Assembly (NCBI RefSeq): GCF_016127575.1
Contig: NZ_CP066019.1
Coordinates: 2,880,001 to 2,912,000, forward strand
Reading direction: 5' to 3'
Source of the DNA: Cupriavidus necator
GTDB lineage: Bacteria > Pseudomonadota > Gammaproteobacteria > Burkholderiales > Burkholderiaceae
Length of the DNA stretch: 32,000 bases
Program-made: the position numbers and the translations under genes
Shown: piece after piece, positions 1 through 32,000 of the stretch
How positions within the stretch are numbered: the stretch's first letter is position 1
Layout: each line of letters begins with the position of its first letter
The notes under the pieces: generated by a model
The model's input: only the letters and a program-made list of their open reading frames with translations
Database searches by the model: none
Told to the model about the DNA's origin: nothing

Positions 1-69
1 GACGATGCCGATAATGGACTCCCGGTTCTTGATCCGGTCGATGAGGTCTTTGGCGATTGGGCTCGGCAT
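1..69 (-). CDS. 5' end (23 codons) of a gene that runs off the window; possibly a nucleotide-sugar dehydrogenase
   Basis: The reverse complement of 1..69 starts with ATG (67..69) and reads MPSPIAKDLIDRIKNRESIIGIV. The ...IGIV end is where the Rossmann GxGxxG loop of UDP-sugar dehydrogenases usually begins. The gene is divergent from the polysaccharide kinase gene. It is far too short for a firm call. Confidence 0.3.
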   Translation of the reverse strand, partial: MPSPIAKDLIDRIKNRESIIGIV

Positions 70-580
70 GGTGGAATCTGCTTCGTTGTGGTGAATCGAA
101 GAGGACGATAAGGTCGGACCGGCGACGAGATGACAGAGCTGGGCGGATGACCCGTGTTATCGATTGTAGGAGTCCGTATATCTCCAGACGGGTGAAGACT
201 GTTGTGACCCACACATATGCGGGCAATTACATGAACCATTTCCTGTCGCTAATTCCGGCGTGCCCAGATGTCGCTGCCAACACTAATGGAATCGAAGTCG
301 AAAGCGACATCGTTCTGACGGCTATCGTCCAATCGATGGAGCCGTGCCGCACCAGACTGCATGCGACGGGCCACTTCCAATCAATGTGCGAAGGCGCACC
401 GATGCCGGCGACATGGCTTTCTAGGATGCGGCTATCGTGGGATGGGTGCTGCGGCGAATGCGTGAGCAGCTTGCATGACGCAATGCGCAGTAAACAAGAG
501 CGCACCAGCGTCAGCGTGTATCCGTACTATCTGGTCAATGAGCAAAGGGGTAGTGCCAGCCATCGTCACAGGAAGGGAAC

Positions 581-2815
581 ATGAAAGTCGTTAACATGCA
601 TGGCAGCGTTCCGGATGCCGGGGACGAGGGGCGCGACCCGCTCGATTTGACCGTCCATGTCGATGTGCTGTTGCGCTACCGCTGGACCTTTCTCGCTGTG
701 GCAGGCATGTTCATCTGTGTCGGAATGCTCTATGCCCTCCTGGCGACGCCTCTCTATCGCACCGACATCCTGGTGCAAGTGGAAGACATCAATGGCGATG
801 CCAGCGCTGGCAGGCTGGCAACCAACATCTCGCCGATATTCGACGCCAAGCTGGTTGCAGCGGCGGAGATTGAACTGCTGCGGTCCCGGATGGTGGTAGG
901 AAAGGCGGTTGACGACCTGCGCCTCGATATCGAGGCCGCAGCACGCTATTTCCCCCTGATCGGCCGGGGCCTCGCAAGCTTCAGTTCCGGCCTGTCCACG
1001 CCCGGCCTGTTCGGCTGGGGCGGCTTCGCGTGGGGCAAGGAATCGATCAGCGTGGCCCGGCTCGAAGTACCGCCGCAGATGGAGGGGAGCAAGATCTACC
1101 TCACCGCGCTGGGGGGCAACCAGTTCCGTGTCACCTTTGACAGCGACGATACCAAGGTGACGGGCACCGTGGGCTTGCCCCTGAAGATTGCTACGGGACG
1201 CGGCACGGTTACCCTGCTGGTCAGCCATCTCGATGGCCGCGCCGGCTGCAAATTTGTGCTGCGCCGCCTGCCACGCGCCACCGCCATTGCCAGGCTGCAA
1301 GAACAGTTGATGATCTCTGAGCGCGGAAAGGAGAGCGGCGTGATCGGCGTATCGTTGAATGGCAATTCGCCGACGATGATCGCGGCCATCCTCAATGAGA
1401 TCGCCGGTGCGTACGTCGACCAGAACGTTCGCCGCAAAGCCGCCGAAGCGGAGAAGTCACTCGCCTTCCTGGAGCAGCAATTGCCGCAGCTTCGAGAGCA
1501 GGTCGAGGAAGCCGAAACCCGCTACAACGCGATGCGTAGCCAGCGCGGCACGATCGACCTGGGCGAGGAATCCAAGCTGGTCCTGGTTCAGTCGATGCAG
1601 ATCCAGACCAGGCTGCAGGAGCTGCACCGGCAGCGCCAGGAGCTGGCCACGCGCTTTACCAACGGCCACCCGGCACTTGAAGCCATCGATGGCCAGATCG
1701 GTCGTCTCAACGCACAGATCAATGCCATTGCCGGGCAGATCCAGAAGCTTCCCGACGTCGAGCAGCACGTGCTGCGCCTCATGCGCGATGTCAAGGTCAG
1801 CACTGAAATGCTGCAGTCCCTGCTCAATGACATCCAGCACCTCAAGCTGATCAAGGCCAGCAAGGTCGGTACCGCACGCCTGGTCGATCCCGCCGGCGTG
1901 CCGGTCAAGCCGGAGAGTCCCAACCGCCCACTGATCACCGGCCTATCCATAGTACTCGGCCTCTTTGCGGGTCTACTGGTGATCATTGCGCGCCACTCGC
2001 TGGATGGCGGCGTCAACGACGCCGACGAGGTCGAGCGACAGACTGGCATGACCGTCTATTCGACCATTCCCTTCAGCGCACAGCAGGCACAGGTGCAGTC
2101 GGCGGGCATGGAGGATGCGGGCCTGCTGGCGCGCGTGATGCCTAAGGATCCTGCCATGGAGAGCCTGCGCATTTTCCGCACCGTACTGCAGTCCGCGCTG
2201 GCAGGCAGCGACAACCGTGTCGTTGTGATCAGCAGCCCGTCGCCGGGCGTCGGCAAGTCCTTCATCTGTGCCAACCTAGCCGCCATTGCCGCCAGCGGTT
2301 GCCGCGTGGTGCTGATCGACGCCGACCTGCGCCGCGGTGGCCTGCACCATTGCTTCGGCGTGCAGCGCAGCCCCGGTCTGGCCGACGTGCTGATGGGCAT
2401 GCCGCCGGACCGGGCGTTGCGGCGTCAGGTGGTGAAGGGCCTTGATTTCATCGCGACCGGTATGGAAGCACCGCACGCGGCCGACATGCTGCAGAGCGCG
2501 GGCATGGGCGCCCTGCTCGATGCACTGAGGTCGCGCTATGACTTGGTTGTGATCGATACGCCACCGGTACTGGCTGCTGCCGACGCCGGCATTCTCGCCG
2601 GCAAGGCAGACGCGGTGTTTCTGGTGGCGCGCGCGGAAATGACAACCGCGGGCGAGCTGCGGGCCTCCCAACAGGCGATCCGCCGGGCGGGTGCCGAGGT
2701 CGAGGGCGTGCTGTTCAACGGTCCCCACGTCCAGGGCCGCTGGTATCGCTCGCACAATCACTACGGCAAGTACCGCTATCTCAACGAGTACCGCTGCGCG
2801 GCGAAGCAGGCCTGA
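581..2815 (+). CDS. Polysaccharide co-polymerase / tyrosine autokinase (Wzc/Etk/EpsB-type BY-kinase)
   Basis: 744-aa ORF with an N-terminal TM segment, a long coiled-coil periplasmic region and a second TM segment (LITGLSIVLGLFAGLLVII). Walker A is SPSPGVGKS, Walker A' is VVLIDADLRRG and Walker B is DLVVIDTPP. The C-terminal Tyr cluster is WYRSHNHYGKYRYLNEY. GGAAGGGA lies just upstream of the ATG at 581. An alternative ATG at 596 cannot be excluded. Confidence 0.9.
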   Translation: MKVVNMHGSVPDAGDEGRDPLDLTVHVDVLLRYRWTFLAVAGMFICVGMLYALLATPLYRTDILVQVEDINGDASAGRLATNISPIFDAKLVAAAEIELLRSRMVVGKAVDDLRLDIEAAARYFPLIGRGLASFSSGLSTPGLFGWGGFAWGKESISVARLEVPPQMEGSKIYLTALGGNQFRVTFDSDDTKVTGTVGLPLKIATGRGTVTLLVSHLDGRAGCKFVLRRLPRATAIARLQEQLMISERGKESGVIGVSLNGNSPTMIAAILNEIAGAYVDQNVRRKAAEAEKSLAFLEQQLPQLREQVEEAETRYNAMRSQRGTIDLGEESKLVLVQSMQIQTRLQELHRQRQELATRFTNGHPALEAIDGQIGRLNAQINAIAGQIQKLPDVEQHVLRLMRDVKVSTEMLQSLLNDIQHLKLIKASKVGTARLVDPAGVPVKPESPNRPLITGLSIVLGLFAGLLVIIARHSLDGGVNDADEVERQTGMTVYSTIPFSAQQAQVQSAGMEDAGLLARVMPKDPAMESLRIFRTVLQSALAGSDNRVVVISSPSPGVGKSFICANLAAIAASGCRVVLIDADLRRGGLHHCFGVQRSPGLADVLMGMPPDRALRRQVVKGLDFIATGMEAPHAADMLQSAGMGALLDALRSRYDLVVIDTPPVLAAADAGILAGKADAVFLVARAEMTTAGELRASQQAIRRAGAEVEGVLFNGPHVQGRWYRSHNHYGKYRYLNEYRCAAKQA

Positions 2816-2907
2816 GCGCGGCACGTGGGGCACCCGGCGTCAGGTAGCGCAACTTTTTGCCAATCCGTCTCCTGGCGGCCACGAGTTCTGCGCAACGGTT
2901 CTGGCTG

Positions 2908-3906
2908 TTATTTTGCCTGGCGAAATACACCGCGAGCCATATGTAATGCTGCGAACAACCGGTTTGAGATGTTGGAGAACGTGCGTTGCTGTCCTCCGCA
3001 GCTTCTTCTCACCGATTCAACAGACTGAATCATGCTGCCCTCGAAATCAAGGCAGTTTAATTTCAACTCGTTCCGGGTATATTGAATGGCATCCCAGATT
3101 AGTTTTATTCCGGCACCGCTTGTGCGCAGCTTCGGGTCCTCGCCGACCATGTGGACATAAGAGGACTTCTGGTCCCACGTTAAATAAAGCGCGGAATGTA
3201 TCTGGTTGTCATCGTCGACGGCCATGAAAATCTTTCTTGCATTTCTTTCCAGCAAGGCTTGGTCGTGTCTTTCTATAAAGCCAAAGGAATATGGCATTTT
3301 CATGCCCTGGCGATCAAAGGTCTTTTTGTTGATGGCGTAGAATTCTGATACATCATTGGTGAAGCGTGTTTTGACAATTTTCTCTGCTTTGCGAATCTTG
3401 TTGCGCGCGGCGCTGTTGAACCGGCTGAAGACACCGTCCAGATCGGCGATGTCATCGATAACGTAAGTGTAACGTACAGCCTCGGAAAATCCTTTCCAAT
3501 AGAATGGCAATAGATTTCTGAGGGAATGATGAATATTGAAGCTAACGACATGTGATTTTGGGAGCAGTGCCACGATTTCCCTGACTGCCTCCATTTCAAA
3601 ATCAATGCGATTGTGCTCGGATATATTCGACGGATAATTTAGCCAGAGCTGAAAGCTTTGCGTCAACTTTGGCATCCTTTGAATTATGAGTGGCCCCCTG
3701 CGTTCGGTGTAGTAAGGGAGTGCGGCAATTGGCTTGTTATTCTTCATGACAATCGCCGCGTCCCATTCGCCATTCTGGCAGACCGAGTCAAGCCACCAGT
3801 CTTTGGATGAGATCGCTATCTGCGGATTTTCCGAGCATATGGTGCGATATGCCTTCCTGGTCTCGCTTTCAGCGGTGATAGCTGGCACGGGCTTGGTTTG
3901 GCTCAT
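2908..3906 (-). CDS. FemAB/BioF2-like GNAT-superfamily acyltransferase (Acetyltransf_6-like), in a low-GC patch
   Basis: 332-aa ORF with ATG at 3904..3906 preceded by GAGGAA. The layout fits FemAB-like/CelD-like acyltransferases found in polysaccharide loci: ...FNSAARNKIRKAEK..., ...ALYLTWDQKSSYVHMVGEDPKLRTSGAGIKLIWDAIQY...LDFEGS. The family assignment rests on motif recall only. The DNA is clearly AT-richer than its flanks. Confidence 0.7.
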   Translation of the reverse strand: MSQTKPVPAITAESETRKAYRTICSENPQIAISSKDWWLDSVCQNGEWDAAIVMKNNKPIAALPYYTERRGPLIIQRMPKLTQSFQLWLNYPSNISEHNRIDFEMEAVREIVALLPKSHVVSFNIHHSLRNLLPFYWKGFSEAVRYTYVIDDIADLDGVFSRFNSAARNKIRKAEKIVKTRFTNDVSEFYAINKKTFDRQGMKMPYSFGFIERHDQALLERNARKIFMAVDDDNQIHSALYLTWDQKSSYVHMVGEDPKLRTSGAGIKLIWDAIQYTRNELKLNCLDFEGSMIQSVESVRRSCGGQQRTFSNISNRLFAALHMARGVFRQAK

Positions 3907-4105
3907 GATTCCTCACAACGCTCCATAGTTGGTTTCTCTCAGAAACACTCGCCTTGAGATATTGCCCCTGGCGGCCCCAGCATTTGCCTGCGAGGCCTTC
4001 CTTTTTTCGTTAAAGGAATTATTCCCGCGTGGTAGTGCGGTCGCAACGGGCCCGCGTGTGTCAGCGAACGCAGGATTGGCTCGCACTGGCTCATGCCGGT
4101 CGGCT

Positions 4106-6145
4106 TCAGCTCGCCTTGCTTGAATTCGACAGTGTTGCGAGTTGCGGGTCGGTGCCGATCTCCGGGGGCGGCTGCTGGCGCGATGCAACCCCGCGCAGTG
4201 CATGCTGCAACGGCTGGCTCGGCTCCCGCTGCGAGGGCGCCGCCACCTTGCGGCCCGGCGACTCCAGTGAGCTGTACGGCGCGTACTCGACTACCAGGCT
4301 CTGAATGACGGTCTGGATCTCGAGTTCGTCACGGGTATCGCAGGCGGCAAAGAGGCGCTCAAGCATCTCGTGCAACTCTGCCTCCGCGATGAGCGGTTCG
4401 TTCGAGCACAAGATGCGCTCATGCTCGCTGGCCGTCACCTCACCACCGATGAGGAGCTCTTCAAACAGCTTCTCTCCCGGGCGCAGCCCCACGACCTTGA
4501 TCTCGATGTCCCCGGCGGGGTTCTTGCGCGTCTTTTCCGTCAGGCCGGACATCTCGATCATCGTGCGGGCCAGGTCGATGATGCGGACGGGCTTGCCCAT
4601 GTCCAGCACGAAGACTTCCCCACCTTTGGCCATCGCGCCGGCCTGGATCACCAACTGGGCTGCTTCGGGGATCAGCATGAAGAAGCGGATGACGTCCGGA
4701 TGCGTGATCGTGACGGGCCCGCCCTCACGGATCTGTTTGCGGAACAGTGGTACCACGGACCCGGATGAGCCCAGTACATTGCCGAAGCGCACCATCGCGA
4801 ACGTTGTCCGCGTGTTGGGGCGCGTGGCTGCGGCTTGGAAAACGAGTTCCGCAATGCGCTTGCTGGCGCCCATCACGTTGGTGGGCCGTACCGCCTTGTC
4901 GGTGGAAACCAGCACGCAGGTCTGAACGCCGAAATGGTCTGCCAGATCGGCAATGGTCAGGGAGCCCAGCACATTGTTGCGGATCCCTTCGGGCATGTTC
5001 TTTTCGACCAGCGGCACATGCTTGTAGGCGGCGGCGTGATAGATGGTGTCGACCTGCTGGCCGCGCAGTGCGGCTGACACGGCAGTGGCGTCGCACACAG
5101 AGCCGATCCGCGCCGTGATCTGCAGGTCAGGGTAGCGCTGGCGCAGTTCCTGTTCGATCGCGTAGAGGGCATATTCGGAGTGGTCGAAGAGAATTAGGCG
5201 CTGGGGTTCCTGCGAAGCGATCTGACGGCACAGCTCCCTGCCGATGGAGCCACCCGCACCGGTCACCATGACCGTCTTGCGTTGCGTGCATTTGGCGAAC
5301 AGGTCTACCCGTGGCGGGACGATGTCACGGCCCAGCAAGTCTTCCACGCTGATATCCCGAATCGATTGCACGGTGATCTTGCGATCCACAAGCTCGAGAA
5401 GAGAGGGCAACGTGCGCACGCTGACCGAATAGCGGTGCAGCTTGTCGACGATCTGGCGGCGGCGCTCGATTGGCAGGGACGGAACGGCCAGTACGACTTC
5501 ATTGATGGCGTGCCGCTGGATCTCCTTGCGCACGTGGTTGCTGTGATGGACTGGAAGGTCGGCAACGACCTTGCCCTCCAGCGCGAAGTCATCGTCGAAG
5601 AAGCAGACGGCCTTGTGGCCCAGGCTGGCGCGCATGGCGATGGCGAGCTGGAAGCCGGCCTCGCCGGCGCCGAATATCCCCACGCGCAAGCTGGCGCGCT
5701 CGTTGCGGGCCAGCAGGCTCTGCCGCGTGCGCGTCAGCAAGGCGCGCGCCACGAAGCGCGAGATCACGACATAGGAAAAGGCGATGAACCAGTAGATCAG
5801 CAGGCCGGTGCGAGGCAGCCGGTCGAGGTGCATGAGGAACGACAGCGCATAGGTGAGTCCGACGATGCCGGCCAGGCTGGTGCCGGTGGTCCAAAGGACT
5901 TTCAGGTCGAAATACCGGACGACGGTCCGATACAGTCCGCTGAGCGAAAACACGGGAATCGTGCAGGCGGCAATGATCAGCGGCGGCGTGATGCCGTACT
6001 GTGCCAGCAACTCGAAGTTGCCGGCGCGCAGGAATAGTGCGAAAGCAAAGCACAGCGGCAGCGCAAGCAGGTCCGCCGCAATCATCAGCGCGACTTTGCG
6101 ACGTCTTGGCAGGGCAATCAGCCAGCGCGAGAGCGGTTTGGTCAT
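4106..6145 (-). CDS. Membrane-anchored UDP-HexNAc 4,6-dehydratase (CapD/PglF/WbpM family polysaccharide biosynthesis protein)
   Basis: 679-aa ORF with four to five N-terminal TM helices. It has the Rossmann motif VMVTGAGGSIGRELCRQI, the catalytic YxxxK in HAAAYKHVP and the STDKAVRPTNVMGASKRIAE signature. GGAGG lies 9 nt upstream of the ATG at 6143..6145. Confidence 0.9.
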   Translation of the reverse strand: MTKPLSRWLIALPRRRKVALMIAADLLALPLCFAFALFLRAGNFELLAQYGITPPLIIAACTIPVFSLSGLYRTVVRYFDLKVLWTTGTSLAGIVGLTYALSFLMHLDRLPRTGLLIYWFIAFSYVVISRFVARALLTRTRQSLLARNERASLRVGIFGAGEAGFQLAIAMRASLGHKAVCFFDDDFALEGKVVADLPVHHSNHVRKEIQRHAINEVVLAVPSLPIERRRQIVDKLHRYSVSVRTLPSLLELVDRKITVQSIRDISVEDLLGRDIVPPRVDLFAKCTQRKTVMVTGAGGSIGRELCRQIASQEPQRLILFDHSEYALYAIEQELRQRYPDLQITARIGSVCDATAVSAALRGQQVDTIYHAAAYKHVPLVEKNMPEGIRNNVLGSLTIADLADHFGVQTCVLVSTDKAVRPTNVMGASKRIAELVFQAAATRPNTRTTFAMVRFGNVLGSSGSVVPLFRKQIREGGPVTITHPDVIRFFMLIPEAAQLVIQAGAMAKGGEVFVLDMGKPVRIIDLARTMIEMSGLTEKTRKNPAGDIEIKVVGLRPGEKLFEELLIGGEVTASEHERILCSNEPLIAEAELHEMLERLFAACDTRDELEIQTVIQSLVVEYAPYSSLESPGRKVAAPSQREPSQPLQHALRGVASRQQPPPEIGTDPQLATLSNSSKAS

Positions 6146-6453
6146 TGGCCGGAACCTCCGCGCACCAGAACGGGCAGGGGCCTGGCGGCGACCAGGCTGC
6201 GATAGGGACGCCCCATTTGCGGGGCGGACAAAGAAGGTTGCGCACGGTTATGCATTGTCTTAAGGCTTCTTCTATGGGCAGCTCCACCGGCTGGTGGCCT
6301 CTGGAAGGGACATGCCCTTTCAGAGGCTTCCGATTTGCCCGTTTACCCGTCAGCGACTGGGTGCTTTCGACACCATTCCCGACTGAAACAATTATTGTTG
6401 TTGGTGCGTCCCTGGCAACGCAGCAGCGTGGGTTTGCGTACGCAGCGGCAGGT

Positions 6454-6491
6454 GGCGCAAAGGGCGTGGCGCCCGCCGCGCCCTTTGCGCC
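6454..6491. repeat. Perfect 13-bp inverted repeat (GGCGCAAAGGGCG-N12-CGCCCTTTGCGCC) in a divergent promoter region
   Basis: Read directly: 6454..6466 is the exact reverse complement of 6479..6491. It lies between the divergently transcribed dehydratase (start 6145) and aminotransferase (start 6625) genes. Confidence 0.6.
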
Positions 6492-6624
6492 TTAGTTGAG
6501 TGATCCAGGCCACATGGCGGCCTTCACCTGCCCATGCAAGTCTGGTTAGATGGATGCGTTCCCGGTACCCGGTCGGGTTCGTGCAGGGCACCCGCTCCGA
6601 CTTTCATTACTGAGGTGGACCACC

Positions 6625-7878
6625 ATGCTGGATACCAGTTTTTCTCCCTGGCCAAGTTTCACTGCCGACGAGGCGGCTGCCGTGCAGAAGGTGCTGCTGT
6701 CGAACCGGGTGAACTACTGGACCGGCTCTGAATGCCGGAAGTTCGAGGAGGAATTCGCCAGGTGGGCCGGGACGCCCTATGCGATCGCGCTGGCAAACGG
6801 GACACTTGCGCTCGATGTCGCGCTGAAGGCGCTGGACATTGGCCTTGGCGACGAGGTCGTGGTGACGCCGCGAACATTCATCGCCAGCATTTCAAGCGTG
6901 GTGAATGCGGGAGCAAAGCCGGTATTTGCAGACGTCGATCTTGCGAGCGGCAATCTTTCCGCGGTGACGATCAGCAAGGTTCTGACGCCAAGGACGCGAG
7001 CCGTCATATGCGTGCACCTTGCCGGCATACCCTGCGACATGGACCCGATCATGGCGCTGGCGCGCGAGCACGGCATCAAGGTGATCGAGGATTGTGCCCA
7101 GGCACATGGTGCGCGCTACAAAGGGCGTTCGGTCGGCTCGATCGGGGACGTGGGTGCATGGTCCTTCTGCCAGGACAAGATTATGACCACCGGCGGCGAG
7201 GGCGGCATGGTGACGACCAGCGCGAGGGACCTCTGGCTGCGCATGTGGTCGTACAAGGACCATGGCAAGAGCTGGGACGCTGTCTATGAGCGTCAGCACC
7301 CCCCGGGATTCCGGTGGTTGCACGAATCCTTCGGGACGAACTGGCGCATGATAGAAATGCAGGCGGTGATCGGGCGCATCCAGCTTGCGCGCATGAAGCA
7401 ATGGACAGCGCAGCGCACTGCCAATGCGGAGGTCATTGCCGGCGCGCTTCGGCAATGTGCTGCGGTCTGGTTGCCCGCCTGCCCACCGGATGCACAATCA
7501 GCCTGGTACAAGTTCTATGCATTCGTCCGCCCGGAATGGCTGAGGGATGGCTGGAGCCGTGACCGCATCGTGGCCGAGATCCAGGCAGGCGGCGTGCCCT
7601 GCTATGCGGGCGGCTGCTCGGAGGCTTATCTCGAGAAGGCGTTCGATTACACGGGCTGGCGCCCGCCGCACCGGTTGCCCAACGCCAGGCTGCTGGGTGA
7701 AAACAGCCTGATGCTGCTGGTGCATCCCACCCTGACCGACGCCGAGATTGCCCTGACTGCGCAGGTGCTGCGCGAGGTCATGCTTCGTGCAACGCTGCCG
7801 ACCGGTGCCGGGCGGGACGCCGACGGCGGGGTGGTGCCCGGCCTGGCGCAGGACTGCGCGGGCGCCATGCGGCGATGA
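6625..7878 (+). CDS. DegT/DnrJ/EryC1/StrS-family PLP-dependent sugar aminotransferase (PglE/WbpE-like)
   Basis: Start chosen at ATG 6625 (MLDTSFSPWPSF...), which is preceded by GAGGTGGA. The family N-terminus YWTGSECRKFEEEFARWAGTPYAIALANGTLALDVALKAL is present, as is the PLP-Lys region SFCQDKIMTTGGEGGMV. The 25 codons upstream in the track ORF look non-coding. Confidence 0.9.
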   Translation: MLDTSFSPWPSFTADEAAAVQKVLLSNRVNYWTGSECRKFEEEFARWAGTPYAIALANGTLALDVALKALDIGLGDEVVVTPRTFIASISSVVNAGAKPVFADVDLASGNLSAVTISKVLTPRTRAVICVHLAGIPCDMDPIMALAREHGIKVIEDCAQAHGARYKGRSVGSIGDVGAWSFCQDKIMTTGGEGGMVTTSARDLWLRMWSYKDHGKSWDAVYERQHPPGFRWLHESFGTNWRMIEMQAVIGRIQLARMKQWTAQRTANAEVIAGALRQCAAVWLPACPPDAQSAWYKFYAFVRPEWLRDGWSRDRIVAEIQAGGVPCYAGGCSEAYLEKAFDYTGWRPPHRLPNARLLGENSLMLLVHPTLTDAEIALTAQVLREVMLRATLPTGAGRDADGGVVPGLAQDCAGAMRR

Positions 7879-8624
7879 TGCACTGGCCGTCGCTGATCCA
7901 GCTTGGCACCATTACCTTGCTGGTGCCCGTTGCGCTGGTCATTGCGCTAGCGCTGTCCGTGGGGGGCGCATGGCGCAGCGCGCTGCGATGGCTGGTGTCG
8001 TTCAGCCTTGGCGCCGCGCTGGTGGGGGCTGCCAAGTTCGCGTTTGATTACGGCGGCTGGTACCTGCCGCAGCTCGGCCTGTACAGTGTCAGCGGCCACG
8101 CCATGCTGACCGCGGCGACGTATCCGGTGCTGCTGATGCTGCTGGGTTCGGCGCTGAGCCCGCGCGTGGCACGCATCGGCTGGTTCGCGGGACTGGCGCT
8201 GGGGCTCGCGATGGCGGTGAAACTGGTGTCCGGCAATTACCACACGCTGTCCGAGACCTTGCTGGGTGGTGCGGTGGGGCTGGCGGTTGCGTGGCTGAAT
8301 GCGGGCATCCGTATCCGCGGGCCGGCGCCGCAGATCGTGCTGGTGGCTGCGCTTGGCATCGGCGCCTTCGTCTTTGTCAATGTGCGCGGGTTGCTGTACC
8401 CGGTCAAGGCCGCAATGTGGGAGCACGCGGCACCGTGGCAGGACGGCACAGTGCGGCATTACCGGCAGATCGACGCCGATCCGGTGACGGGCGAGACCCG
8501 CATCACCGTGCGCAAGCGGTCGTGCCTGTCGAAGCGGGGCCGGCAGGCGCCGCGTTTACTCACACCATCGAAAACAGGAACATCTACCCGGACACCAAGC
8601 TTGCTCTCGACGCAAACTACATGA
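7875..8624 (+). CDS. Polytopic inner-membrane protein, possibly PAP2-like phosphatase family
   Basis: The ATG overlaps the aminotransferase stop (ATGATG at 7875), which suggests translational coupling. It has about six hydrophobic helices. SVSGHAM and GNYHTLSE loosely resemble PAP2 motifs C2/C3. The last 40 or so codons run into an AT-rich patch and may be read-through, so the 3' end is uncertain. Confidence 0.55.
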   Translation: MMHWPSLIQLGTITLLVPVALVIALALSVGGAWRSALRWLVSFSLGAALVGAAKFAFDYGGWYLPQLGLYSVSGHAMLTAATYPVLLMLLGSALSPRVARIGWFAGLALGLAMAVKLVSGNYHTLSETLLGGAVGLAVAWLNAGIRIRGPAPQIVLVAALGIGAFVFVNVRGLLYPVKAAMWEHAAPWQDGTVRHYRQIDADPVTGETRITVRKRSCLSKRGRQAPRLLTPSKTGTSTRTPSLLSTQTT

Positions 8625-9031
8625 TTGGGCACTCTCATCATCAGTTTAAAACAGAAAATGGCAGTTTTATTCCTTACAACAGCGGTGATGTGGGGCAGAA
8701 CAGGTTGCACATTAGTATCATTAATTATCTGGTATTTTGCACCGACGAAAATCAGGTAGAGATGAGGTAGGCCGCATATGCAAGGGGCCGTATCGGGCTG
8801 GCGCCTGCCGTGCCCGGGGCAGAACGCCGCGCCGGCCGTTTGGCAGGCCGCTGACCGCCTCGCGCCGTGCGGGGTTGCCTCCGCGGAAGCGCACGCTGCG
8901 TGTCGTGCATTCGTCTACCCTGAACCATTCCAGCGCGGCGCTGGCCGCCTCACCCCTCGAGTAGGTGCGCCGCCGCGCACGCGTGGGCGGGCAGCGCAGA
9001 AATGGGTACGCTCCCCGGGCCTGTGCGCTTG

Positions 9032-9958
9032 TCAGTCGCGCGGCAGCGGTGCGCCGAGGCCGGCGGCACCCTGGCGCCCGGCGGCTCGCGGGCCGCGCAG
9101 CAGCTGCCACAGGCAAGTCGCCGTGTCATAGAAGGTGCCGGCGCCGCGCAGACCCGCTGCGCGCAGATGGTGCGCAAGGTCGTGCGGCAGGGCCAACAGC
9201 AGGAACACTGCCGTCTTCAGTGGGTGCTGCGGGCCATGGTCATAGCGCCGGCAGGCCACATACAGTCGTGAGGCGTCGCTGGCGGAGCATGGCCGGTCGG
9301 CCGACACCGACGGCAAGCGCTGGTTGACTGCGCTCGGGACCATCTCGATGCGGTAGCCGAATTCCTGCACCGCGCGTCCGGCCAGTTCCAGGTCGTCGTA
9401 GCCGACGGCAAGGTGCTCGTCGAACGACAGGTTCTCGAACAGCTCGCGCGGGAACACCGCGCTGTGCAACAGCACCGAGCACAGGCGCTCGCCGCGGCGG
9501 TAGTCCAGCGTCGGGTGGCCCAGGAACGCCGGCTTGCGCGGAACGCCGCGCCGCCCCTGGCAGACCTCGGTCCCGGTCAGGATGAGCGGCGTCGCGCAGC
9601 CGGCCGTGGCCCGCCGGAGATGGTCGTCGGCAACGGACTCGGTCATCTGCTGCAGGAAGGTTGCGCCCAGCAGCGTCTGGTCATCCAGGAACAGTACGTG
9701 CGAGCCGGTGGCCGCGCGCAGGGCGCGGTTGCGGTTGGCGGCCCTGGAGCGGCGCGGGCCTTCCAGATAGGTGATGTCCGGATAGTCCCGGCGCATCATC
9801 TCGCGCGTGTCGTAGCCGCTGCTGTCATCCGTGACGATGAGCTGGTGCGCCGGCATGGTGGAATCAGCGACCGATTGCAGCGTGTGCCGCAGCTGCTCGG
9901 GATGGTCGCACGTGTAGATGCACACCGAAACGGTGGGCAGGAACGAGCTTGCCGGCAT
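9032..9958 (-). CDS. Family 2 glycosyltransferase
   Basis: Start set at ATG 9956..9958 (MPASSFLPTVSVCIYTCDHPEQLRHTLQSV...), which has GGAGGGG 7 nt upstream. It shows the GT2 N-terminal fold signature (VSVCIYT..., LIVTDDSS, LFLDDQT). Confidence 0.85.
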   Translation of the reverse strand: MPASSFLPTVSVCIYTCDHPEQLRHTLQSVADSTMPAHQLIVTDDSSGYDTREMMRRDYPDITYLEGPRRSRAANRNRALRAATGSHVLFLDDQTLLGATFLQQMTESVADDHLRRATAGCATPLILTGTEVCQGRRGVPRKPAFLGHPTLDYRRGERLCSVLLHSAVFPRELFENLSFDEHLAVGYDDLELAGRAVQEFGYRIEMVPSAVNQRLPSVSADRPCSASDASRLYVACRRYDHGPQHPLKTAVFLLLALPHDLAHHLRAAGLRGAGTFYDTATCLWQLLRGPRAAGRQGAAGLGAPLPRD

Positions 9959-10036
9959 GGTGACCCCTCCAATGTTCGGCAGATGGCAGACACCTGCGCC
10001 GGCCCGTCTGGTGCGGGCGCGGCGCAAGGTCCTGAA

Positions 10037-10993
10037 CTACAGCACCGGGCTGGCGGCCTGGAGCGCGGCTTCGCCGGTGCGGGACGCAACCACAGGGCGC
10101 GCGGTGCTGCCGCGCGTGAAGCGTTCATCGCCGCTGACCCACTCGAGCGTCGCGCCACGTTGCAGGGCGGCATAGACGGCCTCGCCCTTGTTGCGTACCT
10201 TCAGGCGCTGGTACAGCGTGCAGGCGTGACTCTTGACAGTTGCCACCGAGATATTGAGCATGCGGCTGACGGTCTTGATCGGGTAGCCGCGTGCCAGCAG
10301 CACCAGCACCTCGTACTGGCGCGGCGTGATCTTCAGCATTTCGGCTTCGTCGTAGCTGGGCTCTTCCTCGACCAGCGGGGCTGCATTGGTGGCAGCCGGG
10401 GCCGACAGCGGCTGCCCCGGCCGGAGGCCGGTGAGGTCGCGCACCGCCACGGTGGTGCGTGCGGCACCGGGCGTGCCGGCGCATGCCACCAGCGACAGTT
10501 GCTCGCCTGTGAGCGCGTGCGCAGGGTTCAGCGGAAGCGGCGCGGCCGAGGCCAGCGACTGCACGGCCGGCATGGCCGAACGCGACGCCGACGGCATCGA
10601 GCCGGTTTCGGCCGAGAACAGCAGCCCCTGCACGCCTGACACCGCCAGCCGGATGGCCGCCTCGATCACCGCCAGCGAAGCGGATTTCGGCAGGCAGCCG
10701 CAGACGCCGCGGGCGCTGTCCGCGTTGGGCACATGCAATGGCAAGATGTCTGCCAGGATCAGGATGCGTTGCGGCGACAGTGCTTCGCGGGCCTGTTCGA
10801 GCTGCGGCCAGCCAGACCCCACATCGGCGGGCATGCCGAATACGAGCAGGTCTGCGTTGTGGTGCCGGGTGTCCAGCCTGGCGATGTCCGCGGGCGCAAT
10901 GGCGGCAACCTGGGCAGACTCCTGGATGTTCTCGAGCATCTGCAACAGCCCGAGCCGGAGCAGTGGATGCTCCTCGATCAGCAACGCGTTCAT
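10037..10993 (-). CDS. Atypical LuxR/NarL-family response regulator (pseudo-receiver + long linker + HTH)
   Basis: Start at ATG 10991..10993 with GGGGAG 8 nt upstream. The track ORF begins at a GTG three codons earlier. The N-terminal receiver-like domain is followed by an Ala/Pro/Ser-rich linker of about 100 aa. The LuxR HTH is LTPRQYEVLVLLARGYPIKTVSRMLNISVATVKSHACTLYQRLKV. Confidence 0.85.
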   Translation of the reverse strand: MNALLIEEHPLLRLGLLQMLENIQESAQVAAIAPADIARLDTRHHNADLLVFGMPADVGSGWPQLEQAREALSPQRILILADILPLHVPNADSARGVCGCLPKSASLAVIEAAIRLAVSGVQGLLFSAETGSMPSASRSAMPAVQSLASAAPLPLNPAHALTGEQLSLVACAGTPGAARTTVAVRDLTGLRPGQPLSAPAATNAAPLVEEEPSYDEAEMLKITPRQYEVLVLLARGYPIKTVSRMLNISVATVKSHACTLYQRLKVRNKGEAVYAALQRGATLEWVSGDERFTRGSTARPVVASRTGEAALQAASPVL

Positions 10994-11530
10994 TGACTTC
11001 ACTCCCCGTTACTCGGGGGCGGAATGCGGGGCGCTTTGCGTATGGAGGGCATTGCAGGACAGCAGTCACCTGCGGCGACTGGCTGCTTGTCTGACCCCCA
11101 TGCTTCCATGCTCCGGCAGTCCCGTTTTTCTGGATGGAACTTGTCGGTGGCTGGAAGGTTGACCCGAACCCGAACCCGAAAGATTCTCGCTCCTAAATCG
11201 GCTTAAATTCATCTTATGGGCTGGTTGAATGGAATGCAAGCGAGCCGGTCTGGTACGAGTGTGGGTGGGAATGAAAGGACATACATAATCCTTTCAAAAA
11301 TCATCCGAACGCACCGGTCCAGGTTCCGCAAACGCCGCGCTGATGCGGGGTCCAGGAGGTTTCACGGATGTGACATCGGGATTTAATTTGGTTGCAGCAT
11401 TGAAACAGATAGCATTATCTGTACCCCCTGAAAGTAGTATTCTTAACCCCATCGTGGGGTATCGGTAATATATCTGCGGCGGATTGCTCCAATCATGAAA
11501 CGCCGCTTTCATATGTGTTTTCGAAATAGG

Positions 11531-11551
11531 CCTGCCTGATTTTCAGGCAGG
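11531..11551 (-). terminator. Candidate hairpin terminator downstream of the WxxGxW-repeat gene
   Basis: CCTGCCTG-ATTTT-CAGGCAGG, a perfect 8-bp stem. On the minus strand it is followed by CCTATTTCGAAAACA, which is only a weak U-tract. Confidence 0.35.
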
Positions 11552-11710
11552 TCGGGCGCATGGCCTAGTGCTTCTGGATGAGAGACGTCTCCCACCTCGG
11601 GATGAGCGCTGCGGCGCCGGCTGCACCGACCTGCGCCGGACTTGCCACCGCCTGCCGGGAGGACAGGGTGGCGGGCCCGGGGCCGGCCGGCAGGTTCGTC
11701 CGCGCAGGCG

Positions 11711-12028
11711 TCAGCGGGCCCAGTGGCCGGGATGCATGACCCAGCCGTGCGGACCGCGCACCCAGCGCTCGGGCACATAACGGTAGCCTGGACGCTGCGC
11801 CTTCCAGTAGCCGGCGCGCCAGTCGTAGCGCCCGCCGGTGGCGGTCCAGTGGCCCGGCACCCAGACCTGGCCGCGGCGCGCGGCGGGGTGCGGTTCATAG
11901 CGCGGCGGCGGGGGCGGACGGTCATAGCCGTGGGCGACCGCCACCGGATGAGCCTCGGCGGGGGCGGTCAGTCCGAAGGTGCCGCCCGTGGCGAGGACGG
12001 CTGCGGCAATCAGGAGCTGGCGTTTCAT
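11711..12028 (-). CDS. Small secreted YxWGxW/WxxGxW-repeat protein
   Basis: 105 aa with AAGGAGA 6 nt upstream of the ATG. The signal peptide is MKRQLLIAAAVLATGGTFGLTAPAEA. Repeated motifs are VPGHWTATGGRYDWRAGYW and VPERWVRGPHGWVMHPGHW, plus a PPPPPRYEP tract. Confidence 0.75.
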   Translation of the reverse strand: MKRQLLIAAAVLATGGTFGLTAPAEAHPVAVAHGYDRPPPPPRYEPHPAARRGQVWVPGHWTATGGRYDWRAGYWKAQRPGYRYVPERWVRGPHGWVMHPGHWAR

Positions 12029-12077
12029 GTGGATTCTCCTTGGGGCGGTTGGAAGCGGTTCGAAGCCGCTGGCTCGG

Positions 12078-12200
12078 TCAATAGCGGTCGTAGTGGTGGT
12101 GGCGCGGCGGCGGGCCGCCGCGCGGTGGCACTACGATGCAGGCGGACAGCAGTGCGGCCGTGGTGGACAGCAGCACCAGCAGCGAGAGGGCGCGTTTCAT
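12078..12200 (-). CDS. 40-aa candidate lipoprotein, Pro/His-rich
   Basis: The internal ATG at 12198..12200 has AGGAG 5 nt upstream. The protein reads MKRALSLLVLLSTTAALLSAC|IVVPPRGGPPPRHHHYDRY, with a lipobox-like LSAC. Like the neighbouring gene product it has a PPP(P)R tract and a YDR tripeptide. Confidence 0.5.
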   Translation of the reverse strand: MKRALSLLVLLSTTAALLSACIVVPPRGGPPPRHHHYDRY

Positions 12201-12687
12201 ATGGGCTCCTGGCGGGTTCGCGTTGGACATGGCTTCAATGTAGCGAGCCAGCCCCGCTGCGCGTGCTTGCACTTGTAAGGCTGTCTCACAAGGGGTTTTG
12301 CAGCGGGCGCAGCCCCGCACCGGGCGCGCGGCATCCCGGAAGCCCTTGCGTATCAAGGCGTTGCGCGCATGGCGGCAGGTCCATGGCGTGGCCTGCGCGT
12401 GCCGGGTTGGAGGTAATGTGACGTTACACGGGAAATGATTCTCGCAAGGCAACGGATCCCGGAGCAGGCGCCGCACCCTTTGTGGGCGGCCTGGCCGGGC
12501 ACGCAGAAACGGGTACGCTGCAACGGTGCGCGATGCCTCGGCATGGCCCGGTTGGGGGCGCACTGGTGGCGTCGCGGCGCCATCACGGTGCGTTCAGTCG
12601 CGCAAATCGGTGGGGCGGAAATGGCATGAAGCTTGCGCCATGGGCTATACCAGTCGGAAGTGGCCTCGTGTGCTTGAAGGAGGCGTC

Positions 12688-12825
12688 ATGCCGGTCATGC
12701 TCATCGTGCTTGCCCTGCAATGGCTGCAGGGGCTGTCGCCGCCCGCCGCGGCGTTGTTCGCGCTGCCGCAGGAGATGGCGCCCGCGGATGCCGCGGCCAT
12801 CGTCGAACCCGCGCTGACACGCTGA
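12688..12825 (+). CDS. Candidate 45-aa small hydrophobic protein upstream of cynS
   Basis: AAGGAGG lies 5 nt upstream of ATG 12688. The protein reads MPVMLIVLALQWLQGLSPPAAALFALPQEMAPADAAAIVEPALTR. The third codon position is almost entirely G/C, as in genuine genes of this genome. No family was recognised. Confidence 0.3.
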   Translation: MPVMLIVLALQWLQGLSPPAAALFALPQEMAPADAAAIVEPALTR

Positions 12826-12913
12826 CATGGGCTGACGCCGGGGTGGTATGACTACCCTGCCGCCGTGGCAGTCCGAGTGGTTCCATCCAACCTACCACTG
12901 TCATGGAGTCAGC

Positions 12914-13357
12914 ATGAACCGCAGCGACGTCACCGACCTCATCATCGAAGCCAAGGTCACCCGCGGCATTGCCTGGGCGCAGGTGGCCGAACGCGTCGGC
13001 CGCAGCAAGGAATGGACAACCGCGGCGTGCCTGGGCCAGATGGCATTCGACGCCGCCGGCGCGCGCGCGGTGATGGAGCTGTTCGGGCTGCCGCCCGAGG
13101 CCGAGCCCTGGCTGCGCGAGGTGCCGTACAAGGGCTCGCTGCCGACGCAGGTGCCGGCCGATCCGCTGATCTACCGCTTCTACGAACTCATCAGCGTGTA
13201 CGGCACCACGTTCAAGGCGCTGATCCATGAAGAGTTTGGCGACGGCATCATGAGCGCGATCGACTTCCGCATGGACCTGCAGCGCGAGCCCGATCCCAAT
13301 GGGGACCGGGTGCGCATCGAGATGTCGGGCAAGTTCCTGCCCTACAAGACTTACTGA
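12914..13357 (+). CDS. cynS: Cyanase (cyanate hydratase)
   Basis: 147 aa from ATG 12914, with GGAG 6 nt upstream. MNRSDVTDLIIEAKVTRGIAWAQVAERVGRSKEWTTAACLGQ...DPLIYRFYELISVYGTTFKALIHEEFGDGIMSAIDF...GKFLPYKTY matches CynS along its whole length. Confidence 0.95.
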   Translation: MNRSDVTDLIIEAKVTRGIAWAQVAERVGRSKEWTTAACLGQMAFDAAGARAVMELFGLPPEAEPWLREVPYKGSLPTQVPADPLIYRFYELISVYGTTFKALIHEEFGDGIMSAIDFRMDLQREPDPNGDRVRIEMSGKFLPYKTY

Positions 13358-14583
13358 TGGGCGACCGCGCGCACGGGCGGCAGCGCAAGCGACACGCCAT
13401 AGCGCGCCGGATCCAGGCGCATGGTCAGCACGCCCACCAGCGCGGCGCAGGCCAGGTGGTACCACCAGCCGGCGGCGAAGCCGCCGGTGCGTTCGTGCAG
13501 CATGGCGGTGATCCAGGGCGCCAGCGACGCCAGCAGGAAGCCGCCGCCTTGCATCAGGGCGCTCAGCGCGCCGGCGCTGTCGGGGTCCGGCAGGTGGTCC
13601 AGTGCCACCACCAGGTATAAGGCAAAGCAGCCACCGAGGCCGGCGCCGCCGATCACGGCCCACGCGTGCGGCGCGGCGTCGGGCCACAGCGCCAGTCCAC
13701 CGAAGCCCGCCACCTGCATGGCTAGTGCCAGCGCCATCCAGGCGCGGCGGTCCAGGCTGCGCGCGGCCAGCACCGGCAGCAGCAGCGCCGCGGCGGCCTG
13801 CGCCACCGCCATCAGCGCCACCAGCGACCCGCTCGCCGAAGCGCTCCAGCCGTGGTCCTGGTAGAACGGTGCGAGCCACGCCACCAGCGACGCATAGCCG
13901 CCGTTCATCACGCCAAAGCAGGCCATCAGCAGCCAGGTGCGCGGACGCCGCAACAGCGTGCGCGTTGCCCTCGCCGGGCGGCTTGCCGGCACCGCGGGGC
14001 CGCGCGCCGCGGTGCGCGGCAATGCCACCCAGGCCAGCGCCAATGCTGCCAGCGCAGGCACGGCCCACAGCGCCAGCGCATCGCGCCAGCTGCCGGCCAA
14101 TGCCGTCACGTAGGGCGACAGCTGCGCGCCGAGCGCACCGCCGCCCATCAGCGCGGCGGAGTACAGCCCCATCACCGGCGCCACGCGCCCCGGGAATTCC
14201 TGCTTGACCAGGCCCGGGCAGGCGGCCTGCACCACGGCCACGCCCAGCCCGCACAGCGCGGCCGAGGCGATCAGCCAGGTGCCGTCCGCCACGCCCAGCC
14301 GCAGCGCGCAGCCGGCACCGAGCAAGGCCAGCGCGCCCAGCACCGCGGTGCGCGCACCCAGCCGCTCGCGGATGGCCGGCCCGAAGAACGCGCCCGCGCC
14401 CATCAGCAGCATCGGCAGCAAGGTCAGCCAGGCCATGCCCTGGTAGCTCAGGCCGGTGCCACTGCGGATGGCCGGGGCCAGCGGCCCCACCGCGGTCAGG
14501 AACGGCCGCAGGTTCAGGCCGATGCCCGCGACCGCGGCCAGCACCAGCCAGCGCGGGGTGGTGCCGCGCGCGCCCTCAGCCAC
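13351..14583 (-). CDS. cynX: MFS transporter, CynX/NimT (cyanate transporter) family
   Basis: 410 aa with about 12 TM helices. The N-terminus LNLRPFLTAVGPLAPAIRSGTGLSYQGMAWLTLLPMLLMG is typical of CynX-like MFS proteins. The GTG start at 14583 overlaps the stop of the upstream deaminase gene (GTGGCTGA). The 3' end overlaps the cynS stop convergently by 7 nt. Confidence 0.8.
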   Translation of the reverse strand: MAEGARGTTPRWLVLAAVAGIGLNLRPFLTAVGPLAPAIRSGTGLSYQGMAWLTLLPMLLMGAGAFFGPAIRERLGARTAVLGALALLGAGCALRLGVADGTWLIASAALCGLGVAVVQAACPGLVKQEFPGRVAPVMGLYSAALMGGGALGAQLSPYVTALAGSWRDALALWAVPALAALALAWVALPRTAARGPAVPASRPARATRTLLRRPRTWLLMACFGVMNGGYASLVAWLAPFYQDHGWSASASGSLVALMAVAQAAAALLLPVLAARSLDRRAWMALALAMQVAGFGGLALWPDAAPHAWAVIGGAGLGGCFALYLVVALDHLPDPDSAGALSALMQGGGFLLASLAPWITAMLHERTGGFAAGWWYHLACAALVGVLTMRLDPARYGVSLALPPVRAVAHQ

Positions 14584-15034
14584 GGGGCGCGCGCGGGCCG
14601 TAGAGCTGCGCCGCAGAGAGGTCGACCGCCACCCGCGTGAGCGGCAGCGGCGGCGGGTTCAGCGACAGGCGCAGTGCCTGGTAGGCGGCCTCGCTCGACA
14701 TGCCGTAGGGCGCGGCATCGTGGTTGTCGAAGGCGTAGTAGACCGCCTGCACGCCGGCCATGGTCATCGCCGCCAGGCACATCGGGCAGGGGTGGCCGCT
14801 GGCATAGACCACGCTGCCGCGCAGGTCGGGGCGGCCCAGCTTGCGCGCGGCGGCGCGCACCGCCTCCATCTCGGCATGGGTGGTGGGGTCGTGGCTGTGG
14901 ACGATGTCGTTGACGCCGGTGGCGACGGCCTCGCCGTCGAGCACCAGCACGGCACCGAAAGGGCGCGCGCCACGGTCACGGTTGGCCGCGGCAAGGCGAA
15001 CCGCCTCGCGCATGAATTCCTGGTGAGTGGTCAT
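14576..15034 (-). CDS. Zinc-dependent nucleoside/nucleotide deaminase (CMP/dCMP-deaminase fold, TadA/guanine deaminase-like)
   Basis: Start at ATG 15032..15034 (MTTHQEFMREAVRLAAAN...). Zinc and catalytic motifs HAEMEAV and PCPMC are present. The upstream part of the track ORF looks non-coding. Confidence 0.85.
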   Translation of the reverse strand: MTTHQEFMREAVRLAAANRDRGARPFGAVLVLDGEAVATGVNDIVHSHDPTTHAEMEAVRAAARKLGRPDLRGSVVYASGHPCPMCLAAMTMAGVQAVYYAFDNHDAAPYGMSSEAAYQALRLSLNPPPLPLTRVAVDLSAAQLYGPRAPRG

Positions 15035-15210
15035 GGTTGGCAAAGAAGTGAGTGCATGCTCGCGAGTCGGGCGGCATGGGTCTTCGTGGGGCTTGCCCGG
15101 CAGTTGTGGGACGCGGGCCGGGGCAGCGTGCAACTGTACGCCGGGGCTTGGTAATTGGGAAATTAAATGATGAAATCGCCGGCAGTGGAGAAACTAATGG
15201 ATAACCGGCC

Positions 15211-16113
15211 ATGCAGGACCCTCGCCTCGATCCCGTACTGCTGCAGAGCTTTGTCGCCGTGGCGGAAAGCGGCAGTTTTACCCGCGCCGCGCAGCGCGTG
15301 CACCTGACTCAGTCAACGGTCAGCCAGCAGGTGCGCCGGCTGGAAGACCAGCTCGGCTGCGTGCTGCTGGACCGCGGCGGCCGCTATGTCACCACCACGC
15401 CCGAGGGCGAGCGCCTGCTGGGCTACGCGCGCCGCCTGCAGCAGCTGATGGCCGAGGCGGTGGGGCAGCTGCGCCAGAGCGCCGGCCAGGGCGAGATCCG
15501 CATCGGCGTGCCCGAGGACTTTGCCGCGCGGCCGCTGACGCCGGTGCTGGCCGGGTTTGCCGATGACTGGCCTGGCATGCGGCTGGAGGTGACCAGTGGC
15601 ATGAGCCATGAGCTGTGGCAGCGCTTCCAGGACCGGGAACTGGACCTGGTGCTGGTCAAGCAGCGGGTCGGGCAGGCGCCGGGGCTGGCCAGCTGGCCCG
15701 AGCCGCTGTGCTGGATCGACAGCCGCAGCCGTCCGGCGGTGGCGCGCGACCCGGTGCCGCTGGTGGCGTTTCCGGTGGGCGGGCTGTACCGCGGCGAGAT
15801 GACGCACGCGCTCGACGCCGGCGGACGGCGCTGGCGTGTGGCCTTTGTCAGTGCCAGCCTGGCCAGCATCCTGGCCGCGGTGGCCGACGGCCTGGGCGTC
15901 ACCCTGCTGCCGCGGCGCCTGGCCACGGCTCAGCACCAGGTGCTGGAGGACGGCGGCTGGCCCGCCGCGGTGCCCGACGTCGAGCTCAGCCTGCACGCGC
16001 AGCCGGACCTGCCGGCCGCGGCGCGCGACATGGCCGCGCGGCTGGCCGCGCTATGCGAGACCGTGATGGGGTCGGGCGCGCCGCCCGCGGATCAGCCGAA
16101 GAACTCGTTGTAG
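15211..16113 (+). CDS. LysR-family transcriptional regulator
   Basis: 300 aa with the N-terminal wHTH FVAVAESGSFTRAAQRVHLTQSTVSQQVRRLEDQLG and a LysR substrate-binding domain. It is divergent from the deaminase-cynX operon. Confidence 0.9.
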   Translation: MQDPRLDPVLLQSFVAVAESGSFTRAAQRVHLTQSTVSQQVRRLEDQLGCVLLDRGGRYVTTTPEGERLLGYARRLQQLMAEAVGQLRQSAGQGEIRIGVPEDFAARPLTPVLAGFADDWPGMRLEVTSGMSHELWQRFQDRELDLVLVKQRVGQAPGLASWPEPLCWIDSRSRPAVARDPVPLVAFPVGGLYRGEMTHALDAGGRRWRVAFVSASLASILAAVADGLGVTLLPRRLATAQHQVLEDGGWPAAVPDVELSLHAQPDLPAAARDMAARLAALCETVMGSGAPPADQPKNSL

Positions 16114-16280
16114 TAGCGGGTGCAGGTGCCGGCCGGGCGGAAGGTGTATGGCAGCTCGGCCATTGCCGCGGCTTCCAGCGAGCCGAACGGGATGTCGGGC
16201 GCGGCCAGGGGGCCGGCTTCGGGGGCGGACTGATGGTCGGGGCGCGCAAGCTCGGCGCGGGTGTTGGATGGCGAAGTCAT
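16092..16280 (-). CDS. Small hypothetical protein (62 aa)
   Basis: ATG at 16278..16280. The protein reads MTSPSNTRAELARPDHQSAPEAGPLAAPDIPFGSLEAAAMAELPYTFRPAGTCTRYYNEFFG. It has a very strong GC3 bias consistent with real coding. No family was recognised. It overlaps the LysR 3' end by 22 nt. Confidence 0.5.
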   Translation of the reverse strand: MTSPSNTRAELARPDHQSAPEAGPLAAPDIPFGSLEAAAMAELPYTFRPAGTCTRYYNEFFG

Positions 16281-16576
16281 GTCAGGCTCATTCTCAAGGG
16301 TCGGGCACTGCACCCGGCAACTGCGGATCGGCGTTGTCAACGCGTGCAGCCATGCTAATGCTGCAGCGCGGCGCAGTCAGCCACCCCAGCCTGAACACAC
16401 TGTTGCGCAATCGCGCCCAATCGGGGCGACTTGCCCGGCGTTGCGAGCGCCTGGCTGCCGCCGGCGACTTGCGCCAACGCCGTCCGCGGCAGGGTCTATA
16501 TTGGCTGAGGGTTGCCTGCGCCGCTTGCTTTGCGGGCAGCGCGGGCCTGAGTGCCGCTGACCTTCCGGAGCGTGCC

Positions 16577-17272
16577 ATGTCGTTGCCTCCATGCTTTACC
16601 GATCGCCGCGAGGCTGGCCAGTACCTGGGCCGCCGCCTGGCCGAACTGGGTTTTGGCGCCGCACAACTGGGCCAGCCCGCGCTGGTGCTGGCGCTGCCGC
16701 GCGGCGGGGTGCCGGTGGCGTTCGAGGTGGCGCGCGCGCTCGACGCGCAGCTGGACGTGCTGCTGGTGCGCAAGATCGGCGCTGCCGGCTATCCCGAGCT
16801 GGCGCTGGGCGCGGTGGTGGAGGGCGATGCCGGCGGCGGCGGCCCGCACACGGTGGTCAATGACGATCCCTGGGCGCGCCGCGCCGTGGAAAGCGGCAGC
16901 TTCGATGCCGAGCGCGGCCGCCAGCTCGACGAGATCGCGCGGCGCCAGCGGCGCTATCGCGGCGGTGCGCCGGTGCCGGAGCGCGCCGGGCGCACGGTGA
17001 TCGTGGTCGATGACGGCGTGGCCACCGGCGCCACCATGCGCGCCGCGCTTGAAGGCGTGCGCATGGCCGGGGCGGCGCGGGTGGTGGCGGCCACGCCGGT
17101 GGGGTCGGAGCAGGGGCTGGCCAGCCTGTCGGCCGCGGCCGACGAGGTGATCTGCCTGAACACGCCCCCCAGCTTCGGCGCGGTTGGCGCCTTCTACCTG
17201 GATTTCTCCCAGACCAGCGATGAAGAGGCGCTGGCCCTGCTGCGCGCGGCGGCGCCGCCGCCTGCGCGCTGA
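16577..17272 (+). CDS. Phosphoribosyltransferase-family protein
   Basis: Start at ATG 16577 (MSLPPCFTDRREAGQYLGRRLAEL...). Family motifs are LVLALPRGGVPVAFEVARAL and the PRPP loop VIVVDDGVATGATM. The 143 upstream codons of the track ORF are Arg/Ala-rich junk. Confidence 0.85.
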   Translation: MSLPPCFTDRREAGQYLGRRLAELGFGAAQLGQPALVLALPRGGVPVAFEVARALDAQLDVLLVRKIGAAGYPELALGAVVEGDAGGGGPHTVVNDDPWARRAVESGSFDAERGRQLDEIARRQRRYRGGAPVPERAGRTVIVVDDGVATGATMRAALEGVRMAGAARVVAATPVGSEQGLASLSAAADEVICLNTPPSFGAVGAFYLDFSQTSDEEALALLRAAAPPPAR

Positions 17273-17279
17273 GGTTCGC

Positions 17280-17786
17280 TCAGCCCTTGCCCAGGCGCGC
17301 CTTCAGGTGCGGCACCAGCCCGCCGGCGGCCAGGATCGCGCGCAGGAAGTCGGGGATGGGTTCGCACGCGACCAGGCTGCCGTCGTCCAGGCGCAGCTGT
17401 GCCGTCGCCAGGTCCAGCACCGCGTGCGCGCCGTCGGCCAGGCGGCAGGTGTCGGCGCAGACCAGCACCGGCAGGCCCAGGTTGATGGCATTGCGATAGA
17501 ACAGCCCGCCGAAGGACTGCGCCACCACGGCGCCCACGCCGAGCGCGCGCAGCGCCTGCGGCGCCTGCTCGCGCGAGGAGCCGATGCCGAAGTTGGCACC
17601 CGCCACCAGCACGTCGCCGGGGCGCACGCTGCCGGGGAACTCCGGGCGCAGCGAGGCCAGGCAATGCCGGACCAGCACGGGCAGCGGCGATTTCATCAGC
17701 ACGGCGGGGGCCATGGCATCGGTGTCGATGTTGTCGCCGAAGCGCCAGAGGCGGCCAGTGGGGTCGGGGGCGATAGCAGGGGTCAT
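17280..17786 (-). CDS. Aconitase-family dehydratase small subunit (LeuD-like)
   Basis: 168 aa with FGDNIDTD and GANFGIGSSREQAP signatures. It lies immediately downstream of the large-subunit gene. Confidence 0.9.
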   Translation of the reverse strand: MTPAIAPDPTGRLWRFGDNIDTDAMAPAVLMKSPLPVLVRHCLASLRPEFPGSVRPGDVLVAGANFGIGSSREQAPQALRALGVGAVVAQSFGGLFYRNAINLGLPVLVCADTCRLADGAHAVLDLATAQLRLDDGSLVACEPIPDFLRAILAAGGLVPHLKARLGKG

Positions 17787-17833
17787 GCAAGAAGTCTGTC
17801 CCGCCAGGCGGGCACGAAGTCAGGTCCGCAGCG

Positions 17834-19120
17834 TTACTCCAGCAGGGTGCGCGGATCGGTAATGCGGCCGGTGACGGCGCTGGCGGCCACGGTCATCGGC
17901 GAGCCCAGCCACACCGCGCTGCCGGCATCGCCCATGCGCCCGGAGAAGTTGCGCGCCGTCGACGCAATCGCGCGGCTGCCCGCCGGGAAGCGCGCCGCGC
18001 CATAGCCGGCGCAGGCGCCGCAGGCGTTGGGCAGCAGCGTGGCGCCGGCGTCGGTCAGGATGCCAAGCGTGCCCTCCTGCTCGGCCAGCAGCTGGTCGCG
18101 GCGCGAGGCCGGCGCCACCTGCAGGGTCACGCCCGCTGCCACGCGGCGCCTGCGCAGCACGCGCGCGGCCATGCGCAGGTCTTCCAGCTTGGCGCCAGTG
18201 CAGGCACCCAGGTAGGCGATCTGCACGGGCTCGCCGGCGGCCTGGTCTACCGGCGCGCTGTTGGCCGGAGAGTGCGGCGCCGCCACCTGCGGCACCAGTG
18301 CCGCGGCGTCGAAGCGGTGTGTGGCCAGCACCGGTGCATCGGGGTCCGTGCGCCAGTGGGCCAGGTCGATTGCGGCCAGCGTCTGCGCCGGCACGCCGGC
18401 CTCGGCCAGCCAGCCGAGCGTGACCGCGTCGGGCGCCACCAGGCCGGTCTGCGCGCCCAGCTCGGCGCTCATGTTGGCCAGCGTCATGCGCTCCTGCATC
18501 GGCAGCGCGGCGACGGCGCTGCCGGTGTACTCCAGCGCCTCATAGCGGCCGCCGCCCATGCCGAGCGTCGCGCACAGGAACAGCATCATGTCCTTGGCGC
18601 AGACGCCCGCTGCAAGCTGGCCGTCCCATTGCAGCCGGATGGTATTGGGCACGCGCAGCCAGATCTCGCCGGTGGCCAGCACGCCGGCCATCTCAGTCGC
18701 GCCCACGCCGAACATATAGGCGCCGAAGGCACCGCCGGTGGGGCTGTGGCTGTCGCCGCCGACAATCAGGCGGCCCGGCAGCACATGGCCGCGCTCGGGC
18801 AGCACCACATGGCAGATGCCTTCGGCGTCGATGAAGTGGGCGCCGGACTGGCGCGTCCAGTCGCGCGTGAAGCGCAGGATCGACTCGGCCTGGGCATCGC
18901 CGCCCGGCACGAAATGGTCGGTCACCACCACATAGCGCGACGGGTCCCAGACCCCGGTGCCAAGCTCTTCCAACAGCGGCGCCACGCGGCGCGGGCCGCT
19001 GGAGTCGTGCGACATCGCCAGGTCGACCCGGCAGATCACCACCGTGCCGATCTCCGCATGCGCCAGCCCGGCGGCGCGCGCAACCAGTTTCTGCGCCAGC
19101 GTGGCGGGAGTATGGCTCAT
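17834..19120 (-). CDS. Aconitase-family dehydratase large subunit (LeuC-like)
   Basis: Start at ATG 19118..19120 (MSHTPATLAQKLVARAAG...), which overlaps the upstream Bug gene stop (ATGA). It carries GGDSHSPTGGAFG and the Fe-S Cys ligand region NACGACAGYG. Confidence 0.9.
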   Translation of the reverse strand: MSHTPATLAQKLVARAAGLAHAEIGTVVICRVDLAMSHDSSGPRRVAPLLEELGTGVWDPSRYVVVTDHFVPGGDAQAESILRFTRDWTRQSGAHFIDAEGICHVVLPERGHVLPGRLIVGGDSHSPTGGAFGAYMFGVGATEMAGVLATGEIWLRVPNTIRLQWDGQLAAGVCAKDMMLFLCATLGMGGGRYEALEYTGSAVAALPMQERMTLANMSAELGAQTGLVAPDAVTLGWLAEAGVPAQTLAAIDLAHWRTDPDAPVLATHRFDAAALVPQVAAPHSPANSAPVDQAAGEPVQIAYLGACTGAKLEDLRMAARVLRRRRVAAGVTLQVAPASRRDQLLAEQEGTLGILTDAGATLLPNACGACAGYGAARFPAGSRAIASTARNFSGRMGDAGSAVWLGSPMTVAASAVTGRITDPRTLLE

Positions 19121-20157
19121 TCCGGCGAGGCTCCCGAATACTTGACCACGGCGGCCCAGCGCCTGACGTCCTGCTTCACGAAGGCGGCGAAGGCGTCGGG
19201 CGGCGTGCCCATCGGCTGCGCCCCGTCGTTCTCCAGGCGCTTGCGCACCGCGGGCGTTTCCAGCCCCTTGCGCGCGGCCTGGTACAGCGCCTGCGTGACT
19301 TCGTGCGGCATGCCGGCCGGACCGAACAGGCCGAACCACGCGCTCGATTCAAAGCCCTTCACGGTGGCGCCGATCGGCGCCGCGCCCGGGAACTGCGGCA
19401 GGGCCGCGGGGCTGGTCACGCCCAGCACCTTGAGCTTGCCCGCGCGCACATGCGGCAGCACGTTGATGGTGCTGGCGAACATCAGGTCGCACTGGCCCGC
19501 CAGCACGTCGGTGAGCGCGGGCGAGGTGCCCTTGTACGGAATGTTGACGATATAGGTGCCGGTCATCATCTTGAACATGTCGCCGGCCATATGCAGCGAC
19601 GACCCCACCGAGCCGATGGCAAAGTTCAGCTTGCCCGGTTCGGAACGCGCCAGGCGGATCAGCTCGGGCACATTGCTGGCCGCCAGCTTAGGCGTGGCCA
19701 CCAGCACGCTCGGCACGGTGGCCACCAGCGTGATCGGGGTGAAGTCCTGCACCGGGTCGAACGGCAGCTTCTTGTACAGGGTGGCGTTGATGGTGTGGCT
19801 GGTGAAGCTCATCAGCAGCGTGCTGCCGTCCGGCGCGCTTTTGGCGACCAGGTCGGCGGCGATATTGCCGCCGGCGCCGGGGCGGTTCTCGACCACCACC
19901 GGCTGGCCGAGCTCCTGGGACATTTCCTGGGCGATGGTGCGCGCCAGCGTGTCGGTGGTGCCGCCGGCGGGCGCGCCCACCAGGATCCGGATCGGCTTGC
20001 CGCCGGCCACCTGGGGTTGCCCCTGGGCCGCGGCGGACAGCGGCAGGGCCAGCGCGCACACGGCCAGGCTGGCCATGGCCAGGCGCTGCACCGCGGCGCG
20101 GCGGGGGATCGAAGGCAGACGGGTCGGGCTGGACGGGACCAGGCAGAACACGGGCAT
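19117..20157 (-). CDS. Bug-family (TctC-like) periplasmic tripartite tricarboxylate transporter substrate-binding protein
   Basis: Start at ATG 20155..20157 with GAGGAG 9 nt upstream. The signal peptide is ...LAVCALALPLSAAAQG. The characteristic Bug motif PGAGGNIAADLVAKSAPDGSTLLM is present. Confidence 0.9.
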   Translation of the reverse strand: MPVFCLVPSSPTRLPSIPRRAAVQRLAMASLAVCALALPLSAAAQGQPQVAGGKPIRILVGAPAGGTTDTLARTIAQEMSQELGQPVVVENRPGAGGNIAADLVAKSAPDGSTLLMSFTSHTINATLYKKLPFDPVQDFTPITLVATVPSVLVATPKLAASNVPELIRLARSEPGKLNFAIGSVGSSLHMAGDMFKMMTGTYIVNIPYKGTSPALTDVLAGQCDLMFASTINVLPHVRAGKLKVLGVTSPAALPQFPGAAPIGATVKGFESSAWFGLFGPAGMPHEVTQALYQAARKGLETPAVRKRLENDGAQPMGTPPDAFAAFVKQDVRRWAAVVKYSGASPE

Positions 20158-20267
20158 GGCGACGGCTCCTCGCTTGATGTGATCAGAGATGCGCAGTATC
20201 GCCCGGAACGTTACGTGGCGCATCCCTGGCTGCGCCGCCTGCGGGAAGTCGGCGGCGGTCCGCGGGG

Positions 20268-21053
20268 TCAGTCGCGCAGGCCCGGGCGGGTTTCGCTTTC
20301 CACCCAGACGTTGGCGCTGTCGACGCCGGCCGGCGACAACTCCATGCGGTATTCATAGCGGTCCGGGCGGTACTGGCCGAGCAGCAACTGGACCGGGCGC
20401 CCGGCCGCGTCCTTGACCACGCGGCGCACCGCCAGCAGCGCGCCGCCTACCGGCACGTCCAGCAGCGGCGCCACCACCACGTCGGCCAGGCGCGCGGACA
20501 GCACCTGGCTGGCACGGCCCAGCTTCACGCCGCCGGCCTCCAGCAGCCGCAGCACCGGCCGCTCTTCCAGGGACTGGCGCGTGATCGGCCGGCCCAGGTC
20601 GGCGGGCAGGTAGACCGTGATATGCGACAGCGGCCGGTTGCGGTAGTGGCGCACGCGCACGATCTTCACCACCGGATCGCCCGGCTCGATCTGCAGCGAT
20701 TCGGCCACATCGGGCGTGGCATGGACTTCGTCGATCGAGATCACCTTCACCGACGTCTTCTGGCCCATGTCGATGATGTTGTCGAGCAGGCTGGTGCCGC
20801 GTTCCTCGCCGGCCGCCGTCGCCGGGCGCACCGGATGCGGGTTGACGAAGGTGCCAAGCCCGCGGTGGCGGCGCACCAGGCCTTCTTGCACCAGGCGGTC
20901 GAACACGCGCCGCATGGTCACGCGCGAGGCGTGGAACTGCTTGGCCAGGTCGATCTCGCCCGGCAAGGGGCCCTGGCCGAAGCGGCCTTCCACGATCTGC
21001 TGGCGCAATACCACGTAAATCTGGTGATACAGGGGAACGACGGCTTCACTCAT
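20268..21053 (-). CDS. GntR-family (HutC-type, UTRA domain) transcriptional regulator
   Basis: 261 aa. The N-terminal wHTH is YHQIYVVLRQQIVEGRFGQGPLPGEIDLAKQFHASRVTMRRVFDRLVQEGLVRRHRGLGTFV, followed by a C-terminal UTRA-like effector domain. Confidence 0.9.
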   Translation of the reverse strand: MSEAVVPLYHQIYVVLRQQIVEGRFGQGPLPGEIDLAKQFHASRVTMRRVFDRLVQEGLVRRHRGLGTFVNPHPVRPATAAGEERGTSLLDNIIDMGQKTSVKVISIDEVHATPDVAESLQIEPGDPVVKIVRVRHYRNRPLSHITVYLPADLGRPITRQSLEERPVLRLLEAGGVKLGRASQVLSARLADVVVAPLLDVPVGGALLAVRRVVKDAAGRPVQLLLGQYRPDRYEYRMELSPAGVDSANVWVESETRPGLRD

Positions 21054-21506
21054 GGTTTCCCTTGCGGAGAGATGACAAGTCTGTAATGCCTCTAATGTAC
21101 TTTAAATCAGACATAGAGCCTAGCATGGTTAGCCGCAGTGGCGCTTGCGGGACAACTGCGCCGGCGCGGTGTTGCAGCGATGCATCTCGTCTGTGCCGAG
21201 ACCCTTGGCTGGCTGCGCCAGCGCGGGTGAAGTCGGTCTGGCGCCGCTGCATGCCTTGCTGGGATGGACAACGCCGGTGCGGTGGAGCGGGTTGTGCCGT
21301 GCGGCGAGAACAGGACATCGGGGCGCCGCCGCAGCAATGTGGAGATGCCCCACACGGGCGGCGACGACGGCACCCTCGATGCCGTGTTTCAGTCCCGATA
21401 CGTAAGGTCGCGCCTCGGGCAAATTCTGGCTGCCGGCATAAGACCCTGAAAAATAAGGCGTTTTCCGACTACCCCGGAACCCCCCCAGGTGGGCCGGGAG
21501 TGGCCG

Positions 21507-21524
21507 TGTCACAGCGGTGTGACA
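21507..21524. promoter_or_regulatory. Perfect inverted repeat TGTCACA-GCGG-TGTGACA in the leader of the Gly-rich-protein operon
   Basis: Read directly. 21507..21513 is the reverse complement of 21518..21524. A further TGTGACA copy lies at 21745..21751, 27 nt upstream of the gene 1 ATG. The binding factor is unknown. Confidence 0.35.
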
Positions 21525-21777
21525 TGTCGTCTGCCGTGCACAGCGGCGAGGGCGGCAAGCGTCGCGCAAAGCCGCGGAAAGTCCCCGCCAGAGTGCCGGG
21601 CGGGCCTTGTAATACAAGGAGTTGGCGCCGCAGGTGGCGCAGCTGGCACCGATTATGCGCAAGGGGAGTCTGGTTTGGCTGGGTGCCGGACCTGAACCTC
21701 CAGCCGTCGTTCCTCGCAAGAGCGCCGGCCGGAGGCTGAGCCGCTGTGACACTGTGCAATTCTCCTGGGAGCTTCGT

Positions 21778-23292
21778 ATGAAAAAGACCTTACTGGCGTC
21801 GGCTATCGCCATGGCATTTGCGGGACAGGCCTGGGCAAATCCGACCAATAACAACGACGTGGTAAGAGGTGGCGGCGACAACACGCAAACCGCCACAGCG
21901 ACCTCGACGCAGAGTGGCAGCGGCGCGGCGGCAAACGAATATTCGACCGCAGTCCAGGCCAATGACAGCAGCACCAACACCAGAACCACCACGGTTGGCG
22001 TCAACAAGACCAAGACCACGACCAACTCGAACAACAGGAGCAGGATCGACTTTGACCATGGCGTAGGCAACGCGGGCTCCAACGGTGGCAGCGCAACCTC
22101 CAGCGTAAGCAACGCCTTCAACACCAGCAAGGCACTGGCGATCAGCAAGCTGAATGGCACGGTTTCCAACAACAGCATTGGCCCGATCGGCAATTACGCC
22201 ACCAACTGGGGTAACGCGAATGGTGCAGCCGGTGGCCGGGGCGGCAATGGCTTTGGCGGTACCGGCGAAGGCGGGCGCGGCGGCAACGGCGGCAACGGCG
22301 GTAACGGCGGCAGCGGCGGCTCCGGTGGCAGCGCTACCAACGGTAGCGCCACCAATGGCGACGCCACCAACGGCAGCGCCAACGCTGGTAATGGCGGTGC
22401 CGGCGGCAAGGCGATTGGCTGGGCCGGCAGTGGCGGTGACGGCAAGGCATATGGCGGCAGCGCACTCTCCGCAGCGGGCAGCAAGGGCGGCAGCGGCGGC
22501 GATGCTTATGGCAAGGGCGGCGGCGCTCTGAGCGCATCGCTCGGCGCCGGCGGCCGCGGCGGCAGTGCCGGCGCGATCGGCGGTGGTGGCCTGGGTGCCA
22601 GCGGCGCCCTGGGCGGCTTGGCAGGTTCGGCCGGCGGCTCAGGTGGTAGCAGCGGCAATGCCAACGGTGCGGGTGGCGACACTACCACTGGCGGCGCAGG
22701 CGGCGCAGGCGGCGCAGCGGCCGGTACCAACACGGCTGGCGCAGGCACCGGTTCGGGCGGCGCAGGTACCGCGAGTGGCGGTGCGGGCGGTGCCGGAACG
22801 GCAGCTGCAGGCGCGACCGGCGGAGCCGGCAGCGGCACCGGCGGTGCCGGTGGCGCGGGCGGCGCGGCGACCTCGACCGCAACGGCGGGCGCGGCAAGCG
22901 GCACCGGCGGCGCGGGCGGCACGCAAGCCAGCGTTGGCGGCGCGGGCGGTACTGGCGGTTCGGCCACGAACGGCAGCGCAACGAGTTCGGCCTCCAATGG
23001 CAGCTCCACGGCTGGCAACGGTGCGGTGGGTGCTACCGGCGGCGCGGGCGGCGCGGGCGGCACTGGCAATGGCGGCACTGGCGGCACCGGCAACGGCGCA
23101 GTCGGCGGCGCTGGCGGTAATGGCGGTTACAACATTGTTGACGCGGGCACCTTCAATATGTCCAACACCATGACCAGCGTTGGTCAAACGGCGGCGGGCA
23201 TCATGATGGCCAACCAGAACAGCGGCGCTGCCTCGCTCGTGCAGCAAAGCGTGAACGTTCAGGCCAACCTGCAGGTCGGCGGCAACCGGTAA
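21778..23292 (+). CDS. Secreted 504-aa glycine-rich (PGRS-like) repeat protein; putative major fibre/matrix subunit of the Fap-like operon
   Basis: Start at ATG 21778 with GGGAG 6 nt upstream. The signal peptide is MKKTLLASAIAMAFAGQAWA|N. There is a DVVRGG motif at aa 27-32. The N-terminal region is Thr/Asn/Ser-rich. By hand count, aa 151-450 contain about 134 Gly in 300 residues, as GGAGG/GGNGG/GGSGG units. No charged residue occurs between aa 302 and 454, and the mature part has no Cys. The C-terminal core NIVDAGTFN...AAGIMMANQNSGAASLVQQSVNVQANL is paralogous to gene 2. Confidence 0.85.
   Translation: MKKTLLASAIAMAFAGQAWANPTNNNDVVRGGGDNTQTATATSTQSGSGAAANEYSTAVQANDSSTNTRTTTVGVNKTKTTTNSNNRSRIDFDHGVGNAGSNGGSATSSVSNAFNTSKALAISKLNGTVSNNSIGPIGNYATNWGNANGAAGGRGGNGFGGTGEGGRGGNGGNGGNGGSGGSGGSATNGSATNGDATNGSANAGNGGAGGKAIGWAGSGGDGKAYGGSALSAAGSKGGSGGDAYGKGGGALSASLGAGGRGGSAGAIGGGGLGASGALGGLAGSAGGSGGSSGNANGAGGDTTTGGAGGAGGAAAGTNTAGAGTGSGGAGTASGGAGGAGTAAAGATGGAGSGTGGAGGAGGAATSTATAGAASGTGGAGGTQASVGGAGGTGGSATNGSATSSASNGSSTAGNGAVGATGGAGGAGGTGNGGTGGTGNGAVGGAGGNGGYNIVDAGTFNMSNTMTSVGQTAAGIMMANQNSGAASLVQQSVNVQANLQVGGNR
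22279..22377 (+). repeat. In-frame tandem codon repeats inside the Gly-rich gene
   Basis: Six 9-nt units occupy 22279..22332: GGCGGCAAC, GGCGGCAAC, GGCGGTAAC, GGCGGCAGC, GGCGGCTCC, GGTGGCAGC. Three 15-nt units encoding ATNG[S/D] occupy 22333..22377. Looser GGAGG-type periodicity continues to about 23127. Confidence 0.8.
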
Positions 23293-23305
23293 GGCGTGCA
23301 GCCAC

Positions 23306-23338
23306 GGTCTGGCCCGGGACTTGTGCCCGGGCCAGACC
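23306..23338 (+). terminator. Strong hairpin 14 nt after the gene 1 stop (intra-operon attenuator or partial terminator)
   Basis: GGTCTGGCCCGGG-ACTTGTG-CCCGGGCCAGACC, a perfect 13-bp GC-rich stem read directly. No U-tract follows it. Confidence 0.5.
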
Positions 23339-23359
23339 GGCAGCTCGCACTCATGCCGG

Positions 23360-23402
23360 CAGGACCGGCGCCCGCATCCTGTGTGCGGGCGCGCGGGTCC
23401 TG
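23360..23402 (+). terminator. Second compound hairpin in the gene 1 / gene 2 spacer
   Basis: CAGGACC-G-GCGCCCGCA-TCCTGTG-TGCGGGCGC-GCG-GGTCCTG. The inner 9-bp and outer 7-bp stems are both perfect. No U-tract follows. Confidence 0.4.
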
Positions 23403-23477
23403 TCATGCCCCAAGCAAGCCTGATTGCCTTGCAGCCGTCCGGATGGGGGCGGCCGGCAGGCAAGGGGAGACGACATC

Positions 23478-23912
23478 ATGCAATCGGTCCGCTTCGCCGT
23501 CGGCGCATTCGCGACGGTCTTACTCGCCTGGCCAGTGCTGCAGGCGCACGCTGAGCCGCCAGGGCTGGACGCCGCCATGGCAGCGGCGCGCGCTGCTTCT
23601 GGCGCTGCCCCGGACACGGCTGCAATCACCGCACAGCCGACGGCCGCAACTTCCTTGTTCGGAGGGGTGGCGAAAGCCGTACCCGTGTCTAAACTGGATG
23701 ACATCCGTGGCGGCGCCGAGGTCACGGTCAACGATATGCGCCTGCACGGTACCGTGGCCGACAACGCCGCGGTCAATATTCTGTCCGGCACCAACAACAT
23801 CGCGGACGGGGCCTTCTCGAATGCGGCAGGGATTCCCACCGCGATCCAGAACTCGGGCTCCAACGTACTGATCCAGAACGCCACTATCGTCAACGTCCAG
23901 TTCAAGCAATGA
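23478..23912 (+). CDS. Small secreted Asn/Gln/Ala-rich protein with a double-glycine-type pro-region (short paralogue of gene 1; FapB-like role proposed)
   Basis: Start at ATG 23478, preceded by AGGGGAGA. The signal peptide is MQSVRFAVGAFATVLLAWPVLQAHA|E. An Ala/Pro/Thr-rich pro-region follows, ending in KLDDIRGG at aa 72-79 (nt 23691..23714). The 65-aa C-terminal core is AEVTVNDMRLHGTVADNAAVNILSGTNNIADGAFSNAAGIPTAIQNSGSNVLIQNATIVNVQFKQ. Confidence 0.8.
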   Translation: MQSVRFAVGAFATVLLAWPVLQAHAEPPGLDAAMAAARAASGAAPDTAAITAQPTAATSLFGGVAKAVPVSKLDDIRGGAEVTVNDMRLHGTVADNAAVNILSGTNNIADGAFSNAAGIPTAIQNSGSNVLIQNATIVNVQFKQ

Positions 23913-24607
23913 AGCCGCTGCGAAACCTGTTGGCGTCTGTACCGTTCTTGCTGGCCGCGGGGGGCGTTCCATGTGCCCAGGCTGCCGACACCCTGATATA
24001 CGGGCCGGTCGGCGAGTCCTACAACGTCCGGGTCACGAGCGTGCGCGAGGCTCGCTTCAAGTCCACGATCCGGCAGCAGTTCGACTTCAGCTGCGGCTCG
24101 GCCGCGGTGGCCACGCTGCTGAGCTACCAGTACGGCCATCCGATGAATGAGGCCACGGTCTTCCAGAACATGTACCTCAACGGCGACCAGCAGAAGATCC
24201 GCGCCGAGGGGTTCTCGCTGCTCGACATGAAGCGCTTCCTGGCCGCGCTCGGCTATGAGGCGGACGGCTACGAGCTGCCACTGTCCAAGCTGGAAGAGAC
24301 GCAGGTGCCGGCCATCGTGCTGATCGTGGAGAACGGTTACCACCATTTCGTGGTGGTCAAGGGCGTGAAGGGCGACCGCGTGCTGATCGGCGATCCCGCA
24401 CGCGGCACGCGCGCGATGTCACGCGAGCATTTCGAGCAGATCTGGGACAGCCAGCTGCTGTTCGTGATCCATAACCGCACCGAACGGGCGCGGTTCAACC
24501 TTGCAGCCGACTGGCGCGTTGCGCCGAGCGGTCCTTACTGGATGGGAGTCAACCGGGATAGCTTGTTCTTCACCGTCATGCCCAAGCATGGCGCGGGCGA
24601 TTTTTGA
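23909..24607 (+). CDS. Stand-alone, signal-peptide-bearing C39-family cysteine peptidase (FapD-like)
   Basis: The ATG overlaps the gene 2 stop (ATGA at 23909..23912). The signal peptide is MKPLRNLLASVPFLLAAGGVPCAQA|A. C39 motifs are Gln plus the catalytic Cys in RQQFDFSCGSAAVATLL (Cys62, nt 24092..24094), and His/Asp in GYHHFVVVKGVKGDRVLIGDPA. No ABC-transporter domain is attached. Confidence 0.85.
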   Translation: MKPLRNLLASVPFLLAAGGVPCAQAADTLIYGPVGESYNVRVTSVREARFKSTIRQQFDFSCGSAAVATLLSYQYGHPMNEATVFQNMYLNGDQQKIRAEGFSLLDMKRFLAALGYEADGYELPLSKLEETQVPAIVLIVENGYHHFVVVKGVKGDRVLIGDPARGTRAMSREHFEQIWDSQLLFVIHNRTERARFNLAADWRVAPSGPYWMGVNRDSLFFTVMPKHGAGDF

Positions 24608-24617
24608 GGAACGCATC

Positions 24618-25463
24618 ATGTTGCAGACTTCCTTCCCGACCCCAGCAGCCCCTCGCAGCGCCGGTCATGCGGCCGCGGCGATGCTGCTCGGGGCCGGTTT
24701 GGCCTGTGCCGGCACGGCGCAGGCCACCATGCTGCCACAGCCCGACGCCCTCGACGCGTCGGCGCTTCCATTGCAGGGGGCCATGCCCTCGAGCGACGGG
24801 CAGGACCAAAACCCTCTGGCTGCCGCACGCGGCAGCATGGCCGGCTGGAAACCGGTAGCACACGAAAAACTCGACGACATGCGGGGCGGCTTCGAAGTGC
24901 CGGGCCTGCAGGTTTCGTTCGGTATCGAACGCGCGGTGTACATCAACGGGGCCCTGGTGGTTGCCACCAGCATTAACATCCCCGATGTCAGCCGTATCAC
25001 CGCCGACCAGGCTGCGCGGCTTGCCTCGACGCTGGGCCCGGCCATCGTTGCCAGCACCAATGCGGCGGTCGCCAACGCGCTGGCGGCGGCGGGCGCGGCC
25101 GGTTCGGATGGGAGCGCCACCTCGGCGGCCAATGGCGCCTCGGCCAGCAGCACCGGCACGTCCGGGGCCGGTTCGGGCGCCAGCGGTGCGGCGGGCTTGC
25201 CGGCGGCGGTGGTGAATACGGCCACCGGTCAGGTCGTGAGCAATGGGCTGTTGAACGTGATCCAGAACGGCCCGGGCAATGCGGCATCGGTGGGATCGCT
25301 GGCGGGGACGCCAACGACCGTGATCCAGAACACCTTGAACAACCAGAGCATCCGGAGCCTGATGACAATCGACGCAAGCGTAAATACGCTGCAGGCATTC
25401 CGGTCGCAGTTGGCCAACACCACGCTGAACAACGCGCTGATGCGGGCCGCAAGCATGAGGTAG
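24618..25463 (+). CDS. Secreted 281-aa Ala/Gly/Ser/Asn-rich protein with a double-glycine-type pro-region (third cargo paralogue, in the FapE position)
   Basis: Start at ATG 24618 with GAGGA 7 nt upstream, 10 nt after the peptidase stop. The signal peptide ends ...AGLACAGTAQA|T. KLDDMRGG lies at aa 84-91 (nt 24867..24890). There is a central low-complexity AAAGAAGSDGSATSAANGASASSTGTSGAGSGASGAAG stretch. The C-terminal region has LAGTPTTVIQNTLNNQ and LLNVIQNGPGNAAS motifs related to genes 1 and 2. Confidence 0.8.
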   Translation: MLQTSFPTPAAPRSAGHAAAAMLLGAGLACAGTAQATMLPQPDALDASALPLQGAMPSSDGQDQNPLAAARGSMAGWKPVAHEKLDDMRGGFEVPGLQVSFGIERAVYINGALVVATSINIPDVSRITADQAARLASTLGPAIVASTNAAVANALAAAGAAGSDGSATSAANGASASSTGTSGAGSGASGAAGLPAAVVNTATGQVVSNGLLNVIQNGPGNAASVGSLAGTPTTVIQNTLNNQSIRSLMTIDASVNTLQAFRSQLANTTLNNALMRAASMR

Positions 25464-25539
25464 TCGTAGCGAGGCATCGGGCAGTACAGGTCGCAGGCTC
25501 CTGCAAGAACAGCCTGCCGTCCCGGGGGAGGAAGACGTC

Positions 25540-26979
25540 ATGAAGAAGCGGTCGATGCAGGGCATTCGCAATGCGGGATGCTCGACGTTACTGTTGCTCG
25601 GCGGCCTGGCGCAGGCCCAGACGCCGCCGGATGCGGGACCACCCGCAGCCGGACTGGAAGCACTGCAGAAGGAGCTTGCCGAACAGGCCACCCAGCTCGA
25701 CGCCATGAAGCGGGCGCTGGCCGAACAGGAGGCGCTGATCCGCGAACTGCGTAACGTGATCGGCACCGAGGTGCTGGCCAACAAGCGCGGCGGCCAGCGC
25801 GCGGGGCCAGGCGTGTCGCCGTCCGACAATGCCACCAACGCCGCTACCGCGGCGGCCGCTGCCAGCGCCACCCAGTCAGCGCCCAACGCGGTCAACAACC
25901 CGCAGCAGATCATTCTCCAGCCACCGCAGGACATGGCCCAGGGTCCGCAGGCGGGCGAGTCCGCCGACCGGCAGACCGTGGCCCTGGAAGAACCCGTGGG
26001 CCGCCCGCCGGAGGAAGACCGCCGTCCGCCTGAGATCGCGCCGATCATCGACCAGCCCGGCGTGCTGACCGCCCAGGGCAAGCTGGTGATCGAGCCCGGC
26101 TTCCAGTACGGCTATTCGTCCAATAACCGCGTCGCGCTGGTCGGCTACACGGTCATCCCGGCCATCCTGATCGGCCTGGTCGATGTGCGCGAAGTCAAGA
26201 CCTCGACCTACATCCCGTCGGTAGCGTTTCGCTACGGCCTGACCAAGCGGCTGGAAATCGAAGCCAAGGTGCCTTACGTGCACTCATCGGGCCAGACAGT
26301 CAGCCGCGAGGTCTTCACCGGCACGGCCGTCGACCGCGTGTTCAATGCGAGCGGCAGCGGTATCGGCGACGTCGAGGCGACGGTGCGCTACCAGCTCAAC
26401 TACGGCAACGAGAAGATTCCGTACTTCGTCGGCTGGCTGCGCTACAAGTCCAATACCGGCACCGACCCGTTCGAGGTCGTGACCGACTGCGTGACGCGCT
26501 GCGTGGGCAATGCCACCGGCACCGGCCTGCCGCTCGGGTTGCCCACCGGCACCGGCTTCCAGGCGATCCAGCCCGGCATCACCTGGCTGCTGCCGACTGA
26601 CCCGGCGGTGTTCTTCGGCACCTTCAGCTACCTGCACAACTTTGCGCGCGACAACGTGAGCCGCACCGTGCTGAACGGCGAGAAGGAGAATCTCGGCAAG
26701 ATCGCCCCCGGCGACATCTTCGAGTTCAGCTTCGGCATGGGCCTGTCGCTCAATGAGAAGGCGTCGTTCAGCATCGGCTATGACCAGGCCATCATCTGGC
26801 CGACCAAGCAGAACGGCCAGACCGTGCCGGGCTCGGTGCGCGTGACCCAGGGCACCTTGCTGGTGGGCTATTCGTACCGCTTCAACAACCGCTACACGGT
26901 GAACCTTTCAGTGGGTGCGGGGCTGACGCGCGACACCCCCGACCTGCAGGTGAACCTGCGCCTGCCAATCACTTTCTGA
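25540..26979 (+). CDS. Outer-membrane beta-barrel channel with N-terminal coiled coil and long linker (FapF-like / MetA-pathway-type OM transporter)
   Basis: GGGGGAGGAAG lies upstream of ATG 25540. The signal peptide is ...LLLLGGLAQA|Q. The heptad-like helix GLEALQKELAEQATQLDAMKRALAEQEALIRELRNVIG spans aa 38-75. A Pro/Ala/Gln/Asn-rich linker of about 95 aa follows. The remainder shows alternating-hydrophobic beta-strand patterning (VIEPGFQYGYSS, GIGDVEATVRYQL, LLVGYSYRF) and ends in the OMP-type terminus NLRLPITF. Confidence 0.85.
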   Translation: MKKRSMQGIRNAGCSTLLLLGGLAQAQTPPDAGPPAAGLEALQKELAEQATQLDAMKRALAEQEALIRELRNVIGTEVLANKRGGQRAGPGVSPSDNATNAATAAAAASATQSAPNAVNNPQQIILQPPQDMAQGPQAGESADRQTVALEEPVGRPPEEDRRPPEIAPIIDQPGVLTAQGKLVIEPGFQYGYSSNNRVALVGYTVIPAILIGLVDVREVKTSTYIPSVAFRYGLTKRLEIEAKVPYVHSSGQTVSREVFTGTAVDRVFNASGSGIGDVEATVRYQLNYGNEKIPYFVGWLRYKSNTGTDPFEVVTDCVTRCVGNATGTGLPLGLPTGTGFQAIQPGITWLLPTDPAVFFGTFSYLHNFARDNVSRTVLNGEKENLGKIAPGDIFEFSFGMGLSLNEKASFSIGYDQAIIWPTKQNGQTVPGSVRVTQGTLLVGYSYRFNNRYTVNLSVGAGLTRDTPDLQVNLRLPITF

Positions 26980-27013
26980 CGCGCCTTGCTGCGAATTTCC
27001 GCCTGACGTGACG

Positions 27014-27038
27014 CGTGCCCCGCATGTGCGGGGGCACG
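27014..27038 (+). terminator. GC-rich hairpin 35 nt after the barrel-gene stop (candidate operon terminator)
   Basis: CGTGCCCCGC-ATGT-GCG(G)GGGCACG, a 10-bp stem with one bulged G. No clear U-tract follows. Confidence 0.4.
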
Positions 27039-27193
27039 TGCGCATCACATCCGCGGCGAGGGTGCGCAGGCACGGAAACGCGCCTTGCGCTGGCCCCTTG
27101 AACGGCGTACAAAGAAATAACCCCGCGCCGCCAGCGGTACTTTCTGACCAGGCTCAAACTCACCGGCGGTGCGGCCTGAAAAAGGAGAGAGAC

Positions 27194-27706
27194 ATGCGCA
27201 AACGCATCTTCTGGTTGTTGCCCGACCTGGCGAGTGCCCGTCGCACCATGGACGACCTGCTGCTTGCCCGGCTCGAGAACCGCCACATCCACTTCGTGGC
27301 GCGCGACGGCTCCGACATGACCGGCCTGCATGAAGCCAACCTGTTCCAGACCTCCGACATCGTGCATGCCGCCGAGATGGGCTTGATGGTCGGCGGCGGC
27401 GTGGGCGTCGTGGCCGGCGTCGTGGTGGCGATGTTCCCGATCGTCAGCGACACCCCGCAGTGGGGCCTCGTCGGCGTGCTGGCGGTGCTGGGCGCGGTGT
27501 TTGGCGCGTGGGCCTCGAGCATGATCGGCAGTTCGGCACCCAACAGCCGGCTGCGTGCATTCGAGAAGGACATCGAGGCCGGCAAGATCCTGCTGATGGT
27601 CGACGTGCCGCGCAGCCGTGTCGAGGAAATCGAAACCCTGCTCGCGAACGCGCATCCGGAAGCCAGCTTTGCGGGGTTGGACCCGGCTGTGCCGGCTTTC
27701 CCCTGA
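27194..27706 (+). CDS. Small membrane protein of unknown function (two Gly-zipper-like TM segments)
   Basis: Start at ATG 27194 with AAGGAGAG upstream. It is 170 aa, with a soluble N-terminal domain, hydrophobic GLMVGGGVGVVAGVVVAMFPI and WGLVGVLAVLGAVFGAWASSMIG segments, and a soluble C-terminal domain. The upstream codons of the track ORF were rejected. Confidence 0.7.
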   Translation: MRKRIFWLLPDLASARRTMDDLLLARLENRHIHFVARDGSDMTGLHEANLFQTSDIVHAAEMGLMVGGGVGVVAGVVVAMFPIVSDTPQWGLVGVLAVLGAVFGAWASSMIGSSAPNSRLRAFEKDIEAGKILLMVDVPRSRVEEIETLLANAHPEASFAGLDPAVPAFP

Positions 27707-27810
27707 GCCGTCGGCGTATCGTCGCTTATTGTCGTTCAACGCGGTCGCATGTCTTTCCGCGCGCCCTTGCGGCGCGCCCTGACGCGCATCCTTTAGCGCG
27801 CCCCGGCTCG

Positions 27811-27838
27811 CACCGGAACCGCCTTCGCGGTTCCGGTG
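27811..27838 (+). terminator. Perfect 12-bp hairpin downstream of the small membrane-protein gene
   Basis: CACCGGAACCGC-CTTC-GCGGTTCCGGTG, read directly. It lies 105 nt after the stop at 27706. No U-tract follows. Confidence 0.4.
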
Positions 27839-27979
27839 TGATGCCGCTGCAACACTCCGATCTTTCCCGGTTTGCCCCCATGAGACGCATGCGGTAACTT
27901 GCGTAACGGCGCGCGGCCGTGCATGCCGCGCCGCCATACACAATGAAGGACAGCCGCACAGGCGCAAGGGGTCGAGACA

Positions 27980-29116
27980 ATGAAAGCGAAATGGATCGCG
28001 TGCGGCATGCTGGCCGCCACGCTGGGATGGGCCGCACAGACGGCCCTGGCGGAACCGGGCGTGACCCGCAACACCATCCGCATCGGCCAGTCGGCCGGCG
28101 TCACCGGTCCGGTGGCGGGTTCGGTCAAGGAGCAGATCGCCGGCGCGCAGGTGTACCTGCGCACCATCAACGCCAGCGGCGGCGTGGCCGGGCGGCGCAT
28201 CGAGCTGGTGACCCACGATGACGGCTTCGATGCCAAGCGCACGCCCGACAATGTGCGCAAGCTGATCGACGAGGACAAGGTGTTCGCGCTCTTCATGGTG
28301 CGCGGCACGCCGCAGAACGAAAGCATCCTGCCCATCATCGCCGCGCAGAAGGTGCCGCTGGTGGCGCCGCTGACCGGCGCCATCACGCTGCACCGGCCGG
28401 TCAACCGCTACGTGTTCAATGTGCGCGCCAAGTACCAGGACGAGGTGGCGCGCGCGATCAACCACCTGGCCACCTCGGGCATGAGCCGCATCGGCATCTT
28501 CTACGCCAACGACGGTTTTGGCCGGGACGTGCTCGAAGGCTACAGCGCCGCGCTGCAGGCGCGCGGGGTGCAGCCGGCGGCGACGGCAAGCTTTGCCCGG
28601 CCCATGGGCGATATCACCCAGAGCGTGGCCGCCATGAACAAGGCCAACCCGCAGGCGGTACTGGTGATCGGCTCGGGCTCCGAGGCGGCGCGCATCATCC
28701 GCGAACTGCGCCGCGCAGGCAGCGAGGCACAGTTCGTCACGCTGTCCAACAACGCCGCCGATTCCTTTATCCGTGAACTGGGCGACGATGCGCGCGGGCT
28801 GATCATCACGCAGGTGGTGCCGGGCACCAACTCCAGCCAGATGACGCTGGCCAGCGAATACCGCAGCCTGGCCAAGCAGCAGGGCGTGGAGCCGTCCAAC
28901 GCCGGCATGGAGGGCTTCATGTCGGCCAAGGTGCTGGTCGAAGGGCTGCGCCGCGCCGGCCCCGACCTGACGCGCGAGCGCCTGGTCACGGCGCTGGAAG
29001 GCATGCGCGACTACGACCTTGGCGGCATCCTGATCAGCTACAGCGCCGAGCGCCATACCGGCTCGTCGTTCGTGGAAATGTCGATCGTCTCGTCCACCGG
29101 CAAGCTGATCCGCTGA
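27980..29116 (+). CDS. ABC-transporter periplasmic substrate-binding protein, branched-chain amino acid (LivK/Peripla_BP_6) type
   Basis: 378 aa with signal peptide MKAKWIACGMLAATLGWAAQTALA. The family N-terminus IRIGQSAGVTGPVAGSVKEQIAGAQVYLRTINASGGVAGRRIELVTHDDGFD is present. Confidence 0.9.
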   Translation: MKAKWIACGMLAATLGWAAQTALAEPGVTRNTIRIGQSAGVTGPVAGSVKEQIAGAQVYLRTINASGGVAGRRIELVTHDDGFDAKRTPDNVRKLIDEDKVFALFMVRGTPQNESILPIIAAQKVPLVAPLTGAITLHRPVNRYVFNVRAKYQDEVARAINHLATSGMSRIGIFYANDGFGRDVLEGYSAALQARGVQPAATASFARPMGDITQSVAAMNKANPQAVLVIGSGSEAARIIRELRRAGSEAQFVTLSNNAADSFIRELGDDARGLIITQVVPGTNSSQMTLASEYRSLAKQQGVEPSNAGMEGFMSAKVLVEGLRRAGPDLTRERLVTALEGMRDYDLGGILISYSAERHTGSSFVEMSIVSSTGKLIR

Positions 29117-29153
29117 AAGCCGCGGATAGGGGGGCTGCGGTATAGTCCCCCGC

Positions 29154-29945
29154 ATGGCTACTCCTACCCTCTCCCCCGATTCCCGTACCCCGTTCTCGCT
29201 GCACGGCCGCGTGGCGCTGGTTACCGGCGGCGCGCAGGGCCTGGGCCTGGCGATTGCCGCCGGGCTGGCCGACGCCGGCGCCCATGTGCTGGTGGTGGCG
29301 CGCAATGCGCAGCGCGTGCAAGCGGCCGTCGCCGCGCTGGCCGCGCGCGGCGGCAGCGCCGAGGCGCTGGTGCTCGATATCACCGATGAAGCCGCCGTGG
29401 CTGCCGCGTTCGACCGCATCGACGCCGCCCATGGCCGGCTCGACATCCTCGTCAACAATGCCGGCGCGCGCAACCGCAGCACCATGGCGCAGCTCGATGC
29501 CGGCGACCTGCGCGCCATGCTCGAGACCAACCTGGTGGCGCCCTACGCGCTGTGCCGGCTCGCCGCGCAGCGCATGCGCGGCGGCGATTACGGGCGCATC
29601 GTCAATGTGAGCTCGATTGCGGGCCAGGTCGCGCGTGCCGGGGACGTGCTCTACCCCGCCACCAAGGGCGGCCTGGATGCGCTCACGCGCGCCATGGCGG
29701 CCGACCTGGGGCGGCACGGCGTCACCGTCAATGCGATCGCCCCGGGCTACTTCGCTACCGAGCCCAACCAGCCCATGGTCGAGGACGAGAGCGTGGCCGA
29801 GTGGCTGCGCCAGCGCACCTCGCTGGGCCGCTGGGGCCAGCCGGAGGAAGTGGCGGGGGCGGTGGTGTTCCTGGCGTCGCCGGCCGCGTCCTATGTCACC
29901 GGGCAGGTGCTGGCCGTGGACGGCGGCTATCTCGGGCACTTCTGA
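29154..29945 (+). CDS. Short-chain dehydrogenase/reductase (SDR) family oxidoreductase
   Basis: 263 aa with the cofactor loop [15 protein letters not shown], and the catalytic Ser...YPATKGG (YxxxK). Confidence 0.9.
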
Positions 29946-30003
29946 GCCGCCGTCGGCGGCAAGGCGTACGTACCCAATTCTGCGTGCCGCTCCTGGCGGG
30001 TTT

Positions 30004-30909
30004 TCAGCGCCGCGCGGGCGGCTTGCCGCCGCGGTAGAACGCCTGCAGGCAGTCGATCATCGCGGCTGCAGCGGCCGAGTCGCCGCGGTCCTTGAGCCGC
30101 ACCAGGCAGATATCGCGCACCAGCGACGGCAGCTGCAGTGGCCGGATCGCCAGCCCCTCGCGCCGGAACTGAAACAGCGCCAGCGACGGCACCGCGCTCA
30201 CGCCCAGCCCCGCCTGCACCAGCGCCGCCACCGTCGCCAGGTGCTCCACCTCCATCACGCTGGTCAGGCGCAACGGATGCAGCGCGGCGTCCAGGTGCTG
30301 GCGCACGCTGGTCGTGCGCGACAGCTGGATAAACGGCAGGCCCGCCAGCATCTGCGGCGTGATGCGGCGCTTGCGCGCCAGCGCATGGTCCGCCGGGCAC
30401 ACCAGGTGGAAGGTGTCGCGCACCAGCGGCTCCACGCGCAGGTCTTCGTCCTGGGCCGGTGCCGGGGCCAGCGCAAAGTCGGCGCGGCCCTGGCGGACCA
30501 GTTCGATGCAGCCGTCGGCGAGCTGGTCGAACAGCTCCAGCGCGATGCCCGGATACAGCGCGCGGAACTGCGCCAGCAGCGGCGGCAAGTCGCCGCCGGC
30601 CAGCGACGGCAGCGCCGCGATCGACACCCGCCCCTTGCGCCGCTCGGCGTGCGCGCGCAGGTCCTCGAACGCGGTTTCGAAATCGGCCAGCAGCCGGCGC
30701 GCGGTCTGCTCGAAGCGCACGCCGTCGCTGCTCAGCTCCACATGCCGCGTGGTGCGTTCGAACAGCCGGCTGCCGGCCTGTTCCTCCAGTGTCTGCACCA
30801 GCGCGCTGAAGGCCGATTGCGACAGGTGGCAGGCGCGCGCCGCGCGCGTGAAGTTGCGGTAGGTGGCCAGCGCCACGAAGGCGCGCAGGTGCTTGACCGA
30901 GAGGTTCAT
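30004..30909 (-). CDS. LysR-family transcriptional regulator
   Basis: 301 aa with the wHTH LRAFVALATYRNFTRAARACHLSQSAFSALVQTLEEQAG. It is divergent from the AtuA-like gene. Confidence 0.9.
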   Translation of the reverse strand: MNLSVKHLRAFVALATYRNFTRAARACHLSQSAFSALVQTLEEQAGSRLFERTTRHVELSSDGVRFEQTARRLLADFETAFEDLRAHAERRKGRVSIAALPSLAGGDLPPLLAQFRALYPGIALELFDQLADGCIELVRQGRADFALAPAPAQDEDLRVEPLVRDTFHLVCPADHALARKRRITPQMLAGLPFIQLSRTTSVRQHLDAALHPLRLTSVMEVEHLATVAALVQAGLGVSAVPSLALFQFRREGLAIRPLQLPSLVRDICLVRLKDRGDSAAAAAMIDCLQAFYRGGKPPARR

Positions 30910-30923
30910 GGGCTGGCGGATTT

Positions 30924-30938
30924 ATCCACTAAGTCGAT
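30924..30938. promoter_or_regulatory. LysR-type box ATC-N9-GAT (T-N11-A) in a divergent promoter
   Basis: ATCCACTAAGTCGAT was read directly. It is flanked by the palindromes GGATTTATCC (30918..30927) and GATTAATC (30940..30947) in the only AT-rich stretch between the LysR gene and the AtuA-like gene. Confidence 0.4.
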
Positions 30939-31021
30939 AGATTAATCCAAATAATCCGTTTTTTGGCTGGACGTACCAGCCCTAGAATGGGATCGACCCC
31001 ACCAACGACCTGCCCCCGACC

Positions 31022-32000
31022 ATGACTGCTCCCTTGCTGATCGGCTCCGGCGCCGGCTTCTCCGGCGACCGCACCGATGCCGCGCTGCCGGTGGTGCGCA
31101 CGCTGATTGCCTCCGGCCAGCCGGCCGCGCTGATCTTCGAGACCCTGGCCGAGCGCACACTCGCGCTGGCGCAGCTGGCGCGGCGCAACGATCCCGCGCA
31201 GGGCTACGAGCCGCTGCTCGATGCGCTGCTGGTGCCGGTGCTGGGCCTGTGCCTGCAACACCGCATTCCCATCGTCGGCAATTTCGGCGCCGCCAATCCG
31301 CGCGCCGCGGCGCGGCGCGTGCTGCAGCTGGCGCAGGAACTGTGCCTGCCCGCGCCGCGTGTTGCGGTAGTGGAGGGCGATGACCTGTCCGACGATGCGG
31401 GACGCGCGCGCTTGCACGGCATTCTTGGCGATGCATTCGACGCCGATCGCTTCGTCTGCGCCAACGCCTATATCGGCGCGCAAGGCATCGCCGAGGCGAT
31501 CTCCGCCGGCGCCCAGGTGGTGGTGTGCGGACGCGTGGCCGATCCGGCGCTGGCCGTGGGGCCGGCGATGGCGCACTTTGGCTGGTCGTGGGACGACTGG
31601 GACCGCCTGGCCGCCGCGACCATGGCCGGCCACCTGCTTGAATGCGGGGCGCAGGTCAGCGGCGGCTACTTTGCCGATCCCGGCATGAAGGACGTACCCG
31701 ATGTGCATGCGGTGGGCTTCCCGATCGCGCAGCTGGCCGAGGACGGCGGCATCGAGATCTTCAAGGCCGCCGGCACCGGCGGCTGCGTCGACCTGCGCAC
31801 GGTCAAGGAGCAGCTGCTGTACGAGGTCCACGATCCGGCCGCGTACCTGACGCCTGACGTGGTCGCAGATATTGGTACGGTCACGGTCACGCAACTGGCC
31901 CCCGACCGCGTGGCGGTGCGCAATGTGCGCGGCCATCCCCGCCCGGCGCAGCTCAAGGCCAATGTGTTCAGCCACGGCGGCTGGCTGGCCGAGGGCGAAA
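31022..32000 (+). CDS. Acyclic terpene utilisation AtuA-family (DUF1446) protein, 3'-truncated by the window end
   Basis: This ORF is not in the track because it stays open to the window end. My manual translation from ATG 31022 reads MTAPLLIGSGAGFSGDRTDAALPVVRTLI...GHLLECGAQVSGGYFADPG...KEQLLYEVHDPAAYLTPDV..., with no stop through 31999. Confidence 0.85.
   Translation, partial: MTAPLLIGSGAGFSGDRTDAALPVVRTLIASGQPAALIFETLAERTLALAQLARRNDPAQGYEPLLDALLVPVLGLCLQHRIPIVGNFGAANPRAAARRVLQLAQELCLPAPRVAVVEGDDLSDDAGRARLHGILGDAFDADRFVCANAYIGAQGIAEAISAGAQVVVCGRVADPALAVGPAMAHFGWSWDDWDRLAAATMAGHLLECGAQVSGGYFADPGMKDVPDVHAVGFPIAQLAEDGGIEIFKAAGTGGCVDLRTVKEQLLYEVHDPAAYLTPDVVADIGTVTVTQLAPDRVAVRNVRGHPRPAQLKANVFSHGGWLAEGE

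Follow-up and report, generated by a model that had tools for sequence, protein, structure and literature searches.

The window analysed here is a 32,000-nt stretch of chromosome 2 of Cupriavidus necator H16 (public record AM260480.1). It carries five genes (g1–g5), which lie on the plus strand where originally predicted and are identical to the gene calls of that record.

21778..23292, plus strand: g1, putative long secreted cargo (504 aa, 31% Gly, 0 Cys, predicted signal peptide)
23305-23339, plus strand: hairpin 1, g1–g2 gap (perfect 14-bp stem, -38.1 kcal/mol, z = -5.2)
23368-23392, plus strand: hairpin 2, g1–g2 gap (-28.9 kcal/mol, z = -3.6)
23478..23912, plus strand: g2, putative short secreted cargo (144 aa, predicted signal peptide)
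23909..24607, plus strand: g3, stand-alone C39 cysteine peptidase, FapD/FilB-like (232 aa, predicted periplasmic)
24618..25463, plus strand: g4, putative secreted protein in the FapE position (281 aa, predicted signal peptide)
25540..26979, plus strand: g5, FapF-type outer-membrane transporter (479 aa, predicted signal peptide)
27014-27038, plus strand: hairpin 3, downstream of g5 (-28.2 kcal/mol, z = -3.0)

The gene spacing was also as claimed: g2 and g3 overlap by the 4 nt ATGA, through which g3 is predicted to be translationally coupled to g2, and gaps of 10 nt (g3–g4) and 76 nt (g4–g5) follow. Shine-Dalgarno-like sites were found upstream of g1, g2, g4, and g5. Sec signal peptides, claimed for all five products, were likewise predicted, solely from the appearance of the n-, h-, and c-regions and hydropathy. 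Hairpins are present after g1 and g5, as claimed; none of the three has a T-run on its 3′ side, and those between g1 and g2 were not picked up by a simple terminator scan. The latter may be a partial terminator or an mRNA-stabilising element that raises g1 expression over that of the downstream genes, and hairpin 3 is likely the end of the transcription unit. The strong hairpins after g1 would fit higher expression of a major subunit. It is spacing and synteny that suggest co-transcription of the five genes; a search of the locus for a sigma-70-like promoter found none. The gene after the operon (27194-27706) is conserved within Cupriavidus only.

The peptidase and the barrel are homologous to FapD and FapF

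g3 matched Pfam Peptidase_C39 (PF03412, E 8.9e-25) and has no ABC moiety, in agreement with the original prediction. Its best NCBIfam matches were FapD (E 6.7e-43, 146 bits) and FilB (E 1e-39, 137 bits), and its best PDB matches were the double-glycine protease domains 6MPZ and 4RY2. Q56, C62, H146, and D162 were invariant across g3, FapD, FilB, and alphaproteobacterial homologues, leaving the catalytic Q/C/H/D intact. g3 thus shares its fold family and catalytic residues with the C39 domains of PCAT/AMS proteins (PCAT1 4RY2, LahT 6MPZ, and ComA); unlike them, it is predicted to be periplasmic and is not fused to an ABC transporter.

g5 has a signal peptide, then a coiled coil, then a low-complexity linker, and lastly a plug and barrel, with the following features.

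25654-25761, plus strand: coiled coil of six heptads (residues ~39-74)
25774..25794, plus strand: L79-x3-R83-G-G, conserved motif where the coiled coil ends
26017-26976, plus strand: plug and 12-strand-type barrel (residues 160-479, from the FapF alignment)

Its best NCBIfam match was FapF (E 9.2e-42), and residues 160-479 aligned to the FapF crystal-structure sequence (PDB 5O67/5O65, E 7e-28) from the Pseudomonas FapA–F system (Rouse et al. 2017, PMC5557850). The heptads have L39, L46, L53, L60, I67, and I74 at positions a and L42, Q49, M56, Q63, and L70 at positions d. The prediction of a barrel preceded by a coiled coil and linker was borne out by the FapF match and the six-heptad coiled coil. 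More than 3960 homologues of g5 were found. Many carry the name "acetate kinase", which is wrong for this FapF homologue. L79 and R83 were invariant in 13 diverse barrels, and L-x3-R-[GA]-[GAR] occurred in 76 of 80 orthologues. We speculate that this motif serves for docking of the peptidase, as a pseudo-substrate, or for cleavage.

The five genes recur as a unit

In a gene-neighbourhood check the five-gene unit recurred across Burkholderiales and Xanthomonadales, being kept in at least 70 of the 80 species loci sampled, and is therefore not a chance arrangement. The order g1–g2–g3–g4–g5 was co-linear in Cupriavidus and six genera of Xanthomonadales, and the layout was unchanged on two alphaproteobacterial plasmids (Polymorphobacter and Croceicoccus). 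In Burkholderia, Paraburkholderia, and Ralstonia, the g1–g4 block is inverted relative to g5 and still adjoins it. The genes flanking the cluster vary between genomes.

Three charge-poor putative cargo proteins

g1 is built of a signal peptide, an S/T/N-rich stretch, a conserved mid motif (FSNxFNxSKAIAxSxLxGxV...IGNxAxNxGNANGG in the family alignment), a variable Gly-rich linker, and a conserved C-terminal motif (VDAGTFxMSNxMTSVGQxAAGIMxAxQNSGxxSLxQQxVNVQANL). HMMs of the two motifs both matched one protein in 70 of the 80 loci, and the orthologues at these 70 loci are 220-627 aa long. No Pfam, NCBIfam, or FapC model matched g1. g2 has a signal peptide and a variable pro-region, then a leader motif and a 65-aa core, highly conserved and N/Q/G/A-rich (...GTVADNxAVNxxTGSNxIxDGAFxNAxGxPTVIQNSGSNVLIQNATIVNVQF). 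Pairwise identity is 16% in the pro-region versus 67% in the core, and each of its 441 homologues is named "hypothetical". g4 begins with the same succession of signal peptide, variable pro-region, and leader motif, followed by a conserved domain (GLxVSFGIERAVYINGxL...IPD...VIQNTLNNQxIxSLTTIxxxVNTL) with a species-specific A/S/G-rich insert. Its family comprises 1314 clusters at 50% identity. The NCBI name "flagellin" is wrong for g4, which has no flagellin Pfam match.

The three proteins are charge-poor. That they are also free of Cys, as originally predicted, holds for g1, g2, and mature g4, but the g4 signal peptide contains a single Cys. The claim that they are three paralogues stood in part: the relationship of g2 to g4 was strong (hhalign 97%, E 5e-11) and that of g2 to the g1 C-terminus moderate (74%, E 2.7e-5), whereas none was detectable between g1 and g4. 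AlphaFold2 models of the cargo monomers were uninformative and predicted no stable fold (for g2, pLDDT 49 without a confident fold). FapC monomers are disordered (PMC12459412), and we counted the models as consistent with this.

g2 and g4 carry a putative double-glycine-type leader

23694..23714, plus strand: g2 leader motif L73-D-D-I-R-G-G79, proposed g3 cleavage site after G79
24870..24890, plus strand: g4 leader motif L85-D-D-M-R-G-G91, double-glycine-leader pattern

L73, R77, G78, and G79 of g2 were invariant in 19 diverse homologues, and L85, R89, G90, and G91 of g4 were invariant in the family alignment. L-x3-[RS]-G-G was found in all 76 distinct g2 orthologues and in 76 of 77 g4 orthologues, and RGG in 139 of 145 representative clusters of the g4 family. 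The motif sits where pairwise identity jumps from ~15% in the pro-region to 63-69% in the conserved domain. In the alignments, both leaders are hydrophobic at -4, -7, and -12, and that of g4 also at -15 (W-15, V-12, L-7, M-4, G-2, and G-1).

g2 and g4 match the substrates of PCAT/AMS peptidases in having G-G at -2/-1 and a hydrophobic residue at each of -4, -7, and -12, and differ from them in that the leader is internal, behind the Sec signal and the variable pro-region. By its pattern, the motif matches a double-glycine leader, the expected substrate of a C39 peptidase, from which we infer cleavage. Canonical FapE has R at -1 (R-G-R against the canonical R-G-G here), and the motif of the alphaproteobacterial short cargo is A-G-[KR], so that the site departs from strict G-G in these proteins. 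The motif could instead be a docking signal.

Comparison with the Pseudomonas Fap system

The likeness to FapD-FapE-FapF withstood the profile-HMM searches, which placed the peptidase with FapD/FilB and the barrel with FapF, not with unrelated families. As in Fap, a predicted Sec-exported stand-alone C39 peptidase with the catalytic Cys (~30-33% identical to FapD) goes with a barrel that has an N-terminal coiled coil, linker, and plug; a gene for a secreted protein lies between them; a long and a short low-complexity cargo are present, the long one with a variable linker; and the unit has no inner-membrane ATPase. FapD resides in the periplasm, and secretion requires its catalytic Cys. g4 shares the N-terminal motif of FapE ('WKPVAHEKLDDMRGGFEVPGLQVSFGIE' vs 'FKPIEMNDAELAQLRGRFVMPGRIVSFGIV'), the homologous FapE motif being L-x-x-L-R-G-R-F...SFGI, and its sequence likeness to FapE appears confined to this short motif.

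The three differences from Fap listed originally also hold: there is no FapA, the long cargo comes first, and it is Gly-rich. Furthermore, unlike in Fap, g2 is paralogous to the E-like g4 and not to the long cargo alone, and g5 has a conserved Cys pair in a segment whose FapF counterpart has no Cys.

Proposed secretion pathway

We think that the region probably (roughly 60%) encodes a Fap-type system for secretion across the outer membrane, which is self-contained, depends on Sec, has its own cargo, and would work as follows. Sec would bring all five products into the periplasm, where g3 would recognise the leader of g2 and g4 (L at -7, hydrophobic at -4, and G-G at -2/-1) behind the Sec signal and pro-region and cut after G-G. 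In a trimeric g5 barrel, the coiled coil and linker on the periplasmic side would probably capture the substrates and/or the peptidase, and g5 would pass the unfolded, Cys-free, charge-poor g1, g2, and g4 to the cell surface, without the ATP source of PCAT/AMS transporters. The leader motif is not conserved in the g1 family, which counts against this pathway as the route of g1 to the barrel. At the surface, the three proteins would assemble into a fibre or matrix layer, which by analogy might be amyloid. g1, whose N/Q-rich end motifs are conserved and whose Gly-rich linker is variable (cf. the repeats and variable linkers of FapC), would be the abundant subunit, the 65-aa g2 core a nucleator or adaptor in the role of FapB, and g4 a FapE-like accessory or initiator.

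Conceptually, such Sec-dependent export of N/Q/G-rich subunits in unfolded form, one being the major subunit and another the nucleator, resembles curli (CsgA/B and CsgG/E/F), whose pore is unrelated and which has no peptidase. None of the five proteins matched Curlin_rpt or Csg models in Pfam, and no similarity of the cargo to the repeats of FapB/C or curlin was detectable.

Alternative interpretations

A diverged orthologue of the canonical Pseudomonas functional-amyloid system fapABCDEF would account for the best NCBIfam matches of g3 and g5, the peptidase/E-like/barrel order of fapDEF, the FapE motif in g4, and a long and short cargo pair mirroring FapC and FapB. However, the scores of g3 and g5 fell far short of the equivalog cut-offs of NCBIfam (146 vs 330 bits for FapD and 143 vs 700 bits for FapF), and the system is therefore a sister of Fap and not its orthologue. 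The NCBIfam FapA, B, C, and E models, which did match Pseudomonas and divergent Aeromonas proteins as positive controls, failed to match g1, g2, g4, or any of 65 family members with the threshold relaxed to E<=10. hhalign of g1 or g2 against FapB/C gave at most 15% probability, and the FapE HMM and the g4 family did not retrieve each other at database scale. Moreover, the system is found in B. contaminans, B. ubonensis, and B. pyrrocinia, whereas Dueholm et al. (PMC3792158) give the B. cepacia complex as lacking fap genes. Orthology to Fap is thus quite improbable. Membership in the family of the Acinetobacter putative pilus system Fil (filABCDEF) seems more doubtful still, to the point of being barely credible. 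Fil of A. baumannii (NCBIfam pilus_FilA-F) also pairs a FapD-like C39 peptidase, FilB, with a FapF-like barrel, FilC, g3 and g5 match these two proteins (for FilC, E 5.8e-10), and in the N-terminal part of FilA an L-x3-T-G-Q is comparably placed; but FapF is much nearer to g5 than FilC is (a score of 39 bits for the latter, whose cut-off is 630), the Fil operon lacks an E-like gene between those for the peptidase and the barrel, and its FilA (DUF6160), FilD (FadL-like), FilE, and FilF are all absent here.

The same machinery, on the same evidence, might instead export surface or matrix proteins that do not polymerise, for instance an adhesin rich in glycine, a coat, or a layer anchored to the surface. 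Such a role would suit the absence of Fap or curlin repeat similarity, the flexible Gly-rich region that dominates g1, the globular-looking segment of the g4 core (SFGIERAVYINGxLV...IPD), and the annotation of Fil, which has the same peptidase/barrel pair, as a putative pilus system. We regard it as unlikely, given that the g2 core and g1 termini are N/Q/G/A/V-rich, of strand-turn type, and near-invariant across orders, as is typical of self-templating subunits, that the monomers have no predicted fold, and that the long/short pair parallels FapC/FapB. It is very improbable that g2 is the precursor of a secreted microcin/bacteriocin-like or signalling peptide and the operon its processing and export system. 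A C39 peptidase with a G-G leader is a hallmark of class II bacteriocin/microcin maturation, and mature g2 would be a product of ~65 aa with much Gly, Ala, Ser, and Asn; against this, the conserved unit has no gene for immunity, an ABC transporter, or a membrane-fusion protein, the precursors combine predicted Sec signals with internal leaders, the g2 core, unlike fast-evolving toxins, hardly varies between Cupriavidus and Rhodanobacter, and neither the conserved g1 (220-627 aa) nor the g4 family would be accounted for.

Significance

Dueholm 2013 and Rouse 2018 noted unexplained co-localised pairs of fapD and fapF homologues (<5 kb), and their surveys classed 96% of FapD and 69% of FapF HMM matches as "false-positive" (PMC3792158, PMC6173800). 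The cluster is very probably among these matches and pairs. Since such pairs had already been noticed, only their content is new, not their existence; the associated cargo, leader motif, and five-gene architecture are not described in the available parts of these papers (PMC3792158, PMC6173800). We found no curated family for the cargo and no literature on the locus. We judge the locus to be a widespread, as yet uncharacterised variant of Fap-type secretion. Among the Fap proteins, loss of the N-terminus has been observed for FapE only (PMC5557850). The putative cleavage signal in g2 and g4 points to the substrates of the Fap peptidase.

Organization of the operon

The original prediction placed five co-directional genes in a tightly packed operon. 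Each ORF was recovered as placed, with a length equal to that of the public gene call in AM260480.1. Here, Fap denotes the functional-amyloid secretion system of Pseudomonas (fapABCDEF), and Fil denotes a putative pilus system of Acinetobacter (FilA–F).

Features of the operon (positions within the window)
21778-23292, + strand, g1, long cargo protein, 504 aa
23305-23339, hairpin after g1, -38.1 kcal/mol, z = -5.2
23368-23392, second hairpin after g1, -28.9 kcal/mol
23478-23912, + strand, g2, short cargo protein, 144 aa
23909-24607, + strand, g3, C39 peptidase, 232 aa
24618-25463, + strand, g4, E-like secreted protein, 281 aa
25540-26979, + strand, g5, FapF-like barrel, 479 aa
27014-27038, hairpin after g5, -28.2 kcal/mol

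The ATGA overlap of g2 and g3 and the gaps of 10 nt (g3–g4) and 76 nt (g4–g5) were as described, and folding energies confirmed the hairpins proposed after g1 and g5. None of the three hairpins is followed by a T-run, and a simple terminator scan flagged none of them. Shine-Dalgarno-like sequences were found 5' of g1, g2, g4, and g5; a consensus scan found no sigma-70-like promoter. In chromosome 2 of C. necator H16 (AM260480.1, ca. 57.6–79 kb), the barrel gene is present and its neighbours are identical to those in the window.

Just 3' of the operon, 27194-27706 encodes a protein of 170 aa that has a hydrophobic stretch rich in Gly and Val. The protein is probably outside the system because its conservation next to the cluster is confined to Cupriavidus. 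Elsewhere in the window, two regions were outliers in composition: 3001-4000, where GC falls to 0.48 against ca. 0.65–0.70 elsewhere, and 13001-15000, with a GC of 0.71–0.76 and an AT skew of +0.19 to +0.23.

Homology of the peptidase and barrel to FapD and FapF

g3 matched Pfam Peptidase_C39 (E = 8.9e-25), and its best NCBIfam models were FapD (E = 6.7e-43; 146 bits, cut-off 330), followed by Acinetobacter FilB (E = 1e-39). Q56, C62, H146, and D162 were invariant when g3 was aligned with FapD of Pseudomonas and Aeromonas, FilB, and two alphaproteobacterial homologues. The view of g3 as a stand-alone, FapD-like C39 peptidase thus held, with both models matched and the catalytic Gln/Cys/His/Asp set intact. 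The operon could also be read as a bacteriocin system, a reading that we down-weighted. Among solved structures, g3 is closest to the double-glycine protease domains found in LahT and PCAT1. However, the C39 domains of ABC exporters are cytoplasmic and N-terminal to the exporter, whereas g3 stands alone and has a signal-like h-region at its N-terminus. Pfam and NCBIfam detected no ABC domain in g3, and no ABC exporter belongs to the conserved unit.

g5 matched NCBIfam FapF (E = 9.2e-42) and, weakly, FilC. It is a FapF homologue and not an equivalog, since it reached 143 bits against a cut-off of 700. Residues 160-479 aligned with the FapF crystal constructs 5O65, 5O67, and 5O68 (E = 7e-28 for 5O67), and residues 39-74 form six clean heptads (a = L/I, d = L/Q/M), followed by a low-complexity linker. 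The FapF model, 5O67, and the heptads together bore out the proposed barrel with a coiled coil and linker of the FapF type. On profile scores, g3 and g5 are clear homologues of FapD and FapF, well below equivalog level, and this homology supports the Fap-like interpretation of the operon. A Cys pair, C317/C321 ('TDCVTRCVGN', ca. nt 26488-26502), is invariant across the g5 family, whereas the aligned FapF segment is Cys-free; the pair may form a disulphide peculiar to the g5 branch.

In the public record (NCBI, UniRef; homologues P0002–P0120), g5 is named 'acetate kinase' in dozens of genomes of Cupriavidus, Paraburkholderia, Burkholderia, Pararobbsia, Lysobacter, and Pseudoxanthomonas. This assignment was rejected: Pfam and NCBIfam gave no such domain, and the protein is a FapF homologue instead. 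The name is a propagated mis-annotation. Similarly, g4 is called 'flagellin' in many Cupriavidus genomes (NCBI; P0241–P0335) and, in one case, 'negative regulator of sigma E activity'; it had no flagellin match in Pfam or NCBIfam, and flagellin was likewise rejected. g2 is listed as 'hypothetical'.

A 136-kb Vibrio sp. plasmid (L087, NZ_CP071844.1, 5884-6879) encodes a FapF-like 'transporter' of 331 aa that has no coiled coil. Its gene adjoins recombinase and terminase genes; no C39 gene is listed nearby in the gene table, which is incomplete.

Conservation of the five-gene unit

The g5 barrel family comprises more than 3960 homologues. When each species was represented by one genome, the scan gave at least 555 genomes with a barrel relative, from which 80 loci were kept for ORF comparison. 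BLAST of all ORFs in these loci revealed a co-linear g1–g2–g3–g4–g5 order in Cupriavidus, Lysobacter, Luteimonas, Pseudoxanthomonas, Rhodanobacter, Dyella, and Luteibacter. In Burkholderia (including B. contaminans, B. ubonensis, and B. pyrrocinia), Paraburkholderia, and Ralstonia, the g1–g4 block lies on the strand opposite to the adjoining g5. The inverted block is convergent or divergent to the barrel gene and always adjoins it (L042, L043, L051, L057, L060, L076, and L081 from Ralstonia, Paraburkholderia, and Burkholderia; also L048, L055, and L079). The barrel gene in these loci must have its own promoter because it is on the opposite strand to g1–g2–g3–g4. Divergent versions of the cluster were present in Herminiimonas and other Burkholderiales, and plasmids of the Alphaproteobacteria Polymorphobacter and Croceicoccus carry the same order of long cargo, short cargo, C39, E-like, and barrel genes.

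HMMs of the N- and C-terminal motifs of g1 both matched a protein of 220–627 aa in 70 of the 80 loci; the ten loci with no match are mostly at contig ends. Conservation of the window's flanking genes was not found outside Cupriavidus. Since the unit is conserved, its flanks are not, and rearrangement is tolerated, the five genes constitute a functional unit. One co-linear locus, L005 (CP158804.1, 'Ralstonia pickettii strain RAL3 chromosome 2'), encodes g3 and g5 proteins 94–97% identical to those of the window; this record is probably a Cupriavidus under a wrong name.

The cargo families

g1 contains 31% Gly and 6% charged residues. The cargo proteins had been described as Cys-free, which applies to g1 and g2 but not to g4, whose one Cys lies within its signal peptide. 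No Pfam or NCBIfam match was obtained for g1, g2, or g4, nor for 65 family members searched against NCBIfam at E ≤ 10; the FapB and FapC models in particular matched neither g1, g2, nor 40 family members at this threshold. As positive controls, the NCBIfam FapA/B/C/E models gave 156–351 bits on Pseudomonas proteins (FapB 281, FapC 287), and on divergent Aeromonas proteins they gave E = 2e-12 for FapE and E = 8e-22 (78 bits) for FapB. The NCBIfam negative is therefore meaningful. The blank in Pfam is uninformative, because canonical FapB, FapC, and FapE also have no Pfam match.

We compared the cargo families by hhalign with one another and with Fap profiles. The canonical fap operons used were one Aeromonas caviae record and 80 Pseudomonas metagenome loci; the FapE and FapB/C profiles are thus narrow (Pseudomonas plus one Aeromonas), because the metagenome scan for canonical fap operons yielded only Pseudomonas loci, 81–96% identical to UK4 FapF.

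Profile comparison of the cargo families by hhalign
g2 vs g4: 97%, E = 5e-11
g2 core vs g1 C-terminus: 74%, 53% identity over 36 columns, E = 2.7e-5
g2 vs g1 mid motif: 12%, E = 0.0024
g2 vs FapB/C: <4%, not significant
g1 vs FapC: 15%, E = 0.0017

From its motifs, g1 can be read as a core like that of g2 ('LxGTVxxN...' and 'xGxF...AAGIxxxxQNSGxxxLxQxxxVNVQ') interrupted by a variable Gly-rich linker, a design principle that, by analogy only, may resemble that of FapC relative to FapB. AlphaFold2 monomer models built with family alignments had a pLDDT of 49 (g2) and 40 (g4), with no confident fold and too low for a fold search; such models are compatible with disordered secretion substrates, yet are no evidence for them.

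A double-glycine-type leader motif in g2 and g4

Homologues of g2 show 16% pairwise identity in the N-terminal part, followed by an invariant L73-x3-R77-G78-G79 and then 65 residues with 67% identity. Similarly, g4 homologues are 14% identical before L85-x3-R89-G90-G91 and 69% identical in the motif, where L85, R89, G90, and G91 are invariant. The general form, L-x3-[RS]-G-G, occurred in all 76 distinct g2 proteins and in 76 of 77 g4 proteins from the 80 loci, and R-G-G in 139 of the 145 clusters that represent the g4 family. Counted from the second Gly, both proteins have L at -7; positions -4 and -12 are I/Y/L and V/M/L in g2 and M and V in g4, which also has W at -15. The double-glycine leaders on which C39 peptidases act have this hydrophobic register, as in the substrates of ComA, LahT, and PCAT. 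g2 and g4 share with these leaders the G-G end and the hydrophobic -4 and -7 positions (also -12, and -15 in g4), which makes the motif a predicted processing site. g1 was also considered, but the 'NDVVRGG' of the window is not kept in orthologues, and the idea of a conserved g1 leader was dropped.

Variants of the leader motif
S-G-G: g2 of Rhodanobacter and Dyella
R-G-R: FapE
A-G-[KR]: alphaproteobacterial short cargo, as 'L-x3-A-G-[KR]' (L088:3951-4265, L169:3750-4145)
T-G-Q: FilA of A. baumannii (DUF6160, L086:5498-6367), motif MDDAALSAATGQDG

The first Gly (-2) is kept in every variant compared. These variants hint that the leader is common to the whole FapD/FapF-type superfamily.

A leader-like motif, L79-x3-R83-G-[GA], also lies in the g5 linker, where the coiled coil ends (25774-25794, residues 79-85). 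Among 13 diverse homologues, L79 and R83 did not vary, and 76 of 80 orthologues had the motif; canonical Pseudomonas FapF does not have it. It may be a peptidase docking, regulatory, or cleavage site. Rouse et al. raised, as a speculation, cleavage of FapF by FapD near G-G motifs (PMC5557850).

Relation of g4 to FapE

The position of g4 between the peptidase and barrel genes matches that of fapE. The N-termini are WKPVAHEKLDDMRGGFEVPGLQVSFGIE in g4 and FKPIEMNDAELAQLRGRFVMPGRIVSFGIV in FapE, and the Pseudomonas FapE stretch that is a candidate FapD substrate reads ...AELAQLRGRFVMPG. With signal peptides, hhalign of g4 against FapE families gave 88% (E = 3e-6); without them, it gave 41% (E = 2.8e-4; 27 columns, 41% identity). 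Local HMM cross-searches between the g4 family and FapE gave only 9–19 bits, so the link is drawn from hhalign, motif, and synteny. The NCBIfam FapE model matched none of 25 g4-family members. When 1.84 billion representatives were searched, the g4 profile gathered 1314 clusters at 50% identity; the 150 matches listed were all close family members, and a database-scale HMMER link to FapE was not reached. We conclude that g4 represents a distinct family with an apparent motif-level and syntenic relation to FapE, of which it is at most a putative member.

Discussion

Judged from sequence comparison, g1–g5 is a sister system of Fap. It is widespread, has predicted cargo of its own, and carries a periplasmic double-glycine leader of canonical form. 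The two systems share a FapF-type barrel (coiled coil, linker, and plug) and a FapD-type periplasmic peptidase. However, the amyloid repeats of FapB/FapC were not detected in g1 and g2 (hhalign ≤15%), and FapA is absent from the unit, as the original prediction held: family scans gave no NCBIfam match, hhalign gave <1%, and no extra conserved ORF was found. A 2018 review names FapA as the commonest missing fap gene and mentions co-localised fapD/fapF homologues in further phyla (PMC6173800). Dueholm et al. (2013) report 'false positives' at 96% for their FapD HMM and 69% for their FapF HMM, which they took to indicate larger families, and describe the B. cepacia complex as without fap genes (PMC3792158).

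According to NCBIfam, the Acinetobacter Fil operon is another user of the peptidase/barrel pair. Similarity to Fil is limited to FilB (g3) and FilC (g5), below cut-offs; no cargo-family scan matched FilA, FilD, or FilF, and a lone FilE match (E = 0.84, one of 21 g1 members) was noise. No Curlin repeat or CsgG/E/F match was found among g1–g5 in Pfam or NCBIfam, which separates the operon from curli. Literature searches found no description of the g1, g2, or g4 families, the leader, or the five-gene architecture, and nothing relevant on FilB/FilC, the H16_B005x/006x locus tags, or recent FapD/FapE work.

From the homologies, synteny, and motif, we infer cleavage of the cargo at the motif, its export, and its polymerisation. 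All five products would be exported via Sec, after which g3 would dock on and cut the internal leader of g2 and g4. Unfolded g1, g2, and g4 would then leave through g5 and assemble at the surface into an extracellular fibre or matrix, of which g1 would be the major subunit.

In Fap, FapD acts in the periplasm, and its catalytic Cys is needed for FapC secretion; its target 'remains unclear', Fap proteins have no canonical C39 sites, and FapE alone yielded no N-terminal peptides in whole-cell mass spectrometry (Rouse et al., PMC5557850). The g2/g4 family supplies a candidate canonical double-glycine site at the place homologous to the N-terminal motif of FapE. Tentatively, at roughly one chance in three, Fap, Fil, and the g1–g5 family may be branches of one two-step pathway. 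Once Sec had brought the cargo into the periplasm, an internal leader of double-glycine type (L-x-x-hydrophobic-x-G-G) would be exposed there and would signal export across the outer membrane. This leader would be recognised and cut by a FapD-like peptidase, which would at the same time pass the unfolded cargo to a FapF-like trimeric barrel; the conserved L-x3-R-G-[GA] motif in the linker of the barrel would dock or regulate the peptidase. If so, the long-sought FapD substrate would be the homologous 'L-x-x-L-R-G-R' site of FapE.

The motif is thus a candidate answer to the FapD-substrate question, giving a precise cleavage site to test in both the g1–g5 system and Fap. The main value of the finding is that this question becomes directly testable and that a widespread mis-annotation is corrected. 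The system is an unnamed and widespread envelope system, with a barrel relative in at least 555 species genomes and ca. 1300 E-like clusters at 50% identity, and its hosts include lineages from soil and the rhizosphere as well as opportunistic pathogens (Cupriavidus, Burkholderia cepacia complex, Ralstonia, Pandoraea, Lysobacter, and Rhodanobacter). C. necator H16 is an industrial chassis, in which a fibre or matrix secretion operon would bear on aggregation and biofilm behaviour, and the operon could be a route for the secretion of unfolded proteins.

What the first reader, a model, noticed from the sequence alone, without database searches (positions are those of the whole stretch)
21778..23292. 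PGRS-like glycine-rich protein built as a short core split by a Gly-rich insertion of about 300 aa
Gene 1 aligns with the 65-aa core of gene 2 at both ends. KLNGTVSNNSIG (aa 124-135) matches RLHGTVADNAAV. NIVDAGTFN...AAGIMMANQNSGAASLVQQSVNVQ (aa 452-495) matches NIADGAFSNAAGIPTAIQNSGSNVLIQNATIVNVQ. Between these ends, gene 1 carries about 300 residues of GGAGG/GGNGG/GGSGG/ATNGS units. By hand count there are about 134 Gly in aa 151-450, and no charged residue from aa 302 to 454. Gene 4 has the same cores with an intermediate Ala/Gly/Ser insertion of about 60-70 aa. So one fold unit appears in three paralogues with insertions of about 0, about 65 and about 300 aa. This recalls the short FapB versus linker-expanded FapC relationship. 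Compositionally the insert resembles mycobacterial PE_PGRS repeats, which is an analogy and not a homology claim, and is unusual for a betaproteobacterial secreted protein. At the DNA level the insert contains exact tandem 9-nt and 15-nt units at 22279-22377. It may therefore vary in length between strains.
Basis: seen in the sequence. Interest (0 to 1): 0.75.

Follow-up and report, generated by a model that had tools for sequence, protein, structure and literature searches.

The report
Glycine-rich subunit of Fap-like secretion operon
The glycine-rich gene is real and conserved, and it is most likely the main secreted building block of an undescribed, distant cousin of the Pseudomonas Fap biofilm-fibre system, whose partner proteins carry a clear candidate cutting site for the system's protease.

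Summary
Gene 1 (21778-23292, 504 aa; Cupriavidus necator H16 chromosome 2) has 134 Gly in aa 151-450 and no charged residue in aa 302-454. Its two ends align with the 65-aa core of gene 2. With the full-length profile the two hits are separate (E=0.0017 and 0.02). With a natural 212-aa homologue lacking the insert as master, the alignment is continuous (E=7e-6, score 40.9; shuffles reach 15 at most). Natural homologues carry inserts from about 10 to about 510 aa.

The context decides the reading. Genes 1-5 form a five-gene operon conserved in 80 loci and also present in Luteimonas and Nitrospira. Gene 3 is a FapD-type periplasmic C39 peptidase. Gene 4 is a remote FapE homologue. Gene 5 is a FapF-type outer-membrane channel. 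All three sit in fap gene order. Genes 1 and 2 are not detectably FapB/FapC.

Genes 2 and 4 carry an invariant L-x3-R-G-G leader, and gene 5 carries L-x3-R-G-[G/A/T]. Gene 1 has no such site. A sigma-54 promoter and a hairpin after gene 1 are conserved.

Best reading: gene 1 is the major fibre subunit of a divergent Fap-type system. Fibre or amyloid formation is inferred, not shown. The PGRS likeness is compositional only.

The parts
21644..21659 (+). Sigma-54-type promoter (TGGCAC-N5-TATGC) 134 nt upstream of the gene 1 ATG
   Evidence: Found. The pattern TGGCA[CT]-N5-[TA]TGC occurs upstream of gene 1 in 68 of 69 orthologous loci, at -78 to -184. A single match in the window would not be significant on its own; the conservation is the evidence.
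21778..23292 (+). Gene 1: 504-aa secreted Gly-rich protein, the proposed major subunit. Signal peptide aa 1-20, followed by a polar Thr/Asn/Ser-rich region to about aa 110.
   Evidence: Annotated as a 504-aa product in C. necator H16 AM260480.1. Orthologues of 389-781 aa, all 23-35% Gly, occur in 69 loci.
22111..22224 (+). N-core of gene 1 (aa 112-149: NAFNTSKALAISKLNGTVSNNSIGPIGNYATNWGNANG)
   Evidence: Conserved block in the family alignments, with invariant F, L, G, V and GN. It aligns to gene 2 aa 87-101.
22225..23127 (+). Gly-rich insert (aa 150-450). Composition: 45% Gly, 21% Ala, with Ser, Thr and Asn. It has a (GGX)n tendency and contains imperfect 9-nt and 15-nt tandem units at 22278-22381.
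   Evidence: Composition. Gly autocorrelation peaks at lag 3 (0.31). TRF results. Length in homologues ranges from about 10 to about 510 aa. WIN against L003 is 64% identical with few indels.
23128..23289 (+). C-core of gene 1 (aa 451-504: YNIVDAGTFNMSNTMTSVGQTAAGIMMANQNSGAASLVQQSVNVQANLQVGGNR)
   Evidence: This is the most conserved part of the family, 70-92% identical across genera. It aligns to gene 2 aa 103-141.
23305..23339 (+). GC-rich hairpin (13-14 bp stem) directly after the gene 1 stop codon. Proposed partial terminator or mRNA stabiliser.
   Evidence: Free energy -39.5 kcal/mol, z=-4.85, with 0 of 200 shuffles as stable. Strong hairpins with different sequences lie 0-30 nt after the gene 1 stop in nearly all 80 loci.
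23478..23912 (+). Gene 2: 144-aa precursor made of a signal peptide, a variable pro-region, the leader motif LDDIRGG (aa 73-79, 23694-23714) and the 65-aa conserved core (aa 80-144).
   Evidence: R-G-G is invariant in 79 of 79 sequences and L at -6 is present in 97%. The family has 1249 clusters at 50% identity with E<=1e-3. No Pfam, NCBIfam or PDB match.
23909..24607 (+). Gene 3: periplasmic C39 cysteine peptidase, FapD-type. Cys62, His145/146 and Asp162 are present.
   Evidence: Pfam Peptidase_C39 E=9e-25. NCBIfam FapD 146 bits (cut-off 330) and FilB 137 bits. 38% identity to Pseudomonas FapD, E=1e-40, with the catalytic motifs aligned.
24618..25463 (+). Gene 4: 281-aa FapE-like protein with the leader motif LDDMRGG (aa 85-91, 24870-24890) and a lineage-specific Ala/Gly/Ser insert of about 75 aa.
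   Evidence: hhalign against the FapE family gives E=9.5e-6, score 44.8, with shuffles at most 20.5. BLASTP gives E=9e-5. R-G-G is invariant in 78 of 78 sequences. The insert is absent from other genera.
25540..26979 (+). Gene 5: FapF-type outer-membrane beta-barrel with an N-terminal coiled coil (aa 39-74), the linker motif LANKRGG (aa 79-85, 25774-25794) and the PTG motif (aa 334-339).
   Evidence: phmmer against PDB 5o67 FapF gives E=7e-28 over aa 160-479. NCBIfam FapF 143 bits (cut-off 700). L-x3-R-G-[GAT] follows the coiled coil in every full-length orthologue read, across all genera (read by eye, not counted).

Best explanation
Gene 1 is most likely the major secreted structural subunit of a divergent Fap-type fibre system encoded by genes 1-5 of a sigma-54-controlled operon. 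The Fap system makes the functional amyloid of Pseudomonas.

Proposed path:
1. All five products enter the periplasm through Sec. This is shown only in the sense that each has a signal peptide.
2. The FapD-like C39 peptidase (gene 3) cuts after the invariant R-G-G of the L-x3-R-G-G leaders of gene 2 and gene 4, and possibly at the related site in the periplasmic linker of the gene 5 channel. This step is inferred.
3. The unfolded subunits leave through the trimeric FapF-like barrel (gene 5). This is inferred from homology.
4. Outside the cell, the conserved Q/N/G/A/V-rich core polymerises. The core is the N-core plus the C-core in gene 1, and the contiguous 65 residues in mature gene 2. Mature gene 2 would act as the insert-free minor subunit or nucleator, and the FapE-like gene 4 as an accessory or anchor. 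This step is inferred.
5. The (GGX)n-rich insert of about 300 aa loops out of the gene 1 core between the two half-cores. It would form a flexible, uncharged coat or spacer on the fibre, comparable in role to the variable FapC linkers. This step is inferred.

The hairpin after gene 1 would raise the amount of gene 1 product relative to the downstream genes.
For: - Operon content and order match fapB/C-D-E-F. Gene 3 is FapD-like, gene 4 is FapE-like and gene 5 is FapF-like.
- The five genes occur together in 80 loci from six or more genera, and in Luteimonas and Nitrospira.
- The gene 1 core aligns to the gene 2 core once the insert is ignored.
- Natural homologues span a continuum of insert lengths.
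- The gene 2 and gene 4 leaders have invariant R-G-G with hydrophobic residues at -3, -6 and -11 counted from the last Gly, that is P4, P7 and P12. From established knowledge, this is the spacing of double-glycine leaders cut by C39 peptidases.
- The peptidase keeps Cys, His and Asp.
- A related L-x3-R-G-[GAT] motif is present in the gene 5 linkers of all genera read. This fits the published view that FapD processes FapE and perhaps FapF (PMC6173800, PMC12822426, PMC7764130).
- There is no confident monomer fold despite very high conservation, as is typical of subunits that fold on assembly.
- The hairpin after gene 1 is conserved, as is the sigma-54 promoter. Enhancer-binding proteins, including a VpsR-like one, lie next to the operon in other genera.
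Against: - There is no experimental evidence for a fibre, for amyloid, for secretion or for cleavage.
- Genes 1 and 2 show no significant similarity to FapB or FapC. hhalign gives E=0.023-0.069, and the gene 2-FapB score of 19.9 lies inside the shuffle range. There is no PDB hit, although FapC is in the PDB.
- Each subunit has one core unit rather than the three or more imperfect repeats of FapC or CsgA. Evidence for an internal repeat is weak (E about 0.01).
- There is no FapA.
- Gene 1 has no conserved leader or RGG site, so its relation to the peptidase is unknown.
- The AlphaFold models are uninformative rather than supportive.
- The insert is conserved in sequence within genera, which fits a specific role better than a passive linker.
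Confidence: 0.6

Rival explanations
1. The operon is a Fap-type secretion system, but gene 1 is not a fibre subunit. Instead it is a non-polymerising surface or matrix protein, such as an adhesin, a hydration layer or an anti-adhesive coat. On this reading the conserved core serves as an export or anchoring signal recognised by the channel or by gene 2 and gene 4, and the Gly-rich domain is the functional part.
For: - The insert is conserved in sequence and roughly in length within genera, with a constant Gly fraction of 0.40-0.45 and conserved sub-motifs such as GGALSASLGAGGRGG.
- Colocalised FapD/FapF pairs occur in five additional phyla, suggesting that the pair is a general exporter (PMC6173800).
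- There is no detectable FapB/C repeat.
- FapD- and FapF-type proteins also match the Acinetobacter Fil pilus-system models FilB and FilC.
Against: - Homologues with almost no insert keep the cores intact (P0132, P0133, P0141), so the cores, not the insert, are the indispensable part.
- The core is Q/N/G/A/V-rich with an alternating pattern, like known fibre repeats.
- Gene 2 consists of the core alone.
Confidence: 0.22
2. Genes 2 and 4 are double-glycine-leader peptides of a bacteriocin- or microcin-like system, processed by the C39 peptidase and released through the outer-membrane channel. Gene 1 would be a Gly-rich toxin or carrier.
For: - A C39 peptidase sits next to peptides with a leader ending in GG.
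- From general knowledge, class II microcins are Gly-rich.
Against: - The peptidase is a stand-alone periplasmic protein with a Sec signal, not the N-domain of an ABC exporter.
- No ABC transporter or immunity gene lies in the operon.
- The substrates carry Sec signal peptides in front of the leader.
- The mature gene 2 core is extremely conserved across genera, unlike fast-diversifying bacteriocins.
- The partners are FapE and FapF homologues.
Confidence: 0.05
3. The gene is a pseudogene, an assembly artefact, or a chance ORF in GC-rich repetitive DNA. A related alternative is that it is a relative of mycobacterial PE_PGRS proteins.
For: - Long antisense and off-frame ORFs overlap the region.
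- Metagenomic gene calls in this region are often fragmented or frameshifted (P0121, P0129, P0142, P0145).
- The composition resembles PGRS.
Against: - The frame is intact, with signal peptide, RBS, conserved promoter and conserved cores, in 69 genomes. All indels are in-frame.
- It is present and annotated as a 504-aa product in the complete H16 genome record.
- There is no PE domain or any Pfam hit. The only PDB matches are to RGG low-complexity tracts.
Confidence: 0.02

Closest known systems
Fap system of Pseudomonas (fapABCDEF, functional amyloid)
   Same: - A periplasmic C39 peptidase (gene 3 is 38% identical to FapD).
- A trimeric-type outer-membrane barrel with an N-terminal coiled coil and a PTG motif (gene 5 against FapF 5o67, E=7e-28).
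- A FapE-like protein between the two (gene 4).
- Two subunit genes upstream, one short and one expanded by a variable low-complexity region, as with FapB and FapC.
- All products are Sec-dependent.
   Different: - The subunits are not detectably FapB/FapC.
- There is one core unit per subunit instead of three 37-aa repeats.
- In gene 1 the variable region splits a single unit rather than separating repeats.
- The long subunit gene comes first.
- There is no FapA.
- The FapE-type leader ends in R-G-G (R-G-R in Pseudomonas FapE) and is also present on the small subunit, gene 2.
- Gene 3 and gene 5 score far below the NCBIfam equivalog cut-offs.
Acinetobacter Fil putative pilus system (FilB C39 peptidase, FilC outer-membrane protein; NCBIfam NF050078 and NF050079)
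   Same: Gene 3 matches FilB (137 bits) and gene 5 matches FilC (39 bits). This is another system built on a FapD/FapF-type pair.
   Different: Both scores are far below the cut-offs (475 and 630). NCBIfam returned no Fil-family match of any kind for genes 1, 2 and 4.
Curli (CsgA/CsgB with CsgG/E/F)
   Same: The logic is similar: a major subunit plus a small nucleator-like paralogue, Q/N/G-rich strand motifs, and secretion of unfolded subunits.
   Different: There is no Curlin repeat hit and no CsgG/E/F. The channel type is different.
Mycobacterial PE_PGRS proteins
   Same: A GGA/GGN-rich composition and a tendency to period 3.
   Different: There is no PE domain, no ESX context and no sequence similarity outside low complexity. 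The phylum and the secretion route are different.
Double-glycine leader peptides cut by C39 peptidases (bacteriocin and quorum-peptide exporters)
   Same: The leader ends in G-G, with hydrophobic residues at P4, P7 and P12 and acidic residues between them. The peptidase has Cys, His and Asp.
   Different: Here the leader follows a Sec signal peptide and the peptidase is free in the periplasm, not fused to an ABC exporter.

Membership tests
Fap functional-amyloid system | FapF outer-membrane beta-barrel transporter with an N-terminal coiled coil | tested here: met
   Gene 5 against PDB 5o67 FapF gives E=7e-28 over the whole barrel. The NCBIfam FapF model gives E=9e-42, but 143 bits is below the equivalog cut-off of 700. 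The coiled-coil segment at aa 39-74 was read directly from the sequence. Gene 5 is a homologue, not an equivalog.
Fap functional-amyloid system | FapD periplasmic C39 peptidase with a catalytic Cys | tested here: met
   38% identity, E=1e-40, with the FSCG, HFVV and IGDP motifs aligned. Pfam C39 E=9e-25. NCBIfam FapD 146 bits, below the cut-off of 330.
Fap functional-amyloid system | FapE encoded between fapD and fapF | tested here: met
   Gene 4 family against FapE family by hhalign: E=9.5e-6, probability 83%, score 44.8, with shuffles at most 20.5. BLASTP gives E=9e-5. The gene is in the same operon position. The similarity covers only the leader and the N-domain.
Fap functional-amyloid system | FapB/FapC subunits with three imperfect Fap repeats of about 37 aa | tested here: not met
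   Gene 2 against FapB gives E=0.023, and its score of 19.9 lies inside the shuffle range (maximum 22.3). Gene 2 against FapC gives E=0.069. The gene 1 core against FapC gives E=0.0033, but over low-complexity columns. There are no PDB or NCBIfam hits. Each protein has one core unit.
Fap functional-amyloid system | FapA chaperone or regulator gene | tested here: not met
   There is no sixth gene in the operon. Upstream lies a divergent GntR/UTRA regulator. Gene 2 against FapA gives E=0.26. According to PMC6173800, FapA is the Fap gene most often missing.
Fap functional-amyloid system | The product forms amyloid fibrils (SDS- or formic-acid-resistant, ThT-positive) | not testable with these tools
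   AlphaFold monomer models have low confidence (pLDDT 44 and 53). This neither supports nor refutes amyloid formation.
Double-glycine (C39) leader substrates | A leader ending in Gly-Gly, with conserved hydrophobic residues at P4, P7 and P12, encoded next to a C39 peptidase | tested here: met
   Met for gene 2 (79 of 79) and gene 4 (78 of 78): R-G-G is invariant, L at P7 is present in 97-100%, V at P12 in 82-92%, and P4 is hydrophobic. Not met for gene 1: VVRGGG is not conserved and there is no conserved RGG. Cleavage itself was not tested.
PE_PGRS | An N-terminal PE domain followed by PGRS repeats, in mycobacteria | tested here: not met
   No Pfam hit at E<=1. The N-terminus is a Sec signal peptide. 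The host is Cupriavidus.
Curli CsgA/CsgB | Curlin repeats and csgEFG partner genes | tested here: not met
   No Curlin_rpt hit, no PDB hit and no csg-like neighbours.
Acinetobacter Fil system | FilB and FilC at equivalog level, plus the other Fil proteins (FilA, FilD-F) | tested here: not met
   FilB 137 bits (cut-off 475) and FilC 39 bits (cut-off 630). NCBIfam returned no Fil-family match for genes 1, 2 and 4; I did not confirm which Fil models besides FilB and FilC the library holds.

The most novel reading that the evidence does not exclude
This would be a previously undescribed family of bacterial fibre or functional-amyloid systems that reuses the FapD/E/F export machinery with a new subunit family. 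It is widespread: the gene 2 family has more than 1200 clusters at 50% identity, and the operon occurs in Burkholderiales, Xanthomonadales and Nitrospira. In the major subunit a single cross-beta unit would be split by a conserved (GGX)n domain of 250-500 aa displayed on the fibre surface. The invariant L-x3-R-G-G sites on gene 2 and gene 4, and the related site in the channel's own linker, would be the long-sought recognition motif of FapD-type peptidases. That would make the open question 'what does FapD cut, and why is it needed for secretion' directly testable.
Probability: 0.4. Interest if true: 0.8.

Novelty: new variant of a known kind. Interest (0 to 1): 0.62.

Why it matters
- The library searches found no report of a defined FapD cleavage site; in the reviews read, FapD's substrate is described as undetermined, with hints at FapE and FapF. 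This sister system shows an invariant, textbook-like double-glycine site on two substrates and a related one on the channel. That gives concrete peptides for cleavage assays.
- It also shows that the FapD/E/F machinery serves at least one other subunit family.
- It offers a natural series of one fibre core with surface inserts from 10 to 500 aa. This is useful for understanding how linkers are tolerated, and for engineering display on bacterial fibres.
- The host, C. necator H16, is a genetically tractable industrial organism, so biofilm or aggregation control through this sigma-54-dependent operon could have practical interest.

Tried and rejected
- AlphaFold2 on gene 1 (27-sequence alignment) and gene 2 (80 sequences) gave mean pLDDT 43.7 and 53.3 with no beta structure. 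Fold searches were therefore not run, because they would be meaningless.
- A full-length gene 1 search of the 5.8-billion-protein set was swamped by Gly-rich candidates and returned only 11 homologues. A spliced N-core plus C-core query worked better.
- The N-terminal 'VVRGGG' of gene 1 looked like a third GG leader (BLASTP), but it is not conserved in orthologues. No RGG is conserved anywhere in gene 1.
- By eye, the gene 2 core resembles FapB repeat 2 (FSNGNGVLGVNQSAGANNQ against FSNAAGIPTAIQNSGSNVLIQ). However, the hhalign score is within the shuffle range, so the link is not claimed.
- An internal duplication within the 65-aa core is only hinted at (E about 0.007-0.012 over 10-11 columns).
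- Rfam found nothing in 21000-27300. The sigma-70 promoter and intrinsic terminator scans were empty or below expectation.
- Literature searches for H16 locus tags, for Fap-like or FapF-like systems, and for Fil found no description of this operon.
- PDB profile searches found only RGG low-complexity matches.
Full report
**What is at the coordinates**

The window is Cupriavidus necator H16 chromosome 2 (AM260480.1, about 61.6-70 kb), where the ORF is annotated as a 504-aa product. The ORF at 21778-23292 (+) starts with a Sec-type signal peptide. A polar Thr/Asn/Ser-rich stretch follows, then a conserved block at aa 112-149, a Gly-rich region and a conserved C-terminal block at aa 451-504.

There are 134 Gly in aa 151-450, and no charged residue between D301 and D455. 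The tandem DNA units exist but are imperfect. The period-9 array has 4.8 copies at 91% match and the period-15 array has 3.7 copies at 77% match. Only two 9-nt copies are identical.

**Is the 'split core' real?**

Single-sequence BLASTP is weak: only the C part matches, at E=0.005.

I extracted the gene 1, gene 2 and gene 4 orthologues from 80 related loci and compared the family profiles.
- Gene 2 against gene 1 gives two collinear local hits: the C part at E=0.0017 and the N part at E=0.02.
- A search with a spliced N-core plus C-core query found natural homologues with almost no insert. They are P0132 (212 aa), P0133 (209 aa), P0141 (212 aa) and P0134 (241 aa).
- With P0132 as master, so that insert columns drop out, gene 2 aa 87-141 align in one piece with the gene 1 core. 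The result is E=7e-6, probability 84%, score 40.9. The reversed profile scores 11.5 and 20 column shuffles reach at most 15.
- The invariant residues of the two families coincide.

So gene 1 and gene 2 share a core, and gene 1 carries an insertion in it.

The insert length forms a continuum:
- about 10-25 aa in some metagenomic homologues
- about 55-130 aa in others, including a Nitrospira protein
- 243-263 aa in Ralstonia
- 284-371 aa in Cupriavidus
- 410-510 aa in Oxalobacteraceae and Rhodoferax

The Gly fraction is a constant 0.40-0.45, and Gly positions show a period-3 signal.

Within Cupriavidus the insert aligns at 57-72% identity with few in-frame indels and conserved sub-motifs. It therefore behaves as a conserved domain, not a runaway microsatellite. 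One metagenomic contig (L081) is 87-91% identical in DNA to C. pauculus-group loci and lacks exactly the insert, an in-frame loss of about 924 nt. I cannot tell a real deletion from an assembly collapse.

**The context changes the interpretation**

Genes 1-5 (21778-26979) form one operon.
- **Gene 3** is a periplasmic C39 peptidase. Pfam gives E=9e-25 and its best NCBIfam match is FapD. It is 38% identical to Pseudomonas FapD, with Cys, His and Asp retained.
- **Gene 5** is a FapF homologue. PDB 5o67 gives E=7e-28 across the barrel, and the protein has an N-terminal coiled coil and the PTG motif.

To test the remaining genes I fetched canonical Pseudomonas fap operons, using the FapF sequence printed as the query.
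- **Gene 4** is a remote FapE homologue. hhalign gives E=9.5e-6 and score 44.8, with shuffles at most 20.5. BLASTP gives E=9e-5. The aligned segments are WKPV..LDDMRGGFEVPGLQVSFGI and FKPIE..LAQLRGRFVMPGRIVSFGI.
- **Genes 1 and 2** are not detectably FapB or FapC. The scores lie inside the shuffle range, and neither the PDB nor NCBIfam gives a match.

The gene order is subunit, subunit, D, E, F, the same as fapB-C-D-E-F. There is no FapA.

The five-gene set is conserved in all 80 loci, from Cupriavidus, Ralstonia, Rhodoferax, Massilia, Duganella, Pseudoduganella and others. The fifth gene is inverted or relocated in Ralstonia and Rhodoferax. The same five-gene layout (gene sizes and order, with a Pfam C39 hit on the middle gene) follows the gene 1 homologues of Luteimonas composti and a Nitrospira MAG; homology of the other three genes there was not tested. 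The gene 2 family alone has 1249 clusters at 50% identity and no Pfam model.

**Candidate processing sites**

Genes 2 and 4 both have a signal peptide, then a variable pro-region, then an invariant R-G-G. L lies six residues before the last Gly (97-100%), V eleven before (82-92%) and a hydrophobic residue three before. From established knowledge of bacteriocin and peptide-pheromone leaders, this is the P4/P7/P12 spacing of double-glycine leaders cut by C39 peptidases.

- Pseudomonas FapE has the same spacing but ends in R-G-R.
- Cutting gene 2 after R-G-G would release exactly the 65-aa conserved core.
- The gene 5 channel carries L-x3-R-G-[G/A/T] right after its coiled coil in every genus read.
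- Gene 1 has no conserved site of this kind.

The literature states that the FapD substrate is undetermined. It gives hints of FapE N-terminal loss and of FapF processing (PMC6173800, PMC7764130, PMC12822426). It also reports that fapD and fapF homologues colocalise in other phyla (PMC6173800).

**Regulation and stoichiometry**

- A sigma-54-type promoter at 21644-21659 (TGGCAC-N5-TATGC) is conserved upstream of gene 1 in 68 of 69 loci.
- Sigma-54 activators lie next to the operon in Rhodoferax, Oxalobacteraceae, Luteimonas (VpsR-like) and Nitrospira, but not in the H16 window.
- A strong hairpin follows the gene 1 stop codon (23305-23339, z=-4.85). Its structure, but not its sequence, is conserved in nearly all loci. 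This fits a higher output of gene 1 than of the downstream genes, as expected for a major subunit.

**Mechanism I consider most likely (confidence 0.6)**

This is a divergent Fap-type fibre system. The steps are Sec export, cleavage of gene 2 and gene 4 (and perhaps gene 5) by gene 3, export through gene 5, and extracellular polymerisation of the shared core. Gene 1 would be the major subunit, with its Gly-rich insert looping out as an uncharged flexible coat. Gene 2 would be the insert-free minor subunit or nucleator. Gene 4 would be the FapE-like accessory protein.

What is shown: the homologies, the conserved motifs and the operon conservation. What is inferred: cleavage, export, polymerisation and the roles of the individual proteins. 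AlphaFold monomer models were uninformative.

**Rivals**

- A non-polymerising surface protein exported by the same machinery (0.22).
- A bacteriocin-like system (0.05). Arguments against it are the Sec signals, the absence of an ABC exporter and immunity gene, and the extreme conservation of the gene 2 core.
- An artefact, a pseudogene or PE_PGRS kinship (0.02). This is refuted by conservation and by the lack of any PE domain.

**Novelty**

I rate this a new variant of a known kind. The export module is Fap-type. The subunit family, the split-core architecture and the explicit GG-type leaders were not described in the literature I could search.

Noticed in passing
window 21644-21659 (+): A sigma-54-type promoter, TGGCACCGATTATGCG, lies 134 nt upstream of gene 1. 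The same -24/-12 element occurs upstream of the gene 1 orthologue in 68 of 69 loci across genera. No enhancer-binding protein lies in the H16 window, but one is adjacent in Rhodoferax, Oxalobacteraceae, Luteimonas (VpsR-like) and Nitrospira loci.
   Followed up: partly
window 23305-23339 (+): A perfect GC-rich hairpin lies directly after the gene 1 stop codon (-39.5 kcal/mol, z=-4.85). Hairpins of similar strength but different sequence follow gene 1 in nearly all related loci. It may act as an attenuator or mRNA stabiliser that sets subunit stoichiometry.
   Followed up: partly
window 25774-25794 (gene 5 aa 79-85, LANKRGG): The FapF-like channel has an L-x3-R-G-[G/A/T] motif right after its coiled coil in every genus examined. 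Examples are LDTVRGAG in Ralstonia and LAAQRGAG in Rhodoferax. The motif is of the same type as the gene 2 and gene 4 leaders, and it may be a self-processing or gating site for the C39 peptidase.
   Followed up: partly
L081 4110-4748 (JGI metagenome contig Ga0672994_0001726): This is a gene 1 homologue of only 212 aa. Its flanks are 87-91% identical in DNA to C. pauculus-group loci, but it has a clean in-frame loss of the entire Gly-rich insert (about 924 nt). It could be a real deletion or an assembly collapse; this is undecided.
   Followed up: partly
L164 7001-11156 and L166 7001-11346: The same five-gene operon layout (Gly-rich subunit, small subunit, C39 peptidase, FapE-sized protein, FapF-sized protein) is present in a Nitrospira MAG and in Luteimonas composti, far outside Burkholderiales.
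   Followed up: partly
window 24618-25463 (gene 4 aa about 135-210): Cupriavidus gene 4 carries an Ala/Gly/Ser/Thr-rich insert of about 75-100 aa. It is missing from Ralstonia, Rhodoferax and Oxalobacteraceae orthologues (139-200 aa by a crude first-Met start). This is a second lineage-specific low-complexity expansion in the same operon.
   Followed up: yes
L001 (CP158804.1, titled Ralstonia pickettii strain RAL3 chromosome 2): The proteins of this locus are 87-97% identical to those of C. necator H16, far closer than any true Ralstonia locus (about 50-60%). The record is probably taxonomically mislabelled.
   Followed up: no
P0121, P0129, P0142, P0145 (metagenomic and genomic gene calls): Many database entries for gene 1 homologues are fragments, frameshifted, or merged with gene 2. 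Short-read contigs also often end inside the Gly-rich region (for example L083). The gene is therefore systematically under-called, which may explain why the family has gone unnoticed.
   Followed up: no
window 27194-27706 (+): A 170-aa ORF with Gly-rich hydrophobic (possibly membrane-spanning) segments and no Pfam match follows the operon. A 170-aa ORF occupies the same position in the other Cupriavidus loci examined (L081-L083); its sequence identity was not checked. Whether it belongs to the system is unknown.
   Followed up: no
window 22194-23463 (- strand and off-frame + ORFs): Long Pro/Ala/Arg-rich ORFs (up to 274 aa) overlap gene 1 on the opposite strand and in other frames. They are by-products of the GC-rich GGN repeat coding and should not be annotated as genes.
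   Followed up: no

Follow-up and report, generated by a model that had tools for sequence, protein, structure and literature searches.

A Leu-x3-Arg-Gly-Gly motif common to two secreted proteins and the outer membrane channel of a Fap-like operon is a candidate cutting site of the adjoining periplasmic cysteine peptidase

FapD-type periplasmic C39 peptidases are essential for the secretion of Fap amyloid, and to our knowledge their substrate and recognition sequence have been an open question since 2017. Reviews up to December 2025 describe FapD as "thought to process" FapE and FapF, and our literature search found no paper defining a recognition motif for a FapD-type peptidase. What such an enzyme would cut is the question raised by a five-gene cassette of Cupriavidus necator, found in the 32,000-nucleotide stretch of DNA that we analyzed (the window; contig NZ_CP066019.1, positions 2,880,001 to 2,912,000). 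One motif, L-x3-R-G-G, is common to two secreted proteins (genes 2 and 4) and to the outer membrane channel (gene 5) of this single Fap-like operon. Because two cargo proteins and the channel have it in common, next to a peptidase (gene 3) without a defined cutting site, Leu-x3-Arg-Gly-Gly is a strong candidate for the site at which this periplasmic cysteine peptidase cuts.

Gene 2 (23478..23912, on the + strand like all features given here) encodes a 144-aa precursor that begins with a signal peptide (23478-23552); a variable Ala/Pro-rich spacer then leads to the leader-like segment GVAKAVPVSKLDDIRGG (aa 63-79, 23664..23714) and a conserved 65-aa core (23715-23909). The segment ends in KLDDIRGG (aa 72-79, 23691-23714), followed by AEV, and the cut proposed after Gly79 would separate AVPVSKLDDIRGG from AEVTV. 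Gene 4 (24618..25463) encodes a 281-aa FapE-like precursor of similar layout: its signal peptide (24618-24725) is followed by a variable spacer, by the leader-like segment GWKPVAHEKLDDMRGG (aa 76-91, 24843..24890), and by a conserved domain with a low-complexity insertion (24891-25460). Here KLDDMRGG (aa 84-91, 24867-24890) precedes FEV, and the cut proposed after Gly91 would separate WKPVAHEKLDDMRGG from FEVPG. The gene starts, 23478 and 24618, agree with this residue numbering; the spacers between signal peptide and motif measure 54 and 55 aa, and 65 and 190 aa follow the Gly-Gly in genes 2 and 4, respectively. A preliminary description of the locus had given motif coordinates, residue numbers, core lengths, spacer lengths, and the peptidase Cys62, all of which agree with the sequence. 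In both proteins, the motif marks the junction of a hypervariable spacer and a conserved domain.

Amino acid composition gives expected counts of L-x3-RGG of 0.0017 (gene 2), 0.0099 (gene 4), and 0.024 (gene 5), whereas exactly one occurrence per protein was observed. In a high-GC genome, RGG could arise by chance in proteins rich in Gly and Arg. This does happen within the Gly-rich part of gene-1 orthologues, and DVVRGG of gene 1 is such a case. For genes 2, 4, and 5, however, a chance origin is refuted by conservation, the motif being invariant across alpha-, beta-, and gammaproteobacteria, and we give it practically no weight.

Alignment of orthologues, proposed in the preliminary description as a check, showed that L-x3-RGG is kept in the relatives of both precursors. 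In gene 2, L, R, G, and G are invariant in 25 relatives, and the region preceding the motif is variable; among 61 unique sites, L(-7) and G(-2) were present in 61, G(-1) in 60, and V(-12) in 55, position -3 was R 49 times, S 10 times, and T twice, and position -4 was I, Y, or V. For gene 4, a set of 57 diverse relatives shows no exception at L(-7), R(-3), G(-2), or G(-1), and L-x3-RGG occurs in 144 of the 150 best cluster representatives; L(-7), R(-3), and GG were each found in 65/65 unique sites, V(-12) in 59/65, and W(-15) in 57/65, with M, L, or V at -4. The cassette itself is conserved in beta-, gamma-, and alphaproteobacteria (507 species genomes), and genes 1 to 5 are syntenic in 74 to 80 of 80 loci (gene 1 in 74, gene 5 in 80). 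Distant members, one of them with a 760-aa spacer, lie directly 3' of a Peptidase_C39 gene.

The similar spacers of about 55 aa, previously taken as a shared feature, turned out to be coincidental, as spacer length runs from about 0 to more than 700 aa elsewhere. Among gene-4 relatives, 17 to 761 aa precede the motif and the C-terminal part is mostly 115 to 128 aa long, and alphaproteobacterial cassettes carry LATMRGG and LARQRGG about 18 aa past the signal peptide. Since spacer length is not conserved, the functional unit would comprise only about 15 residues, the remainder being a dispensable disordered spacer. Pfam and NCBIfam scans found no domain in the long spacers of gene-4 relatives and assigned no family to genes 1, 2, and 4 or to several gene-4 relatives, long ones included.

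Classical double-glycine leaders (ComC, LagD, and LahT substrates) combine hydrophobic residues at -4, -7, -12, and -15 with Gly-Gly. Hydrophobic residues occupy the same four positions in both the gene-2 and the gene-4 families, which by residue pattern copy the classical leader. As in double-glycine/C39 systems (PCAT1, LahT, ComA, LagD, and CvaB), where GA, GS, or AG can replace it, Gly-Gly stands at -2/-1, the hydrophobic -4/-7/-12/(-15) series of genes 2 and 4 lies on a predicted helical leader some 15 residues long, and the peptidase is papain-like, with Cys/His/Asp and a Gln oxyanion residue. The cassette departs from these systems in that their leader stands at the extreme N terminus without a Sec signal, whereas here it is internal, behind a Sec signal and a disordered spacer, and in that their peptidase is built into an ABC exporter as its N-terminal domain, whereas here it stands alone in the periplasm and carries a signal peptide of its own. 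The cassette encodes no ABC transporter, and export is proposed to proceed instead through a FapF-type outer membrane barrel. Position -3 is variable in classical leaders but a (nearly) invariant Arg here, and none of the bacteriocin-leader models of Pfam and NCBIfam matched. AlphaFold2 (AF2) placed helices at residues 70 to 76 of gene 2 (pLDDT 50.7, modest or low confidence) and 82 to 87 of gene 4 (mean pLDDT 65.5, modest confidence), with low confidence at the Gly-Gly of both proteins. The core idea of the preliminary description, a Sec signal followed by an internal double-glycine leader that a Sec-exported C39 peptidase reads, held in every available computational test; its interpretation as a whole is partly supported, and the cleavage itself we infer from sequence.

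The peptidase is encoded by gene 3 (23909..24607), a Sec-exported, stand-alone C39 cysteine peptidase of 232 aa resembling FapD and FilB. It matched Pfam Peptidase_C39 (8.9e-25), NCBIfam FapD (NF058616; 6.7e-43, 146.5 bits, below the 330-bit equivalog cut-off), and NCBIfam FilB (1e-39), and its closest solved structure is 6MPZ, the LahT150 "double glycine motif protease" (1.2e-8). Like FapD, it is a Sec-exported C39 protein with the catalytic Cys. Gln56 (24074-24076), Cys62 (24092-24094), His146 (24344-24346), and Asp162 (24392-24394) are kept in 78 of 78 gene-3 copies.

Gene 5 (25540..26979) encodes a FapF-like outer membrane beta-barrel with an Ala/Gly/Pro-rich linker. It matched NCBIfam FapF (NF058560; 9.2e-42, 143.3 bits, below the 700-bit equivalog cut-off), FapF of known structure (PDB 5O67; 6.9e-28 over aa 160 to 479), and NCBIfam FilC (5.8e-10). 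FapF combines a trimeric 12-strand barrel with an N-terminal coiled coil; in gene 5, we found the homology and a periplasmic N-terminal coiled coil (about 25651-25764) with visible heptads, and the trimer is predicted. At the junction of coiled coil and linker lies LANKRGG (aa 79-85, 25774..25794), a candidate third cut site and a feature that canonical FapF lacks. L-x3-R-[G/A]-[G/A/T] matched gene 5 in 73 of 80 loci, and the 56 unique matched sites had G (48) or A (8) at -2 and G (43), A (10), or T (3) at -1. Position -4 is Lys or Gln rather than the hydrophobic residue typical of double-glycine leaders, which speaks against cleavage, as does the modest or low confidence of the AF2 models. 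The motif is also present in gene 5 of locus L085, and the FapF-like gene of a Vibrio plasmid (L086) has no annotated C39 neighbor.

Genes 3, 4, and 5 follow the same D-E-F order as in the Pseudomonas fapABCDEF operon, all Fap products carry Sec signals as they do here, and gene 4 occupies the position of fapE. The FapD and FapF matches are nevertheless far below their equivalog cut-offs, genes 1 and 2 matched neither Pfam FapBC nor NCBIfam FapB/C, and the Fap repeat (G-x4-N-x3-G-x6-N) was found 0 times in genes 1 and 2 versus 2 to 3 times in Aeromonas/Pseudomonas FapB/C. In a profile comparison (hhalign) with Aeromonas FapB, the gene-2 family gave a 15-residue match over the motif that was too weak to count (probability 0.75%, E 0.075). 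Judged by these matches, the cassette does not belong to the Pseudomonas Fap amyloid system but is paralogous to it. Upstream of the cassette, we found no FapA open reading frame; FapA is also missing from some true fap operons.

Gene 4 appears to be a remote FapE homologue. Its family aligned with Aeromonas FapE over 58 columns (hhalign probability 91%, E 9.5e-7, remote homology only), covering the motif and the "FGIE" segment, without any match of gene 4 to NCBIfam FapE. A search with Aeromonas FapE for its Pseudomonas counterpart returned only Aeromonas proteins, and Pseudomonas FapE was read from the fap locus of P. synxantha, where fapE is frameshifted and its N-terminal part is readable; this locus was reached via one of six fragments matching the concatenated UK4 FapE peptides. 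Canonical FapE of both genera has L-x-x-L-R-G-R at the position aligned with R-G-G of gene 4. We know of no C39 site with Arg at -1; the motif may therefore have had an ancestral function other than cleavage, or cutting may take place elsewhere. The R-G-R form argues against a strict Gly-Gly reading or points to a noncleavage role in some family members.

This bears on the possibility that the motif is an uncut docking or targeting signal, tethering unfolded cargo to a chaperone-like peptidase or to the periplasmic coiled coil of the channel, with any processing taking place elsewhere. C39-like domains of HlyB-type transporters act as chaperones in this way. The R-G-R of canonical FapE, which is not a C39 cleavage sequence, would suit such a role, and so would the published UK4 mass spectrometry, in which the first observed FapE peptide starts at residue 72, some 30 residues past the motif. 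Moreover, some family members keep the motif with almost no spacer to remove, suggesting that it is needed for more than spacer removal. Against docking, the Gln, Cys, His, and Asp residues are invariant in all 78 peptidases, unlike in degenerate C39-like chaperone domains, and within the clade positions -2/-1 tolerate substitution only by small residues (GA, AG, and GT), as the S1/S2 pocket of a protease would impose. In addition, the catalytic Cys is required in the Fap system, where FapD acts in the periplasm and Cys38Ala abolishes secretion (PMC5557850). We consider docking without cleavage rather unlikely.

The motif could also be the first element of a folded domain, as the gene-4 family has Phe(+1) (63/65 unique sites) and Asp/Glu(+2) almost without exception. 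It would then be a helix-turn capping the fold or fibril of the FapE-like and gene-2 domains, and its likeness to a leader would be coincidental. In line with this, the motif is contiguous with the conserved domain, the segment "GL.VSFGIE" that follows it in gene 4 is strongly conserved, and FapE shares "LRG.Y....G...FGIE" with the gene-4 family in the hhalign alignment. Yet gene 2 has L-x3-R-G-G with V(-12) as well, although the sequences that follow the motif in genes 2 and 4 are unrelated, and L-x3-R-G-G recurs in the linker of the membrane barrel encoded by gene 5. The AF2 model of gene 4, for which Foldseek found nothing in the PDB below E 0.7, has pLDDT values below 50 at residues 90 to 92 and a confident fold only from residue 99, and a structural role leaves the -4/-7/-12/-15 periodicity unexplained. 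A purely structural motif therefore seems to us improbable.

The reading that we prefer, at a probability of roughly 0.55, is that the C39 peptidase cuts after the internal Gly-Gly and that the released cores leave through gene 5 to assemble into a fiber with gene 1. Sec export and signal peptidase cleavage would yield unfolded gene-2 and gene-4 precursors whose exposed leader, some 15 residues long, would read [A/P]-V(-12)...L(-7)-D-x-hydrophobic(-4)-R-G-G and form a short amphipathic helix with a flexible Gly-Gly at its end. The gene-3 peptidase would bind this leader in the way in which bacteriocin exporters hold double-glycine leaders in their peptidase domains and would cut after Gly-Gly, removing the disordered spacer to give the 65-aa core of gene 2 and the 190-aa FapE-like core of gene 4, both of which would be passed to the FapF-like trimeric channel. 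Since the same motif lies between coiled coil and linker in gene 5, the peptidase would probably trim this protein too and so gate the channel. Two-step maturation is supported by L(-7), G(-2), and G(-1), which do not vary across hundreds of relatives, by the strict synteny with a C39 gene that keeps its catalytic residues throughout, by the motif's presence in three proteins, and by the hydrophobic -4/-7/-12/-15 pattern, with a predicted short helix and then a flexible Gly-Gly before a conserved domain. It would also fit the Cys38Ala effect, the missing FapE peptides before residue 72, and a gap in published Fap mass spectrometry, where no peptide of FapF was observed from the end of its coiled coil up to residue 132.

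Outside the cell, the cores would assemble with gene 1 via a C-terminal element, "VIQN..N..IQ..T..N", common to the three proteins. Read from the sequence, it lies at 23191..23277 in gene 1 (AAGIMMANQNSGAASLVQQSVNVQANLQV) and at 25308..25379 in gene 4 (TPTTVIQNTLNNQSIRSLMTIDAS), the latter being homologous to nucleotides 23826-23900 of gene 2 (hhalign probability 96.8%, E 2.5e-10). Gene 1 (21778..23292) encodes a 504-aa Sec-exported Asn/Thr- and Gly-rich protein without a Pfam or NCBIfam match and is probably the bulk fiber or matrix subunit. That this likely major subunit lacks the motif speaks against the cleavage reading. DVVRGG (21856-21873), once read as a shorter version of the motif, has no Leu(-7) and is not conserved: it occurs only in the window and its nearest relative (locus L001), and almost all gene-1 orthologues lack RGG after the signal peptide. 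As cut sites, both DVVRGG and a nearby conserved "AANNGG" were rejected, being outside the Leu(-7)/Arg(-3) pattern and absent in some lineages.

A related arrangement is found in the Fil pilus locus of Acinetobacter (filABCDEF), where FilB is a C39 peptidase like gene 3 and FilC is FapF-like, as is gene 5, whereas FilA, FilD, FilE, and FilF have no counterparts in the cassette. In the one FilA precursor sequence compared, the signal peptide is followed by MQSMDDAALSAATGQ and then DGI, with Leu(-7) and Gly(-2) placed as in the cassette's motif. Tentatively, the [A/P]-V...L-D-x-hydrophobic-R-G-G segment may be a second, periplasmic secretion signal in a widespread Sec-then-C39 pathway that brings unfolded proteins into FapF-type channels, the channel being switched by the same cut, and hydrophobic(-7)-x-x-hydrophobic(-4)-[R/S/T/A]-G-[G/A/R/K] may be a general rule that describes what FapD recognizes in FapE and, possibly, what FilB recognizes in FilA. 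The cassette displays a crisp, canonical-looking site in FapE and FapF homologues and in a third cargo, and suggests that double-glycine leaders preceded by a Sec signal can function in the periplasm, or can at any rate be conserved there, which would extend the known reach of double-glycine processing logic. It provides a sequence to mutate, a predicted mature N terminus, and a peptide substrate for in vitro use; export tags for FapF-type channels and inhibitors of biofilm matrix secretion are possible uses.

For C. basilensis OR16, which has a true fap operon as well, the cassette had been recorded only as "extra FapD and FapF" (Dueholm et al. 2013). The gene upstream of the cassette in the window encodes a divergent GntR-type regulator.

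Genes 1 to 5 of the window constitute a secretion cassette paralogous to Fap, in which both cargo and channel bear an internal double-glycine leader of canonical appearance. The five genes lie co-directionally on the + strand at 21.7-27.0 kb and encode an exported, Asn/Thr- and Gly-rich protein of 504 aa (gene 1, 21778-23292), a small exported protein of 144 aa (gene 2, 23478-23912), a C39 peptidase of 232 aa with its own signal peptide (gene 3, 23909-24607), an exported protein of 281 aa (gene 4, 24618-25463), and an outer membrane protein of 479 aa (gene 5, 25540-26979). Gene 3 matched Peptidase_C39 in Pfam (8.9e-25) and, in NCBIfam, FapD of the Pseudomonas functional-amyloid system (6.7e-43) and FilB of the Acinetobacter Fil pilus (1e-39), and gene 5 matched FapF (9.2e-42) and also FilC, the NCBIfam scores of both genes being far under the equivalog cut-offs. 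Gene 5 also matched the solved FapF barrel 5O67 (6.9e-28). For genes 1, 2, and 4, no family was found in Pfam or NCBIfam; near homologues of gene 2 (85-97% identity) came from Cupriavidus necator and C. taiwanensis. The peptidase residues Gln56, Cys62, His146, and Asp162 were kept in 78 of 78 sequences. By sequence, the double-glycine-motif protease LahT150 (6MPZ, 1.2e-8) was the nearest solved structure, and PCAT1 came next.

Translation gave KLDDIRGG followed by AEV in gene 2 (23691-23714) and KLDDMRGG followed by FEV in gene 4 (24867-24890), in exact agreement with the preliminary description, whose residue numbers, core sizes after the proposed cut (65 and 190 aa), spacers between signal peptide and motif (54 and 55 aa), and Cys62 were likewise all correct. 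From composition, 0.0017, 0.0099, and 0.024 occurrences of L-x3-RGG would be expected in genes 2, 4, and 5, respectively; exactly one was observed in each. L73, R77, G78, and G79 did not vary among 25 gene 2 relatives (Cupriavidus, Ralstonia, and Rhodoferax-like organisms), the stretch from signal peptide to motif was hypervariable in length and sequence, and the 65 residues after the motif were highly conserved. When the sites of 76 loci were reduced to 61 non-identical ones, L(-7) and G(-2) were each found in 61, G(-1) in 60, and V(-12) in 55, while position -3 was R in 49, S in 10, and T in 2. With the gene 4 site, gene 2 shares [A/P](-13)-V(-12)...L(-7)-D-x-[I/Y/V](-4)-R-G-G.

A full HMMER scan (E < 0.001) yielded a gene 4 family of 1043 cluster representatives at 50% identity. 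L-x3-RGG was present in 144 of the best 150 of these, and L, R, G, and G were invariant in 57 diverse members, with the consensus W(-15)-x-[P/A]-V(-12)-[S/A]-x-[D/E]-[R/K]-L(-7)-D-x-[M/L/V](-4)-R-G-G, then F-[D/E]. In classical double-glycine leaders, such as the ComC/ComA, LagD, LahT, and PCAT1 substrates, Gly-Gly is preceded by hydrophobic residues at -4, -7, -12, and -15, a pattern that the motif region matches. The part preceding the motif ranged from 17 to 761 aa, whereas the part following it measured 115-128 aa in most members; the near-equal spacers of genes 2 and 4, to which attention had been drawn, are therefore coincidental. Long spacers were rich in Ala, Pro, Ser, and Thr, and no domain was found in them in Pfam. 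Since the smallest natural architecture consists of a signal peptide, about 15-18 residues, and the domain (e.g., in Polymorphobacter and the database proteins P0233 and P0215), the leader-like segment appears to be the functional unit and the spacer dispensable. One protein from the gene 4 search (P0131, 520 aa) starts inside a C39 peptidase sequence and runs into a gene 4-like protein with LEESRGG; it is either a natural fusion of peptidase and cargo or an artefact of gene calling.

The AF2 model of gene 4, built with the family alignment (mean pLDDT, 65.5), placed a short helix on EKLDDM (82-87), fell below a pLDDT of 50 at GGF (90-92), and showed a beta-rich domain predicted with confidence from residue 99 on; it had no match in the PDB. 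The gene 2 model was of low confidence (pLDDT, 50.7), as would be expected of a natively unfolded subunit, but again had a helix, on VSKLDDI (70-76). That the motif is a purely structural element we consider improbable.

The channel carries such a site too: LANKRGG (25774-25794, + strand; gene 5 aa 79-85), absent from the preliminary description, directly follows the periplasmic N-terminal coiled coil, where a linker rich in Ala, Gly, and Pro begins. L-x3-R-[G/A]-[G/A/T] matched in 73 of 80 loci, with variants including RGG, RGA, RAG, and RAT. The motif observation stood for genes 2 and 4 and extended to gene 5 but did not hold for gene 1. There, DVVRGG followed by G (21856-21873) does translate as described but lacks Leu(-7) and is confined to the window and its nearest relative; in other orthologues the sequence at its position was unrelated, and a search further in revealed no equivalent site. 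Gene 1 looks like a gene 2-type domain, with 'L.GTVS.N...GN.A.N.GNANG' near aa 125 and the C-terminal element at aa 472-500, that is interrupted by ~300 inserted residues rich in Gly; in its place, gene callers sometimes annotate the Pro-rich antisense frame (e.g., L085, 3329-4507). The C-terminal element, ~25 residues reading roughly (T)VIQN(S/T)..N..IQ..T..N, recurs in gene 1 (23191-23277), gene 2 (23826-23900), and gene 4 (25308-25379), was supported between genes 2 and 4 by hhalign (96.8%, E 2.5e-10), and was also visible in alphaproteobacterial cassettes. It may serve as a stacking (fibril) or secretion element.

With one genome scanned per species, a gene 4 relative was encoded at 507 loci. 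Of the 80 loci fetched, all had gene 5, 77 had gene 3, 76 had gene 2, and 74 had gene 1, most missing genes being due to contig ends (e.g., L031, L033, and L034). Gene order was almost always the same in these loci, which came from Cupriavidus, Ralstonia, Rhodanobacter, Dyella, Luteibacter, Lysobacter, Polaromonas, Caldimonas, Pararobbsia, and others. Two distant gene 4 family members, one with a 760-aa spacer, lay directly downstream of a Peptidase_C39 gene. The cassette also occurred in the alphaproteobacteria Polymorphobacter and Croceicoccus, with LATMRGG or LARQRGG in the gene 4 counterpart and L-x3-A-G-[K/R] in that of gene 2.

We compared the cassette with canonical fap operons of Aeromonas caviae (L081, FapB to FapF by NCBIfam models) and Pseudomonas synxantha (L084, FapBC and Peptidase_C39 by precomputed Pfam). 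The gene 4 family aligned with Aeromonas FapE (hhalign probability 91%, E 9.5e-7; LDxMRGGFD..GLxVSFGIE over LAHLRGRYVSSHGISYFGIE), making gene 4 a putative remote homologue of FapE and, on this reading, giving the cassette the D-E-F core of Fap. Despite this core, it is not a Fap operon: it lacks FapA, and genes 1 and 2 are devoid of Fap repeats (0 by regular expression versus 2-3 in true FapB/C). Dueholm et al. credited C. basilensis OR16 with a complete fapA-F operon and, in addition, 'extra FapD and FapF'; the same cassette as in the window was found in that strain (L024).

The chief reservation comes from canonical FapE, which at the aligned motif reads L-x-x-L-R-G-R, invariant in 8 Aeromonas sequences, and MAELRGR in P. 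synxantha. It retains the hydrophobic residues at -7 and -4, R(-3), and G(-2) but has Arg instead of Gly at -1, which points to a family-wide rule of hydrophobic(-7)-x-x-hydrophobic(-4)-[R/S/T/A]-G(-2)-[G/A/R/K]. We know of no C39 site with Arg at P1. Possible readings are that the S1 pocket is relaxed in enzymes of the FapD type, that canonical FapE is cut elsewhere, or that the ancestral role of the motif was binding rather than cleavage. A motif acting as a non-cleaved docking signal is, for the present cassette, a rather unlikely alternative, though less so than a structural role. The P. synxantha fapE gene (L084, 5646-6387) is frameshifted into an N-terminal (5646-6056) and a C-terminal ORF (5989-6387), only the 128-aa C-terminal product being in the database, as 'Fap system putative outer membrane protein'. 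In Acinetobacter baumannii filA (L082, 4401-5270), the FilA precursor consists of a signal peptide and MQSMDDAALSAATGQ, then DGINIG; its Leu(-7) and Gly(-2) share the register of the motif, hinting that the C39 peptidase FilB may use a related site. The filB gene of this strain apparently consists of two separate ORFs (5565-6002 and 6012-6404).

Rouse et al. 2017 (PMC5557850) showed FapD to be active in the periplasm and secretion to depend on its catalytic Cys; they also stated that its target is unknown and that canonical C39 sequences are absent from the Fap proteins. In the MS tables of that study, the first FapE peptide starts at residue 72, and FapF peptides cover residues 25-71 and resume at 132. 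The P. synxantha FapE motif (residues 34-40) falls within the missing region, which fits cleavage at the motif without proving it. The explanation with the best support, at a probability of roughly 0.55, is a two-step maturation in which Sec export would be followed by cleavage after Gly-Gly by the C39 peptidase in the periplasm. In the literature searched, no recognition motif was found to be defined for stand-alone C39 peptidases of the periplasm. The cassette makes the long-standing question of the FapD substrate directly testable.

A gene for a VpsR-like sigma-54 activator lies beside both the canonical Pseudomonas fap operon (L084, 7791-9113) and a distant cassette member (L085, 1343-2680), which suggests shared regulation; in the window, a divergent GntR-type regulator (20268-21053) is found instead. 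About 15 kb upstream of the cassette is an exopolysaccharide or capsule-type cluster (581-6145) with, as labeled from reading the sequences, a Wzz/tyrosine-kinase-like gene (581-2815) and a CapD/WbqP-like gene (4106-6145). Inside it, a gene on the - strand (2908-3906) with a GC content of 0.48, versus about 0.65, was probably acquired horizontally.
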